From an uncultured delta proteobacterium (GTDB lineage: Bacteria; Myxococcota_A; Polyangia; Polyangiales; Polyangiaceae): a stretch of 64,000 nt of DNA. The position numbers were made by a program, and so were the translations under genes. The notes beneath the pieces are model-generated. The model saw only the letters and a list, made by a program, of their open reading frames with translations, did no database searches and was not told where the DNA came from. Positions 1 to 64,000 of the stretch are shown one piece after another; position 1 is the stretch's first letter, and every line of letters starts with the position of its first letter. The DNA lies in assembly GCA_963841435.1 (NCBI GenBank), contig CAWJCS010000005.1, forward strand, positions 128,001-192,000, given 5' to 3'.

Positions 1-1358
1 CCGAGCGGTCCGCCTGGGCAGCAGGCTCGGAGCCCGTGTTCACCTTCTTCCTGTGCGCAGCGTGCGGCGTGGAGCCGAAGCACTTCTGGCCCACGGGCAC
101 GGGCGCCCTCAGCGGCCTGCTTTCGTCGGGCAAGGCCGTCGACAAGCTCGCTGAGTTCGCGGCAAACCTGCTCATCGTCAAGAACGTGGACTTCCCGCTG
201 ACCGGGCCGACGGGCTGCGGGCACGCCCAGGGGCTCGCGCAAGCGCTCACGGCGAAGACACCTACGGGCAGCGGCGGCCAGGCGACCGCGTCGGGGCCCT
301 CCGCCGACTGGGTCATCTCCAAGGCGGTGAACCCTGCGGGCGTGGACCCGATGGCCCTTTACGGCGGCAACTTGAGGAACGGCTACATCGCCGATCGGTT
401 GTCCTTCAACGACAGCGGGCAGGTTCGCGCCTCCGTCGACAATCCCTACAAGCTCTACCAGACGCTCACGGGTCTCGCGGCGCCAGCGGGCAGCGGCACG
501 GGTGGTACGGGTGGCACCGGCGGCACGGGCACCGGGGGCACCGGCGGCACGACGAATCCGATGGCGGAGGAGCTCATCAGGAAGCGCAAGAGCGTGAACG
601 ACCTCGTGCGCGCCGAGCTGAGCTCGCTACTGCAAAATCCCAAGCTCAGCGCGGACGACAGGCAGCGCGTGCAGCAGCACTTCGACTCCATTCGCGACGC
701 CGAAACGACGATGACGACGATGGGCACGGACATGGCCGCCCTCGGCTGCACGATGGACGGCATCGATACGACCGTCTACAACGCGCTCCAGAACTGGAAG
801 TACAACCCGACCAACGTCGCGAGCGGCGGCATCGAGAACATCGTCGAGCTGCACATGAAGCTCGTGGCGCTCGCCTTCGCGTGCAACCACAACCGCACCG
901 GCACGCTGCAGTGGGGCGACGGCACGGACCACACCGTCTACCAGGTGCCCTCCAACCAGTCGCTCGGTAACTGGAACTTCCACTTCATCAGCCACCGCAC
1001 CCAGTCGGACGGGTCCGTCGGGCAAAACTCCACGGCCGAGGCCGCGCACGCGGAAATCGACGACCTCAGGATGCAGACGCTCGCGAACGGCCTCAAGGCG
1101 TTCCAGGATCGTGGTCTGCAGAACAATACCGTCGTCGTGTGGACGAACCACGTCGCGGAAGGTAACCACACGATGAGGAACGTCCCGTTCATCCTGTGGG
1201 GCAACGGTGGCGGCTACATCAAGCAGGGCGAGCTCGTCGATGCCGCGCACTCGAACAACGGCACGCTTCTGAACGTCGTCATCAGCGCCGCGACGGGCAC
1301 GCCGACGACGAACTTCGGCTCGAGCGGCGGCAAAGACCTCGCCGCCATCAAGGCGTAG
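1..1358 (+). CDS. DUF1552 family protein (5' truncated by window edge)
   Basis: Open frame from the window start; GCGH motif, 'LVALAFACNHNRTGTLQW', 'FHFISH', 'VVWTNHVAEG-H-MRNVPFILWG' resemble myxobacterial DUF1552 proteins. Confidence 0.75.
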   Translation, partial: ERSAWAAGSEPVFTFFLCAACGVEPKHFWPTGTGALSGLLSSGKAVDKLAEFAANLLIVKNVDFPLTGPTGCGHAQGLAQALTAKTPTGSGGQATASGPSADWVISKAVNPAGVDPMALYGGNLRNGYIADRLSFNDSGQVRASVDNPYKLYQTLTGLAAPAGSGTGGTGGTGGTGTGGTGGTTNPMAEELIRKRKSVNDLVRAELSSLLQNPKLSADDRQRVQQHFDSIRDAETTMTTMGTDMAALGCTMDGIDTTVYNALQNWKYNPTNVASGGIENIVELHMKLVALAFACNHNRTGTLQWGDGTDHTVYQVPSNQSLGNWNFHFISHRTQSDGSVGQNSTAEAAHAEIDDLRMQTLANGLKAFQDRGLQNNTVVVWTNHVAEGNHTMRNVPFILWGNGGGYIKQGELVDAAHSNNGTLLNVVISAATGTPTTNFGSSGGKDLAAIKA

Positions 1359-1454
1359 CGAGCGCCACGCGCATTGCGCGGGGTTTCTCGCCCACCTTGG
1401 AGCGAGCATCGGCGGCATTGCACGTCGGTCGCAACGACGGCACGCAGGTTTCGC

Positions 1455-2458
1455 TCAGGTGAAGCCTTCCGTGTCGATCTCGGCGCTCGTCGTGAGCGGA
1501 TAGCGAGCGCCGGTCACGGTGCGCTCGTTGATCAGAGCGTCCAGGCGCGCTGTCTTATCGGCCGTGAGCGACACGCCGACCGCACCCAGGTTCTCGGCGA
1601 GGTGCTCGACGCTCGTCGTGCCGGGGATGGGGATCACGTGCTCGCCGCGGCGGAGCAGCCAGGCGAGCGCGAGCTGGGACGGCGTGCAGCCGACCTCGCG
1701 CGCGACCGAGTCGAGCGCACCGAGGAGCCTCAGGTTCTTCGCGTAGCTCTCGGGTAGGAAGCGCGGCATCTGGCGGCGAATGTCATGCTCGTCGAAGGCG
1801 CTCACGTCGCGCAGGGCGCCCGTGAGAAAGCCGCGGCCGAGCGGGCTGAAGGCAACGAACGCGACGCCGAGCTCGCGGCATGCATCGAGGGCGCCGAGCT
1901 CCGGATTGCGCGTAAAGAGCGAGTACTCGCTCTGGAGCGCCGCGATCGGGTGGGTGACGCACGCGCGCCGCAACGTCGCCGCCGATACCTCCGACAGGCC
2001 GAGCGCGCGGACCTTGCCCTCCGCGACGAGGCGCGACATTTCACCGACCGAGTCCTCGACGGGGATCGCGTTTTTGAGATCGATGCGATGCAGGTAGTAA
2101 AGGTCGATGACCTCAGTGTGGAGGCGCACGAGGCTGTCCTCGCAATTCTTGCGGATGGCCTCGGGGCGACCGTCGATCACCCGCTTCATGCCGCCCGCTT
2201 GCTCGACGCCGGCCATACCGCCCTTCGTGGCGAGCACGACGCCGCCGCGGTGAGCCTTCAGCACGCGACCGACGAGCTGCTCGTTGGCGCCGAAGCCGTA
2301 GAGCGCGGCCGTGTCGAACAGCGTGACGCCGCGCTCGAGAGCCTCGACGATGACGCGCTCGGCGACGTTCGCTGGGGGAGGAACGCCGTAGGCGTGACTC
2401 AGGCCCATGCAGCCGAGGCCGAGCTCGGCGACGGCGAAGGGGCCGACGTTTCGCGTCT

Positions 2459-2462
<4 letters not shown>
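1455..2462 (-). CDS. Aldo/keto reductase
   Basis: LGLGCMG, FDTAALYG, IDLYYLHR, LGLSE, QSEYSL, IPIPGT motifs; ATG at 2462 overlaps the ligC stop. Confidence 0.9.
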
Positions 2463-4708
<2,246 letters not shown>

Positions 4709-4709
<1 letters not shown>

Positions 4710-5626
4710 CAGAGCTCCTCGGGCCAGTAGAGGCGCAGGGGATTCTCGACGAGCAGGCGTTGCCTGAGCACGTCGGTCACGGCGATCCGCGGAATGAAGT
4801 CGACGAGGAGGCCGTCGTCCGGCATGTGGTCCTTGAGGTTCGGGTGCGGCCAGTCGGTGCCAAAGAGCACGCGATCGGGGAACGTTTCGACCACGCGCCG
4901 CGCGAACGGCACCACGTCCCGGTAGGCGTTGCGCTCGCCGTCGAGCGCCGGGGGGCCGTTCAACGAAAGGCGCTCGGGGCAGCTCACCTTGCTCCAGACG
5001 TTGTCGTGCCGGCGCATGAGATCGAGGAACAGGCCGAATTCCGGGCCCTCCACGGGTTTTCCGACGTCGGGCCTGCCCATGTGGTCGACGACGACCGTGG
5101 TCGGGAGCGCGCCGACGAAGTCCCAGAGCTCGGGCAGGTCCTGGGCCTCGAAGTAGACGACGACGTGCCAGCCGAGCTCGCGGACGCGCCCGGCGATCTC
5201 CGAGAGCTCGTCCTTGGGCGTCACGTCGACGAGGCGCTTGATGAAGTTGAAGCGCACGCCACGCACGCCGGCGTCGTGCAAATCCAAAAGCTCGCGATCG
5301 CTCATGCCACGCCGAACGGTCGCGACACCGCGGGCCCGCCCCTGGCTCGATCGACAGGCGTCGGCCATCGCACGGTTGTCGGCGCCGTGGCAGGTCGCCT
5401 GCACGACGACGTTGCGGGAAAACCCGAGGTGGTCGCGTAGCGCATAGAGCTTCGCCTTGCCCGCGTCGCACGGCGTGTACTTTCGCTCGGGGGCGTAGGG
5501 AAACTCGTCGCCCGGCCCGAAGACGTGACAGTGCGCGTCCACGGCCCCGGGCGGGAGCGCGAACGTGGGTTTGTTCGGGTGCTCGCAGAAGTCGAGCCAA
5601 CCGGGAGTCTTTTCGAAGCGCGGCAC
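4709..5626 (-). CDS. ligI: 2-pyrone-4,6-dicarboxylate lactonase
   Basis: DAHCHVFGP, VQATCHGADN, DHMGRPD, GTDWPHPN amidohydrolase motifs; operon context. Confidence 0.92.
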
Positions 5627-5630
5627 GGCT

Positions 5631-6536
5631 CTACCTCGTCGTGCCCTTCAGGTGGATGAGGAGGCGATCGGCCTCGGTGCGAAAGTCCGGGCTGCGTGCG
5701 AAACCGTCGCTCCCTCGCTCGCCGAAGAGACCTCGCTCGGCGAGGTCGGCGATGAAACGCTGCCGCTCGGCCGCGCCCACGGCGCTCCAGGGCTCGAGCC
5801 CGGCGTCGCGCACGGTGACGGCCGCCTCCTGCATCTCCTCGCTCCGGCGAGCGCCGTGCTCGATGACGCGCTGGAAGAAGTAGGCCGCCTGTTTCTCCCA
5901 GTCGATGCCGGGAAACGTCTCGTGCAAGGACGCGATCACCGCCAGCTCGACACCGTAGTGGCGCGCGGCGGTGAAGCTTTCGATGAGGATCGCTTCGAGC
6001 CCCTTGATCATCACGCTGCGGCACATCTTCGTGGCGCTGGCGACGCCCAGCGTGCTGCTCGCGACCTTCGGCGCGAAGCCGAGTCCGCGGAGCACGGGCT
6101 CGAGCGCTGCCGCGTCGGGACCACCGAGGAAAAGCGGCACCTTGCTGCGGTAGGGCGGCACGGACGTCATGACGGCACCCTCGACGTAGCGAGCACCGCC
6201 GGCCGTCACCGGCTCCGCAGCCGTGATCTTGGCAGCGGGTGACGCGGAATTGAGGTCGAGAAAGAAGCTTCCTGCCGGCAGCTCCCCAGCGCACGCCCGC
6301 GCCGCCGCCAACGTTTGGCTCGCCGTGACGGCCGACACGACGAGCCCGGCCTCGCGTACCGCGTCGGCGTGCGACTCGGCGAGCCTGACGCCGTACGCGT
6401 CCGCATGGGCTCGGAGCGCCTCTCGGGCACCGGACCGGAGCTTGAGATCGAAGGCCGTCACCCGATGGCCCGCGGCGCCGAGATCCTCGGCGAGAATGCG
6501 CCCAACCTCGCCGTAGCCGATCAACGCGACGTTCAC
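5631..6536 (-). CDS. NAD(P)-dependent oxidoreductase (6PGD/DUF1932 type)
   Basis: GYGEVG Rossmann motif, DLNSASP, ATKMCRSVMIKGLEA, HGARRSEEM; start taken as GTG 6536. Confidence 0.8.
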   Translation of the reverse strand: MNVALIGYGEVGRILAEDLGAAGHRVTAFDLKLRSGAREALRAHADAYGVRLAESHADAVREAGLVVSAVTASQTLAAARACAGELPAGSFFLDLNSASPAAKITAAEPVTAGGARYVEGAVMTSVPPYRSKVPLFLGGPDAAALEPVLRGLGFAPKVASSTLGVASATKMCRSVMIKGLEAILIESFTAARHYGVELAVIASLHETFPGIDWEKQAAYFFQRVIEHGARRSEEMQEAAVTVRDAGLEPWSAVGAAERQRFIADLAERGLFGERGSDGFARSPDFRTEADRLLIHLKGTTR

Positions 6537-6621
6537 GCGGGCGCCCTTCGAAGCGGAGGGACGCGCGGCGAGCTCGAGGCGAGACCGCTCGGATAGCGAC
6601 GGTGGCTCCGGATCGCGCTCA

Positions 6622-7305
6622 TCAGTCGATGTAGCGGAGCCCCGCCCGAGCGAGCGTGTCGCGCATTTCGTACATGTCGAGGCCGAGCACGCCAGAGGCC
6701 AGAATTTCGCGCTTCCTTCGCTCGTTCTGGGCTCGCTTCGTGGCGGCTTCGAGCGTTGCGGCCGCCATCGCGCGAGGCACGCAGACGACGCCGTCGTCAT
6801 CGGCCACGATCACGTCACCCGGGTGCACGAGAGCGCCGGCACAGACCACGGGAACGTTGACGGAGCCGAGCGTTGCCTTGACCGTGCCCTTGGGGCTCAC
6901 GGCCCGACTCCAGACCGGGAACTCCATCTCGGCGAGATCCTTCACGTCGCGGCAGCCGCCGTCGATGACGAGCGCGCGGGCACCACGCGCCTTGAACGAG
7001 GTCGCGAGCAGATCTCCGAAAAAGCCGTCGGTGCTCTCCGTCGTGACCGCGGCGACGACGATGTCGCCCGGCTCGAGCCGTTCGGCAGCCACGTGCAACA
7101 TCCAGTTGTCACCCGGCTGCAAGAGCACGGTGATCGCCGTTCCGCCCACGCGCGCCCCTGGGAAGATCGGCCGCAGGTAGGGCTTCATCACGCCGACGCG
7201 GCCCAGCGCCTCGTGAACGGTGGCGCTGCCGAAGGCAGCGAGCGCGTTGACGAGCCGGAGCTCCGTTCGCTCGATGTTTCGATACACGACTCCGAGCTCG
7301 TACAT
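6622..7305 (-). CDS. ligK: 4-carboxy-4-hydroxy-2-oxoadipate aldolase
   Basis: [43 protein letters not shown] (RraA-like aldolase). Confidence 0.93.
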
Positions 7306-7307
7306 GG

Positions 7308-9586
<2,279 letters not shown>

Positions 9587-10273
9587 TCATGCGGGGTCCA
9601 TGCCGTGGTGTCGCTTCGCGTCGCTGGTCGCTTCCGAGGCCATGAAGGCGACGAATGCCCCGGCCGGGTCCGGTTGGCGTGAGCGCGCGCCGAGCGCTGC
9701 CGAGAAGGTCGTGACGATCTCCATCGCTTTGGGCAAGGGACCGACGATGTCGATGCCCTCGACGTGCATCAGCTCGGACAGCTGCTGGAAGCCGAGCTCC
9801 ACCTCGCCGCGCGCGACCAATTCCCCCACGGGCACGCCGGGGGGCGCCACGATGATGCGCTCGCGCAAGCGTTCGGTGACGCCCCAGCGCGCGAACGCCT
9901 CGGCGAGCTGCACGCCGCTCGGGCCGGTGGAATGGCCGATCGTGCGCGCGGCGAGCACGGTGCGTTCGAGGGCCTCTTCGGTGTCGATCGCGGGCCGCGG
10001 CGCGCCGGCGCGGACGGCGACGGCAACCCCCGAATGCGCGAGCGCAACCTCTGGTCCCGTGAGATGGCCGGCGGCGAGCAGCTTCTCGATGGCATCGCGG
10101 GCGAGCACCACGACGTCGAAGACCTCTCCGTCTTCGATGCGCTTTTTGGCGTCGACGCCGCCCACCGATTGGATGGACACCTCGCATCCCGAGCGCGCCT
10201 CGAAAGCGCGGGCCAGCTCGCCAAGCAGGGCCTTGGTGGCCATCGACGAAACCACGGAGATCGGTTCACTCAT
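9587..10273 (-). CDS. ModA-like (SBP_bac_11) protein with no signal peptide
   Basis: SSMATKALL, GGVDAKKRI, STGPSGV, ELGFQQLSEL, GPLP; no hydrophobic N-terminus; first gene of the operon. Confidence 0.75.
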   Translation of the reverse strand: MSEPISVVSSMATKALLGELARAFEARSGCEVSIQSVGGVDAKKRIEDGEVFDVVVLARDAIEKLLAAGHLTGPEVALAHSGVAVAVRAGAPRPAIDTEEALERTVLAARTIGHSTGPSGVQLAEAFARWGVTERLRERIIVAPPGVPVGELVARGEVELGFQQLSELMHVEGIDIVGPLPKAMEIVTTFSAALGARSRQPDPAGAFVAFMASEATSDAKRHHGMDPA

Positions 10274-10534
10274 GTCGCTCGGGGCGTCCGCCCTCGAGTG
10301 GAACGCTCGCTAGTATGCGCCTGTGTTCGAGCAGATCGAGCAAAACCGCGACCACGCGACGGGTACGTGAAATTACCTACGCGCGACTCGTATCCTCTCA
10401 GCGCTCTTTCGACGTGCACTCGAGCGAGCTCGTGTGCGTGCCGTCTCGTGAACGAAGCGAAAAGCGTTCGGTGAAACAACGTCCCTCCCCTGGCCGCGAG
10501 CCGCGAAGCGACGCGCGTGTCATAGTGCGGCGCC

Positions 10535-11167
10535 GTGAGGCGTTTCGTCGTGCTCGCTCTCGCGATCGTGCTTTCCGGCTGCGGCAGCGGCATCGGGCGA
10601 CCGCTGCGTTCCGACCGGGGTGCCGCTGACGCCGCGAACGGCGGCTCGGGGGGTGACGGGGCCGGCCTCGGAGGATTGTCGGGCTTCGGAGGGCTCGGCG
10701 GCGGCGGCACGGCGGGCGCTGGCAGCGACGTGCCGCCAGGCGACGAATGTTCCTCCGTCGCCGACTGGCCCGAGGACGCGCGCGCCCAGGAGGAGTGGAC
10801 GCTCACGATCGTCAACGGTTTGCGCCAGGCGGGTCTCGACTGCTCGGGCGACCGGGGTGCGAGCTCGGCGCCCGCCCCCATGGACCCGGAGCTGCGCTGC
10901 GCCGCGCGGCTGCACGCGCGCGACATGGCCGAAAATGGCTATTTTTCACACGTGGACCTCGCGGGCGACGGCCCGGAGGAGCGCATCGCGCGTGCAGGGC
11001 AGGCGTTTGGCGTCGCCGGGGAAGCCATCGGGCAAACCGATTCCGGGCTGCCCGTCTTCGTGCCCGCCGACGACGCGGACTGCGCGGCGCTGCTCGACGG
11101 GCGTTTCGACGCGGTCGGCGTCGGCGTGTTCGACGCGATGACCACCGTCGACCTCACGGGCCCCTAG
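10535..11167 (+). CDS. CAP/SCP domain lipoprotein
   Basis: Lipobox LSGC, Gly linker, LRCAARLHARDMAENGYFSH, GEAIG. Confidence 0.8.
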   Translation: MRRFVVLALAIVLSGCGSGIGRPLRSDRGAADAANGGSGGDGAGLGGLSGFGGLGGGGTAGAGSDVPPGDECSSVADWPEDARAQEEWTLTIVNGLRQAGLDCSGDRGASSAPAPMDPELRCAARLHARDMAENGYFSHVDLAGDGPEERIARAGQAFGVAGEAIGQTDSGLPVFVPADDADCAALLDGRFDAVGVGVFDAMTTVDLTGP

Positions 11168-11308
11168 CCGAAAGGGGCTGCGAGGACCGGCGACGAAACG
11201 GCGTGAGCCCTGGCGGGGGCGTTCGGGCACTCTCTTCTGGGCCGTCGAGCGGCCCCTTTCGCGAACGCGCCGCCCAGCGACGGTCATCGCGAAAAACCTC
11301 GTAAAAGC

Positions 11309-11972
11309 GTGAGCATGGAGCCTTCCCCGTTTTCCAAGAGCGCTCCGCACGACGGTGGCCCGGCGCCGGAAGCCAAGGTCGTGCGGCTGCCGCTGCCGGA
11401 GACGGACGCGGCGCTCGTCACGGCGGTTCTCGCCGAGCGGCCCGGCGCCCCAGGGCGGTTCTTCGAACGCTTCAGCGACGACGTTCGAACGCATCCTCTG
11501 GCGCGTCCTCGGACCGGACCCCGAAATCCCGGATCTCTTGCACGACGTGTTCCTCGTTGGACTGACGACGCTCGCGCGGCTCAGAAACCCGGACGCCGTG
11601 CGTAGCTGGCTCGTGGGCATCGCAGTCCACAAAGCCAAAAAACAGATCCGCGATCGCCGGCGCGCACGCCGGCTGGAAAGTACGGCGCCTTCGGACCTTC
11701 CGGAGCGGACGGCGCCGAGCACACCCCCGGAGGCGAGCGACGCGCTCCGGGCGACCTACCGCGTGCTCGGCCAGCTCCCCGTCGACGAGCGCATTGCGTT
11801 CGCGCTCAGGCACATCGACGGCATGGAGCTCACCGAGCTCGCGGTCGCGGTCGGGGCGTCGCTCGCAACCGTCAAGCGTCGCCTGCGGCGCGCGCACGAC
11901 GGGTTCGTCACGCTCGCCCACGACGAAGGCGCGCTCGAAGGCTGGCTCGACGAAAGGACGTTCCGCCGATGA
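11309..11972 (+). CDS. ECF sigma factor (apparent +1 frameshift near 11484)
   Basis: N-terminal frame ends ERFSDDV and continues in another frame as ERILWRVLG..DLLHDVF..SWLVGIA..SLATVKRRLRRA (regions 2 and 4). Confidence 0.82.
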
Positions 11973-13243
11973 GCCCGCTGGACCCGCCGTTTCGGCGCAT
12001 CGCCGAGGAAGAGGACCGCTTGCGCGCGGACGGTCGCGCGCGCAAGGAGGCAGGAGCGCGCATCGCCGCGTTTCGGGCGCCGCCGAAGCGCCGCACCCGA
12101 GCCTTCGTCGCGCTCGCTGCCGCGGCGGCCGTGCTCGCGCTCGTCACGGGGGCGGCTTTTGAGCTCGGGGGCCCGGCGCCGCTCGGCGTCGAGCTCGTCG
12201 GCGCGGAGCGGCGACCCCTCGTGGGGGTTTGGCTGGGTGCTCCAGCGGGGGCGTCGGTACCGCTGCGCTTTTCGGACGGTACGCGGATCGAGCTCTCGCC
12301 GAGTTCGCGCGCGCGCGTCGCCGAGGTGCGTCCCGAGGGTGCGCGCATCGAGCTCGAACGCGGACGGCTGCACGTCGAGGTCGTGCCGCGCCCGGGGGCG
12401 CACTGGGATCTCGTCGTCGGCCCGTTCGCCGTGCTCGTCACGGGCACGCGCTTCGACGTGAGCTTCGACCCCGAGCGAGACACCTTCGTGCTCGCGCTCG
12501 AGGAGGGTTCGGTGAAGATCTCGGGTTGTGCGTTCGGAGCCGCTCGCGAGCTCGCGGCGGGACAGACCGTGCGGGCTACCTGCCAGAAGCCGAGTGTGTC
12601 GGTGAGCTACGAGCCGCCGTCGCGCGAGGACGAGCGCGCCGCCGAGGTGCTATCGGCGCCAGCAGCGTCCGACCGCACTCGACCCCCCGCCGCGGCCCAG
12701 GACGAAAGTGGCCCGCCGGGTGACGCGCTTCCACCACGCGCGTCACCGGGGCCGGCTCCGAGCGCAGCGCGGGCGCCGCAGGAGTGGGTCGAGCTCGCGC
12801 GGCACGGCGGGTACACCGAGGCGATCGCGGCGGCGGAGGCGGCGGGGTTCAGCGCGGAGGCGAAGAGCGCGAGCCTCGAGGAGCTCGTGTTGCTCGGCGA
12901 TGCTGCCCGGCACGGGGGCGCTCCGCGGCGCGCCGTCGAGGCCTTCACGCTGTTGCGCTCGCGATTTCCTGGCACGAGCGACGCCGCGCTCGCCGCCTTC
13001 ACGCTCGGTTGCCTCGAGTTCGACGCCTTCGCGGACTACCAGCGCGCCGCCGGCTGGTTCCGCACCTACCTCGGCGAGCAGCCGGGCGGCCCCGTCACGC
13101 GCGAGGCGCTCGGACGCCTCACGGAGGCGCTCCACCGCGCCGGCAGCGAGAACGATGCACGCGAGGCCGCCCGCCGCTACCTGAAGCAGTACCCTTCGGG
13201 CCCCCATGCGGAGCTCGCGTCACGCCTTCTCGAAGCACCCTGA
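11969..13243 (+). CDS. FecR-domain anti-sigma factor with C-terminal TPR
   Basis: TM helix, FSDGTRIEL, LERGRL, VTGTRFDV, EEGSV; C-terminal YLKQYPSGPHA; overlaps the sigma stop. Confidence 0.85.
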   Translation: MSPLDPPFRRIAEEEDRLRADGRARKEAGARIAAFRAPPKRRTRAFVALAAAAAVLALVTGAAFELGGPAPLGVELVGAERRPLVGVWLGAPAGASVPLRFSDGTRIELSPSSRARVAEVRPEGARIELERGRLHVEVVPRPGAHWDLVVGPFAVLVTGTRFDVSFDPERDTFVLALEEGSVKISGCAFGAARELAAGQTVRATCQKPSVSVSYEPPSREDERAAEVLSAPAASDRTRPPAAAQDESGPPGDALPPRASPGPAPSAARAPQEWVELARHGGYTEAIAAAEAAGFSAEAKSASLEELVLLGDAARHGGAPRRAVEAFTLLRSRFPGTSDAALAAFTLGCLEFDAFADYQRAAGWFRTYLGEQPGGPVTREALGRLTEALHRAGSENDAREAARRYLKQYPSGPHAELASRLLEAP

Positions 13244-13265
13244 GGGCTGGCTCCGCTCGGCGCGG

Positions 13266-14412
13266 ATGCCGCTTTCCATCGTGAGCGTGCTCGTCGCGTT
13301 CGGCGCGGGCGCGGGCTCGGCCGCGCGCCCAAGGTGCGCCGCAGGTTGCCGCCGGGGGCGCGCGCGCACCGAGCACGGAGCCCTCGATCCTGCTCGTGAG
13401 AACGCCGGGCGACGATGCCGTCGTCGCGCGTCTGCGCGCCGAGCTCGCGCCGAGCCGATGGGCCATCGTCGAGCTCCGTCCCGATGCCCGGCGGGCTGCG
13501 CTGCCCCTCGCCGAGTTGGCGTTGCGCGAGGGCGCCACGGCCGCCGTGCGAGCCCACGCCGCGCGCGGCGAGGTCGAGCTTTTCGTCGCGCACGAGGGAG
13601 GCGGCGTCGAGGAAACGGTCTCGGTGCCAGAAGGACGAGAGAATGAACGCGTGCTCGCGCTGCGTACGACGGAGGTGCTCCGCGCGCGCGGGCTCGATCT
13701 CGACCGAGCGCCGGCAGCAACGAGCGCCGAGGTGCCCGCGCTGCCGACGCGCGGGGCCCCGGCACCGGGCCCGCACGACAGGGGCGTGGTGCCTCCGCCC
13801 GCGACGCTCGGCACCGCGCGCCGGCCCGCGGACCGCAGCGTTTGGCTCGAGGTCGCCCCCGCAGCATCGTTGGGGCCCGGCGGATTGCCTCCGGCCGTCG
13901 AAGGGGCGCTCGCCGCGCGCGCCGACCTGCTGGGCCCCTGGTCAGTGGCGCTCTTCGCGACGGTTCCGCTCGTCCCCCAGACGCTCGAGGCCCCCGAGGG
14001 GCGTGCGCGAGTCTCCACGTTCGTCGCGGGCGCGGCGCTCGACGGCGCGTGGCTCGGCGGAAGGGTCGCCGCGTTGAGCTCGGGATTCGGGGCGGGCCTT
14101 TCGGCCACCGGGATGAGCGGCGAGCCGAACGCCGGTTACCAGGGCGCCGACGACACCGTGCTCGCCGGGATGCCGTTCGTTCGTTCGGCGGCAAGCCTGG
14201 TCCTCACGCCGACGCTTCGCCTCGTGGCCCGCGTGAGCGCCGGCGTGACCGTTCCCCGCGTCCGGGTCTATTTCGGCGACCGCGAGGCGGCCACCTGGGG
14301 TGGGCCCGTCCTTTCGGCGAGCCTCGGGCTCGAGGTCGCCCTATTTGGCCTGGGAGGCACCCCGGCGCCCCGGTCGTCGGCGAGCGTGAGCCGTCCCGAC
14401 CGGTCTCGGTGA
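13266..14412 (+). CDS. Secreted/outer-membrane hypothetical protein (apparent frameshift near 13325)
   Basis: Signal-like MPLSIVSVLVAFGAGAGSAAR in one frame; main body with alternating beta-strand-like C-terminus in another frame. Confidence 0.6.
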
Positions 14413-14441
14413 CTGTAGGTTCGACTCAGGAGGTCCTCCGT

Positions 14442-15035
14442 ATGCAACGACGAAATTATCCGATCGCCATCCTCTGCTCGACACTCGCGCTCGCGGTCGG
14501 CTGCGGCTCGGGGGACGACGGGGGCGGCAGCGGTGGCAGCGGGGCGACGGGCGGCAGTGCCGCGGGCAAGGGCGGCTCGACCTCGACGGGCGGCACCGGC
14601 ACCGGTGGCGCGACGGGCGGCACCACGGCGAGCGGCGGCAGCGGCGGCTCGGCGGGCACGGGCGGGAGCAAGTCGAGCGGCGGCAGCGGCGGCTCGGCGG
14701 GCACGGGCGGGAGCAAGTCGAGCGGCGGCACCTCGGGCACCGGCGCCACCGTGGGAGGGTCCGCTGGCCTCGGCGGGGTGGGAGGCATCAGCGTCGATCC
14801 GGGCGAGTGCGCCACCGCGAACCCGATGAATGGCGAGCCCTGCGATACGAGCGGCGTCGTGTGCACCGGCACCAACGGCGGCTGTGCCTGCTTCGATCTC
14901 GGCGCCGGGCTGGTCTGGACCTGCCTCGACGGGATCGCTGCGGGGGGCGCCGGTGGGCTCGGCAACACCGGCGGCTTCGGCAATTTCGGCGGGTTCAACG
15001 CCGGGGGCATGGCCAACGCCGCGGGCAGCAACTAG
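14442..15035 (+). CDS. Gly/Ser-rich lipoprotein with small Cys-rich domain
   Basis: AGGAGG RBS at 14428, lipobox AVGC, Gly-rich linker, CAT..PC..C..CAC..WTC. Confidence 0.8.
   Translation: MQRRNYPIAILCSTLALAVGCGSGDDGGGSGGSGATGGSAAGKGGSTSTGGTGTGGATGGTTASGGSGGSAGTGGSKSSGGSGGSAGTGGSKSSGGTSGTGATVGGSAGLGGVGGISVDPGECATANPMNGEPCDTSGVVCTGTNGGCACFDLGAGLVWTCLDGIAAGGAGGLGNTGGFGNFGGFNAGGMANAAGSN
14631..14730 (+). repeat. 45-bp in-frame tandem repeat (about 2.2 copies)
   Basis: agcggcggcagcggcggctcggcgggcacgggcgggagcaagtcg at 14631 and 14676. Confidence 0.9.
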
Positions 15036-15143
15036 CGCTCGCCCGGCGTCCTTGGGGGCCGGCTTTGGCCCAGCGCCGTAGCGGCGAGCTGCCTGTCACG
15101 CCCGCGGGCGCCCAGAATCGGTGCTCAGCGAAGGCGTCGTGCC

Positions 15144-17456
15144 TCAGCGCCCGAGCGCTTCGGCACGGTTCACGATGCGCGGCGTGAGGAAGATCACGAG
15201 CTCGCTGCGCTGGTCACTCGCGCGACGGCGCTGGAAGAGCAGGCCGAGCAACGGAATGTCCCCGAAGAACGGCACCTGGTCGAGGTTCCGGCCGGTATTG
15301 CGCGAGTAGATGCCGCCGATGACCGCCGTGTGACCGTCCATGACGAGCAGCTCGGTCTCGGCCTCGCGCTTGAGGATCGTCGGATCACCGCGCGCCGAGG
15401 TCTGGTTGAAGTCCGGCTCGTCGCGATTGATCTTCACGTGCATGCTGACGCTGCCGTCGGCGGTCACGTGCGGTTGCACGAGGAGCTGCAGCTTGGCTTC
15501 CTGAAAGGTCGTCTGCACGCCCTGCGCGCTCACCTGCGAGAACGGAATCAAGGTGCCCTGAGCGATGCGCGCCTCGTGATTGTCGAGCGTCAAGATGCGC
15601 GGGCTCGACAGGATGCGCAACAAGCCGCTCGCCTCGGCGGCGGAGAGGCGCACGGCGAGGTTCAGCGTGTTGTCGACCGAGCCGAAGGAAAGGCCGAGCG
15701 CACCACCTTGGCCCGTACCGACGGCGGCCGGCAGGTTGACGGCGAAGTTCGGGTTCGCGACGGTGTTGGCGAAGGGGCTGAGGCCAGCGGTCGGCGTGTT
15801 GCCATCGCTCGCACCGCCAACGACACCGACTGAATTGGGGAAAGCGAGACCGGTGGGGTTGCCCGTCGCGGCCGAGAAGGTCGCGTCACCGCCCCACTGG
15901 ATGCCGACGTCGCGGATGTACCGGCTCGTCGCCTCGACGATGCGCGCCTCGACGAGCACCTGGGGCGTCTGCGTATCGAGCGAGCGGATGAGCTCTTCGA
16001 CCTGGTTCAAATTGCCCGAGATGTCGCGGGCGATGAGCACGTTGGTGCGCTCGTCGACCGCCAGCGAGCCGCGCTCGCTCAGCATGGGCCGCGCGCGCTC
16101 CTGGATCGAAGCCGCCGAGGCATAGCTCACGGGGATGAGTCGGGTCTCGAGGGGGGCGAGCTTGACCTCCTGCGCGCGACGCGCAAGCTGCATCTCGCGC
16201 TCCTTTTCGAGGTCGGAGAGCGGCGCGACGCGGATCATGTTTCCCGTGCGCACCATGCCGAGACTCTTCGACTGCAGGACGATGTCGAGCGCCTGATCCC
16301 AGGGCACGTTGCGCATGCGGATCGTGACGGTGCCGGTCACGTTGTCCGCCGTGACGACGTTCACGTTCCCGACGTCCGCCAGCAGTCTGAGGACGTTGTG
16401 GATGTCGGCGTCCTTGAGGTCGAGGTCGATGCGTCGACCCGTGAAGTTTCGCTGCTGCGCGAGCGGCGTCGGAGCGAATCCGGCGGCCTCGCCCGGCCCG
16501 GAGTGCTTCTCGACGAGACCCGGATCGTAGCCTTCGACCACCTCGGGCACGCCCTGCATGGCCTGCTCGATGGTGACGGTGCGCGTCCGTCGCGCGATGC
16601 CACCGTCGCGCGCCACGCCGCTCTGTGCCGGCGTCTGCTCGCCGGGCGTGAAGAAGCTCCAGACGAGGGACGTGCCGCGACGCTCCACGCGGCTCGCGAC
16701 GCCGGGGTCGGTTTCGGCCTCGACGAGCACGGCGCCGCGCTCGGCCGGGCTCGGATAGCTCGAGACGGAGCTCACCTTGCCGCCGAAGCCGCTCACGTCG
16801 AGCGTCCGCACGAGCGCCTCGGGCACCTGCGCCGACTCGATGACGAGCGACGCGCGCCCCTTGCCGGCGGGCGGCGTGCGAAAATGGGCTGACTCGGCGA
16901 GCTGGATGACGACACGATCCTCGCCCGCGGCATGCTCGAAGCGCACGTCGTCGATGCGTGCCACGCCCTTCGACGCCGACCTCGGCGCCGCCGTCGGGGT
17001 GCCGAGAGGGGCGAGACCGGCGCTGCTGGGGGCCAGGCGAATGACGAGGTCGTTGCCCTCGACGGCGACCGAGTAGACGGCGTCTTCGAGCAAGGTCACG
17101 AGAAAGCGTGCGGTGTGGCCCTTGCCCACGGCGAACGCCTGGGCCATCACGCCGCCGACGACGCCCTGCGCGTCCGTGACGGCCGCCGGCGCGCCCGCAA
17201 GCACTGCCTCGGGCACGTCGACAATGAGCCTATTTTTGCCCTTCTCGAGCCGCGCCGTGAAGGTCGGCGGCCGGCTGAAGCTCACGATGACGCGAGTCTC
17301 CGCGGCCTTCCCTTTTTCGACCGACAGCGCGGTCGCCTGGCGCTCGGCAGCGCCCTTGCCGAGCGCGGGGGCTGGCGAAAGCAGCGCGGTGGCAAACGCC
17401 AGCGGGGCCGCCTGGATCAGCCGGGCAAGCGTCGTCCTCTTCGAGCTAAACCGCAT
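15144..17456 (-). CDS. pilQ: Type IV pilus secretin with AMIN domains
   Basis: FTGRRIDLDLKDADI, NVPWDQALD, QVLVEARIVEA, SSPRILTLDN, VPFFGDIPLLGLLF, ELVIFLTPRIV. Confidence 0.95.
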   Translation of the reverse strand: MRFSSKRTTLARLIQAAPLAFATALLSPAPALGKGAAERQATALSVEKGKAAETRVIVSFSRPPTFTARLEKGKNRLIVDVPEAVLAGAPAAVTDAQGVVGGVMAQAFAVGKGHTARFLVTLLEDAVYSVAVEGNDLVIRLAPSSAGLAPLGTPTAAPRSASKGVARIDDVRFEHAAGEDRVVIQLAESAHFRTPPAGKGRASLVIESAQVPEALVRTLDVSGFGGKVSSVSSYPSPAERGAVLVEAETDPGVASRVERRGTSLVWSFFTPGEQTPAQSGVARDGGIARRTRTVTIEQAMQGVPEVVEGYDPGLVEKHSGPGEAAGFAPTPLAQQRNFTGRRIDLDLKDADIHNVLRLLADVGNVNVVTADNVTGTVTIRMRNVPWDQALDIVLQSKSLGMVRTGNMIRVAPLSDLEKEREMQLARRAQEVKLAPLETRLIPVSYASAASIQERARPMLSERGSLAVDERTNVLIARDISGNLNQVEELIRSLDTQTPQVLVEARIVEATSRYIRDVGIQWGGDATFSAATGNPTGLAFPNSVGVVGGASDGNTPTAGLSPFANTVANPNFAVNLPAAVGTGQGGALGLSFGSVDNTLNLAVRLSAAEASGLLRILSSPRILTLDNHEARIAQGTLIPFSQVSAQGVQTTFQEAKLQLLVQPHVTADGSVSMHVKINRDEPDFNQTSARGDPTILKREAETELLVMDGHTAVIGGIYSRNTGRNLDQVPFFGDIPLLGLLFQRRRASDQRSELVIFLTPRIVNRAEALGR

Positions 17457-17743
17457 GAATGGGCTCCGAATTCGACAGGTCTCGGGGGGCAACGCGCACA
17501 CCCGTCAAAGTCCAGCGAGAAGCCTATCGTCTCGCTCGCAAGACGAACAAATTCCGAGCCAAACGAGTTTTGACGAAGGCGCTTCGTCTGTCGAAAAGTT
17601 GCCCGTCCGCGTGCCTTCGATGGGGGAACCGGCGCGCGCATCCGGCGCCGTTTTGGTGTCGTTGCGTTTTATCGACACCCGATCTTTCTCGGAGCATGGC
17701 TCCGCTTTGCGCGGGCTTGCTAAAGCGCTTAAGCTGGCGGCTA

Positions 17744-19338
17744 GTGCACTCCTTCTCCACGCGCGCCCCCATCCCTTTTTACCCGACGAAGAGCGCTCGT
17801 CCCGTTCGGCCGCCTGCCGGCCGCTCACGCTGGGCAGCGCTCGGTTTGCTCGGCATCGCCTCGACGGCAGGTCTCGGCGCGTGCGCCGCGCAAACCGACA
17901 CCGGTCCCGACGTGGGCAGCGGACAACCCGGGGCCGGCGGCTCGACGGCGAGTGGCGGCACCGGTGCGACCGGCACGGGCGGCTCCGTGATGGGCTCGGG
18001 CGGAGCGGTGAGCACCGGCGGCGCTGGCGGCGGGGCACCGGCATGGCGGGCGCGGCGGGCTCGGTGGCAGCGGGCTCGGGCGGATCCGGCGCGACCGCGG
18101 GGACGGGTAGCGGCGCCGATGCCGGCACCGGCACGGGCGCGGCGTCAGGTAGCGGGGGCGCGACGGCGATGGGTCCCGGCCTATCGGTGGGCGGCAAGTG
18201 CTTTGCCGCCTGCGCGTTCCCCGAGACCTCGGATCCCGATCCGGAGACGGGCGCGGTCAACGGGTACGGCTGGGAAGGTCAGGCGGCCTGCGTCGATCCG
18301 GCGTCGGCCGTCGGAATGATGGCAACACCCTGCGAGCCGCCGCCGCCCGTTGTTCCCCCGACGCCCGGCGACGGCGGCGTGTACACGGGCGACGCCTGCC
18401 ATCCCTTCTGCTCGAGCACCGCCACCGATCCGGACGACATGGGCCTCAGCGACGGCTGGGGCTACGAGCACGGCCAGAGCTGCATCGTCGCCGGTACCGC
18501 CGCGGCGATTGGCGGCGTGGCGTGCGATCCCATGCTGCCACCGCTCGGCACGGGCGACGGCGTGCTCGTCAACGACGGCATGGGCGGCACCGTTTGCCAT
18601 CCGCTGTGCCGTGACGTCGTCGCCTCGATGCCCGATGCGAACGGCTGGGGCTGGGAGAACGACACCAACTGCATCCTGGCCGGCTCGATAGCGCAGCTCC
18701 AGGGCGTGCCCTGCGACGCACCCGATCCCCCCGAACCGCCGCCACCCGCGCCTCCGCCGCCCGGCACCGGCTGGAGCTCCGACTACACGGCCACGATGTT
18801 CGGCGAAGTGGACTGCGCGCCGTTCGGTTTCGACGATCCCGGCAATTCCAACCTCAATTTCGCGACCTGCGTGGGCCGCGGCCAGGTTTCACTCAACAGC
18901 GACAACCAGAAGTGGTTCGGCGCCGTCGGCGACCTGTCGACCCTCTGGTCGGGCTCGGCCTGCACCTGCACGGGTGGCTCGAGCGGCGACAAATGCTCGA
19001 CGGCTCCGGCGTGCAACGGCCAGGCAAACTGCGGCACGTGCGTCGAGGTCGTTTGCAACGGCACCGGCACGTACTCGTACGAGGGTGACGGGTACACGCA
19101 CGACGAGTTCTGCAAGCCGAACACGTCCGTCGTCGTCCAGCTCATCGACGCCTGCCCCCACAATCACCCGAACAACCCTTACTGGTGTACGACCCAGCGC
19201 CCGAACCACGTCAACATCAGCTGCTCGGCCTTCAACGAGCTCGTGCAGGGGGACCGCCCCATCGGCGAGATCGGGTTCATCAACGCCTACGCGCGGCCGG
19301 TCAACTGCAGCGTAGGGCTCGGAGTGCATGGTTTTTGA
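17744..19338 (+). CDS. Lipoprotein with three CBM10-like repeats and a C-terminal expansin/GH45-like DPBB domain (apparent frameshift near 18030; start uncertain)
   Basis: Lipobox LGAC; GYGWEGQAAC, GWGYEHGQSC, GWGWENDTNC repeats with Pro linkers; CGTCVEVVC, VVQLIDACP, NPYWC, HVNISCSAF, RPVNC. Confidence 0.7.
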
Positions 19339-19463
19339 CCGTTCGACACCGGGTGGCGGATCTTTCGGGATTGACGTCCGGTCGAGGCCCGTCGCGCACC
19401 GACGACGCCGCCGTCTGTGCGGGAAACGGCGGAGCGAAGGGAGCAGGCCGAGGAATCCGTCGC

Positions 19464-20072
19464 TCAGCCCGGGTTCACTTCTAGTGGCGTCTCGCCCTCG
19501 GGCCTCAGCGGAATGACCTTCGTGGCCGCGGGGACGTCGGGGTTGTTCGGGTCCTCACGCACCAGAACAACGTCGCCGTCGCGAATGCGATCGAGGCGCC
19601 AGTTGAGCTCGTAGGTGGAGCCGCGCGCGCCGACGGTCTGGACGAGGTCCGCACGCCCCACGAAGTCGCCGCGGTGCACGACGTGGCCCTTGCCCGTCGG
19701 GTCGACGAGCATGGCGCGAGCCGGGGTGATGCGCGTCACGATGCCGACGAGCTTCAAATCGTCCACCGCGAACTCTGCGAGCACGACCTGCCGCTGCGAC
19801 TTTATCCGGCTCTTCACTTCCTCGGCGAAGCTCCGCGTGTAGGAGCGGAACGGATCGCGGCTCCGTTCGGTCTCGGTAAACTCCGCTTCGGGGAACTCGC
19901 GGTGAATGGGCGCGGCCGAAGCCTGTGCCTTGGGGTTGGGGGCGGCCGCGGGGGCGGCGGCGGCGGACGCCGACGAGAAGGGCGTGAGCTTCCTGTCCTT
20001 GACCGGCTCGTCCGACCCGCACGCGGAGAGACAAGCCGCGACACTCAAGAGGAGGCCTAAACGGAGCAGCAT
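19464..20072 (-). CDS. pilP: Type IV pilus lipoprotein PilP
   Basis: Lipobox LSAC, RDPF, LKLVGIV, AMLVDPTGKGHVV..GDFVG; operon position. Confidence 0.88.
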   Translation of the reverse strand: MLLRLGLLLSVAACLSACGSDEPVKDRKLTPFSSASAAAAPAAAPNPKAQASAAPIHREFPEAEFTETERSRDPFRSYTRSFAEEVKSRIKSQRQVVLAEFAVDDLKLVGIVTRITPARAMLVDPTGKGHVVHRGDFVGRADLVQTVGARGSTYELNWRLDRIRDGDVVLVREDPNNPDVPAATKVIPLRPEGETPLEVNPG

Positions 20073-20698
20073 CAATGTCCCGCTCCCTTCTTGGCGGCGC
20101 CGCGCTTGTCGGCTCCGCCAGCGCCCTTACCGCCGTCGGTCACCGCGCGGAACGCCGTGGCGAGAACGTCCGCGTGGATCAGCACGTCTTCGCCCTTCAC
20201 CTCGGGCCTGCCGAGGTTCACGTTCTCGAGGTTGATGATGCGGTCGAGCTGGCTCACCCCGTAAAAGAACTTCGCGATCTGGTGGTAGCGCCCCAAAAGC
20301 TCGAGCTTCATCGGCACGCGGACGTAGAACTGCTCGGGGACCTCGGGGCTCGGCGTCCAGGCGGTGAGCTGCACGCCGGCGACGTTGGCCACGTTCTGGA
20401 GCGCGCTCAGGAACGCGGGGTACTCGCTCTGTAGCGGTAGAACGCGGTTCAGCTCGCGCTGGCTCTGCTGCTTGTCGGTCAGCTCGGCCAGATCCTTCTG
20501 GTAGGCGAACTCCGCTTTGCGCGCGTCGGCGAGCTCGCCCTTGAGCTGGTGCTCCCGGCTCTTGGCGGCCTCGATCGCGCTCGAGAGCTCGCCGTAGAAC
20601 ACGACGTAATAGGCGACGCCGGTGAGCCCGAGCACGACGAACGCCACGCCGGTGCGCGCGAGCACGGGAAGCTTGGTGAGGGAGTCGCTCAGGGCCAT
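20072..20698 (-). CDS. pilO: Type IV pilus protein PilO
   Basis: TM helix plus coiled coil, FYVRVPMKL, GRYHQIAKFF, LDRIINL. Confidence 0.9.
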   Translation of the reverse strand: MALSDSLTKLPVLARTGVAFVVLGLTGVAYYVVFYGELSSAIEAAKSREHQLKGELADARKAEFAYQKDLAELTDKQQSQRELNRVLPLQSEYPAFLSALQNVANVAGVQLTAWTPSPEVPEQFYVRVPMKLELLGRYHQIAKFFYGVSQLDRIINLENVNLGRPEVKGEDVLIHADVLATAFRAVTDGGKGAGGADKRGAAKKGAGH

Positions 20699-21339
20699 CA
20701 GTACTTCACCTGGGCTTCGAGCGAGAAGCGGATCACGGGCAGGCTCGTGTCCTTGTCCTTTTCCTGCTTGCCCGGCAGGAGCATGACGTTGCTGAAATAG
20801 TCGGACAGGTTGAGGCGACGGGCGAGCTCGCTCACGTCCTCACCGTCCTGCGCGGTGCCCTCGAGCTTCATGCGCCGGGCCGACTCGCCGAACCCCTTGA
20901 TCTCGAGGCGACGCGGATCCCAGTTGGCATTGAAGACGGCGAGCGGGTTCTCGCGCCGGAGCTGGCTCAGCCTGTCGGGGGCGACGGAGGGGCCGCGCCC
21001 GGGAGTGAGGATGTGCGACAGCTCGAGCAGGATCGCGGTCGGCCCCGTACGCGCCGTCTGCAGCTGGGTGATGGCGGCCTCGCGAGCCCTGAGCTCGTCG
21101 AGCTTCTTTTTCACCTCGGGATGGTTCTGCACGCTCTTTTTGGACTGATCGATCTGCGATTCGAGCTCGGCGTTCGCCCGCTTCTGATCGTCGAGCTCCT
21201 CGTTCTTGAAGCCGTGGAACACGAACAGCCCGGCGATCTCGGCGAGGAACGCCACCATCACGGCGACGAGCCAGAGCTGCCGCTTCTCCTGCTTGGCCTC
21301 GGCGCGGCGCTTCTGCGGGAGTAGGTTGACGCGAATCAC
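20698..21339 (-). CDS. pilN: Type IV pilus protein PilN
   Basis: IRVNLLP PilM-binding motif, TM helix, coiled coil, LEGTA; GTG start overlaps the pilM stop. Confidence 0.9.
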   Translation of the reverse strand: MIRVNLLPQKRRAEAKQEKRQLWLVAVMVAFLAEIAGLFVFHGFKNEELDDQKRANAELESQIDQSKKSVQNHPEVKKKLDELRAREAAITQLQTARTGPTAILLELSHILTPGRGPSVAPDRLSQLRRENPLAVFNANWDPRRLEIKGFGESARRMKLEGTAQDGEDVSELARRLNLSDYFSNVMLLPGKQEKDKDTSLPVIRFSLEAQVKY

Positions 21340-22404
21340 GAGTGCGTCTCCTTTTCCTTGCGCAGTGCGAGGCCGAGCGCGACGGCAAGCTGGGCGGCGC
21401 GCGCCTGGAGCAGCGTGCCGTTCGACCTCCTTGGCCTCGATGGCCACCCGCTCCGTGGGCGCCCACGCCTCGACGGGCACGCGGGCCCTGCGCTGGATGG
21501 CACTGCCGAGCGCGGCGAGGTTTGCGGTGCCGCCCGTGACGTAGATGCGCGCGATCTCGGCTTCGCCGCTCGTGGCCATGTAAAAGTCGAGGCTGCGCTG
21601 GATTTCTGCGGCGATCGAGTCAGCGACCGCATCGACGATCTGCACGACCTGCTGCGGCACGATCCCCCCGCTCGCAGGGTCGCCGCCACCGCCGCATTTG
21701 TAGGTCTCGGCCTGCTCGAAGGGCACGCTGAGCTGGCGCTGGATCTCCTCGGTGATCACATTGCCGCCGTTGGCGATCTCGCGCGTGAACGCGCTCACGC
21801 CGTTCGACACGATGTTCAACGAGGAAAGGCTCGCGCCCACGTTGATGAGCGCGATCGTCTGATCGGGCGGTAGCCCGCGGGAGTATTCGAACAGGTTCTG
21901 AACGGTGAAGGCGTCGATGTCGCACACCAGCGGCTTGAGCTTGGCGCTACGGGCGAGCTGGGCGTAGTCCTCGATCTGGTCGCGCTTCGCGGCGACGAGG
22001 AGCAGATCCATCTGGCTCGTCTCGGGACGCTTGCGCAAAACCTGGTAATCGACCTGGACGTCCTTGATGTCGAAGGGGATGTGCTGCTCGGCCTCCCACT
22101 GAATCTGCTCCCCCAGCTGGACGTCCGTCATCATCGGAATCGTGATCTTCCGGATGATCACACTCTGGCCGGAGACGCTCACGGCGCATTCCTTCTGGCG
22201 GATCTTGGCTTCGGCGAAGGCGCGCCCGAGGGCGTCGATCACCGCGGACTGGTCCATGATCTGCCCGTCCACGATCGCCTGCGGGCTCAGGGGTACGAAG
22301 CCGAGGCGGAGCAGCCCGAGCCCTTTTTTGGACTCGCGCAGCTGACAGACCTTGACCCCGGAGGCGCCGATATCCACGCCGACCAGGTTTTTTCCTTCGC
22401 CCAT
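21336..22404 (-). CDS. pilM: Type IV pilus actin-like protein PilM (apparent frameshift near 21422)
   Basis: VGVDIGASGVK, EAEQHIPF, LLVAAK, EIQRSLDFY, VTGGTA; C-terminal LAVALGLALR lies in another frame. Confidence 0.9.
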
Positions 22405-22680
22405 GGCTTTCTTCTGCCAGAAATTCCGCGGGAATCCGCGCGTACAAACTTTGGCATTCTGAAAGGCCCACAGCCAAGAAACGGGCGTAGGTCGCTCTGG
22501 GACGGGGGGTGGCGAGGTCCGCCACGGGTTTCATCGAACCCCGGGGGGGTCATCGATGACCCACTTAAGACCACAAAGTCTCAAATCGGGCTCCTGGGGC
22601 CGATTTCTCTCAGCTTTCCCAGTTTAGAACAGTCGCGTCGGCGCCCAAAGAGAGGGTCGTCAGCGACCCACTAGGGACCA

Positions 22681-22727
22681 TAAGTGATTGAAATCATTCG
22701 TTGCCCGAGCATGGAACGAAAGCTGCT
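22681..22727 (+). promoter_or_regulatory. Sigma54 promoter with upstream IHF-like site
   Basis: TGGAACGAAAGCTGCT has exact GG-N10-GC spacing (22713-22726); TAAGTGATTGAAA at 22681 matches WATCAANNNNTTR (reverse strand) with one mismatch. Confidence 0.6.
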
Positions 22728-22756
22728 TATGTCCCAGGCAGAGGAGATAGAGGAAC

Positions 22757-23554
22757 ATGGCCGACGCGAGCTTCAACTACGGGACGACTGAGACATGGGG
22801 CGCCCTAGCGGCGACGAGGGAAACCAGCACGACCCCGACGTGGCATTCGCTCCCGCCGGCAGCTCGCCGGCGAGCCTCCGCCGCGGTGCGGCTCTCGCGA
22901 CGCCCGGCGTCGGTCCGGCCAGCAGCGCTCGTCAAGCGCCCGCCCACCGCGCGTCCCCGCTCGGTCACCGACCCCAACACCGCTCGCCTGCTCGATCAAT
23001 ACACGACCGTCGTTCACAAGATCGCGTCGAGCTTCCAGCGTCGCCTGCCCCGCAGCGTCCTGCGCGAGGACCTCGTCGCGGCCGGCATGATCGGACTCTG
23101 GGACGCCATCCGCCGCCACGGCGAGCATCCGAACGAGGGCTTCGCCTGGTACGTCCGCGTGCGCGTCCGCGGTGCCATCCTCGACGAGCTCCGCGCGCAG
23201 GACTGGCTTTCGCGCCGTGTGCGCAAGGCCGCTGCCGAGGGGGCTCCCCCGCGAGTCGTCCGCTTCGAGGACGTGAGCGAGGCGGACCAGTCGCGCTGCC
23301 TGGGCACGCATGCCGACACCGGCGCCGAGCTCGAGCAGCGCGCCAACCGTGAGGCGCTGACCCGCGCCGTCGAGGCGCTGCCCGAGCGCGAGCGCCTCAT
23401 CGTGAGCGAGCACTACTTCCACGAGGTCAAATTCACCGCCCTCGGCGCCCGACTCGGCGTGAGCGAGCCGCGCATCTCGCAGCTCCACTCCCGCGCCATG
23501 CGCCACCTGCGCGAGATCGTCGCCCGCGAAGACCCCGAAGCCCTGAGCGCCTAA
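22757..23554 (+). CDS. FliA/WhiG family sigma factor
   Basis: EDLVAAGMIGLWDA, RVRGAILDELRAQDWLSR, LPERERLIV, LGVSEPRISQLHSRA; RBS AGAGGA. Confidence 0.85.
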   Translation: MADASFNYGTTETWGALAATRETSTTPTWHSLPPAARRRASAAVRLSRRPASVRPAALVKRPPTARPRSVTDPNTARLLDQYTTVVHKIASSFQRRLPRSVLREDLVAAGMIGLWDAIRRHGEHPNEGFAWYVRVRVRGAILDELRAQDWLSRRVRKAAAEGAPPRVVRFEDVSEADQSRCLGTHADTGAELEQRANREALTRAVEALPERERLIVSEHYFHEVKFTALGARLGVSEPRISQLHSRAMRHLREIVAREDPEALSA

Positions 23555-23588
23555 GCCTGAGCGGCGTCGACCCGGCCCGAAGAGCCTC

Positions 23589-24929
23589 CTACGGGAAAAT
23601 CTCGCGGTCCTGGTACACCTGAACCAAGCGCCCGAGCGCAACGCCGTAGCAGGCGATTCGGTTGGAGCAGCCGTGGAGCTTCGCAAACTGAGCCACCCGG
23701 TCGTACGCGTCGAGCATGGCGCGCTCGAGCCGCTCCTCGACTTCTTCGAGAGGCCATTGCTCGCTGCGGCGGTTTTGCACCCACTCGTAGTAGCTCACGG
23801 TGACACCACCCGCGTTGGCGAGAACGTCGGGCAAGATCTCGATGCCGCGGCGCGCGAGCACTGCCTCGCCCTCGGGTGAGCATGGGCCGTTGGCGCCCTC
23901 GACGACGAGCCGCACCTGGAGCGCCTCCGCCTCGACAGGACCCACCTGGTTTTCGAGCGCCGCGGGAACGAACAGGTCGGCCTGCACGGAGAAGAATTCC
24001 TCGCGCGTGATCTTCTGGCCGTTGGCGTAGCCGGCGATCGAGCCGTTCTGTCCGACGTATTGCTTGAGCCGGTGAACGTTGAAGCCTTCGGCGTTGTAGA
24101 GGTACCCGGTGTGGTCACCGACGGCTACGAGCGACACGCCCAAGTTGCCGAGCAGGACGGCCGTGTTGCTGCCCACGTTGCCGAAGCCCTGGACGATGAG
24201 CTTTTTCCCCTCCAACTTGAAGCGGGAGCGACGAGCCCATTCCGCGATGCAGTGAACGACCCCTTGCCCCGTCGCCGTTTCGCGGCCGAAGGTGCCGCCG
24301 CTCGACACCGGCTTGCCCGTGACGACGCCCATGGCGGCTTCCTTCTTCACCATGCCGACGGTGTTGACGTAGGTGTCGAGCGCCCAGGCCATCACCTGCG
24401 CGTTCGTGCCCACGTCGGGGGCCGGAATGTCGTAGTCGGGCCCGACGTTCGAGCCGAGGGCGTGGATGAAGCGCCGCGTGATGCGCTGGAGCTCCCCGTG
24501 GGATACCGCTCGTGGGTCGAACTTGATGCCGCCCTTGCCACCGCCGAACGGCAAGTTCATGAGCGAGCACTTCCACGTCATCATGGCCGCCAGCGCCTTG
24601 AAATCGTCGAGGCCGGCGTGCTCGTGGTAGCGCATGCCACCCTTGAAGGGCCCGAGGATGTTCGAGTGCTGGATCCGATATCCCTTGAACAGTCGAAACT
24701 CCCCGCTATCCATCCGCACCGGAAAATGAACGATGATTTCGTTCTTCGGCTGGCTCAAGATCGTGCGCACGTGCTCGGGCACGTTGGCGAGGCGAGCGGC
24801 CTCGTCGAGGTAGCCCTGAATCACGCGAAAGAAGTCGTAGCGTTCGCCCGGCGGGGCCTTGCTCATTCCGACGACGCGGTCGTCCGACGGGGTTCGTTGC
24901 GAAGCCGGTCCGGGAAAACCAGTGCTCAT
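23589..24929 (-). CDS. gdhA: Glu/Leu/Phe/Val dehydrogenase (glutamate dehydrogenase)
   Basis: GPFKGGMRY, PFGGGKGG, DIPAPDVGTN, QGFGNVG, EGANGP, PDVLANAGGVTVSYYEWVQN. Confidence 0.92.
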   Translation of the reverse strand: MSTGFPGPASQRTPSDDRVVGMSKAPPGERYDFFRVIQGYLDEAARLANVPEHVRTILSQPKNEIIVHFPVRMDSGEFRLFKGYRIQHSNILGPFKGGMRYHEHAGLDDFKALAAMMTWKCSLMNLPFGGGKGGIKFDPRAVSHGELQRITRRFIHALGSNVGPDYDIPAPDVGTNAQVMAWALDTYVNTVGMVKKEAAMGVVTGKPVSSGGTFGRETATGQGVVHCIAEWARRSRFKLEGKKLIVQGFGNVGSNTAVLLGNLGVSLVAVGDHTGYLYNAEGFNVHRLKQYVGQNGSIAGYANGQKITREEFFSVQADLFVPAALENQVGPVEAEALQVRLVVEGANGPCSPEGEAVLARRGIEILPDVLANAGGVTVSYYEWVQNRRSEQWPLEEVEERLERAMLDAYDRVAQFAKLHGCSNRIACYGVALGRLVQVYQDREIFP

Positions 24930-24936
24930 GCTGCTC

Positions 24937-25761
24937 TCAACGGCCGAGGCAAAATAGAGAATAGAGGTAGACCATCGGCGTTATCACGAGGAGGGCGTCG
25001 ATGCGGTCGAGCATGCCCCCGTGACCGGGGAGCAGGCCTCCTGAGTCCTTGATGCCAGTCGAGCGCTTGAGCAAGGATTCGGTGAGGTCGCCGGCCTGGC
25101 CGAGCAGCCCGCCCGCCACGCCGAGCGAAAGCGCATCCGCGATGGGCACGGCCGGCGCGTACCAGAACGCCCCGACCACGGCGCCGATCAGCGAGCCGAC
25201 CACGGCCCCGACCAGCCCGGCGCGGGTCTTTTTCGGGCTCACGGCCGGGTAGAGCGGCGTCTTTCCCAGGAAACGTCCGAAAAAATACCCCCCCGTGTCG
25301 CCGAGCCAGGCAAGGGTGAGCGCGAGCAGCACGAGGCCGGCTCCCCGTTCGGGGACGTCGGCACGCAGTCGCGCCAGCATCCCGAGTGAGCCCCCGACGT
25401 ACACGGGCACCGCCGCACCGGCGAGGACGCGCAGCGCGGCCGTCGGGATCTCCCCGAGCCGCACGAGCGGCACGAGCATGCCGAGGATGGGCGCGAAGCC
25501 GAGCGCGGCCCACACCACGCGCGGGTCGGTCCCGGCGAAGGCGAGCGCAGCGGTCACGCTCGCGGTGAGCACGGCGAGCCCGGCGATGGCAGGGCCATCG
25601 CCGGGATGCGTCATGTGCAGAACCTCGCGCGCTGCGACCAGCGACGTGACGACGACGAGCAGACTGAACCCCCACGCCGGCCCTCGAAAGAGCAAGAGCA
25701 GCAAGAGCGGTGCGGCGACGCCGGCAGTCGCCAGCCGGACCGCTAGGTTGCTTTTCGGCAC
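24937..25761 (-). CDS. cdsA: Phosphatidate cytidylyltransferase
   Basis: Multi-TM; DTGGYFFG, SPKKT, GDLTESLLKRSTGIKDSG, PGHGGMLDRID. Confidence 0.93.
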   Translation of the reverse strand: MPKSNLAVRLATAGVAAPLLLLLLFRGPAWGFSLLVVVTSLVAAREVLHMTHPGDGPAIAGLAVLTASVTAALAFAGTDPRVVWAALGFAPILGMLVPLVRLGEIPTAALRVLAGAAVPVYVGGSLGMLARLRADVPERGAGLVLLALTLAWLGDTGGYFFGRFLGKTPLYPAVSPKKTRAGLVGAVVGSLIGAVVGAFWYAPAVPIADALSLGVAGGLLGQAGDLTESLLKRSTGIKDSGGLLPGHGGMLDRIDALLVITPMVYLYSLFCLGR

Positions 25762-25825
25762 GGGTGCATTGATTTACCCGGGTCGGGCGCGCGCGCCAAC
25801 CGGACGCACGCCGGGTCCCGCTGCG

Positions 25826-26350
25826 TCACGCGGCCTCGACCCCCTGACGCGCGGGCCCCGCCGCCGCTGGCAGACCGTGAGGCGCAGCCGGCGCGAGCCG
25901 CCGCGCCGCGCTCGCGCGTGCGCCGCGGGCCGGAACCGGCTCGAAAATCTTGCCGAGCCCGAAGCGCGGCATGTTGACGTAGATCGACTCGAAGCCCCCG
26001 GCCGGCACGACGAACGTCTCGTGCCAGATGCCGACCGAGCCATCGGTGCCGATGCGCCGCTGGAAGGCCGACCAGGCAGGATAGTGCGCGTGGTCGCGGG
26101 AGTGCGCGTACGAGAGCAGCTTTTCGGTCGATTCCCAGTATTGAATCGACATGCCGAAGAGCAGCATGCCGCCGAGGTAACCCGACGCCGGGTTTGCCTT
26201 GAGCTCCCGCACCATGCGCGGCATGGCCATGGCGACGGGCAGCCAGCGGTGGACCGAAAGGGGACGGTTGATACGCATACCGATCAGGAAGACCACGATG
26301 GGCTTGTCGTTGAGGACGGTGACGCGATCGGCGACGACGGTGGATGACAT
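25826..26350 (-). CDS. DUF4188 family protein
   Basis: VVFLIGMRINR, QYWES, H..AW..F, VGIWHETF, ESIYVNMPRFGL. Confidence 0.85.
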   Translation of the reverse strand: MSSTVVADRVTVLNDKPIVVFLIGMRINRPLSVHRWLPVAMAMPRMVRELKANPASGYLGGMLLFGMSIQYWESTEKLLSYAHSRDHAHYPAWSAFQRRIGTDGSVGIWHETFVVPAGGFESIYVNMPRFGLGKIFEPVPARGARASAARRLAPAAPHGLPAAAGPARQGVEAA

Positions 26351-26368
26351 GGGCTCGGTTCCTCTCTT

Positions 26369-26383
26369 GTTAACAGTGTTCAC
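26369..26383. promoter_or_regulatory. Putative TetR operator 1
   Basis: Near-palindrome GTTAACAGTGTTCAC just upstream of the DUF4188 RBS. Confidence 0.7.
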
Positions 26384-26435
26384 TTAGCGGGCAAAAAAAG
26401 GGGGGCGGGGCGCCACCGCACGACGACCTCGAACC

Positions 26436-27041
26436 TCAACTCCGGAGCGCCGCCTCTCGCGAGCGCAGGGCGAGCTCGACGCGATCGAGCACGAGCGCGA
26501 CCATGGCGTCGAGGCCCGCTCGATCGAGGCGACCCTCGAGCTGACCATTTAGCCACAGGATCGCGAGCCCGTGCACTTGCGACCAGACGTAGAGCGACAG
26601 CGCTACCGGGTCGCCCGGCGCGAACACCTCCGCGTCGAGGCACTCACGCACACGATCGACGAGAAAACGGAAGGTACCCTGCGCTCGCTCCTCGATTTCA
26701 GCTGAAATCTGCACGTAGCCGAGCGTTTTGCAATCGGTAGAGAACATCAGCTGGTAGTCCCGGGGGTGCTCGAGCGCGAACGCGAAGTACGCCTCGCCAG
26801 CACGCCGAAACCGCTCGAGCGGCGTGCGCCCCGATAGGGCCCGGACCAGATAGCCGGCGAAGGTCGAGAAGCTCTCGTCGATGAGCGTCGCGAGCAGCGC
26901 GTCCTTGTCGGCAAAGTGACGGTAGATGGCGGGCGCCGAGACGCCGACGCGCTCGGCGAGCACGCGCATCGAGAAACCCTCGAGGCCTTGCCGCACGAAG
27001 AGCTCGCGGGCCTCGCTGAGGATCCGTTCGCGCGTCGTCAT
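26436..27041 (-). CDS. TetR family regulator (WHG-type C-terminus)
   Basis: RERILSEARELF, FSMRVLAERVGVSAPAIYRHF, WSQVHG. Confidence 0.92.
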   Translation of the reverse strand: MTTRERILSEARELFVRQGLEGFSMRVLAERVGVSAPAIYRHFADKDALLATLIDESFSTFAGYLVRALSGRTPLERFRRAGEAYFAFALEHPRDYQLMFSTDCKTLGYVQISAEIEERAQGTFRFLVDRVRECLDAEVFAPGDPVALSLYVWSQVHGLAILWLNGQLEGRLDRAGLDAMVALVLDRVELALRSREAALRS

Positions 27042-27077
27042 GTAAACAGTGTTAACTTCGCCCCTGCCCGGCGTCAA
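27042..27077 (-). promoter_or_regulatory. Putative TetR operator 2 overlapping a leaderless sigma70-like promoter
   Basis: GTAAACAGTGTTAAC (27042-27056) abuts the ATG; TTGACG-N17-TAACAC on the minus strand. Confidence 0.65.
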
Positions 27078-27217
27078 GGCGGTTTTTGCACTTGGGCGCG
27101 CCCGGCCCTCGGGCCGCCACGGGGCCGCCCGCTGCGGCAGGTGGCAGGTGGCGGCCGGGCACTCAGCCCGAAACGAGCGTCCGGCCTGCGATGCCCAGCA
27201 TCGAGAGCACCTGGGTT

Positions 27218-27715
27218 TACTACCGGCTCAACGTGTTCCCGATCGCGATCCCACCGCTGCGCGAGCGCGACCACGACGTCGACGAGCTCGCGCAAGCGTT
27301 CCTCGCCAAAGCGGCGCGGCGTGGGGGGCGCGAGATCGACCCGCTCACGGAGCCCGTGCTCGCGCGGCTCAGGGCGTACCCGTGGCCCGGCAACGTCCGC
27401 GAGCTCGAGAATGTCATCGAGCGCGGTGTGATCATGTCGCGCGAGGGCCGCTTCAACGTCGGCCGCGCGCTCGGCGACGCGACAGGGCTCGTACCGGCCC
27501 CGCCCGTGGCAGCGACCGCACCGGTCGCGCCCGGCGGCGACCTTCTCACGGCCGAGGCGCTGCACGCGTTCGAGCGTCGGAACCTCGAGCAAGCTCTCGA
27601 GAGGACGGGCTGGAAGGTGTCGGGGCCCGGGGGTGCCGCGGAGATTTTGGGCATACATCCCTCGACGCTGAGCTCACGGCTGCGCGCGCTCGGCATGCGA
27701 CGCCCGGCGCGCTGA
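27218..27715 (+). pseudogene. C-terminal remnant of a sigma54-dependent activator (FhlA/NtrC type)
   Basis: Homology starts abruptly at [31 protein letters not shown] and HTH ([17 protein letters not shown]) present; Walker A and GAFTGA missing. Confidence 0.75.
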
Positions 27716-27806
27716 GCCCGAGTGCTCGCCCCGCACCCCCTGCTCTTGCCCCCGACCGGCCCGAGGAGGTTGCTGGCGCGCGCTTTCCACATTACTCCGA
27801 GCCCCC

Positions 27807-30188
27807 GTGTCACGCGCTCTCGCCGGCCGCTTCACGGCCTGGGCTCGCTCGCGGGGTCAGGCGTTCGGGCTCGTGGCCTCGGCCGCGGCGTTCGTCGCGT
27901 TCGCGAAGCCGGCCCCCGAGGAGCCCTCGCTCCCAGCCCTCGAGCGGCTCGTCGGCAGCGCCGCGGGCGTCGAGGTCATCGACGGCGCGCTCGCCTGGGA
28001 GCCTGGCGGCGGTGCGCTCGACGAGCTGTTCTTCGGCCGCCCGCTGCTGTTTCTCGGAGCGCAGAGCGGAGGACGGCGCGATCTGTACCGGGCCTTCGTG
28101 CGACTCACGCCGCACGGCGCACCCCTCGCCGTCCGCCGCATCAGAGACCTGACGAACACCCCCGACGCCGACGAGACGGGGCTCGTCGTCCGCGGCGACC
28201 GCGCAGCGTTCGCGACGCTGTCGGCGGGGCGCGTCGTTGCCGTCACGACGCTCGAGGGCCTCGGCGGTCGCCCCGCGCCCACACGACCCCGCGGGTTCTT
28301 CGCGCGGCTCGCCGCCAGGGTGCGTCAGGGCAGCTTCACGCCGCTCGCTCGTACGGATTTCGTGCTGCTTGCGCCGAGCGATCGGGTCGTGTTCTCGCTC
28401 GTCGACGAGCGGCTCGAGCTCGACCTCGGCGCGCAGGGTGGCGCCCGGGCGATCGACTTCGTTCGGCGCCGTTTCGACGGCCCGGGCAAGCCGCCGCTCG
28501 AGCCGCTCGCGCGGGGCCTCGTGCCCGCAAGCGCGCTGCTCGCGACGGTCGACGCCGCGCGCGAGGCGTTCGGCTCGGGCGTGGTCGGGCTCGCGGGACG
28601 CGCCCTCGCCGGGGTCGCGGCCTTTCGCCGGCGCCTGCCGCTCGTGGGGGCCGGCATGGCGCGAGCCGAGGCCCCGCGCTCGCTCCGAGGGCCGATGAAT
28701 CCACCCCCGGCCATGGGCGGCGCGGCGGCCGAAGGGCTCTTCACGCGACGCGTGGTGCTTCCGGAACCGGTCGCGCGCGGCAGCCGGCTCGTGCTCGTGA
28801 CGATCGACATGCGCGCGCTCGAGCTCGGTGTGGTCGCAGGTGCTTCGCTGCCGCGCGCCACGGCAAGCGTGCCCGGCGACGGGCGGCTGCCGCGAGACCC
28901 GGCGCTTTTGTCGCGCGTGGTCGCCTGCTTCAACGGCGGCGACGAGGAGCCCGCCTCACGCGTCGGGGCGATGGCGCGCTCGCGCCTGCTCGCGCCGCCC
29001 GTGGCGTCGCTGCCCAGCGTGAGCCTCACGCTGGGGCACGAGGTGCTGTTCGGCACCTGGCCGTTCGGTGCGGCCGTGCCGCCGAACCTCGTGGGCTTCG
29101 AACAGCGCACGCGGGCGCTCGTCGGTGACCGCGCCGGCTCCGGTGCGCCGAAGGCGGGGGACGAATCGCGGCGGCGGCGCTCGGCGCTCTGCGCGCTCGG
29201 AGGCGGGCACCTCGCGTATGCCTACGCCGAGGGCATGACGCGCGCCGGGCTCGAGCAAAGCCTCGAAAGAAGCGGTTGCGTGTACGCGTTGCCGCTCGCC
29301 GCCGATCCCGAGCGCCTCGGCTTTGCGCTCGCCCACGTGCCGTCGCCCGGCGCGGGTCGGTTCGAGCTCGCGGACCCCGCCATGGACTTCGACGCGGACG
29401 CGACGCTCGCGGGGTTGACGCGCGGCTTCTTCTACCTCTCGTGGCGGAAGCTTTCTCCGGAGCTCCCGGCGAGCGTTTCCTTTCACCCCGACGCTGGCAA
29501 GCAGCCGCCTCCCACGTGGTCCCCCGCGATCTTCACGGGGACGCTCGCGATGGGAAAGCTCGTCGTGACGCTGGTGTCGCTCGAGCGCGGGCACCTCGAC
29601 TACCGCCTGCGCGCGGGACCGCGCGAGCTCGGCGCGCGCGGTGAGCCATGGGCCGGTGCGCTCGACGACGCCGCCGTCGCACGGGCGCTCGCGGCCATCG
29701 AGCTCGGGCACGCCACGGCCGCGAATCGCTTCGGGCTCGTTCTCGGCGCCAGCGTGCCACTGCCCGTGCGAAGCGAATACGCGACGCTCGTCGTGGGCGA
29801 GGAAGTGCCGCCGCGCATCCTCTTGCCGGGCGAGTCGGTGACGCTCGCGCACGGCGAGCAGGCCGTGCAGCTACCGCTGCTTGCCGACGATCACGACATC
29901 ACGGTGCGCGCCCGCGCGCGGGGCGGCTTTCGACCTCGCGCGGCACTCGGTATCGCCGAGGGCGGGCGCGTCGTCGTCGCGATCGCGAGCCACGACAGCA
30001 GCGACCCGCTGGCCGTCGCGCTGCGGGCGGCCGGCTGCCGCCGCGTGGTCGAGCTGGATCGCGGCTCGCATCACCCGGCGTTCATCCACCGCGCGGGAAC
30101 CGACACGCCCCCGCGCACCGACTACGAATCCACCACGCTCTGGGCGCTCGCCCGTCCCACGTTGCCCGCCGTGGTCGTCGCGCCGTGA
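27807..30188 (+). CDS. Large hypothetical protein with two degenerate phosphodiester-glycosidase (NAGPA)-like modules
   Basis: 793-aa ORF with N-terminal hydrophobic segment; RSALC..GCVYAL and RAALG..GCRRVVELDRGS. Confidence 0.6.
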   Translation: MSRALAGRFTAWARSRGQAFGLVASAAAFVAFAKPAPEEPSLPALERLVGSAAGVEVIDGALAWEPGGGALDELFFGRPLLFLGAQSGGRRDLYRAFVRLTPHGAPLAVRRIRDLTNTPDADETGLVVRGDRAAFATLSAGRVVAVTTLEGLGGRPAPTRPRGFFARLAARVRQGSFTPLARTDFVLLAPSDRVVFSLVDERLELDLGAQGGARAIDFVRRRFDGPGKPPLEPLARGLVPASALLATVDAAREAFGSGVVGLAGRALAGVAAFRRRLPLVGAGMARAEAPRSLRGPMNPPPAMGGAAAEGLFTRRVVLPEPVARGSRLVLVTIDMRALELGVVAGASLPRATASVPGDGRLPRDPALLSRVVACFNGGDEEPASRVGAMARSRLLAPPVASLPSVSLTLGHEVLFGTWPFGAAVPPNLVGFEQRTRALVGDRAGSGAPKAGDESRRRRSALCALGGGHLAYAYAEGMTRAGLEQSLERSGCVYALPLAADPERLGFALAHVPSPGAGRFELADPAMDFDADATLAGLTRGFFYLSWRKLSPELPASVSFHPDAGKQPPPTWSPAIFTGTLAMGKLVVTLVSLERGHLDYRLRAGPRELGARGEPWAGALDDAAVARALAAIELGHATAANRFGLVLGASVPLPVRSEYATLVVGEEVPPRILLPGESVTLAHGEQAVQLPLLADDHDITVRARARGGFRPRAALGIAEGGRVVVAIASHDSSDPLAVALRAAGCRRVVELDRGSHHPAFIHRAGTDTPPRTDYESTTLWALARPTLPAVVVAP

Positions 30189-30227
30189 GCTCGACGCGCA
30201 GCGCGCCGGCGGAGGCAGAGCGCTCCG

Positions 30228-30554
30228 TTACTTGCGAATGCGCTTCCGCTTGACGATTTGTTCGTCGTTGACACGCATGATCTCGCGCGTGTCGCGATCG
30301 CGGTAGCGCACCTGGAGCACCAGCCGCTTTTCGGCCTCGTAGAAGTAGTGTCGGACCTCGCGCACGAGGCCCTCCTTGGCGGCGGCCTCGGCGGCGGGCG
30401 AGGCGTCGTCGGCCGTCCACGTGCCGGTGCCGGGAGGCAGGGGCTCGAGCACGCCGAGCCTCTCTTCGGCCGCGCCGGGCACGAGATTGAGCATGAAGAG
30501 CACGTAGACGCCGATGCTAAGCACGCCCACGATCAGCAAGAAGACGTAGAACAC
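30228..30554 (-). CDS. Small membrane-anchored hypothetical protein
   Basis: N-terminal TM helix, typical codon usage. Confidence 0.7.
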   Translation of the reverse strand: MFYVFLLIVGVLSIGVYVLFMLNLVPGAAEERLGVLEPLPPGTGTWTADDASPAAEAAAKEGLVREVRHYFYEAEKRLVLQVRYRDRDTREIMRVNDEQIVKRKRIRK

Positions 30555-30576
30555 GCGCGCTGCCCGCCCCGAGACG

Positions 30577-31785
30577 TTAGACGAAATCCGAGGGGCGCGC
30601 CTCGGCCTCGGCGATCACCTGGGGAATGCGCTCGGCCTCGACCCCGGACCAGAGCACGGTCCACGCCGGCGTGCGCGCCATGCCGTCGCAGACGCCGAGG
30701 TACCAGCCGAGGATGGGATTGTCGTGGCGGGTACGCCAGAAGAAGCGCGCGTGGTCGCGCACGAGCGCCTGCCAGAGGTCGTAGCCCATGCCTTCGCCCT
30801 GGGCCTGCGGCAGCACGGCGAACTTCGTGAGGTACGGCACCGTGGCGCCGGGGTGCAGGATGGCGGCCCCGCGGTACTGCTCGTCGACGTACACGGCATG
30901 CGGCGGACGCTCGAAGAAATCCGGCGCGAGCGTGCGACCGAAGCTCTTCTCGACCAGCGTGCGCAGACGCGGCAGGTCGAGCGACGCGTAGTCGTCGTGG
31001 CGCCCGATGGGCGTGCCCGGCTTCACGAGGGTGCCGGCGCCCTTCACCGTGAAGAGCTCCTTCATGAGGTTGAGCGGCGACGCGACGCTCACCAGCAAGG
31101 GGTTCGGCGCCACGAGCTCGATGAGCCGCGCCGCGACGTCGAGCAACTCGCCCTCACGCTTGGACAAGCGCTTGGACGCGACGAGCCCGGCGCGGTCGGT
31201 GCGCAGGTTGACCACCGAGAGCCAGCCGCCCGGGCTGAGCGGCGGCCTCGGACCGGCATCGGCGGTGCGCTCCGGGCGGAGTGCAATGCCGCCGCGGCGC
31301 CTGAGCAACACCACCTTGCGAGTGTCGAGCACACGCGCGATGGCGCCGAGCCGCTCGACGCGCGCATCGCGCGTGTCGCCCTCCTTCACCGGGAAATAGA
31401 CGACGGGGACGCGTTCGGCACGGAGCTCGTTGATGAGCTCCTCGACGAGCGTCGGCTCGTCGGTGGAATGGATGTACGGCACGAGACCGGCGCCGGAGAG
31501 CCGGCGCGCGAGCCGCTCGGCGCCGGCCGCCGACGACGCGGGATCGAACAGGCCGAGCACGAAGGTCGTGAAGAGGTCGAGATCGGCGAGGAAGCGGATC
31601 TCTTCGACGAGCGCGCCGAGGCCGTCGCGCAAGACCTGCGGCCCGGGCGCGATCATCGCGAAGCTTTCCTTGGGAAGCTCGCGGAAGATCCGAAGATAGA
31701 GCTCCGCCTCCGCGCGGCGCCCCAAGCTCTCCAGGAAGGTGAGGACGACGTCGGCGGGCGTCGCCGGCTGCACCGGCGCCGTCAC
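30577..31785 (-). CDS. NAGS/NAGK-like protein with C-terminal DUF619/NAT domain
   Basis: LFTVKGAGTL, KSFGRTL, YLTKFAV..AQGEGMG, FWRTR..NPI..WY. Confidence 0.72.
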   Translation of the reverse strand: MTAPVQPATPADVVLTFLESLGRRAEAELYLRIFRELPKESFAMIAPGPQVLRDGLGALVEEIRFLADLDLFTTFVLGLFDPASSAAGAERLARRLSGAGLVPYIHSTDEPTLVEELINELRAERVPVVYFPVKEGDTRDARVERLGAIARVLDTRKVVLLRRRGGIALRPERTADAGPRPPLSPGGWLSVVNLRTDRAGLVASKRLSKREGELLDVAARLIELVAPNPLLVSVASPLNLMKELFTVKGAGTLVKPGTPIGRHDDYASLDLPRLRTLVEKSFGRTLAPDFFERPPHAVYVDEQYRGAAILHPGATVPYLTKFAVLPQAQGEGMGYDLWQALVRDHARFFWRTRHDNPILGWYLGVCDGMARTPAWTVLWSGVEAERIPQVIAEAEARPSDFV

Positions 31786-33077
31786 TGCACGAGACTCTGC
31801 ACGAAGTCCACGAGGGCCTGATTGCCGGCCGTCGCAGTCACCCCCTGGGGTAGCTTCTTCGCGAACCACGTCACGTTGTAGGCCAGGCTCTGGCCCGTCG
31901 CCACCGGCTGGTAGGCCCCCTGCTCCTCGACCTCCATGTACGGATTGTCCGTGGCGACGTAGAGCTGGATCTCGGCCTCGCCCGTCGCCGCCTGGCTCTG
32001 CTGGATGTCGGTGAATTTCTTCACGACCACCCAATCGCTCGCCGCGTGGGCGAGCCAGCCGCCCGTGCCGTCGGCGTTGAGCTTCTGGTCGGCGCTGGGC
32101 AGCGAGGCAGGCGCCGTGTGCCAGGTGCAACCGGCACCGGTCGTCGTCGGCGGCAGCTCGAAGGTTCCGGCGGCAACGGGCGCCGTGCCCGTCGGCCAGA
32201 AGGTGACGCCTTGCTGCGCGAAGCGCGTGATTTCCCAGGGCGCGAAGGAGCCCGAGGCCGTCGCGTTGATGGTGTACTCGACGTTGATCGCGATCTTCGC
32301 GAGGTCGGCGGTAAACTTCTTGGTGATGCTCGCGCCGATGGCTGCGCTGGCCGTGCCGACGAAAGTGACCGAGGGCGCAGCAACCGTCGCCGTGTACGCC
32401 GCGGTGTCGACCTCGGCGGGCGGCGGCCAGTTCCACACGCTCTGCGGGCTCGTCCAGAAGGTGGAGCCGAAGTTCGTCGCGTTGACGGTCGCATCGGTGA
32501 GGAGGTTCGCGCCACCGGCGAGGTGCACGTTGACGACGCGGGCCCCGGCCGGGCTCACCTCGAACCAGAGATCACCGAACTCGAGCACGTAGTTCCCGTT
32601 TCGCTCGATCGGGTCCGTGAGCATGGCCCCGCCCGCGCTGCCCGCGGAGCCCGCCATGCCCGCGTCGCCTGCCGCGCCGCCCGCGCCAGTGCCCGCGCCG
32701 CCCGCACCGTCGCCTGCGCTGCCCGCGTCGCCGCCGAGCCCACCGGCCGCGGGCGTGCCTGCCGAGCCGCCCGCACCCGCTCCACCAGTCGTCGAGCCGC
32801 CGGCGCCACCCTGCCCCTCGCCTGCGAAGCTGCCCCCCGTTCCGCCGAGCGCTCCCCCAACACCGCCCGAGGCGCCGCCTGTGCCTGCGAGCGCACCGCC
32901 CGTCGAGCCGGCGGCACCCCCCGTCACGCCCGCGCCGCTCGAGCCGCCACTGCCGCCGGAGCCCGGACTGCCACCCGCGCCGGCACCGTCACCGGACTTC
33001 GACGTGCAGCCGGCGGAGCCCGCCAGTGTCAAGCCGACACCCCACACGAAAAGCAAGCGCGAAGCGTTCGACAACAT
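31782..33077 (-). CDS. Gly-rich lipoprotein with DUF4380-like beta-sandwich domain
   Basis: Lipobox SAGC; GARVV, GSTFWTSPQSVWNWPPP, APWEITR, YMEVEEQGAY. Confidence 0.7.
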   Translation of the reverse strand: MLSNASRLLFVWGVGLTLAGSAGCTSKSGDGAGAGGSPGSGGSGGSSGAGVTGGAAGSTGGALAGTGGASGGVGGALGGTGGSFAGEGQGGAGGSTTGGAGAGGSAGTPAAGGLGGDAGSAGDGAGGAGTGAGGAAGDAGMAGSAGSAGGAMLTDPIERNGNYVLEFGDLWFEVSPAGARVVNVHLAGGANLLTDATVNATNFGSTFWTSPQSVWNWPPPAEVDTAAYTATVAAPSVTFVGTASAAIGASITKKFTADLAKIAINVEYTINATASGSFAPWEITRFAQQGVTFWPTGTAPVAAGTFELPPTTTGAGCTWHTAPASLPSADQKLNADGTGGWLAHAASDWVVVKKFTDIQQSQAATGEAEIQLYVATDNPYMEVEEQGAYQPVATGQSLAYNVTWFAKKLPQGVTATAGNQALVDFVQSLVQ

Positions 33078-33244
33078 GGGATCGAATTACCATCCTCGAC
33101 AGGGCCCCGCAACCAGCGGTCCACTACCGCCCGTTGGTACTTTTCGGCAAGCGTGGTGGTGCGAGTCGCCCCCGCGCGCCCGCGGCGACGCATCCCTCCC
33201 GGGGCGTGACGCCCCCGCGGTCGCGTGCCGGCGAAAGCCTCGGC

Positions 33245-35164
33245 TCAGAGCTCGATTTGCGCGCCCATCTCGACCACGCGATCGGGGGGAATGTTGAAGA
33301 ACTTGGTCGCCGGCTGCGCGTTTCGCGCAAGGAATGCGAAGAGATGCGCCCGCCAGCGCGCCATGTCGGGACGCTCGGCGGCAATCAGGTGCTCGCGCCC
33401 GAGGAAGAACGTGACGTGCTCGATGGCCGTCACCACGCCGGCGTCGAGCAAGATCTTGGGCGCGTCGGGGTGCTCCATGAACCCGTAGCGGGCCTTGAGT
33501 CGCAAAAATCCGCTGTCGAGCTGCTCGGTCTCGAAGCGCTGCGATTCGGCGACGCGCGCGACATCGCCCGTGCTGATCGTGAAGAGCACGATGTGCTGGT
33601 GCAGCACGCGATTGTGCAGGAAATTCTGCAAGAGCGCGGGCGGCGTGCCCTCGGCGCTGCTCGTCATGAACACGGCGGTGCCGGGGACGCGCGCCGGGCG
33701 CTCGACGCGGATGAGCTCGGAGAAGTCAGCGAGCGGCAGGAGCTGCTCCTGGAAGCGCTGCGCCATGACCTCGCGGCCACGTTTCCAGGTCGTCATGAGC
33801 GTGAACAGCGCCGCGCCGAGCGCGAGTGGGAACCAACCACCGTGCCGAATCTTGGCGGCGTTCGCCAGCATGAAGAAGAACTCGGGCACGAGAAAGAGCA
33901 AGGTGATGCCGAACACCTTCCAGATGGGGAAGTGCCAGCCGTAGCGCGCGAGGAAGGCCGCGAGCACGGTGGTCGTCATCATCGTCAAGGTGGCGGCGAT
34001 GCCGTACGCCGCGGCAAGGTTCGTCGAGGAGCCGAAGCCCAAAACGAGGCTTATCGTCGCGAGCGCGAGGAACCAATTGGCAACCGGCACGTAGATCTGC
34101 CCGCGCTCGTCGGCCGAGGTATGGCGAATCGAGAGGCGCGGCAGGAGGCCGAGCATGATCGCCTGACGTGACAGTGAGAACACACCCGAGATCAACGCCT
34201 GCGACGCGATCACCGTCGCGGCCGTCGAGAGCGCCACCATCGGGTAGAGCCCCCAGCTCGGCACCATGTGATAGAGCGGGCTCTCACGCGCTTCGGGCTC
34301 CCGCAAGAGGAGCGCGCCCTGCCCGAGGTAGTTCAAGACCAGCGCGGGGAACACCATGGCGAACCACGCGAGGCGGATCGGTTGGCGGCCGAAATGGCCG
34401 AGGTCCGCGTAGAGCGCCTCGCCACCCGTGACGACGAGGAACACGGCGCCGAGCACGAACACGCCCACGGTGCCGTTTCTCTGCAAAAAGGAGAGCCCCC
34501 AGAGGGGGTTGACCGCCACGAGCACGCCCGGATTCATGATCAGCTGGTGCCCGCCGAGGATCGCGAGCGTCGTGAACCACAGCGCCGTCACGGGTCCGAA
34601 CACGGCGCCGACGCTCGCCGTGCCACGCCGCTGGAAGCGAAACAGGCCCACGAGGATCACGATCGTGATGGGGATCACCCAATCCTTGAGGCCGGGTGCC
34701 GCGATCTCAAGGCCCTCGACGGCGCTGAGCACGGAGATGGCAGGCGTGATCACGCCTTCCCCGCTGAGCAGTGCGGCCCCGAAGACGCCGAGCACGATCA
34801 GAAGCGGGTAGAGGCGCGAGTCGCGGCGGCGCGCGCTCGCGAGGGCCGTCAACGCGAGGATGCCACCCTCGCCCTTGTTGTCGGCCCTGAGCACGTAGAT
34901 GAGGTACTTGATCGAAACGATGAGCGTGAGCGACCAGATGATGAGCGACAGCACGCCGAGCACGTTCCCGCGCGAGACCGGGATGGGGTGCGACTCGCCG
35001 AAGCACTCGCGCACGGCGTAGAGCGGGCTCGTTCCGATGTCCCCGTACACGACACCGAGCGCGCCGAGCGCGAGCTTGAAGCGGTGATGCGAGCGGGGGT
35101 CCGCGGCGTCGCCGTGCGTCGCCTCCGGCGGGGCGCTGTCGGTCGAAGAGGCAGAGTCCGGCAT
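33245..35164 (-). CDS. kup: Potassium uptake protein Kup
   Basis: GVVYGDIGTSPLY, ADNKGEGG, TPAISVLSAVEG, EALYADLGHFG, GQIYVP. Confidence 0.95.
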   Translation of the reverse strand: MPDSASSTDSAPPEATHGDAADPRSHHRFKLALGALGVVYGDIGTSPLYAVRECFGESHPIPVSRGNVLGVLSLIIWSLTLIVSIKYLIYVLRADNKGEGGILALTALASARRRDSRLYPLLIVLGVFGAALLSGEGVITPAISVLSAVEGLEIAAPGLKDWVIPITIVILVGLFRFQRRGTASVGAVFGPVTALWFTTLAILGGHQLIMNPGVLVAVNPLWGLSFLQRNGTVGVFVLGAVFLVVTGGEALYADLGHFGRQPIRLAWFAMVFPALVLNYLGQGALLLREPEARESPLYHMVPSWGLYPMVALSTAATVIASQALISGVFSLSRQAIMLGLLPRLSIRHTSADERGQIYVPVANWFLALATISLVLGFGSSTNLAAAYGIAATLTMMTTTVLAAFLARYGWHFPIWKVFGITLLFLVPEFFFMLANAAKIRHGGWFPLALGAALFTLMTTWKRGREVMAQRFQEQLLPLADFSELIRVERPARVPGTAVFMTSSAEGTPPALLQNFLHNRVLHQHIVLFTISTGDVARVAESQRFETEQLDSGFLRLKARYGFMEHPDAPKILLDAGVVTAIEHVTFFLGREHLIAAERPDMARWRAHLFAFLARNAQPATKFFNIPPDRVVEMGAQIEL

Positions 35165-35328
35165 CCGAAACCCGGCAAGCTAGCCCCAGCGCTCCCCGGG
35201 CGACCAGACCCGTGCCCAGTCCGGGCCGGGGGCCTGGGCGGGGGCGAGCTCCCCGTTCCCCGCGCGCCGACGCCCGGAACTCGCCCCCGCGCGGCAAATG
35301 GGGTTAAGCAGGCAGCGGAGCCCCGACC

Positions 35329-35964
35329 ATGCAGCCGAACCGCCAACGCACCCTCGTGACCTGCCTCGTATTCGGGGCGACCGTTCTAGCCGCCGCGGCG
35401 GCGTTCAGCGAGTCGGTCGAGGCCCTGCTCAGGCGCTACCCCTACGACCCGGCGTGCGTCTGGGGCCGGCTCGCCAACGGCAAGGGAACTGTCGTGCGCT
35501 GCCTCACCGAGAAGGAAGCCGCGAGTCTCCAGGCAGCAGCGCCCCCTGCGGCCCCCGTGCTGCCTGCCGCCGACACCACGCCGAGCGCCACGAGCGAAGC
35601 GCCGGCTGCCCCGCCGCCCGACGCCGCGACAACCGGCGGACGGCTCGAGGTGAGCGTCGGGCCCGTCATCGCGGACAAGGGCGAGCTCGGCCTGGGCAAG
35701 CTCGGCGCCCCGAAGGATCGCTACGCAAAGTGCATCGAGGACAACGGGGGCATGAAAGGCGACAGCGCCGAGGTCCACGTGCGCTTTCTCGTGAGGAGCA
35801 AGGGCATCGCCGAGGGCGTCAGCGTGCAGAAGCGCCTCAACGTCGGACCCGAGGCCGCACGCTGCATCGCCGAGGTCGTCAATCGACGCCACGTGGGCGT
35901 GCCCGACGAGCCGATGGTCGGCGCCACCTTGATCGTCAGAATCGCTCGTGTGAGCGAGCGGTGA
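35329..35964 (+). CDS. Secreted hypothetical protein
   Basis: Signal peptide, Ala/Pro linker, paired Cys residues; stop overlaps the next start. Confidence 0.7.
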   Translation: MQPNRQRTLVTCLVFGATVLAAAAAFSESVEALLRRYPYDPACVWGRLANGKGTVVRCLTEKEAASLQAAAPPAAPVLPAADTTPSATSEAPAAPPPDAATTGGRLEVSVGPVIADKGELGLGKLGAPKDRYAKCIEDNGGMKGDSAEVHVRFLVRSKGIAEGVSVQKRLNVGPEAARCIAEVVNRRHVGVPDEPMVGATLIVRIARVSER

Positions 35965-37802
35965 CCGAAGACGAGCTCCGGGCCCTCTACGAAGGCAGGC
36001 GGCGCGGCGCGCAGGCGGACGCGGATCGACTCGAAGCGCTGTCGAATCGGGTCTCGAACCTCCGGGGCCTCGCGTTCGCGCTCGGCGCCGGCGCAGGCCT
36101 GTCGCTCGTGCTCGGCAAGTTCCTGGGTCCGGCGAGCGCGCTCGCCGGGATCGGCCTCGTGGCGTTCGTCGTGCTCATCGTCTGGCATGGTCGCGTCATC
36201 GAGCGCGAGAGCGAGGCGCGCCGTCGAACGGCCGTCAACATAGACGCGCTCTTGCGCATCGGGCCACGCTTTCGCGAGCTGCCTCAGGACGGCAAGCGCT
36301 TCGCGGGCCAGGAGCACCCCTACGCCGACGACTTGGATCTCTTCGGGCCGGGCTCGCTGTTCCAGCGACTGAGCGTTGCCCACACGCGCTTCGGGGAGGA
36401 CGCGCTCGCGCGCCTCTTGCGCGATCCTGCCAAGCCTCACGAGGTCGAGCTGCGCCAGCAGGCGGTGCGCGCGCTCGGCCCCGACCTCGATCTTCGTCAG
36501 CGCTTCGAGACGCTCTCGTTCGCTCTCCAGGCGGGCACCGACAGGCGGGGCGAGGCGCGCCGAGCGGTGCCCGACCCCGCACCGCTCATCGAGTGGGCGC
36601 GGGCGAAGCGGGGAGTGCTCGACGACCCCTTTCTACGGCAGGGCGCGCGCATCCTGCCGCCGCTGACGCTGATTGCGCTGGTTGCCTGGAGCCGTGGCGC
36701 AAGCCCCCTTTACTTTCTCACCGTCCTCGTCGTGCAGGCGTATCTCCTCCTGCGCGGCGGCGCGGACTCGACGCGCGCCTTTTCGGCCTGCTCGGCTACC
36801 GAGGGCGCTTTCCGAAGCTACGGCCCGATGCTGGAGCTCGTCGAGGGCTTCGGTGACGACGTCCCGCTGCTCGCCGAGCTCCGCACGCGGCTCACGAAGA
36901 GCGGCGAAAAGCCTTCCCACGCGATGACACGCCTCGAGCGGATCCTCGGCTGGTTCGAGCTTCGCCACAACGGCCTCGTCTACCCGCTCGTGAACCTTCT
37001 GACGCTGTGGGATCTGCATTGCACGGTGGCGCTCGAAAAGTGGCGTCGAAAGACGGCGGCCACGCTCGAGGACTGGTTCGCGGTGCTTGGCGAGGTCGAG
37101 GCGCTGTCGTCGCTCGCGGGGCTCCACCACGACGAGCCCGCCTGCTCGTTCCCGGAGCTCGCCGAAGACGGGCCGCCGTTCGTCGCCGAGGGACTCAGCC
37201 ACTTGCTCATCGAGCGGAGCAAGCGCCGCGAAAACAACGTCGTGCTCGAGACAGCGGGCACCGCGCTGCTCGTCACGGGCTCCAACATGTCGGGCAAGAG
37301 CACGCTGCTCCGAGCCATGGGCGTCGCCACCGTGCTCGCGTTCGCGGGCGCGCCGGTGTGCGCGCGGCGCCTGCGCCTGAGCCCACTCGTCTTGCGCACG
37401 AGCATCCGCGTGAGCGATTCGCTCGAGCGCGGAGTGAGTCACTTCTACGCCGAGGTGAAGAAGCTCAAGGGTGTGGTCGACGCCACGAGCGGCGGCGGGC
37501 GCGTGCTGTTTTTACTCGACGAAATCCTGCACGGTACGAACTCTCGAGAACGCCAGATCGGCGCGCGCTGGGTGCTCGCCGAGTTGCTCGGACGGGGCGC
37601 CGTGGGCGCCGTCTCCACGCACGACGAGGAGCTCTGCCGGCTGAGCCCCGAGCTCATGTCGCGCGTCAAGCTCGTCCACTTCCGTGAGACGGTCGAAAAC
37701 GGCGAGATGACCTTCGATTTCCGCCTCCGCGAAGGCCCCGTTCAGGGCGGCAACGCCCTGCGCGTCATGCGCCTCGCCGGTCTAGCCGTACCGCTCGAGT
37801 GA
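35961..37802 (+). CDS. Membrane-associated MutS-related ATPase (domain V only)
   Basis: TM helices, HPYADDLDLFG, TGSNMSGKSTLLR, SHFYAE, LLDEILHGTNS, STHD. Confidence 0.88.
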   Translation: MTEDELRALYEGRRRGAQADADRLEALSNRVSNLRGLAFALGAGAGLSLVLGKFLGPASALAGIGLVAFVVLIVWHGRVIERESEARRRTAVNIDALLRIGPRFRELPQDGKRFAGQEHPYADDLDLFGPGSLFQRLSVAHTRFGEDALARLLRDPAKPHEVELRQQAVRALGPDLDLRQRFETLSFALQAGTDRRGEARRAVPDPAPLIEWARAKRGVLDDPFLRQGARILPPLTLIALVAWSRGASPLYFLTVLVVQAYLLLRGGADSTRAFSACSATEGAFRSYGPMLELVEGFGDDVPLLAELRTRLTKSGEKPSHAMTRLERILGWFELRHNGLVYPLVNLLTLWDLHCTVALEKWRRKTAATLEDWFAVLGEVEALSSLAGLHHDEPACSFPELAEDGPPFVAEGLSHLLIERSKRRENNVVLETAGTALLVTGSNMSGKSTLLRAMGVATVLAFAGAPVCARRLRLSPLVLRTSIRVSDSLERGVSHFYAEVKKLKGVVDATSGGGRVLFLLDEILHGTNSRERQIGARWVLAELLGRGAVGAVSTHDEELCRLSPELMSRVKLVHFRETVENGEMTFDFRLREGPVQGGNALRVMRLAGLAVPLE

Positions 37803-37897
37803 GCCACGCGCCCTCGCGGCGAGCGACCTGCCTCCCCTGACCGCAACGGGACCTCGAAGAAAAGTCGCGCTTCCAAGACCGCCCACCTCGAGAGTAG

Positions 37898-38746
37898 ATG
37901 GACGGCATGCAGCCTCAGGCGAAGGTCGGGGTGATCGGTCTAGGCATCATCGGCACGGTCTTTGCGAGCCACTACGAGCGCGAGGGCGTGCTCGGCGCGA
38001 CGTACAACCGCACCCCCAAGGTAGGCGCGCCGCGCGGCGTCGCGACCCCTGATGCGGTCGCCGCTGCAGCGAGCGTTCTGCACGTCGTCGTCTCGGGTCC
38101 GGGCGCCGTCAACGAGGTGCTCGAGCGCATCGAGCCCGCGCTCGACGCCACGAAGCTCGTCGTGCAATCGAGCACGATCGACCCGGGGAGCGCCCAGCGC
38201 TTCGCGGAGCGCGTGCGCGCGCGGGGCGCACGCTACGTGGAGGCGCCCTTCATGGGGAGCCAGCCCGCGGCCGAGGCGAAAAAGGTAGTGTTTCTGCTGG
38301 GGGGCGACCCCGTGGACCTCGACGCTGTCAACCCCTGGCTCGCGCGGCTCTCGGGGGAACGAAGGCGCGTCGGCAGCGTTCCGGACGCCGCAGCGCTCAA
38401 GCTCTCGTACAACGTGCTCGTGGGCATCACCATGCAGGGCATCTGCGAGAGCCTCGCGAGCGCGCGCCGCGCCGGCATCCCCGACGCGGTGTACTTCGAT
38501 TCGCTGCGCGGCTCGGCCCTCTGGTCGGGCCTCGCGGCCATCAAAGAGCCGAAGCTCAGGACGAGCGACTTCGCGCCGCAGTTCTCGGTCAGACACCTGC
38601 ACAAGGACCTGCTCCTCGCGGGTGACATGACGGGCTCCGGCAGGCTGCCGCTCGCGGAGGTCGTGCGGGACCGCCTTGCCGAGATGGAGGCCGACGGCGC
38701 CGCGGACCTGGACATGTGCGCGCTGATCCACGACCTTTTGCCATGA
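37898..38746 (+). CDS. Beta-hydroxyacid dehydrogenase family protein
   Basis: IGLGIIG, YNRT, SSTIDP, EAPFMGS, FAPQFS..HLHKDL. Confidence 0.85.
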   Translation: MDGMQPQAKVGVIGLGIIGTVFASHYEREGVLGATYNRTPKVGAPRGVATPDAVAAAASVLHVVVSGPGAVNEVLERIEPALDATKLVVQSSTIDPGSAQRFAERVRARGARYVEAPFMGSQPAAEAKKVVFLLGGDPVDLDAVNPWLARLSGERRRVGSVPDAAALKLSYNVLVGITMQGICESLASARRAGIPDAVYFDSLRGSALWSGLAAIKEPKLRTSDFAPQFSVRHLHKDLLLAGDMTGSGRLPLAEVVRDRLAEMEADGAADLDMCALIHDLLP

Positions 38747-39249
38747 CCCTCACGGCGGCCGAGCTGATCCAGACGCTCGGGCTCGAGGCCCACCCCGAGG
38801 GAGGCCACTTCGGCGAGACCTTCCGCGCGCCGCCGCTGCCGTTCGAGTTGCCGGGCCGCGGGGCGCGAGCGGCGTCGACGGCCATCTACTTTCTACTCGA
38901 GGCGGGAGAGTTCTCGGCGTTTCACCGCGTTCGCTCGGTCGAGGTCTGGCACCACTACCTCGGGTCGCCGCTCGAGCTCCACACCCTCGACGAGCGCTCC
39001 GGCCACCTGGTCACTCGCCTCGGCCCGAACGTCGCCTCGGGCGAGAGGCCTCAGGCCGTGGTTCCCGCCGATGTGCTCCAAGCAGCGCGCCTCACGGGCA
39101 AGGGCTTCGCGCTCTGCGGCTGTACGGTCGCACCCGGTTTCGACTTCGCGGATTTCGAGCTGCCCGAGCGAAGCACGCTCGTTCGGCGTTTCCCGGAGCA
39201 AGAGCGCCTGATTGCGTCGCTCACGCGGGGCCAAGCAGCGCGGAGGTGA
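38743..39249 (+). CDS. Cupin_5 (DUF985) protein
   Basis: HPEGGHF, STAIYFLL, FHRVRS.EVWHHY, GCTVAPGFDFADF. Confidence 0.9.
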   Translation: MTLTAAELIQTLGLEAHPEGGHFGETFRAPPLPFELPGRGARAASTAIYFLLEAGEFSAFHRVRSVEVWHHYLGSPLELHTLDERSGHLVTRLGPNVASGERPQAVVPADVLQAARLTGKGFALCGCTVAPGFDFADFELPERSTLVRRFPEQERLIASLTRGQAARR

Positions 39250-39680
39250 GCGCGGAGGCTAGCGCCGGCGAGCGTTCGGGTGGGCCGTCGGCAAAGGACG
39301 CCCCCACCAAGGGGCATGCCGAACCACGCCGAACGTCGCCCACTTGCCCAGTCGAGCCGCCGGGCCCATCCTCGCACATCCGTCGCCTCGAAAACACAAA
39401 CGGTGGACCCCTCCCGCCACACATCGGTGGGGCCCAAAAGAGCCGTTCCGTCCCGGTTCGAGACGCTCCCGCTCACGGGCTCGAAGCTCGGTCACGAATG
39501 ACGCGCCCCGACGCTGACTCTGGGCTCCGAAAAAACGAGCCAAGTCGAGTGCGCCCGAGCGGCTCGAAACCGGAAGGACAAAGCGCCCGACTTGTGAAGG
39601 GAGTCCTGAAGGGAGTTGAAGGAGAGACCCCCAGACAAGGCCGACAAGGCCGGGAAAATTCCACCCAATAATTGTTCGTC

Positions 39681-39710
39681 TTGACTGAAATTACGCGGAC
39701 TTGCTATCTT
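39681..39710 (+). promoter_or_regulatory. Sigma70-like promoter for the GGDEF operon
   Basis: TTGACT-N18-TATCTT with extended TG, in an AT-rich patch 85 bp upstream of the GTG start. Confidence 0.5.
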
Positions 39711-39794
39711 GTGAGGTTGGCCATGTGCAGTGAGAATGCGCCGCCGGCCACTCCGGCCCCGGGTGGGCAGCGTGGCAGCGGCAGGGCGTGAGCG

Positions 39795-40688
39795 GTGAGC
39801 GAAAACGACGAGAAGACACGCGTCACGCAGGTGGTGCAGGCCCCGCCGCCCGATCAGCCGGCTGGAAACGACTGCGTCGTCGTGATTTACGCCGCGGAGG
39901 CGGGTCTGCTCGGCAAGCGTTTCGTGCTCGACAAGAGCCCGCTGCGCGTGGGCCGTGGGGGTGACAACGCCATCGTGCTCGACGGCGACTCGGTGTCACG
40001 GCGGCACGCGCACTTCGAGCGGCGGGGCGGCGCGTGGCACATCGTCGACAACGGTTCCACGAACGGTACGTTCCTGAACGAGGAACAGGTGCGGGGCGAA
40101 GCGCCGCTCGCCAACGGCGATCGCGTGAAAATCGGCCCGAGCATCCTCAAGTACCTGTCGGGGCTCGATGCCGAGGCAAAGTACCACGAAGAGATCTATC
40201 GCATGACGATCGTGGATGGCCTCACGCAGATCCACAACAAGCGCTACCTCTTCGAGGCCCTCGACCGCGAGCTCATCCGCGCGCGTCGCTACGATCGCCA
40301 GCTCTCTCTTCTGATCTTCGACATCGACTACTTCAAGAACATCAACGATCAGTACGGACACCTCGCAGGCGACCACGTGCTCCGGGAGCTCGCGCGCATC
40401 GTGCAGGAACGCATCCGACGCGACGAGGTGTTCGCCCGCTACGGCGGCGAGGAGTTCGTGGTCGTGCTACCGGAAACGCCCTTGCCGGGCGGCGTGGCGC
40501 TTGCGGAAAATGTGCGCGCACGCGTCGAAACGCACGGCTTCGCATTCCAGGGGGAACGCATCCCCGTGACGATTAGCGTCGGCTGCGCCATGCTCGGTGA
40601 CGAGAAGACCGCAGTCGAGCTCATCCAGCGTGCCGACGACAAGCTCTACGAAGCCAAACGCGGCGGACGCAACCGCGTCTGCTCCTAG
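39795..40688 (+). CDS. FHA-GGDEF diguanylate cyclase
   Basis: GR, VSRRH, STNGT FHA motifs; DGLT, DIDYFK.IND.YGH..GD, RYGGEEF. Confidence 0.93.
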   Translation: MSENDEKTRVTQVVQAPPPDQPAGNDCVVVIYAAEAGLLGKRFVLDKSPLRVGRGGDNAIVLDGDSVSRRHAHFERRGGAWHIVDNGSTNGTFLNEEQVRGEAPLANGDRVKIGPSILKYLSGLDAEAKYHEEIYRMTIVDGLTQIHNKRYLFEALDRELIRARRYDRQLSLLIFDIDYFKNINDQYGHLAGDHVLRELARIVQERIRRDEVFARYGGEEFVVVLPETPLPGGVALAENVRARVETHGFAFQGERIPVTISVGCAMLGDEKTAVELIQRADDKLYEAKRGGRNRVCS

Positions 40689-40695
40689 CGCGCCC

Positions 40696-42003
40696 GTGCC
40701 CACCCCGGCCCCAGAAGGGCGCGGCCAGGAGCCGCCGCTCGTCGTCACGCGCCCGCCCGGTCAGCACTCGCGCAGCTTCATGGTGCGGCACGCTCACGCC
40801 ACGGCCCCGATGGGCCCGGGGGGCCATCCGAGCACCATCGTCTACGCCACGGCCGAGGGCGCCAACGTCACCTGCGTCAACGGCAACCGCTACGTCAATC
40901 TCGCGGGCGGATTCGGGGCCGCGCTCGTGGGCCACCGCCACCCGAGCGTGCTCCGCGCCATCGAGCTCCAATCCGCGCGCCTGTTGCACGCGCTCGGCGA
41001 CCTCTACCCCTCGGACGCGAAAGTGGGCCTCGTCGAGCGGCTTTCCAGGCTTCACCCCAGCGAGGGCGCCCAGGTGATCCTCGGTCAGTCCGGCTCGGAC
41101 GCCGTCACGATCGCGCTGAAGACGGCCTGCCTCGCGACGGGCCGTCCCGGGGTCGTGGCGTTCGGCGAGGGGTATCACGGGCTCGGCTACGGGCCGCTCG
41201 CGGTCTCGGGCTTTCGGCCGAGCTATCGCGAGCCCTTCCGCGAGCAGCTGAACGCCCACGTTTGGTTCGTGCCCTACCCCGCGACGGACGAAGAGCTCGG
41301 ACCGGCGCTCGAAGCGGTGCGCACGGCGCTCGCCACGGGAACGGTCGGCGCGATCCTCGTCGAGCCCGTGCTCGGCCGCGGCGGTGTGATCGAGCCACCT
41401 GCGGCGTTTCTGCCGCAGCTCTTGGAGCTCGCGCGTGAAACAGGGGCGCTGTTCGTGACCGACGAGATCTGGACCGGCCTCGGACGGGCGGGAAGCCTTT
41501 TGGCGGCCGGTGTCGTGCCGGATCTCGTTTGCCTCGGCAAGGGCCTGGGCGGCGGCTTGCCGATCAGCGCGGTGCTCGGCCGGCGCGACGTGATGGCGGC
41601 ATGGCGGCGCCCCGACGAGGTCGTGCACACCTCGACGTTCGCGGGTGCGCCGCTAGCGGCGGCGGCCGCGCTCGCGACGCTCGACGTGCTCAGCCGCGCG
41701 GGTTTGCCCGAGCGCGCGGCGCGGGTCGGGGCGACCTTTCGAGACGGGCTCACGAGCGCTCTCGCCCCATTTCCGGACGTCCGCGTGCGGGGCCGCGGGC
41801 TCATGCTGGGCGTCGAGATCGAGGGGCGGCCGGGCGCCGCGAGGCGCGCCCTAGTTTCGCTGCTCGAGCGCGGCTTCCTCGCGACGACCGGCGGCGCGAC
41901 GCGCGAGACGCTCGTCTTCACGCCACCGCTGACGATTGCGGAAGCTTTGCTAGCCCTCGCGACGACGGCCGTGCGAGAAGCCGTGCAGGAAGCCATTCGA
42001 TGA
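40696..42003 (+). CDS. Class III PLP aminotransferase (start uncertain)
   Basis: SGSDAV..ALK, YHG, EPVLGRGG, DEIWTGLGR, GKGLGGG (PLP Lys), STFAG. Confidence 0.9.
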   Translation: MPTPAPEGRGQEPPLVVTRPPGQHSRSFMVRHAHATAPMGPGGHPSTIVYATAEGANVTCVNGNRYVNLAGGFGAALVGHRHPSVLRAIELQSARLLHALGDLYPSDAKVGLVERLSRLHPSEGAQVILGQSGSDAVTIALKTACLATGRPGVVAFGEGYHGLGYGPLAVSGFRPSYREPFREQLNAHVWFVPYPATDEELGPALEAVRTALATGTVGAILVEPVLGRGGVIEPPAAFLPQLLELARETGALFVTDEIWTGLGRAGSLLAAGVVPDLVCLGKGLGGGLPISAVLGRRDVMAAWRRPDEVVHTSTFAGAPLAAAAALATLDVLSRAGLPERAARVGATFRDGLTSALAPFPDVRVRGRGLMLGVEIEGRPGAARRALVSLLERGFLATTGGATRETLVFTPPLTIAEALLALATTAVREAVQEAIR

Positions 42004-43106
42004 CGTTCACCGTGGAGTCGGACAACCTGCACCGGCGCGTACGTCGCTTCGCGCGCGGCGAGGGCACTGACGACTTCGATACGCTCGCGCTCGAGATTGC
42101 GCGCTACCAGGCGCGACGCTCGCCGCGCTACGCGAAGCTCGTCGCGAGCCGCGGCTCGACGCTCGACGCGGCATCGAGCATCGTCGCGGTCCCCTCCGAT
42201 GCTTTCCGGCTCGCGCGAGTCGCCGTTCACCCCGAGTCCGAGGACATGGCCCGTTTCGAGACGAGCGGCACGACGGGCAGCGCGAGGGGCGTCCACGCGT
42301 TTCGCTCGCTCGAGACCTACCGCGAGCTCGCTCTCGCCTACGGCGAGCAGGCACTGCTCGGCGCGCGACGCGGGCCACGCGTCGTCGTCAGCCTCTCGCC
42401 CGCGCCGAGCGTTCCGCAGCGCTCGTCGCTCGGCTTCATGGCGGAGCTGTTCCAGGCTCGCTGGGACGGGCGCTCGCTCGGCGGGGGCCCATTCGCCGCG
42501 CGCGCCGCGGAGCGCTGGCTCGCGGGGCCGGGTGGCATCGACGTGTCCGGCCTCGAGCTGGCGTGTCTCGTCGCCGAACGCCGCCGCGAGCCGTTGCTCG
42601 TGCTCGCGACGGCCTTCGCACTGGTGGCGTTGCTCGACGCGCTCGGCGGTCGCGTGATCCCGGCGCCATCGGACAGCACCATCATGATGACGGGCGGCTT
42701 CAAGGGTCGCTCGCGCGAGGTGGTGCGCGCCGACCTGCGCCGCTCCGTCGCGCAGGCCTTCGGCGTGTCCGAAGCACACGTGGTCACCGAGTACGGCATG
42801 ACGGAGCTCACGAGCCAGCTCTACGAGGGCACGCTGCCCGGAGCGCGACTCGCGGGGGATTCCGACGTGCTTTTGCCGCCACCGTGGCTCCGCGTCGAGC
42901 CCGTCGACCCCGCGACGCTCGAGCCGGTGGCACCCGGCTCGGTCGGCATCGCGCGCTTCGTCGATCTCGGCAACGTGGACTCGGCCGTCGCGGTCCAGAC
43001 CGACGACCTGGTGCGAAACGCAGGGGTGGGCATCGAGCTCTTCGGCCGGCGCCCCGGCGCGCCGGCACGCGGCTGCTCGCTTGCGCTGGAGGCGCTCGTC
43101 GGGTGA
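42000..43106 (+). CDS. LuxE-like acyl-protein synthetase
   Basis: FETSGTTG, TGGFKGR, EYGMTELTSQLY, VQTDDL, C-terminal GR....RGCSL. Confidence 0.85.
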   Translation: MTFTVESDNLHRRVRRFARGEGTDDFDTLALEIARYQARRSPRYAKLVASRGSTLDAASSIVAVPSDAFRLARVAVHPESEDMARFETSGTTGSARGVHAFRSLETYRELALAYGEQALLGARRGPRVVVSLSPAPSVPQRSSLGFMAELFQARWDGRSLGGGPFAARAAERWLAGPGGIDVSGLELACLVAERRREPLLVLATAFALVALLDALGGRVIPAPSDSTIMMTGGFKGRSREVVRADLRRSVAQAFGVSEAHVVTEYGMTELTSQLYEGTLPGARLAGDSDVLLPPPWLRVEPVDPATLEPVAPGSVGIARFVDLGNVDSAVAVQTDDLVRNAGVGIELFGRRPGAPARGCSLALEALVG

Positions 43107-44146
43107 GCGCGCGCGCAGAGGCACGGCGCCGTGTCGAACGTCTCGTCGAGGCCGCTCGGCTGATCGCAACACCCGGGAGCGGCCTCGGGCAACGCGCCCG
43201 GCGCGAGCTTCCGGAAACGACGGGGCTTTCCGCCCAGGGCGTCGAGCTTGCGCTCACCGAGTGCCTCGAGAGCGAGCCGACCGAGCAGGAGCTCGACGAG
43301 CTCGTCGGCGCGGCGGCCCCGGCGCGACGCGCGCACGTGCTCTTGCCCGCGAACGTTTTCGTTGCCGCACACCGGGCCATCGCGCTCGCGCTCGCGGCGT
43401 CACCGGAAGTGTTCGTGCGACCTTCGCGTCGGGAGCCGTGCTTCGCGCGTCTACTCGCCGAGGGCGCCCCCGGATTGTTCCAAATCGTGGACAACCTCAA
43501 GCCAGAGCCCGGCGACACGCTGCATGCCTACGGGACCGAGCAGACTCTCGAAAGCGTTCGCCGGGAGCTTGTTCTGGGCGTCCACCTCGAGGCGCACGGA
43601 CCCGGGCACGGCGTCGCCGTGGTCGAGCAGGAGCGCGCCACGCTCGGCGCCGCACGAGCCATTGCTCGTGACATCGTGCCGTTCGACCAGCGCGGCTGCC
43701 TGAGCCCACGCGTCGCGCTGTTCGTCGGTACCGTGGATGCCGCGCGTACGTTCGCCCAGGCCGTTGCCGGTGCGCTCGCCGAGCTCGAGGCGCGCGTTCC
43801 ACTCGGGCGGCTCGACGCCGAAGAGCGCGCCGAAATCGCGCGTTTTCGCGACACGTTCGCCTACGCGGGCGAGCTTTTTCCGGCGGGCTCGGGCTGGGTC
43901 GCCATCGGGCCCGAGCGCGCGCCCCGTGTCGCACCGGACGGACGCAATCTGTTGATCCTACCGAGCGCCGACCCCGTCCGAACCCTCGCTGGCTCGGCGC
44001 CCGAAGTGACGGCGCTCGGTCTCGCCGCCGGACAGAAGCACGAGGCCTCGCTCGCGGCGACGCTACCCCGCGCGCGATACTCCGCGCTCGGCGCGATGCA
44101 GCGGCCGCGCTTCGACGGACCCGCCGACCGGCGCGGCATGGCCTGA
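43103..44146 (+). CDS. LuxC-like acyl-CoA/acyl-protein reductase
   Basis: HVLLPANV, RPSRRE, AYGT, HGPGHG, FDQRGCLSP (catalytic Cys), LGAMQRP. Confidence 0.8.
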   Translation: MSARAEARRRVERLVEAARLIATPGSGLGQRARRELPETTGLSAQGVELALTECLESEPTEQELDELVGAAAPARRAHVLLPANVFVAAHRAIALALAASPEVFVRPSRREPCFARLLAEGAPGLFQIVDNLKPEPGDTLHAYGTEQTLESVRRELVLGVHLEAHGPGHGVAVVEQERATLGAARAIARDIVPFDQRGCLSPRVALFVGTVDAARTFAQAVAGALAELEARVPLGRLDAEERAEIARFRDTFAYAGELFPAGSGWVAIGPERAPRVAPDGRNLLILPSADPVRTLAGSAPEVTALGLAAGQKHEASLAATLPRARYSALGAMQRPRFDGPADRRGMA

Positions 44147-44161
44147 CTCGCCCTTCTCCCC

Positions 44162-44187
44162 GCCGCGCGGGGAAACGCCCGCGCGGC
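44162..44187. terminator. GC-rich hairpin between convergent genes
   Basis: Perfect 10-bp stem gccgcgcggg-gaaacg-cccgcgcggc; no U tract. Confidence 0.5.
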
Positions 44188-44570
44188 TACTTGCCGGCGA
44201 GCTTCTTGGCGCGCTCCTTGGCCGTCTCGACGATGTGCTTGGTGTCGGCGTCGGAAAACTCGAGGTGCTCCGCGAGCGACTTCAAGAGCTTCGCCTCGGC
44301 CGGCGTCTGCTTGCCGTCGGCGTGCGTGAGAAGCGCCGCGTGCGAAAGTAGGATCTCCCGGCCCTCGGCGTCGAGCGCCTTGGCGACGATGTCACCCTTG
44401 ATGGTGCGCTTCTTCTTGGCAAACTCGCGGATTTCCGCCTCTTCCTCGTCGCTCGCGCCGAATGCCCAGAGCAGGCTGTCGATCATGCCGGACTCGGGCT
44501 CCGCGAGAGACCCGTCCGCCCACGCCACGGCCACCAGCGACTTCACGATCGTCTTCTCGACAGGGGTCAT
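44187..44570 (-). CDS. TerB-like protein
   Basis: VAWADG....E and LTHADG....E duplicated motif. Confidence 0.8.
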   Translation of the reverse strand: MTPVEKTIVKSLVAVAWADGSLAEPESGMIDSLLWAFGASDEEEAEIREFAKKKRTIKGDIVAKALDAEGREILLSHAALLTHADGKQTPAEAKLLKSLAEHLEFSDADTKHIVETAKERAKKLAGK

Positions 44571-44716
44571 CCAACCGATGGTACCAGAAGCCGTTCACGC
44601 GGAGCCACGCCGCCCCGGGGCCCGTAAAACGCCGGGCGCGGGGGCGAAGCCCCCCGCCTGAAGGCCCGGTCAGGAGCGGCGCGAGCAGGCAAAACGCGGC
44701 CGGCGCCACTTCGACG

Positions 44717-46591
44717 CTAGTCGACCAGCGGTAGCCGGCGCGGGGACGCCTGCCGGTCGGCGCGGACGACGACGCTGAGCGGACCGTCAGGAAGCGGCAG
44801 ATTCTGGTTCTTCGCGTACACGGGGTGGCGGCCGCGCGTCTTGAACCATTCGGCGACCGTCGCAGTGCGCTTCATGCTCTCGACGATCTGACGGAAGCCG
44901 ACGCCGGTGTTGTAGGCGCAGAACGAGATCTCGCCGAGCTGTGTGCCGTAAGGAATGATGCACATCTCGGTGCGACGAAAGTCGTAGTTGTAGAGATCCT
45001 GGAACCACATGCCCGCCACGAACAAGAATCGCCATTCGAACTCGCCGGCGTCGCCCTCGCTCGCGCCCACGCGGTCTCCACTGGCTCCCATCTGGCTCGT
45101 TGCCTGGCGGAAGAGCTCGTAAAACGAGTAGCCCTTCGGGGCGCGCTCGGCGCGGTAGTTCCGGAGCAGCGAGAGTCCCATCGCCGTGAGCGTCGCCGGG
45201 CGGGAGAGCGCCAGATCCGCAACGGACTGCATGTCGGCGAGCACCGCCTCGATGTCGATGATCTCGGCGAGCGGCACCATTTGCTTGGTGCGCTTGTTGA
45301 CGAGCAGCACCGTGCCGATGCCGCAGTTCGGGTGACAGCCGCAGTTGAGCGCGCCAAATTGCGCGTCCTTGCCGAGCAAGAGATCCACCACGTCGCTCAG
45401 CGAGTTCATGGCCGAGAGCGGGAACCAGTCACGGTGGGGCTCAGTGGCGCCGAGCTGGCGGTGCACGTCCCAGGCGAGGTGCGAGAGCGTGTAGCGCTCT
45501 GCGAGGCGCCGCTCGTCCTCGATGTTCTCGTCGCGACCGGTGAAGCTCACGGGCTGAAACGAGACGACCGTGATCTTGTCGGCGTTGTCGATTGCGAAGC
45601 GCACGACGGGGCCGACCTGGGCGTCGTTGACGCCGTTGACGACGGTCACGACGAGCACGACGTCGATCCCCGCGGCGGCGAGGTTCTCGATCGCGCGGAG
45701 CTTCACGTCGAACAAGTTGCCCACCTTGCGATGCGAGTTCGCTTCGTTCGTGACGCCATCGAACTGCAGGTAGCAGAGCCTGAGTCCGGCCTCTCGCACC
45801 GCATGGCAGAGCTCCGGCTCCTGCGCGAAGCGAATGCCGTTCGTCGCGCACTGCACCGAGAAGTAGCCAATCTTTCTGGCATGGGCGATGGCGCGGAGAA
45901 AGTGCGGGCTGAGCGTCGGCTCGCCACCCGAAAACTGCACGCTGAGCTGCCGGCGCGGCTTCACGGACAGCGAGTCGTCGAGGATCTGCTGCACGTCCGC
46001 CCACTCGAGCTCGTGGACGAAGCCGACCTGATTCGCGTCCATGAAGCACGGGTCACACATCATGTTGCAGCGGTTCGTGAGGTCGACCGTGAGCACGGCA
46101 CCGCGCCCGTACTTGATCGACGAGGTGCCGTGCTTGCGGAGCGGCGTCGGCGGCGACTTCTGGTCACGCCCCGGAAACAAGCGCTCGATGCGGGACAGGA
46201 ATGCCGGGTCGATACTGATCACGTCCTCGAAGGCGCCGTGCTTGGCACACTCCTTCTGCATCACGACGGCACCGCCCTTTTCCACGATGTGAGCGCGGAT
46301 TTCGCCCGGGTGCTCGTGCAGAAAGGAGGACATCTCCATGGCGCCGGACAGCACCGCCGCCCGCGCCTCGCGCACGCATACCGGACAGAGCGAGTCGGTC
46401 TGCCGCGGCCAGCCGAGTGGCGGAAATGACTTTTGACGCCGTTTGGAAAGCGGCGCCGCCGCCCAGGGGGGCTTCAAGGTCTGCCCCGGAAGTCGCTCGC
46501 CGAGCGACATCACGAGCGGCCAGGCAAGGTTGGCGGCCCGGCCGACGAGCTTCTCGGTTCCGATTCTCAGGGCCCGGAGCGAAGCTGGCAT
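44717..46591 (-). CDS. Radical SAM protein of the MJ0619/Tes (tetraether lipid synthase) family
   Basis: SLCPVC..KECAKHG, DLTNRCNMMCDPCF, QFSGGEPT, YLQFDG, FQPVSFTGR, CHPNCG, MWFQDLYNYD, CIIPY..FCAYN. Confidence 0.8.
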   Translation of the reverse strand: MPASLRALRIGTEKLVGRAANLAWPLVMSLGERLPGQTLKPPWAAAPLSKRRQKSFPPLGWPRQTDSLCPVCVREARAAVLSGAMEMSSFLHEHPGEIRAHIVEKGGAVVMQKECAKHGAFEDVISIDPAFLSRIERLFPGRDQKSPPTPLRKHGTSSIKYGRGAVLTVDLTNRCNMMCDPCFMDANQVGFVHELEWADVQQILDDSLSVKPRRQLSVQFSGGEPTLSPHFLRAIAHARKIGYFSVQCATNGIRFAQEPELCHAVREAGLRLCYLQFDGVTNEANSHRKVGNLFDVKLRAIENLAAAGIDVVLVVTVVNGVNDAQVGPVVRFAIDNADKITVVSFQPVSFTGRDENIEDERRLAERYTLSHLAWDVHRQLGATEPHRDWFPLSAMNSLSDVVDLLLGKDAQFGALNCGCHPNCGIGTVLLVNKRTKQMVPLAEIIDIEAVLADMQSVADLALSRPATLTAMGLSLLRNYRAERAPKGYSFYELFRQATSQMGASGDRVGASEGDAGEFEWRFLFVAGMWFQDLYNYDFRRTEMCIIPYGTQLGEISFCAYNTGVGFRQIVESMKRTATVAEWFKTRGRHPVYAKNQNLPLPDGPLSVVVRADRQASPRRLPLVD

Positions 46592-46646
46592 CGGCGCGGA
46601 GCATACACGGGGTCGGCCGCGGTGCTACCTTGGTCGGCGCACCCCG

Positions 46647-47804
46647 ATGAACCTGCTCGAGCGGCCGCTCGTCATCGTCTGCGACGTACACCTTTCGCAC
46701 GACGGGCGACGAGAGACCGGTCGCGATCTCGCTCGTTTGCTCGGGCGTCACCCGGACGCGGAAGTGGTGCTAAACGGCGACATTTTCAACCTGTCGCTCG
46801 ACCCTGCGAGTCGCGATCCCGTCGAAAGCGTCATGGGGATGCTCACTCCCGAAGCGGAGCTCAAAGAAGCTATGGGGAACCACCTGCGCGCCGGCTCGCC
46901 GATCCGCCTCCTGCCGGGCAATCACGATGCCGCCCTGGCGCTGCCGGGCCTTTCGGGCCCGTTTCTCGGCTGGCTCGGGCTCGACGAGCGGGCGCCGTTT
47001 TCGATCGTCCCGTGGTTTCTTCGGCGTGGCGGGGTCCACGTCGAGCACGGCCACGTTTACGATCCGGACAACGCGCCGAGCCATCCGCTCTGCGTGCCGA
47101 GCGCGGCGACCGAGCCGCTCGGCGTTGCCCTTACGCGACGCTTCCTCGGCCCGAACCAAGCTTTCGACTTCGCGCACGCGACGGAGATCACGCCGCTCGC
47201 GGCACTCGAGCGCGCGGTCCACGTGTTCGGCCCGAGGATGCCCATGATGCTCGCGCGCTACTTCCTCGAAGCGGGGCGCTTCTGCCACCACGCTGGGTTT
47301 AGCCCGGCGCTCGCCGACGAGCTCCGGACCGGCGACGCACGGCTGGCCGAAACGGCCGAGGCAACGGGCGTCCCCGAAGGCGAGCTACGTGCCTTGCTCG
47401 ACGATCGACCGCGCCCGACGCACGAAAGCTTCGAGCGGGCCTTCTTCCGGCTGTACTTCGATCGCGTCGCGACCACGGTGGGAGCGCTCGGGCTCGTCGG
47501 CCTCGGCCTCGCGACGCGCAGTGTGGGCGTGCTCGGCCTGGGTGCGCTCTCGGCGCTTTACCTCGGGCGATCCGTGCGAGGCGGCGCGAATCGCTATGCC
47601 GGGCTACCAGTGCGGCGCTTGCGTACCGCGAGCGAGCGCGTTCGCACGCTAACGGGAGCAAGCTCGGTGATCTTCGGTCACACGCACGTGCCCGACACGG
47701 CGCCCGGCTACCTGAACCCGGGGTCCTTCACCTACCGGAGCGGCCCGGGACGACCGTACGCGTACGTCGAGCCGTCCGGTGGCGTGAGGACAGAGCTCAT
47801 CTGA
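46647..47804 (+). CDS. Calcineurin-like metallophosphoesterase (LpxH-like) with C-terminal TM
   Basis: DVHL, NGDIF, GNHD, HGH, GHTH, NPGS. Confidence 0.85.
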   Translation: MNLLERPLVIVCDVHLSHDGRRETGRDLARLLGRHPDAEVVLNGDIFNLSLDPASRDPVESVMGMLTPEAELKEAMGNHLRAGSPIRLLPGNHDAALALPGLSGPFLGWLGLDERAPFSIVPWFLRRGGVHVEHGHVYDPDNAPSHPLCVPSAATEPLGVALTRRFLGPNQAFDFAHATEITPLAALERAVHVFGPRMPMMLARYFLEAGRFCHHAGFSPALADELRTGDARLAETAEATGVPEGELRALLDDRPRPTHESFERAFFRLYFDRVATTVGALGLVGLGLATRSVGVLGLGALSALYLGRSVRGGANRYAGLPVRRLRTASERVRTLTGASSVIFGHTHVPDTAPGYLNPGSFTYRSGPGRPYAYVEPSGGVRTELI

Positions 47805-47826
47805 GGGCGCGGCGAGCCGCGCCTTC

Positions 47827-48897
47827 TCAGAAGGTGCCGGTCGCGAACAGCCCCGCGCCGTCCGTGGCGACGAGCGGCGTGAGGCGGAGCGTGGGCTCGA
47901 ACGCGGCTGGCGCGGGTTCCTTCGCGCTCTTGCTGCCGATGATGACCATGCCGACGCCGGCCGCGGCGAGCACGCCGCCGCCAATGAAGAGCACGTTCGT
48001 GACGGTGGCGAGCGACTTGGCCGAGTCGAAGTCGCTCGCGGCGCTCGTCCTGCACACTTTGTTGGAGTCGCAGGCGTCAGTCGCCTTCGTTTCTGCCGAG
48101 CGGGCCATCACGCCCGTGATGACACCGCCCACGACGGCCGCGACGCCGACGCCGGCGGTGACGAACCCGATGGTGCGCAGTGGCGAGGACTTCTTCGCCG
48201 GAGCGCCCTGATCCTGCTGGGCGGGCGTCTGCTGGGGCGGCGACTCACCGGGCTGGGCGGCAACCGCGGGCGCCGCGACGGCCGCGCCGGCCACACTGAA
48301 ATCGAAGCGATGCTCGACGGTTTTGCCGGGCGACAGCACGATCTCCCACCTCTCTTGGCGACCGTCACCCGCCGTGGCGGTGATGCTGTGAGTGCCCCCA
48401 CGCAGCCGGAGCGTCAGCGAGTCGCCCTGGAATTTGTAGGCCTGCGGGGGAACGCTGCTGCCGGCGCGCGCGTCGATGACGTTGGCGTCCGGCGAGACGG
48501 TGGTGAGGTTCACGACGGCGCTGTTGCCCGAGATGAGCAGCGAGTCGCGCTCGAGGGCCTTGCGCTCCTCGGGGTCGATGTCGTTGCCGCCGCTCTTCAG
48601 GTAGTTCGTGTAGTGCTCGAGCGCCTCGCCGTCGCGCTCGAGCTTGAGCGCGCAAAGGCCCAGGTTGCCGAGCACCTTCCAGGACCCGCTCTTCTCGTAG
48701 GCGAGCTTGAACTGGTAGTAGGCGTCCTGGTAGTTCGGGGGGGAGCTCTGGATGAGGTTGACGCCGTTGCGAAAGTAAGCCTTCGCCTCGTCCGAGATCT
48801 TGTCCTCCGCGCGAGCGATGCTCGAGCCGAAGAGGAGGGAGGCGAGCACCAGGACAGCGAGTCCGCGGCGCGCGAGGAACGTAGAAAGCATGCCCAT
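47827..48897 (-). CDS. Secreted TPR protein, myxobacterial PEGA-associated type
   Basis: Signal peptide, TPR (AYYQFKLAYE..LGNLGLC), hydrophobic helices, C-terminal GTF. Confidence 0.75.
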   Translation of the reverse strand: MGMLSTFLARRGLAVLVLASLLFGSSIARAEDKISDEAKAYFRNGVNLIQSSPPNYQDAYYQFKLAYEKSGSWKVLGNLGLCALKLERDGEALEHYTNYLKSGGNDIDPEERKALERDSLLISGNSAVVNLTTVSPDANVIDARAGSSVPPQAYKFQGDSLTLRLRGGTHSITATAGDGRQERWEIVLSPGKTVEHRFDFSVAGAAVAAPAVAAQPGESPPQQTPAQQDQGAPAKKSSPLRTIGFVTAGVGVAAVVGGVITGVMARSAETKATDACDSNKVCRTSAASDFDSAKSLATVTNVLFIGGGVLAAAGVGMVIIGSKSAKEPAPAAFEPTLRLTPLVATDGAGLFATGTF

Positions 48898-48974
48898 GGC
48901 GAGTGAGAGTGCCAGAGTGCAGGGCTTTTTTCCAGCCCGGCGCAGGTTCCGGCAGGCCTTTCGGGGCCGTTCGG

Positions 48975-49661
48975 TCACGGGCGGATGATTTGGGTGCCCT
49001 TCGGGGGGTTGAACACGAACTCCCCTGGCGGGGCCGGCCGGTTCACTTCCGTGGCGATGAAATCGAAGCGGTTGCGGTTCCCCTGGGCATCGATGAGGAG
49101 CACGCGGCGCACCTGGTAGGTTCCGATGTTGACGTACAGGATGAGGTGTTGGTAGGCAGGTGTGGGGTCGAGTGGCTCGCCGAGCAGCACGTATCCGCCC
49201 TCGAAGTTGTACTGCTTCGAGTCCCCCTTCTTGAGCTTGTGCGACTGCCGCAGGCTTCCATTGCCGACGAGGAACGCGAGCGCCGCCGGGTAGGGGCTCT
49301 TGCTCATCGGTTGCTCGAACATCTGCTTGTTTTCTTTTTCGTAAACGCGGATGAGCTTGCCGTCGGAAACGATGCGGTTGCCGTTGTTCGTGTACCGCCA
49401 GCTCATCTTGCCGGGCTTCTGGAAGATGACGGACCCGACGCCCTCCTTGGTCTTGGCGTAGGCCTTGGCGGCGTACACCTGCCGGAATCCGGCCTTGAAG
49501 GTCTTCGCCTGGTCGTAGAAGGCCTGGATGCGGTCGGCGATCTGCTCGGCCGTCGGGGCGGCCGCCGGCGGGTCCGACAGCGCGGGGGGCGCCACGCCGA
49601 ACGCGGCGGCCGCAGGCAGGAGGGCTAGAAGGGAGCGGCGGCTGAGCAACATCACTTTCAT
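48975..49661 (-). CDS. lolA: Outer-membrane lipoprotein carrier
   Basis: FKAGFRQ, KPGKMSWRY, IVSDGK, FVFNPPKG. Confidence 0.85.
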   Translation of the reverse strand: MKVMLLSRRSLLALLPAAAAFGVAPPALSDPPAAAPTAEQIADRIQAFYDQAKTFKAGFRQVYAAKAYAKTKEGVGSVIFQKPGKMSWRYTNNGNRIVSDGKLIRVYEKENKQMFEQPMSKSPYPAALAFLVGNGSLRQSHKLKKGDSKQYNFEGGYVLLGEPLDPTPAYQHLILYVNIGTYQVRRVLLIDAQGNRNRFDFIATEVNRPAPPGEFVFNPPKGTQIIRP

Positions 49662-49807
49662 TCTACGTCTCGAAACGCCGGAATGTTCTTGCAGCTTGCA
49701 GGGTCGCCCGCAAACCCCTGCGGCGGATGCCCGGCTGGGGCGCACTTTGCCGGGCGTGACGCCTCACGCCGAGCGTCGGGCCGCTGCCTGGGCCCGTTGC
49801 AGTAACG

Positions 49808-50320
49808 CTAGAACGGCCGCTTCGCCGGCCGGAGCCGGGCCACGGCGCGAATGAGCGGCGCGACGCGGAGGTGCGTGATGGCGAGCGCCAGCGCGTCGGC
49901 GGCGTCCGGCGGCGGGGATTCGGAGAGGCCGAGCGTGGCGCACACGAGCAGCGTCACCTGGCGCTTGTCGGCCTGCCCGCGACCCGCCACGGTGCGCTTC
50001 ACGCGCGCGGGGGCATACTCGGCCACACCGACCGCGGCGCGCGCGAGGCAGAGCAGCACGACGCCGCGAGCGTGGCCGAGCTTCGCGGCCGCCTGTGGGT
50101 CCTTGTGGAAGAAAAGCGACTCGACCGAGCCCACCTCGGGCCGGAAGCGCTCGATGACCTCGGCGAGCCCGCGCTCGATGGCAACGAGCCGGTCGGCGAG
50201 CGGCGCGTGTGGATCGAGCACGAGAACCCCGTGGGCGCGGTGCCGGAGACGGCTGCCCTCGCGCACGACGACTCCCCAGCCTAGGCGGCGAGTTCCGGGG
50301 TCGATACCGAGGACGATCAT
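49808..50320 (-). CDS. ruvC: Holliday junction resolvase
   Basis: LGIDPG, ESLFF, LGHARGV, G.ADK.QV, DAADALALA. Confidence 0.95.
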   Translation of the reverse strand: MIVLGIDPGTRRLGWGVVVREGSRLRHRAHGVLVLDPHAPLADRLVAIERGLAEVIERFRPEVGSVESLFFHKDPQAAAKLGHARGVVLLCLARAAVGVAEYAPARVKRTVAGRGQADKRQVTLLVCATLGLSESPPPDAADALALAITHLRVAPLIRAVARLRPAKRPF

Positions 50321-50368
50321 CCGAGGACACCTAGCATCACCTGAAAGCGTAGTATCGGTCCCGACCTC

Positions 50369-51886
50369 TTGAGCGATCCGGACATCATCGTGGTCGGCTC
50401 GGGCCCAAACGGGCTCGTGGCGGCAAACGTCCTCGCGCGCCGGGGGCTCCGGGTGCTCGTCGTGGAGGCGAATCCGCGGCGCCCGGGCGGGGCGCTCGGG
50501 TCCGAGGAGCTCACGCGACCGGGATTCTTGCACGACGTGGGCGCAGGTTTCTTCCCTTTCTCGCGCTCGAGCCCGGCATTCCGCGAGCTCGAGCTCGAGG
50601 CGGCGGGCGTGCGCTGGAAGAACGCCGCCATCGAGAGCTGCCACCCGGCGCTCGACGGCAGTGCCGCGTCCATCGTGCGCGACCCCGACGCGCAGCGAAA
50701 ATGCTTCGGTACGCCGCGCGACGGCGCCGCGTTCGCCGACCTCGCGCGCTTCCACCGCAGCATCGAGGAGCCCTTGCTCGACCTCCTCTTGTCGCCGTTT
50801 CCGACGATCGGTCCCGTTTTCCGGCTCGGCGTGCAGAAGCTCGCGCGGCTCGCGAGCCTGCTCCTCGGCTCGAGCGCGGGTCTCGCGCGCTCGCTGTTCG
50901 AGAGCGAAGCGGCCCGGCGGGTGCTCCCGTCCCTCGGGCTGCACGTTAACGTGGGCCCCGAGGACACGCTCGGCGCGCCACTCGGCTACGTGCTCGGGCT
51001 GACGGCGACGACCGGCGGCTACGCGGTGCCCGTAGGTGGCGCGCAGAGCGTGACCAATACGCTCGTGACGCTGCTCGAGAAGAGCGGCGGCAAGCTGATG
51101 CTCGGCGCGCGCGTGACCCGCGTCCTCGTCCGTCGCAGACGAGCGCACGGCGTCGTGCTCGAAAACGGCGACGAGATCCGCGCCGCGCGCGGCGTGCTCG
51201 CCTGCACGTCCGCGCCGTCGCTCTACCTCGATCTACTCGCCCGGCGCGACGTGCCGCGCTGGCTGCGGGCACGGATGCGCCGCTTTCCACTGGGTTTTGG
51301 CACGTTCAAGATCGACTGGGCGCTCTCTTCGCCCGTGCCGTGGAGCGTCGAGGCGGCACGGCGGAGCGCCGTCGTCCACGCGGGCGAGAGCATCGACGAC
51401 CTTTCGCGCTTCGTGCGCGAGGTGCGCTCGGGAGCGATCCCCGAGCGACCTTATCTCGTGCTCGGCCAGCACACGCTGCTCGACGCGACGCGCGCGCCCG
51501 AGGGAGCGCACACGCTCTACGGCTATTCACGCGTGCCACACGCCGTGTCGAGCGGCTGGGCCTCGGAGCGCGAGCGTTTCGCGGACGCCATCGAGGCGCG
51601 CATCGAGGGCCTCGCACCTGGCTTCCGTGCGACGATCCTGGCGCGACACAGCCTTGCCCCGCCCGATCTACAGGCCATGAACGCGAATCTCATCGGCGGC
51701 GACCTGGGTGGCGGGTCGAACGCCTGGAACCGCCAGCTGCTGTTTCGCCCGGTATTTCCCTACTTTCGCTACCGTACGCCGATCCGCGGCCTCTACCTTT
51801 GCTCGAGCTACGCGCACCCGGGCGCGGGCATCCACGGCATGTGTGGCTACAACGCGGCCCGCATCGCAGCGCTCGATCTCGACTAA
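50369..51886 (+). CDS. Phytoene dehydrogenase-like FAD oxidoreductase
   Basis: GSGPNGLVAA, PGFLHD, GGAQS, YRTPIRGLYLCSS..HPGAGIHGMCG. Confidence 0.85.
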   Translation: MSDPDIIVVGSGPNGLVAANVLARRGLRVLVVEANPRRPGGALGSEELTRPGFLHDVGAGFFPFSRSSPAFRELELEAAGVRWKNAAIESCHPALDGSAASIVRDPDAQRKCFGTPRDGAAFADLARFHRSIEEPLLDLLLSPFPTIGPVFRLGVQKLARLASLLLGSSAGLARSLFESEAARRVLPSLGLHVNVGPEDTLGAPLGYVLGLTATTGGYAVPVGGAQSVTNTLVTLLEKSGGKLMLGARVTRVLVRRRRAHGVVLENGDEIRAARGVLACTSAPSLYLDLLARRDVPRWLRARMRRFPLGFGTFKIDWALSSPVPWSVEAARRSAVVHAGESIDDLSRFVREVRSGAIPERPYLVLGQHTLLDATRAPEGAHTLYGYSRVPHAVSSGWASERERFADAIEARIEGLAPGFRATILARHSLAPPDLQAMNANLIGGDLGGGSNAWNRQLLFRPVFPYFRYRTPIRGLYLCSSYAHPGAGIHGMCGYNAARIAALDLD

Positions 51887-51896
51887 TCGCGAGCGC

Positions 51897-53249
51897 TCAG
51901 CGTCGGCGACGGCGCAGCCCGGCGAGCCCGAGCGCGATCAGCAGGAGCTCGGCGTAGGGGCCGTGCGCCTCGCCCGTCGAGACGGAGCAGCCACCGCGCT
52001 CGGTCGTCACGGGCTCAGCCTTCGTGCCGGTGCCGCCGTTCGCGTTGGTGCCGCCCGAGCTCTGACCGCCGCTGCCCGTACTCGTGCCGCCGGTCGAGCT
52101 CGCGCCCGTGCCGCCAGTGCCCGTATTCTCGCTGCCGCCGGACGTCGTGCCGCTCGAGCCGCCCGTGCCCGTGCCGCCGACGCCACCGATGGCGCCCTGC
52201 CCGGTGGCGCCCGAGCCGACTCCACCAGCGGAAACCGAGCCACCCGTGCCGAGCCCGCCGGTGCCGACCGTCCCGCCGGTTTCGAGCGGCATACAGGTCC
52301 CCGCGGCGAGCTCTCCCATGCCGCCTCCGGCGCCCGCAGGCGGAGCGGCGTCCATTCCGCCGCCCGTGCCGCTGGTCGTCCCGCCCGAGCCCGTCGTGCC
52401 GCTCGAGCCGGCAGTCGCACCACCCGAGCCCGTCGTACCGCTCGAGCCGGCGGTCGCACCGCCCGAGCCCGTCGTGCCGCTCGAGCCGCCCGTGGTCATG
52501 GCCGTGCCGGCGGAGCCACTCGCTCCACCCGCGCTACCGCCACCCGTGCCACCCGGCGTGCTCCCGCCCGACGAAGAGGCACCGCCAACCGCAGACCCTC
52601 CGCCCGCTCCGGTGCCGCCCGTGCCAAAGCCTACGAACGCGCAGTAGAACCCGGGAGCGCAATCGGCCTCGCTCGTGCATTCGCCGGCATCCGGGCTGCA
52701 GCGACCCGTGACCGTGCAGTCGGCCGGACAGCTTGCCGCGGTCTCGTCGCCCGTGCAGAAGGCATCGCCACAGAAGGGAGCGTTCGGGCCCCCACCGGTG
52801 CCGGGTGGGCTCGAGACCGCGCACGAGTAACCTTCGGCGCAGTCAGCGCTCGTCTCACATTCGGCGAGCACGCAGTAAAGGGTCGGCGTGCAGTCGTCCG
52901 GACACGAGTCGGCGGTTTCTTCGGGGGCCTGGCAATATCCGTCGCCGCAGACGATGGCGGGCACGGGCACGGAGCTCGCCCCCGCCGACGCACCGCCCGT
53001 TGCCGCACCCCCGCTACTCGTGCCCGCGGTGGAGCCACCGGAGCCGCTGGTACCACCCGTCGATGCCCCACCGGTGCCCGATGATGCGCCGCCGCTGCCG
53101 CTCGTCGGCGGGCTCGCTGGCTCGCAAGCAAACCCGTGACCGCAGTCGTCGTCGGTGGCGCACTCGTCGGCATGCGCCGAGCGCGATACGGTCAGGGCCA
53201 GGCCGAGGGCGGGAACCAGGTGGAGCGCGGAGCGGCGGAGGAGACCCAT
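51897..53249 (-). CDS. Cys/Gly-rich surface protein with MYXO-CTERM sorting signal
   Basis: Signal peptide; C....DC..G..C and CGD..C...E...SCP.DC repeats; ends GGCSV..LLLIALGLAGLRRRR. Confidence 0.85.
   Translation of the reverse strand: MGLLRRSALHLVPALGLALTVSRSAHADECATDDDCGHGFACEPASPPTSGSGGASSGTGGASTGGTSGSGGSTAGTSSGGAATGGASAGASSVPVPAIVCGDGYCQAPEETADSCPDDCTPTLYCVLAECETSADCAEGYSCAVSSPPGTGGGPNAPFCGDAFCTGDETAASCPADCTVTGRCSPDAGECTSEADCAPGFYCAFVGFGTGGTGAGGGSAVGGASSSGGSTPGGTGGGSAGGASGSAGTAMTTGGSSGTTGSGGATAGSSGTTGSGGATAGSSGTTGSGGTTSGTGGGMDAAPPAGAGGGMGELAAGTCMPLETGGTVGTGGLGTGGSVSAGGVGSGATGQGAIGGVGGTGTGGSSGTTSGGSENTGTGGTGASSTGGTSTGSGGQSSGGTNANGGTGTKAEPVTTERGGCSVSTGEAHGPYAELLLIALGLAGLRRRRR
52384..52490. 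repeat. 39-bp in-frame tandem repeat (GSSGTTGSGGATA, about 2.7 copies)
   Basis: cccgagcccgtcgtRccgctcgagccg repeated three times. Confidence 0.85.
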
Positions 53250-53369
53250 GCGACCGAGAGGAGCAAGCCGTGTGCCACGGCCGCAACTCCCCACTATACG
53301 CCTTTTTCGGCCGAGCACGGTCGGCAACGGGCCAATTTGTGCCAAGGCGGTGGTATCGTGCCCCCTGTG

Positions 53370-53885
53370 ATGTCGCGCTCGATCGTCGCGGCGCTCGGTG
53401 TCGTCTGCGCGCTCGCCGGGTCGTGCAAGCTCGCCCGCAACGAGGAGCAGTCCGATCGGGCCCTGCCCCCGCCGGAGCCCGCGGCGAGCGCCCTTCCAGT
53501 GAAGGTGGAGGAGCGAGACCCGCAACCCGTGGCTCGCCCCCGTGAGACGGAGCACGCGCCGTCGCAACCCGCGCCGGCCGCGGCGCCCGGGCCTGCCGCT
53601 ACGCCAGCCAGCCCCACCACGCCGACAGCGACAGCGACGGCGGCTGCGCCCGCCACCGCCGCATCGTCGAGCGCACCCGCCCCGCCCTCCTCCGCCCCCG
53701 CGGCCGTGGCCGTCCCCACGATGCCGACCGCCCTGCCGAACGCCAATTGCCTCCCGAAGTGCCAGTCGAGCCTGCAGGCCTGCGTCGCTCGTCCGGTCTC
53801 GCTGGACGCCGGCATGCCGAGCCTGGAGTCGATGGCCGAGTGCCGGAAGGCCTTCGAGGACTGCCGCACCGCGTGCACACCCTAG
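53370..53885 (+). CDS. Pro/Ala-rich lipoprotein with C-terminal Cys-helix domain
   Basis: Lipobox-like AGSC; CLPKC..LQAC and CRKAFEDCRTAC. Confidence 0.7.
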   Translation: MSRSIVAALGVVCALAGSCKLARNEEQSDRALPPPEPAASALPVKVEERDPQPVARPRETEHAPSQPAPAAAPGPAATPASPTTPTATATAAAPATAASSSAPAPPSSAPAAVAVPTMPTALPNANCLPKCQSSLQACVARPVSLDAGMPSLESMAECRKAFEDCRTACTP

Positions 53886-54027
53886 CGTCTCGACGCGAGA
53901 CGGTCCGGCGCGGAGTTTTCTCAAGGAAGCGGCAAAATTGCCGTTCGTTAACGGCGTGTTCGGCGCGCGCCCGAGCTCGAGAAGCGGACCCGTTGACTGA
54001 ACGCTCGCGCCGGAGCCTGCGGCCGTT

Positions 54028-54747
54028 TTACACCTTCAGGCTGAAGGGCGTGAACTTCGTGTCGCGGTCGAAATAGTCCTCGTGCTCGGCGCGTTTGAAG
54101 AACGCCACGACGCGGTAGGTGAGCGGCGTCGCAACGACCTCCCACCCGACCTTGATCAGGTAGTTTGCCAGCATCACGCGCACGAGCAGGTCGTTGGGCA
54201 TCCAGCCTTCACCGTAGAAAGCCAGGGGATAGAAGATCACGGTGTCAACGGCCTCGCCGGCGATCGTCGAGCCGATCGTGCGCGAGAAAAGCCAGCGGCC
54301 GCCCGTGAGCACCTTCATCTTGGCGAGCGTGTAGGAGTTGACGAACTCGCCACAGAAGTAGGCGATGAGCGAGCCGAGCGCGACGCGCCACGTGGCGCCG
54401 AACGCCCATTCGAGCTGGGCTTGGTCGGTGAACTGGTCCGCGGGCGGCAGGCCCACGACGACGAAGCTCTGAAACGCCGCGAACGCGAGCGCCGCGAAGC
54501 CCGCCCACACGACGCGCCGCGAGCGCGCGTAACCGTAGACCTCGGTGAGCACGTCGCCGAACAGGTACGCGATGGGAAAGAATAGATTCCCCGCGCCGAA
54601 CGCGAAGAGCTCCTTCCCGTCCAAGGCGACGTGCGTGATCTTGCGCACGCCGATCAGGTTGCTGCACAAGAGCACGCAAACGAACGCGGCCATGACTAGG
54701 TCGTAGTAGCGGTAGCGGCGCGCCGGACGGTGCGCGTCGTCAGCCAT
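54028..54747 (-). CDS. yhhQ: Queuosine precursor transporter (VUT family)
   Basis: FP..YLFGDVLTEVYGY, SLIAY, RTIGSTIAGE.VDT. Confidence 0.88.
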   Translation of the reverse strand: MADDAHRPARRYRYYDLVMAAFVCVLLCSNLIGVRKITHVALDGKELFAFGAGNLFFPIAYLFGDVLTEVYGYARSRRVVWAGFAALAFAAFQSFVVVGLPPADQFTDQAQLEWAFGATWRVALGSLIAYFCGEFVNSYTLAKMKVLTGGRWLFSRTIGSTIAGEAVDTVIFYPLAFYGEGWMPNDLLVRVMLANYLIKVGWEVVATPLTYRVVAFFKRAEHEDYFDRDTKFTPFSLKV

Positions 54748-55864
54748 TCCACTTGCCCATCGCGGGGCTTTCGAGCGCTTTCGGACGCTTCTCGCCGCGC
54801 GCCACTCGGTCGACGAGCTCGTCGACGCACGCATAGAGCATGTCGTTGCTCGTCGGCACGTCCGCGGGGAAGGCGCGACCGAACTCGCCCGAGCGCTCGA
54901 GAAACGCGCCGATCGGCTCGGCCTCGAAGCGACGCGACCAGGCGCCCACGCCGAGCGCTTCGAGATAACGTGCGTTCAGCTCCTGCTCGTACTGGCCGGA
55001 TACCGGAATCGACAGCGTGGGGATCCCGAGGCTAACCGCCTCGGCGAGCAGCGAAAATCCTCCGCCCGCGATCACGGCGCGCGCGCCCGTGAGATCGTCG
55101 ACGAAGCGCTCCTCCGAGAACGGGCACAAGGTCACGTTCCCCTCGCTGCCCTCGCGACCGAGCCCGTAGACGCGGAAACGAAAGGGCAGTCGCTTGAGCG
55201 TCGGCACGAGCGCCTGATTGGTGGTCTGCGTCTGGTAGACGAGCACGTGGTCGCGCGGCTGCCAGGTGCGGCCGAGGAGCTCCGGACGCAGGATGGGAGG
55301 AATGAGCGTCGTGTACTTCTTGCGAACCGGCGGAAAGAAGAAGCTCGTGACGAGGTAGTGGTACGCCTTCGGCACCTTGATGCGCACGGCGAGGCGCGCC
55401 AGCTCGAAATCGAACCCCTTGGCGCGCACCACGGGGTCGTCGTGGCGACAGCGATTGATGATCTGCATGTTGTCGATGCTGATCACGGGCAGGCCGTGCC
55501 GCTTGGCGTAGAGCGCCGCCCACGACTCGAAGTCGCTGATGACGAGCTCGGGTGAAAACCCGGACTCTGCGACCTTGCGGTAGACCCCGACGTTCTTTCT
55601 GATGCTGCGCGGCGCGCGCTCGAGGTTGAAGAGCACGCTCTGCGTGCGGTCGAGCGAGTTGCCGAAGTAGCTCAGCACGAGGCCGTGGATCTCCTCGAGC
55701 GAGACGTTCTCGAAGGCAGCAAGCTTCTTCCCGAGAAACGCATGGGCCCTGCCGGACACCACGACGCGGATCTGGTGCCCGGCGCGCGCCAAGTGCTCCA
55801 GCACGACCAGGCTGCGAGTCGCGTGACCCATGCCCTCGCCGACGACGCCGTAGAGGATTTGCAC
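54740..55864 (-). CDS. Glycosyltransferase (MJ1255/GT28-like)
   Basis: ILYGVVGEGMGHATRS, ISDFE, GGGFSL..EA, QYEQELNA. Confidence 0.85.
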   Translation of the reverse strand: MQILYGVVGEGMGHATRSLVVLEHLARAGHQIRVVVSGRAHAFLGKKLAAFENVSLEEIHGLVLSYFGNSLDRTQSVLFNLERAPRSIRKNVGVYRKVAESGFSPELVISDFESWAALYAKRHGLPVISIDNMQIINRCRHDDPVVRAKGFDFELARLAVRIKVPKAYHYLVTSFFFPPVRKKYTTLIPPILRPELLGRTWQPRDHVLVYQTQTTNQALVPTLKRLPFRFRVYGLGREGSEGNVTLCPFSEERFVDDLTGARAVIAGGGFSLLAEAVSLGIPTLSIPVSGQYEQELNARYLEALGVGAWSRRFEAEPIGAFLERSGEFGRAFPADVPTSNDMLYACVDELVDRVARGEKRPKALESPAMGKWNG

Positions 55865-55967
55865 TTCGGGCGCGCAGGGTTACATCGAACCGCGGGGGAG
55901 CAAAGCGAAGAGAGGCAGAGGCCGTCGCCTTCGCCCGGCGGGCGGCGGGGTGCTACCGTCGCGCCCC

Positions 55968-56306
55968 ATGCCCTCTCCCGTACTCGACGGAAAACAGCGC
56001 CGCTTCCTGCGGGCGCTCGGTCATCATCTGAGCCCGGTGGTGCAGGTCGGGACAGGCGGCGTCACCCCCGAGGTCGAACGGGCGCTCGACCAGGCCCTCG
56101 CCCGCCATGAGCTGGTCAAAGTCCGCGTCGTGGGCGGCGGCAACGACCTCGCGGGCATGGCGCGTGGGCTCGCCGACGGCACGCGCTCGGCCCATGCGCA
56201 AACACTCGGCAAGACGCTGCTCTTTTACCGACCGCGCGAAAAGAAGCCCAGCATCGCTCTACCTGCCGGCGCATCGGCCGGCCGAACGCGGGGAACAACA
56301 CCATGA
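55968..56306 (+). CDS. yhbY: RNA-binding CRM-domain protein YhbY
   Basis: QRRFLRALGHHLSPVVQVG..G, HELVKV, Q.LGK...YR. Confidence 0.9.
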   Translation: MPSPVLDGKQRRFLRALGHHLSPVVQVGTGGVTPEVERALDQALARHELVKVRVVGGGNDLAGMARGLADGTRSAHAQTLGKTLLFYRPREKKPSIALPAGASAGRTRGTTP

Positions 56307-56866
56307 GCGACGCGAAGACGGTGGGGCGCCTGCAGGTCAACGGCAACCTCGCCTGGCTCGACCTCGAGATGACCGGGCTCGACGCCCAACGGGACGTGAT
56401 CCTCCAGGCCGCGATGGTGATCACCAACCGCGATCTCCAGCCGCTCGAAGAGCTTTGCCTCGACGTGTGGCAACCCGAAAGCGCGCTCACGAACATGACG
56501 CCATTCGTGCGCGAGATGCACGAAAAATCCGGCCTACTTCCGCGCGTTCGAAAGTCGATGATCGACCTCATTGCTGCCGAGCGCGCGCTCATCGAGTGCG
56601 TCGTGGGGTACTGCACCTATCCAGCGATCTTGTGTGGCAACAGCATCGGGCAAGACAAGCGCTTCGTCGATCGCTGGATGCCGGGGCTCGCGGGCTATCT
56701 CTCGTACCGCACCGTCAACGTGAGCAGCATCAAGGTGCTCGCCAAGACTTGGTACGGTTCGTCGGCGGTCTTCGACAAGCCGAAGGACCACGAGCACGAC
56801 GCGCTCTTCGACGTCAAAAACTCGATCGCCGAGCTCGCCCACTACAAAAAGACGCTCTTTCGCTGA
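56303..56866 (+). CDS. orn: Oligoribonuclease
   Basis: WLDLEMTGLD, MHEKSGL, LCGNSIGQDKRF, HDALFDV..SIAEL..Y. Confidence 0.92.
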   Translation: MSDAKTVGRLQVNGNLAWLDLEMTGLDAQRDVILQAAMVITNRDLQPLEELCLDVWQPESALTNMTPFVREMHEKSGLLPRVRKSMIDLIAAERALIECVVGYCTYPAILCGNSIGQDKRFVDRWMPGLAGYLSYRTVNVSSIKVLAKTWYGSSAVFDKPKDHEHDALFDVKNSIAELAHYKKTLFR

Positions 56867-56874
56867 GCCACGCC

Positions 56875-57585
56875 ATGCGCTTGCGGCCGTTCCTGATCGT
56901 TCTCTTCTCGGCCGTCCTCGCCACGCTCGCTTGCTCGCGGGCGAAGCGCCCACCGGGGCTCGAAGGCGAGCCCGAGGCGCGCGCCCCGGGCTCGCAGCCG
57001 AGCGACCCGCGAAGCGACCCGAGCGGGGGCGCCGCGGAAATGGACGGCACGCGAGCGGCGGCCGCCAGCGCCGACGCCGCTGAACGAACGCCCACGGGTG
57101 TGGCAGCGCGAATGCCGATCCTGAGCGCCGCAGAGCTCCTCGCCAGGATCCGCCCGCTCGGTGACAAGGGCACGCTCGTCAACGCCTGGGCGAGCTTCTG
57201 CGGACCGTGCCGCCGCGAAATCCCGATGCTCGAGGCGCTCTCCGCGAATCTGCGCGCGGAGGGCATCGCGGTCTACCTCGTGTCGCTCGACGACCCCGCC
57301 GACGCCCCGAAGGCGGAAGCGTTCCTCACGGAGTGGCACATCACGCTCGAAAGCGCGCTCGCACGACCACCGCTCGGCGCCTTCAAGCAGGCCATGAACC
57401 CGCGCTGGCCGGGGATGCTACCCGCGAGCTTCCTCTTCGACGCCGCGGGACGGCTTCGCTATTTCTGGGGTGGCGAGGCCTTCGAGCAGGAGCTCGTCCC
57501 CGTGCTCGATGCCTTCGCTCAGGGCAAGCCCATCGAGGGCGAAGCCGGCTTCCAGGTCGCCCCCGAAGCCCCCACGCGCGACTGA
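56875..57585 (+). CDS. TlpA-like thiol-disulfide oxidoreductase lipoprotein
   Basis: Lipobox TLAC; NAWASFCGPCRREIP; LPASFLFD. Confidence 0.88.
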   Translation: MRLRPFLIVLFSAVLATLACSRAKRPPGLEGEPEARAPGSQPSDPRSDPSGGAAEMDGTRAAAASADAAERTPTGVAARMPILSAAELLARIRPLGDKGTLVNAWASFCGPCRREIPMLEALSANLRAEGIAVYLVSLDDPADAPKAEAFLTEWHITLESALARPPLGAFKQAMNPRWPGMLPASFLFDAAGRLRYFWGGEAFEQELVPVLDAFAQGKPIEGEAGFQVAPEAPTRD

Positions 57586-57626
57586 GGCTGGTACTCCTTC
57601 CGCCTCGCGCGTCGACCCGTGGCAGC

Positions 57627-58988
57627 TCAGGGTTTTCGGCCGCACGCCTCGGCGGGGTAGTCACTCGGCAAAAGGGCGCGGGGGACGCGGTCGCGGACGG
57701 TGCTTTCGCTCTCCTCGTTCACGACGGAGTCGCAGAGGTTCGCGGGGTCGCCCGTCTTCCTGGGAGGCCGCCAGGTCGGCGTCGCGTCGGCTTCCTGAGG
57801 CCTGGGCGGCGGCGAGCGCTGCGCGCCGAGCGGCGCTCGCACCGACGGTCGCGCCGAGAAGATCCGGCTGTCGGCCGTCGGCGTGTCCATACGGTCACGC
57901 CGCGAGAGAAGCTGGTAGGCGAGTGCCTCGGGCAGCGCGCGCGCCGACGACTGCACCGCGTCGATGACGGTCCGCCTCTCGACGCTCATGCGCTCCCGCA
58001 CGACGCGCGCAACGTCGGTCTCGACGACGACTTCGCCGCGCTCCATCAACCACTCCTCGAGCGCGGAGCGCATCTCGTCCGCGGTCTGGAACCGCTCGGA
58101 TGGATTCGACGCGAGCGCCTTGACGACGATGGCCTCGAGCCCTTCGGGGTAGTTCGAGCGCAGCTCGCGCGGCCGTAGGTACTTTCCCTGCACGATCTTG
58201 CCGAGGGCCGTGGCGCCCCCGCCGAAGGGCCGGAGACCCAGCGTGGCGATGTAGAGGACGCAACCCATCGCGTAAACGTCGGCGCGACGATCGATCGAAC
58301 GACCGAGGATCTGCTCGGGCGGAATGTAAGCGAACTTGCCCTTGATCTCGCCCGTGCGCGTACGCGAGTGCAGCTGATAGCGCGCCTTGGCGATCCCGAA
58401 GTCGCTCACCTTCACGTGCCCGTTGTTCGAGATCATGATGTTCGGCGGCGACACGTCGCGGTGGACGATGCCGAGCGCGTGCCCGTCGGGACCCAGTGCG
58501 TCGTGTGCCGCGTGGAGACCCGAGCAAGCTTCGGCGGCGATGCGCGCGGCAATCGGGTCGGGCAGCGGCGCGAGCTCGCCCCCTCGCTGCAAGAGACCGC
58601 TCAGCGACTCGCCGGCAATCCACTCGATGACCATGAAGAGCAGATCGCCGTCGCGACCCAGCTCGTACGTTTCACAGACGTTCGGGTGACGAATCGCGGA
58701 GGCCACCATCGCCTCGTCGACGAACATGCGGCCGTACTCTTCGTCGGCGCTGAATTCGGGCAAGACGAGCTTGATGGCGACGGTGCGCGCCAGCCCGGCC
58801 GTGTCCGGACGGGCGGCCCAGACCTGGGCCATGCCGCCCGCGCCCACGGGAACGAGTAGGCGATAGCGCCCGATGGAGCGGCCCCGCAGAATGCCGATGC
58901 GCTCGGCCGTGCTCGACAGGTTGGGCTCGGTCCTGTCCCCCTCCGCAGCTTGCGGCTCATGAGCATCGCTCGAGCGCTTCTCACCCAT
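57627..58988 (-). CDS. Cytoplasmic Ser/Thr protein kinase
   Basis: GAGGMA.V, VAIK, HRDVSPPN, DFG, GKFAYIPPEQ; no TM helix. Confidence 0.92.
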   Translation of the reverse strand: MGEKRSSDAHEPQAAEGDRTEPNLSSTAERIGILRGRSIGRYRLLVPVGAGGMAQVWAARPDTAGLARTVAIKLVLPEFSADEEYGRMFVDEAMVASAIRHPNVCETYELGRDGDLLFMVIEWIAGESLSGLLQRGGELAPLPDPIAARIAAEACSGLHAAHDALGPDGHALGIVHRDVSPPNIMISNNGHVKVSDFGIAKARYQLHSRTRTGEIKGKFAYIPPEQILGRSIDRRADVYAMGCVLYIATLGLRPFGGGATALGKIVQGKYLRPRELRSNYPEGLEAIVVKALASNPSERFQTADEMRSALEEWLMERGEVVVETDVARVVRERMSVERRTVIDAVQSSARALPEALAYQLLSRRDRMDTPTADSRIFSARPSVRAPLGAQRSPPPRPQEADATPTWRPPRKTGDPANLCDSVVNEESESTVRDRVPRALLPSDYPAEACGRKP

Positions 58989-59230
58989 GCTAGATTTCAC
59001 CGTACATCACCCGTCTTCGTCGGACCAGAGTCTCGACACACGAACGACCGCTTTTTGTCGTACTTTTTCTCCCCCCCGCACACCAATTTCGAGCGCGCGC
59101 CACGCGGTATGAAAAAGTCTCTTCGGCCGCTCCACTACCAATTGGTCCCGCGAACGGCCGGGAAGCGAATCACGCGATGGGCGGAGGACGAGCGATTGGG
59201 AGTGCGCCACTTGGAGCACAATGAAGGGTA

Positions 59231-60631
<1,401 letters not shown>

Positions 60632-60679
60632 TTTGCCGAGTGACTCAGCTCACTGACAACGACCTTTGCGCCGCTCAGG

Positions 60680-62219
60680 TCAGCGTTTGGTCGAAAACGG
60701 GTTCTCGGGGTCGAGCGATCTCACGGGCCTGGTGGTCGGGGTCGGGGCGGTAGGCTTGCTGGAAGCGGGTGTCGGCGGGGCCGCCGTGCGGTGCACCACC
60801 GGCGCGCGCGGTTTGCGCGCCGTCGCGCTCGGCGAAGGCGCAAGCGTTGCCGACGCCGAGGGCGCCGCGACGGGTGCCACCGAGGCGACGGGCGAAAGAG
60901 GGGCGACCGGGGCGGGCTCGACGCTCGTCTGCGCGGGTGACGAAGCGGCGGTCGTTTGCGCCGCCGAGGCGGGCTCGCCGGGCTCCGTACGTGGCTCGCG
61001 CCGGACTAAGGCGAGCGCCCCGAGCGCGACGGCGAGCGCGGCGCCGATCCCGATGAAGAGCGCGCGCGGCGCGCGGCGCGCGGTGGGGCCCGGCAGCGTG
61101 GCGCCCGAAAGCGTCGGCTGGATGGCCGATGCCGCGGTGCGGATCACCGGATCCGTAACGTCCGTGTCTTTGGTTGTAAGGAGCGGCGACGCTCCGTCGA
61201 GCGGATCGGCCATCGGGTTGTCGATGGCCTCGGCCGCCGATGCGATGTTGCTCGTACGCCGCGCGATGGGCTCGGACAGCGTGCGCCGGACGAGCTCGGA
61301 GATCTGCCCGTCGCTCACGATCTTTTTCTCGAGCAAGAGGAAGCGCTCGAGCGCACGTCCCAGCTCCTCGGCCGTGGCAAAGCGCTCCTCGCGCTCGCGC
61401 GACATCGCCTTCACGACGATTTTCTCGAGCTCGGGCGGATAGCCGGGCAGTCGCGCGCTCGGTCGGGGAATCGGCTGCTCGAGCAACTGGTAAAGCGTCG
61501 CGAGCGCATCCCCACCCGTGAACGGTCGCTCGCCCACGGTCGCCTCGTACAGGACACAACCGAGGGCAAACACGTCCGCGCGCCGATCAACGTCTTTGGT
61601 CGTCACCTGCTCGGGCGCCATGTAGCTCAGCTTGCCCTTCACCTCGCCCGTCTGCGTGGGGGCGTGGATTTGGCCCCTGGCCTTGGCGACGCCGAAATCG
61701 GTGAGGCGCACCTGGCCACCCGCCGAGATCAGGATGTTCTGCGGCGAAACGTCGCGGTGGACGACGTGAAGGGGGTGGCCGTCCTCACCCATGAGCTCGT
61801 GGGCGGCGTGCAGCCCCGCGCACACGCGCGCGAGAACGCGGGCCGCGACCTCGGGCGGCAGGCGGTGATCCGGCAGCGCGTCGAGCAGCTCCCTGAGCGA
61901 GCCGCCGTCCGAGGAAATCCATCACCAGGTAGACGACGCCACGCGCGCGCTCCGCGCCGTAGATCACGCACACGTTCGGATGCTCGAGCATCGACGAGAT
62001 GCGTGCCTCGTCGAGCAGCACCTTGTAAAAGGATTCGCTCGCGCCTTCCTCGGCGAGCGCCGTCTTGATCGCGACGAGGCGCGGCGTGCCCGTGGCTCTC
62101 CGCTCACGCGCGACCCAGACCCTTCCCATGCCGCCGGCGCCGATCGGCACGAGCAGCTGGTAGGAGCCTAGCTCGTCGCCGCTCCGGAGTGAGGCACCCG
62201 TGCTGGGCACGATCTCCAA
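60680..62219 (-). CDS. Membrane Ser/Thr protein kinase (apparent frameshift near 61910)
   Basis: N-lobe GAGGMG.V, AIK, HPNV in one frame; HRDVSPQN, DFG, YMAPEQ, TM helix and Pro-rich tail in another. Confidence 0.88.
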
Positions 62220-62266
62220 TCAGGATAGCCGACCGCCGACGCTTCGGCCACGGGCAAGCACGCGGT

Positions 62267-62596
62267 TTAAGCTGGGGCGCGGCGCAATGGGGTCAGAGGT
62301 GGTTGTTCCTCCGACTCCTCGACCGCGCCCGAGGGCGCAACGGACGGGGCTGCCGGGGTCTCGTTGAAGACGCTGCTGGTCCGCCCGCTGCGGATCGCGG
62401 CGCGCCCCACACGCTCGAGCAGCAACGGGTCGAGGGCGTCCGCTTCCACGGTGATCGGCGTGCCGGCGCGGAAGGTGCCGAGCTTCACGTCGTCGAGCAA
62501 GCAGATGACCGCGTAGCGGCCGCGGTCCACACGCTCGATACGGTAGGTCACGCCACCCACGATGACCATCCCCTTGATGCGTCGCGAAGGAGACAT
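62267..62596 (-). CDS. Hypothetical protein
   Basis: 109-aa ORF with globular beta-rich N-terminus and typical codon usage. Confidence 0.6.
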   Translation of the reverse strand: MSPSRRIKGMVIVGGVTYRIERVDRGRYAVICLLDDVKLGTFRAGTPITVEADALDPLLLERVGRAAIRSGRTSSVFNETPAAPSVAPSGAVEESEEQPPLTPLRRAPA

Positions 62597-63011
62597 CGGA
62601 TGCTCTAGCTACCATGACGCAATTTCAAACGAATCGCATCAACTCTTTTTTTCAGCGCCGCTTTTGCAGCGGCGCTCTCCAGCCTGGTTTGAGCCTGGTT
62701 TTGTGGGTGGTTCCTCGCATGGTGCTTGGCTTTTCGCGCCTCGAGTTTTTGGTCGCGCAAATGTTTCTCGCGCACCTCTCGCCCGTCTCGCCGGTCGTCA
62801 CCCTTCAGTATCCGACTCTCCGACTTTTCTCCGACTTTCTCCGACCGTCGACTTCCTCCGGAAGCGCTGCCGTTGCCGTCCGGTGACGCCACGCGGCGCA
62901 GCCTTGGCGGCTCACGCGGAGGCCGTACGCGCTCTTGCCGTTTATCGAAGGGCGACACCCGCCGAGCGCAGCCACGCGGGGGGCCCGCGGCCAGGGAGCG
63001 GGGCGGCCCCT

Positions 63012-64000
63012 CTAGAGTCCCACGCAGAGGGAGTCACTCGACTGACAGGTACCGTTGCAGCATACCTGTCCTGGTTGGCACGCCGACGCCACCCCGCAGG
63101 TATGGTCGGACAGGCACACCGGAACCTGACACGTTGCGCCAATGATGGGCAGGCCGCCGCCAGGTTTCGGCGGGGGGCAGTCCGAATCGGCGCAGCAGGC
63201 GTGACAGGCCCCGTCGGCCTGGCAGCAGAGCGTCCCCGTGTCGCACTCGCGATTGTCGCAACATTCGCGGCAGAGCGGCCCGCCGCTGTTCACGAGGTTC
63301 GGACAACACTTCCCCTCCCCCTCGCAGCTTACGCCGCCGTACTCACACTGATTGCCTTGACAGTGAACGCTTTCGCAGGCCGATGCCGGGGGCGGGCAGT
63401 CGGCAGCGGATTTGCACTCCCCACCGCTCACGCAGCCTCGCAAGGGGTCACACGTGGCATTGCCGGCGCAGACACCGGGCACGACCTGCGTCGAGCAGTG
63501 TCCTCCCGTGCAGACGGGCTGCGTGCAGTCGACGCCGTCGTCCGGGCAATCCTTCGCCGTGCAGCAGCTGCCGCACGTTGCCGAGCTCCGGTCGGTGTTG
63601 GGGCAGCAGAGCTCCGTATCGGCACAGAGTGGCATCGTGCCACACACGCCGTCGTTGCAGACATTCACGAGGCAGGGGTCGTCGTCGGCGGTGGAGCATT
63701 GTGCGTCGATGCAACAGGCGCCACAGCCCGTGCCCGGGCAGCAGGTACCGCCGTTCGGGCAGAGCGGATGGTCGCAGAAGCCATTCGTGCAGGTGTCCGC
63801 GGTGCAGGCGTCGCCGTCGTCGCATTCGGTGTCGGCCTGGCATTCCTCGCGCGGCATGCAGCCACTCGGTCCGCAATAGGCGTCCGGCCCGCAGCTCGCA
63901 TCGTTGGGCGGGTTGGTGCAGAAGCCCGCGAAGCAGACGTCGTCGGTGCAATCGACGCCGTCGGCGCAGTCCGCGGCCGCGCAGCACGCGCCGCACAGCC
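63012..64000 (-). CDS. Cys-rich repeat protein (5' end beyond window)
   Basis: Repeated CC....C.DDG..CT.D.C..G.C units; frame stays open to the window end. Confidence 0.85.
   Translation of the reverse strand, partial: LCGACCAAADCADGVDCTDDVCFAGFCTNPPNDASCGPDAYCGPSGCMPREECQADTECDDGDACTADTCTNGFCDHPLCPNGGTCCPGTGCGACCIDAQCSTADDDPCLVNVCNDGVCGTMPLCADTELCCPNTDRSSATCGSCCTAKDCPDDGVDCTQPVCTGGHCSTQVVPGVCAGNATCDPLRGCVSGGECKSAADCPPPASACESVHCQGNQCEYGGVSCEGEGKCCPNLVNSGGPLCRECCDNRECDTGTLCCQADGACHACCADSDCPPPKPGGGLPIIGATCQVPVCLSDHTCGVASACQPGQVCCNGTCQSSDSLCVGL

Follow-up and report, generated by a model that had tools for sequence, protein, structure and literature searches.

The 624-residue protein encoded at positions 44717..46591 on the minus strand of the window, the 64,000-nucleotide stretch of DNA that we have analyzed, is a Tes/MJ0619-type (GDGT-MAS family) radical SAM enzyme, as judged from its sequence, its predicted fold and its position in a phylogenetic tree. 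It belongs to a subtype, referred to here as type B, in which aligned sequences indicate loss of the surface-located N-terminal auxiliary [4Fe-4S] cluster. Its members have gained an amphipathic helix at the N-terminus, an insert of 22 residues within the rubredoxin domain and a pair of invariant cysteines (C417 and C419). The radical SAM cluster is kept, as are the rubredoxin-like site and the C-terminal cluster's ligands. The gene is a good candidate for making bacterial membrane-spanning lipids. By analogy with the characterized archaeal enzyme the evidence leans, by a modest amount, towards a functional type B member of the family that couples lipid tails to give such lipids, in which case the organism from which the window derives may itself produce them.

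Family membership and predicted fold

The reading frame starts with ATG, contains no internal stops and has a third-position GC of 0.87, typical of coding sequence in a window of 68-70% GC. Pfam models for Radical_SAM (E 2e-20) and for the HMPTM/Tes zinc ribbon (Zn_ribbon_HMPTM, E 3e-13) both match the 624-residue protein. The motifs listed in an earlier note on this DNA, every one of which is present on residue-by-residue matching, are family motifs and not chance occurrences. The 119 homologues listed (query excluded) are 71-80% identical to the window protein across 94-100% of its length, which argues for strong purifying conservation, and the close homologues that carry names all come from Polyangiaceae or Myxococcota MAGs, bearing out the view that the host is a myxobacterium.

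The NCBIfam Tes model (NF045702) is matched over model positions 1-480 of 486 with 324.7 bits (E 9e-97), below the equivalog cut-off of 450 bits. The model for the TrsS radical SAM (seleno)protein (NF045646) gives 211.4 bits, over the N-terminal two thirds only and short of its cut-off of 490. The best solved relative is M. jannaschii GDGT-MAS/Tes (MJ0619; 7TOL, 7TOM), 7tol_A being aligned across residues 98-583 at E 6e-62 and the two proteins sharing about 28-33% identity. With an AF2 model of the window protein (pLDDT 87.9, pTM 0.90) the top Foldseek matches are again 7TOM/7TOL (E 7e-39, TM 0.89 on the target, 541 aligned columns), the next being MoaA with a TM of 0.52-0.54. The four-part fold of GDGT-MAS is thus shared, and the predicted structure is complete relative to it, including the rubredoxin domain, the radical SAM core and the C-terminal cluster/lipid-pocket domain; helices that match the lipid-tunnel/second-pocket region of GDGT-MAS are predicted with a block pLDDT of 88-96.

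A quick IQ-TREE analysis of 83 rows, rooted at the midpoint only, assigns the window protein to a type B clade of 45 rows (SH-aLRT 100) that lies within the Tes radiation, apart from both the canonical Tes of Acidobacteriota (type A) and the named archaeal Tes. Type B in turn nests in a 63-row clade (SH-aLRT 99) together with the Tes of Methanomassiliicoccus and Thermoplasmata and with acidobacterial type A, and its stem is long, at 0.95 changes per column. The Tes/MJ0619-type architecture that the earlier note had read from motifs is upheld by the solved relative, the fold and the tree, and the profile and tree check that it had suggested puts the protein inside the Tes radiation with a score under the equivalog cut-off.

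Conserved sites and the marks of type B

The alignment comprises 321 relatives, of which 195 are type B (76 full-length genome-locus relatives and 119 close homologues) and 126 are canonical Tes (6 acidobacterial and 120 archaeal-type). On the Tes model the canonical proteins reach 461-645 bits, type A among them 565-602 bits, and the type B relatives 300-346 bits.

The protein begins with a type B-specific extension (residues 1-62; 46406..46591, minus strand, as are all features of this gene) that includes a long amphipathic helix at residues 3-33, modeled with a block pLDDT of 77-93, and a PPLGWPR motif, and in which no transmembrane-grade hydrophobic window is found. Relative to GDGT-MAS it adds about 57 residues; the median number of residues ahead of the first Cys is 68 in type B versus 11 in archaeal-type Tes. 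Residues 63-126 (46214..46405) form a rubredoxin-like mononuclear iron domain with predicted ligands C69 and C72 (CPVC, 69-72) and C115 and H118 (CAKHG, 115-119), invariant in 195/195 type B sequences and equivalent to the CX2C...CX2H site described for GDGT-MAS (Lloyd 2022). This domain carries a helical insert of about 22 residues that GDGT-MAS does not have, such that the gap from C72 to I98 is 25-26 residues in type B versus a median of 4 in canonical Tes.

In the position of the N-terminal auxiliary [4Fe-4S] motif there is a Cys-free loop (residues 145-165; 46097..46159). Its HGTSSIKYGRG sequence (154-164) aligns exactly onto GCPYDCGLC of M. jannaschii GDGT-MAS (7tol_A), whose cluster involves C73, C77 and C80 plus a His, and the AF2 model falls below a pLDDT of 50 at residues 149-152 and 155-161. 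The replacement noted earlier is real and clade-wide: a CxxxCxxC-like motif is found here in 0/195 type B sequences and in 126/126 canonical Tes (6/6 acidobacterial, 120/120 archaeal-type), and the stretch that takes its place has no Cys at all in 194 of the 195 type B sequences. The claim of a distinct subtype without the auxiliary-cluster cysteines consequently holds. That the subtype would be special to this organism does not, as it forms a very large clade that also takes in Acidobacteriota, with 52-64% identity to the window protein.

The catalytic residues of GDGT-MAS are all found. The radical SAM motif, C175-x3-C179-x2-C182 (CNMMCDPC, residues 175-182; 46046..46069), is recognized by Pfam and invariant in 321/321 aligned relatives, and YLQFDG follows at residues 274-279. 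The loop FQPVSFTGR (residues 345-353, with FQPVS at 345-349; 45533..45559) is invariant in 195/195 type B sequences; its Q346, S349 and R353 align in 7tol_A to Gln268, Ser271 and Arg275, residues that contact 5'-deoxyadenosine and seal off the active site (Lloyd 2022). Within the C-terminal auxiliary-cluster segment (residues 520-561; 44909..45034), which includes the stretch MCIIPY...SFCAYN with C544, C558 and N561, residues M528, C544, Y548 and C558 align to Met439 (the labile Met), Cys456, Tyr459 (the conserved Tyr) and Cys470. All four are kept in 119/119 close homologues and each in 73-74 of the 76 genome-locus relatives. Together with C423, present in 321/321 relatives, C544 and C558 are the predicted ligands of the C-terminal cluster, the ligating cysteines of the M. 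jannaschii enzyme having been deduced from conservation.

C423 belongs to the sequence C417-G-C419-H-P-N-C423-G (45320..45343; CHPNCG, residues 419-424), in which two further cysteines distinguish the window protein from GDGT-MAS. C417 occurs in 195/195 type B sequences and 0/126 canonical Tes, C419 in 195/195 and 19/126, respectively. Type B thus has one metallocofactor fewer than the four of the characterized enzyme, and its catalytic cluster is joined by two invariant cysteines not seen there, so its chemistry could differ. Neither CHPNCG (CHPxCG) nor the C-terminal C...FC..N serves as a mark of the subtype, both being general Tes features that hold C-terminal cluster ligands. Cys438 of M. 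jannaschii was considered as a necessary ligand missing from the window protein and rejected, as it is unconserved among canonical Tes too.

The window protein ends in a tail of about 40 residues that has no counterpart in GDGT-MAS. Type B orthologues from Acidobacteriota (for example Acidipila rosea DSM 103428, L092) and from Polyangium fumosum DSM 14668 (L033) have all the marks of the subtype and are 52-64% identical to the window protein over nearly the full length, the figure for P. fumosum being 62%; acidobacterial members, at about 700 residues, have a longer C-terminal tail. Type A belongs to the same family and has the same catalytic residues. It differs in having the N-cluster motif, in having neither the insert nor C417 and in forming a separate clade. 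A Tes homologue of Ca. Solibacter usitatus Ellin6076, 40% identical to MA_1486 (Chen 2022 preprint), is probably of the type A kind.

Distribution across genomes and gene neighborhood

Among myxobacteria, type B characterizes the Polyangiaceae as a family: 17 of the 23 genomes sampled from the window organism's family carry it, compared with 1 of 277 other Myxococcota, with no second match at E <= 1e-40 in any sampled genome of the phylum. The window organism's genome holds this one Tes-family gene plus four weak generic radical SAM matches, and canonical (type A) Tes was not found in it. Among Acidobacteriota, where type B was called from sub-cut-off Tes-model matches of 300-335 bits, a Bryobacteraceae-like family has it in at least 90 of 121 genomes and the family to which Acidipila rosea belongs in 65 of 81, whereas canonical Tes is confined to a minority (46/121 and 12/81). 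Such a near-universal, single-copy presence in whole families is housekeeping-like. Polyangiaceae and most Acidobacteriaceae-family genomes carry type B without type A; elsewhere the two share genomes, 6 of which have both genes on a single contig no more than 4 kb apart, with a same-strand tandem arrangement in two loci (L120 and L121). Three further Tes-related paralogues are found in Polyangium fumosum.

The best 80 related loci also include Blastocatellia, Pyrinomonadaceae, Chloracidobacterium and Vicinamibacterales, and we take the type B-bearing acidobacterial taxa to be subdivisions 1, 3, 4 and 6. Iso-diabolic acid, or 13,16-dimethyl-octacosanedioic acid, has been reported from acidobacterial groups with these same numbers (Sahonero-Canavesi 2022). 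Table S21 of that paper lists 9 producers from subdivision 1, and strict BLAST with archaeal Tes detected a homologue in no more than 2 of them; Edaphobacter, Granulicella and Terriglobus are entered there as Tes-negative. Subdivisions 8 and 10 count as non-producers. As a correlation among kin, with related genomes typed by bit score, the distribution of type B fits the iso-diabolic-acid-producing groups better than does that of canonical Tes or Mss. The latter (Thermotoga, Thermoanaerobacter) is a radical SAM enzyme that couples fatty-acyl tails to give diabolic acids, the reaction proposed for type B; it is described as only remotely related to Tes (Sahonero-Canavesi 2022) and is so far known from anaerobes. 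Indirectly in line with this, the Tes model finds nothing in Thermotoga maritima at E <= 1e-30, as against 9e-97 for the window protein. An AU test (44 rows, LG+G4) gives p 0.016 against all non-Polyangia type B rows forming one clade, which argues only weakly for transfer of type B from Acidobacteriota because the group tested was named after the tree had been seen.

The gene is flanked by a divergent calcineurin-like metallophosphoesterase (46647..47804, plus strand; Pfam Metallophos, E 3.7e-6) whose probable start codon is the ATG at 46647 (MNLLERPLVIVCDVHL), separated by 55 bp from that of the Tes-like gene. It had been described as a divergent, membrane-bound and LpxH-like neighbor, and of these attributes only the orientation survives: no NCBIfam model, LpxH included, matches, and the sole hydrophobic stretch is borderline, with a best 19-residue Kyte-Doolittle mean of 1.65. 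Given these results and a generic Pfam match alone, nothing beyond 'metallophosphoesterase' is supported. Downstream, on the same strand as the Tes-like gene, is a TerB-domain gene (44187..44570, minus strand; Pfam TerB, E 8e-9).

Ten neighbors from the window were compared by tblastn with 80 related loci. Matches were obtained for the phosphoesterase in 5, LuxC-like in 4, TerB and GGDEF in 3 each, the aminotransferase and amine oxidase in 2 each and LolA in 1, and the three remaining neighbors gave none. Synteny with the window is therefore limited to the closest relatives, the phosphoesterase being kept only at the 5 closest of the 80 loci. When 1568 ORFs that had passed a codon-bias filter were clustered across 81 loci, and the Tes-like gene and its antisense ORFs set aside, no neighbor family was widely shared; the largest were a protein without a Pfam match (13 loci), an ABC ATPase (8), a mixed TPR/QueG-like family (8) and a MacB-like permease (7). 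No lipid gene is a conserved neighbor across the 81 loci. With regard to the ether-lipid genes that the earlier note proposed to look for, the genome of the window organism (95% complete) does contain an elbB-E-like (elbD-like) cluster; a search in it for a PlsA/Ger-type ester reductase gave zero HGD-D matches.

Proposed function and alternatives

We infer that tail-to-tail coupling of lipids is the best-supported function of type B. The connection to lipids draws on its distribution among acidobacteria, on its closeness to type A genes in the 6 genomes named above and on the elb-like cluster of the window organism's genome. By analogy with GDGT-MAS, a first SAM would be cleaved and the resulting 5'-dA radical would take a hydrogen from a lipid tail at its terminal carbon, a sulfide of the C-terminal cluster would then hold the tail radical and a second SAM would generate a radical on a second tail, whose attack would form the C-C bond. 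The host of GDGT-MAS has isoprenoid lipids, whereas the window protein comes from a bacterium with fatty-acyl lipids, where the likely substrate would be the iso-C15 chain of a glycerolipid and the products would be membrane-spanning lipids of the iso-diabolic-acid type, possibly in part ether-linked by way of the elbD-like cluster of the genome. No report of diabolic acids in myxobacteria was found in the literature searched, the available text of which ties Myxococcus only to ElbD. New chemistry for type B is possible, and nothing that we have found demands it.

A wider reading can be entertained tentatively, with the odds somewhat against it as a whole. In this scenario type B would be the missing aerobic iso-diabolic-acid synthase of Acidobacteria, missed so far since searches with archaeal Tes under strict BLAST filters pick up, for the most part, the less frequent canonical type. 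The ancestor of Polyangiaceae would have acquired it from an Acidobacteriota-like donor, Polyangiaceae with the ElbD pathway would be unrecognized producers of iso-diabolic-acid ester/ether or even brGDGT-type lipids, and two [4Fe-4S] clusters together with the rubredoxin iron would be enough for coupling.

Several observations bear on whether type B performs this coupling or something else. It might act on lipids through another reaction, such as joining of chains within one lipid to give a macrocycle (also made by GDGT-MAS), cross-linking or modification of some other hydrophobic chain. The long stem, the invariant C417 and C419 at the catalytic cluster and the loss of the N-terminal cluster all speak for this, as does the archaeal Tes paralogue MA_1114, which gave only traces of macrocyclic archaeol (Zeng 2022, PMC8941075). 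Many acidobacteria, moreover, hold both types, sometimes in tandem, which suggests that their jobs are not exactly identical. However, the equivalents of Met439, Tyr459 and the C-cluster ligands, which define the coupling mechanism, are all kept, and type B must work without type A in the Polyangiaceae and the majority of Acidobacteriaceae-family genomes where it occurs alone; we regard a different lipid reaction as unlikely, if the most serious of the competing accounts. The tandem pairs of some acidobacteria would also agree with a role for type B in assisting canonical Tes, as an accessory or redox partner that does not itself couple lipids. This is very improbable in view of the window organism's genome, where there is no canonical Tes to assist, the lack of a second match (E <= 1e-40) in the sampled genomes of its phylum and the conservation of all SAM-cleaving and C-cluster residues.

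The sub-cut-off score (324.7 versus 450 bits), the frequency with which radical SAM families diversify in substrate and the additional paralogues of P. fumosum would be in keeping with a Tes-like scaffold that acts on a peptide, cofactor or secondary metabolite in place of a lipid. Genes for precursor peptides, biosynthetic clusters or cofactors are not conserved alongside, though, with the best neighbor family reaching 13/81 loci; the full C-terminal domain, which forms the lipid pockets in GDGT-MAS, is retained at high confidence in the predicted structure, and near-universal single-copy occurrence is more readily squared with a role in the membrane than with secondary metabolism. A non-lipid substrate is accordingly improbable. 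Least credible, and very improbable, is the assignment as a 7,8-dihydro-6-hydroxymethylpterin dimethyltransferase, a JGI name attached to several close homologues and echoed by HMPTM in the name of the Pfam zinc ribbon. A myxobacterium would not be expected to make methanopterin. The name itself stems from an earlier proposal for MJ0619 that Lloyd et al. 2022 report having been unable to corroborate, prior to their demonstration of lipid coupling.

Few terrestrial proxies of past temperature and pH are used as widely as branched GDGTs, yet it is still unsettled which organisms produce them and which enzymes make their membrane-spanning chains when the producer is an aerobic bacterium. That bacterial Tes homologues are candidates for brGDGT synthesis, as the earlier note had it, is already in print (Zeng 2022, PMC8941075). 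Were the wider reading true, with Polyangiaceae, which are common in soil, as producers, the set of source organisms behind brGDGT palaeoclimate proxies would widen; were the gene to make no such lipids, caution would be called for in using the presence of a Tes homologue as a metagenomic marker for source attribution. A natural variant without the N-terminal cluster also helps to tell which cofactors are really required for C-C coupling. With a sharply defined subtype, a match in distribution and a trait shared across Polyangiaceae the question of lipid function becomes directly testable. Cultured carriers of type B exist in Polyangium fumosum DSM 14668 and Acidipila rosea DSM 103428, and Myxococcus xanthus, whose lipids are rich in iso-C15 chains and in ethers, offers itself naturally as a host for expression.

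Family assignment and metal sites

The Tes-like radical SAM gene is an ATG-initiated ORF at 44717-46591 on the minus strand, encoding 624 residues, with a third-position GC of 0.87 that agrees with a real gene in a window of 68-70% GC. The translation contains every motif listed in the earlier note: CPVC (residues 69-72), CAKHG (115-119), HGTSSIKYGRG (154-164), CNMMCDPC (175-182), YLQFDG (274-279), FQPVS (345-349), CHPNCG (419-424) and the C-terminal C544...F557-C558-A-Y-N561. Pfam places a Radical_SAM domain at residues 171-332 (E 2e-20) and a zinc ribbon, named for the old HMPTM annotation of MJ0619, at 62-126 (E 3e-13). The top NCBIfam model is the Tes equivalog NF045702 (E 9e-97, positions 1-480 of 486), although the score of 324.7 bits lies under the cut-off of 450; TrsS is second with 211 bits, below its cut-off of 490. 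By sequence the closest solved structure is M. jannaschii GDGT-MAS (7tol_A, E 6e-62 over residues 98-583), followed by MoaA (E 4e-6). An AlphaFold2 model computed from an alignment of 33 sequences (mean pLDDT 87.9, pTM 0.90) has 7TOM and 7TOL as its nearest structures, with a TM-score of 0.89 on the target over 537-541 aligned columns, MoaA coming next at 0.52-0.54. The assignment to the Tes/MJ0619-like radical SAM enzymes made in the earlier note is thus upheld, and the gene is real and conserved, its product being a radical SAM enzyme of the Tes family that is almost certainly active. Since the protein falls below the equivalog cut-off and is without one defining cofactor site, we class it as a variant of its own, type B, and not as Tes proper.

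Four metal sites are described for GDGT-MAS by Lloyd et al. 2022 (PMC9433317): a rubredoxin-like iron (C9X2C12X20C33X2H36), an N-terminal [4Fe-4S] cluster at the surface (C73, C77, C80 and a His), the radical SAM cluster, and a C-terminal [4Fe-4S] cluster with a labile Met439 and the conserved Tyr459, which parks the substrate radical as a C-S intermediate. With the 7tol_A alignment converted to native numbering (chain tag counted as 20 residues), the window protein keeps the rubredoxin site as C69/C72/C115/H118 and the radical SAM cluster as C175/C179/C182; Q346/S349/R353 correspond to Gln268/Ser271/Arg275 of the 5'-dA loop, M528, C544, Y548 and C558 to Met439, Cys456, Tyr459 and Cys470, and C423 to the cysteine within HxHCG. 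The choice of ligand cysteines for the C-terminal cluster is a deduction from conservation. In contrast, all three N-terminal cluster cysteines align with a Cys-free loop that is disordered in the AlphaFold2 model (pLDDT <50 at 149-152 and 155-161). The N-terminal helix is amphipathic, and apart from the core of the barrel no part of the protein is hydrophobic enough for a transmembrane segment.

Type B as a clade-wide variant

The window protein was aligned with 321 relatives, comprising 76 full-length proteins from named genome loci (the best 80 loci, less 4 that were too short), 119 close homologues, 6 acidobacterial canonical Tes (type A) and 120 archaeal-type Tes. A CxxxCxxC motif ahead of the radical SAM motif is present in 0 of 195 type B sequences and in all 126 canonical Tes, so that the subtype proposed in the earlier note, with its auxiliary-cluster motif replaced, is confirmed. 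Type B proteins have 25-26 residues from the second rubredoxin Cys to the next strand (canonical median 4), a median of 68 residues ahead of the first Cys (11 in archaeal-type Tes), and invariant C417 and C419 (195/195 each, against 0/126 and 19/126 in canonical Tes). The catalytic set is nearly invariant among the 195 (C423 in 195, M528, C544 and Y548 in 192 each, C558 in 193), and CHPxCG and the C-terminal C...FC..N therefore belong to the family at large and do not mark the subtype. An intermediate representative, P0124 (601 aa, 414 bits on the Tes model), branches basally in type B and has neither the N-terminal cluster cysteines nor the rubredoxin-domain insert; cluster loss may therefore predate the insert.

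A reading of this protein as rare is not borne out, type B being shared by Polyangiaceae and Acidobacteriota. The window genome (7.78 Mb, 6 contigs, 95% complete) carries one Tes-family gene and four weak generic radical SAM matches to the Tes model. In a sample of 300 other Myxococcota genomes, 17 of the 23 that belong to the same family carry a homologue at E <= 1e-40, as does 1 of the remaining 277; all are at least 63% identical. Relatives are encoded in 592 stretches of GTDB species genomes, and the best 80 of these are led by Polyangiaceae/Polyangia, among them a Labilithrix MAG and Polyangium fumosum DSM 14668 (62%). Next, at 52-64% identity, come Acidobacteriota (Acidobacteriaceae, Terracidiphilus, Acidipila rosea DSM 103428, Bryobacteraceae, a Ca. 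Solibacter usitatus-labelled MAG, Blastocatellia, Pyrinomonadaceae, Chloracidobacterium, Vicinamibacterales and Thermoanaerobaculia), with one Gemmatimonadota MAG as well. Type B genes in MAGs labelled Betaproteobacteria, Bifidobacteriaceae and Dongiaceae (loci L043, L053 and L030) sit on very short branches amid acidobacterial sequences, L043 adjoining a Vicinamibacterales MAG; these odd labels probably reflect binning or labelling error and not gene transfer. The P. fumosum genome holds three further Tes-related radical SAM paralogues (L103, L104, L105; 194-257 bits on the Tes model) that still carry the auxiliary-cluster motif as GCPxDCGxC and group on long branches in a clade apart.

Scores on the Tes model are sharply bimodal in whole-family scans, the typing by score having been checked by motif for 76 + 6 sequences. 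Of the 121 genomes of the Solibacter-labelled MAG's family, 46 have a canonical match (462-599 bits, all but one >= 563) and at least 90 a sub-cut-off, type-B-like one (300-331 bits), or 46 and at least 88 of 119 genomes when two flagged as unpublished are set aside. Of the 81 genomes of the Acidipila rosea family, 12 have a canonical match (568-602 bits) and 65 a type-B-like, sub-cut-off one (300-335 bits), or 12 and 63 of 79 without its two unpublished genomes.

Among 1.84 billion cluster representatives searched, 481 match at E <= 1e-30; 32 near-full-length representatives were scored on NCBIfam, 19 above the Tes cut-off and 13 below, and those nearest the window protein belong to the 13. 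In a quick IQ-TREE analysis of 83 rows (LG+C20 PMSF, SH-aLRT only, midpoint root), several of them long and flagged by a tool warning, the window protein lies inside a 15-row Polyangia clade (support 98), itself nested among the 45 type B rows, which form a clade with support 100 and a stem of 0.95. Type A and the named archaeal Tes, including Methanohalophilus, Archaeoglobus, Methanobacterium and Methanomassiliicoccus, are placed outside the latter, and a 63-row clade (support 99) holds types A and B with Methanomassiliicoccus and Thermoplasmata. A single grouping of all non-Polyangia type B rows, chosen after the tree was inspected, is rejected in a 44-row subset (LG+G4, AU p 0.016), which fits, and faintly hints at, acquisition of type B by the Polyangia ancestor from an Acidobacteriota-like donor.

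Candidate role in lipid coupling

Type B proteins share ~28-33% identity with archaeal Tes. Almost every genome of the sampled families has one, and they occur in taxa that we equate with the iso-diabolic-acid-producing subdivisions, making type B a natural candidate for the missing acidobacterial iso-diabolic-acid enzyme. In six genomes (G373, G401, G315, G348, G336, G462) a single contig carries types A and B less than 4 kb from each other, and in another (G480) they are 11 kb apart; in two acidobacterial genomes they form a direct same-strand tandem with B upstream of A (L120:4978-8960 in G373, L121:4551-8584 in G401). Such placement suggests that both paralogues act in one pathway.

According to Sahonero-Canavesi 2022 (PMC13159169), iso-diabolic acid is known from acidobacterial subdivisions 1, 3, 4 and 6, Tes homologues passing strict filters (E <= 1e-50, identity >= 30% to M. 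aeolicus Tes) were detected in only 3 of 14 producing acidobacteria and Mss in none, and an alternative pathway was therefore proposed; Table S21 has a Tes entry for 2 of the 9 subdivision-1 producers listed. Citing papers credit Chen et al. 2025 (GCA) with showing that Tes is involved in iso-diabolic tetraesters of Ca. Koribacter versatilis. Zeng 2022 (PMC8941075) reports 456 bacterial Tes homologues, proposed as brGDGT enzymes, and for the brGDGT maker Ca. S. usitatus Ellin6076 a homologue 40% identical to MA_1486 is described (Chen 2022 preprint) and 'one or both' Tes homologues are invoked (Halamka 2022, PMC10087280). The novelty is accordingly moderate, bacterial homologues having been published as brGDGT candidates; the A/B split, the cofactor difference, the fit to iso-diabolic-acid producers and the Polyangiaceae family trait were not found in print, and two further sources may hold them.

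By analogy with the archaeal enzyme we consider it somewhat more likely than not that type B acts as Tes does: it would join two lipid tails, probably iso-C15 chains, by way of two SAM-derived radicals and a C-S intermediate at the C-terminal cluster, to give iso-diabolic-type spanning lipids. The main rival, a related but different lipid reaction, appears to us unlikely.

Putative ether-lipid genes and gene neighbourhood

Outside the window, on contig C3 of the same genome, an elbB-E-like ether-lipid cluster (L116:2734-11109) was recognized by its domain make-up, answering in part the call of the earlier note for a search for ether-lipid genes; no Ger-type (HGD-D, PlsA/Ger) match was found in this 95% complete genome. 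A 1628-aa protein of the cluster (L116:3803-8689, minus strand) combines NAD_binding_4 and Sterile (FAR-like), AMP-binding, PP-binding and acyltransferase domains; an NAD-epimerase gene adjoins its gene, and a little way upstream come a Lar_N-like gene and a HAD-family gene. This make-up is that of ElbD, accompanied by ElbE and ElbB, in the ether-lipid operon of M. xanthus (PMC9131029), so that alkyl-ether formation by the myxobacterial route is plausible. In the library searched, diabolic acids turned up for no myxobacterium, and the papers examined on these lipids mention Myxococcus only for ElbD.

The neighbour described earlier as a divergent membrane LpxH-like phosphoesterase is indeed divergent and a metallophosphoesterase (generic family match; probable start 46647 on the plus strand, 55 bp from the Tes-like gene), but it has no LpxH signal and only a borderline hydrophobic stretch. 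Nor was the weight placed on it sustained, since neighbours recur only in the closest relatives, in at most 5 of 80 loci, and no neighbour family is widely common to the type B clade in the loci compared; gene context is therefore neither for nor against a lipid role. Downstream on the minus strand lies a TerB-domain gene and, beyond it, side by side on the plus strand at 40597-44146, a LuxC-like acyl-CoA reductase and a class-III aminotransferase, which could convert an acyl thioester through an aldehyde to an amine; of the 80 related loci, no more than 2-4 retain them. A Glyco_trans_1_3 glycosyltransferase (54740-55864, minus strand; E 5e-112) adjoins a Vut_1 transporter (54028-54834, minus strand), with no evident link to the Tes-like gene. 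The ORF of an FHA-GGDEF diguanylate cyclase (39795-40688, plus strand) runs into the beginning of the aminotransferase ORF when the latter is taken from its first start codon.
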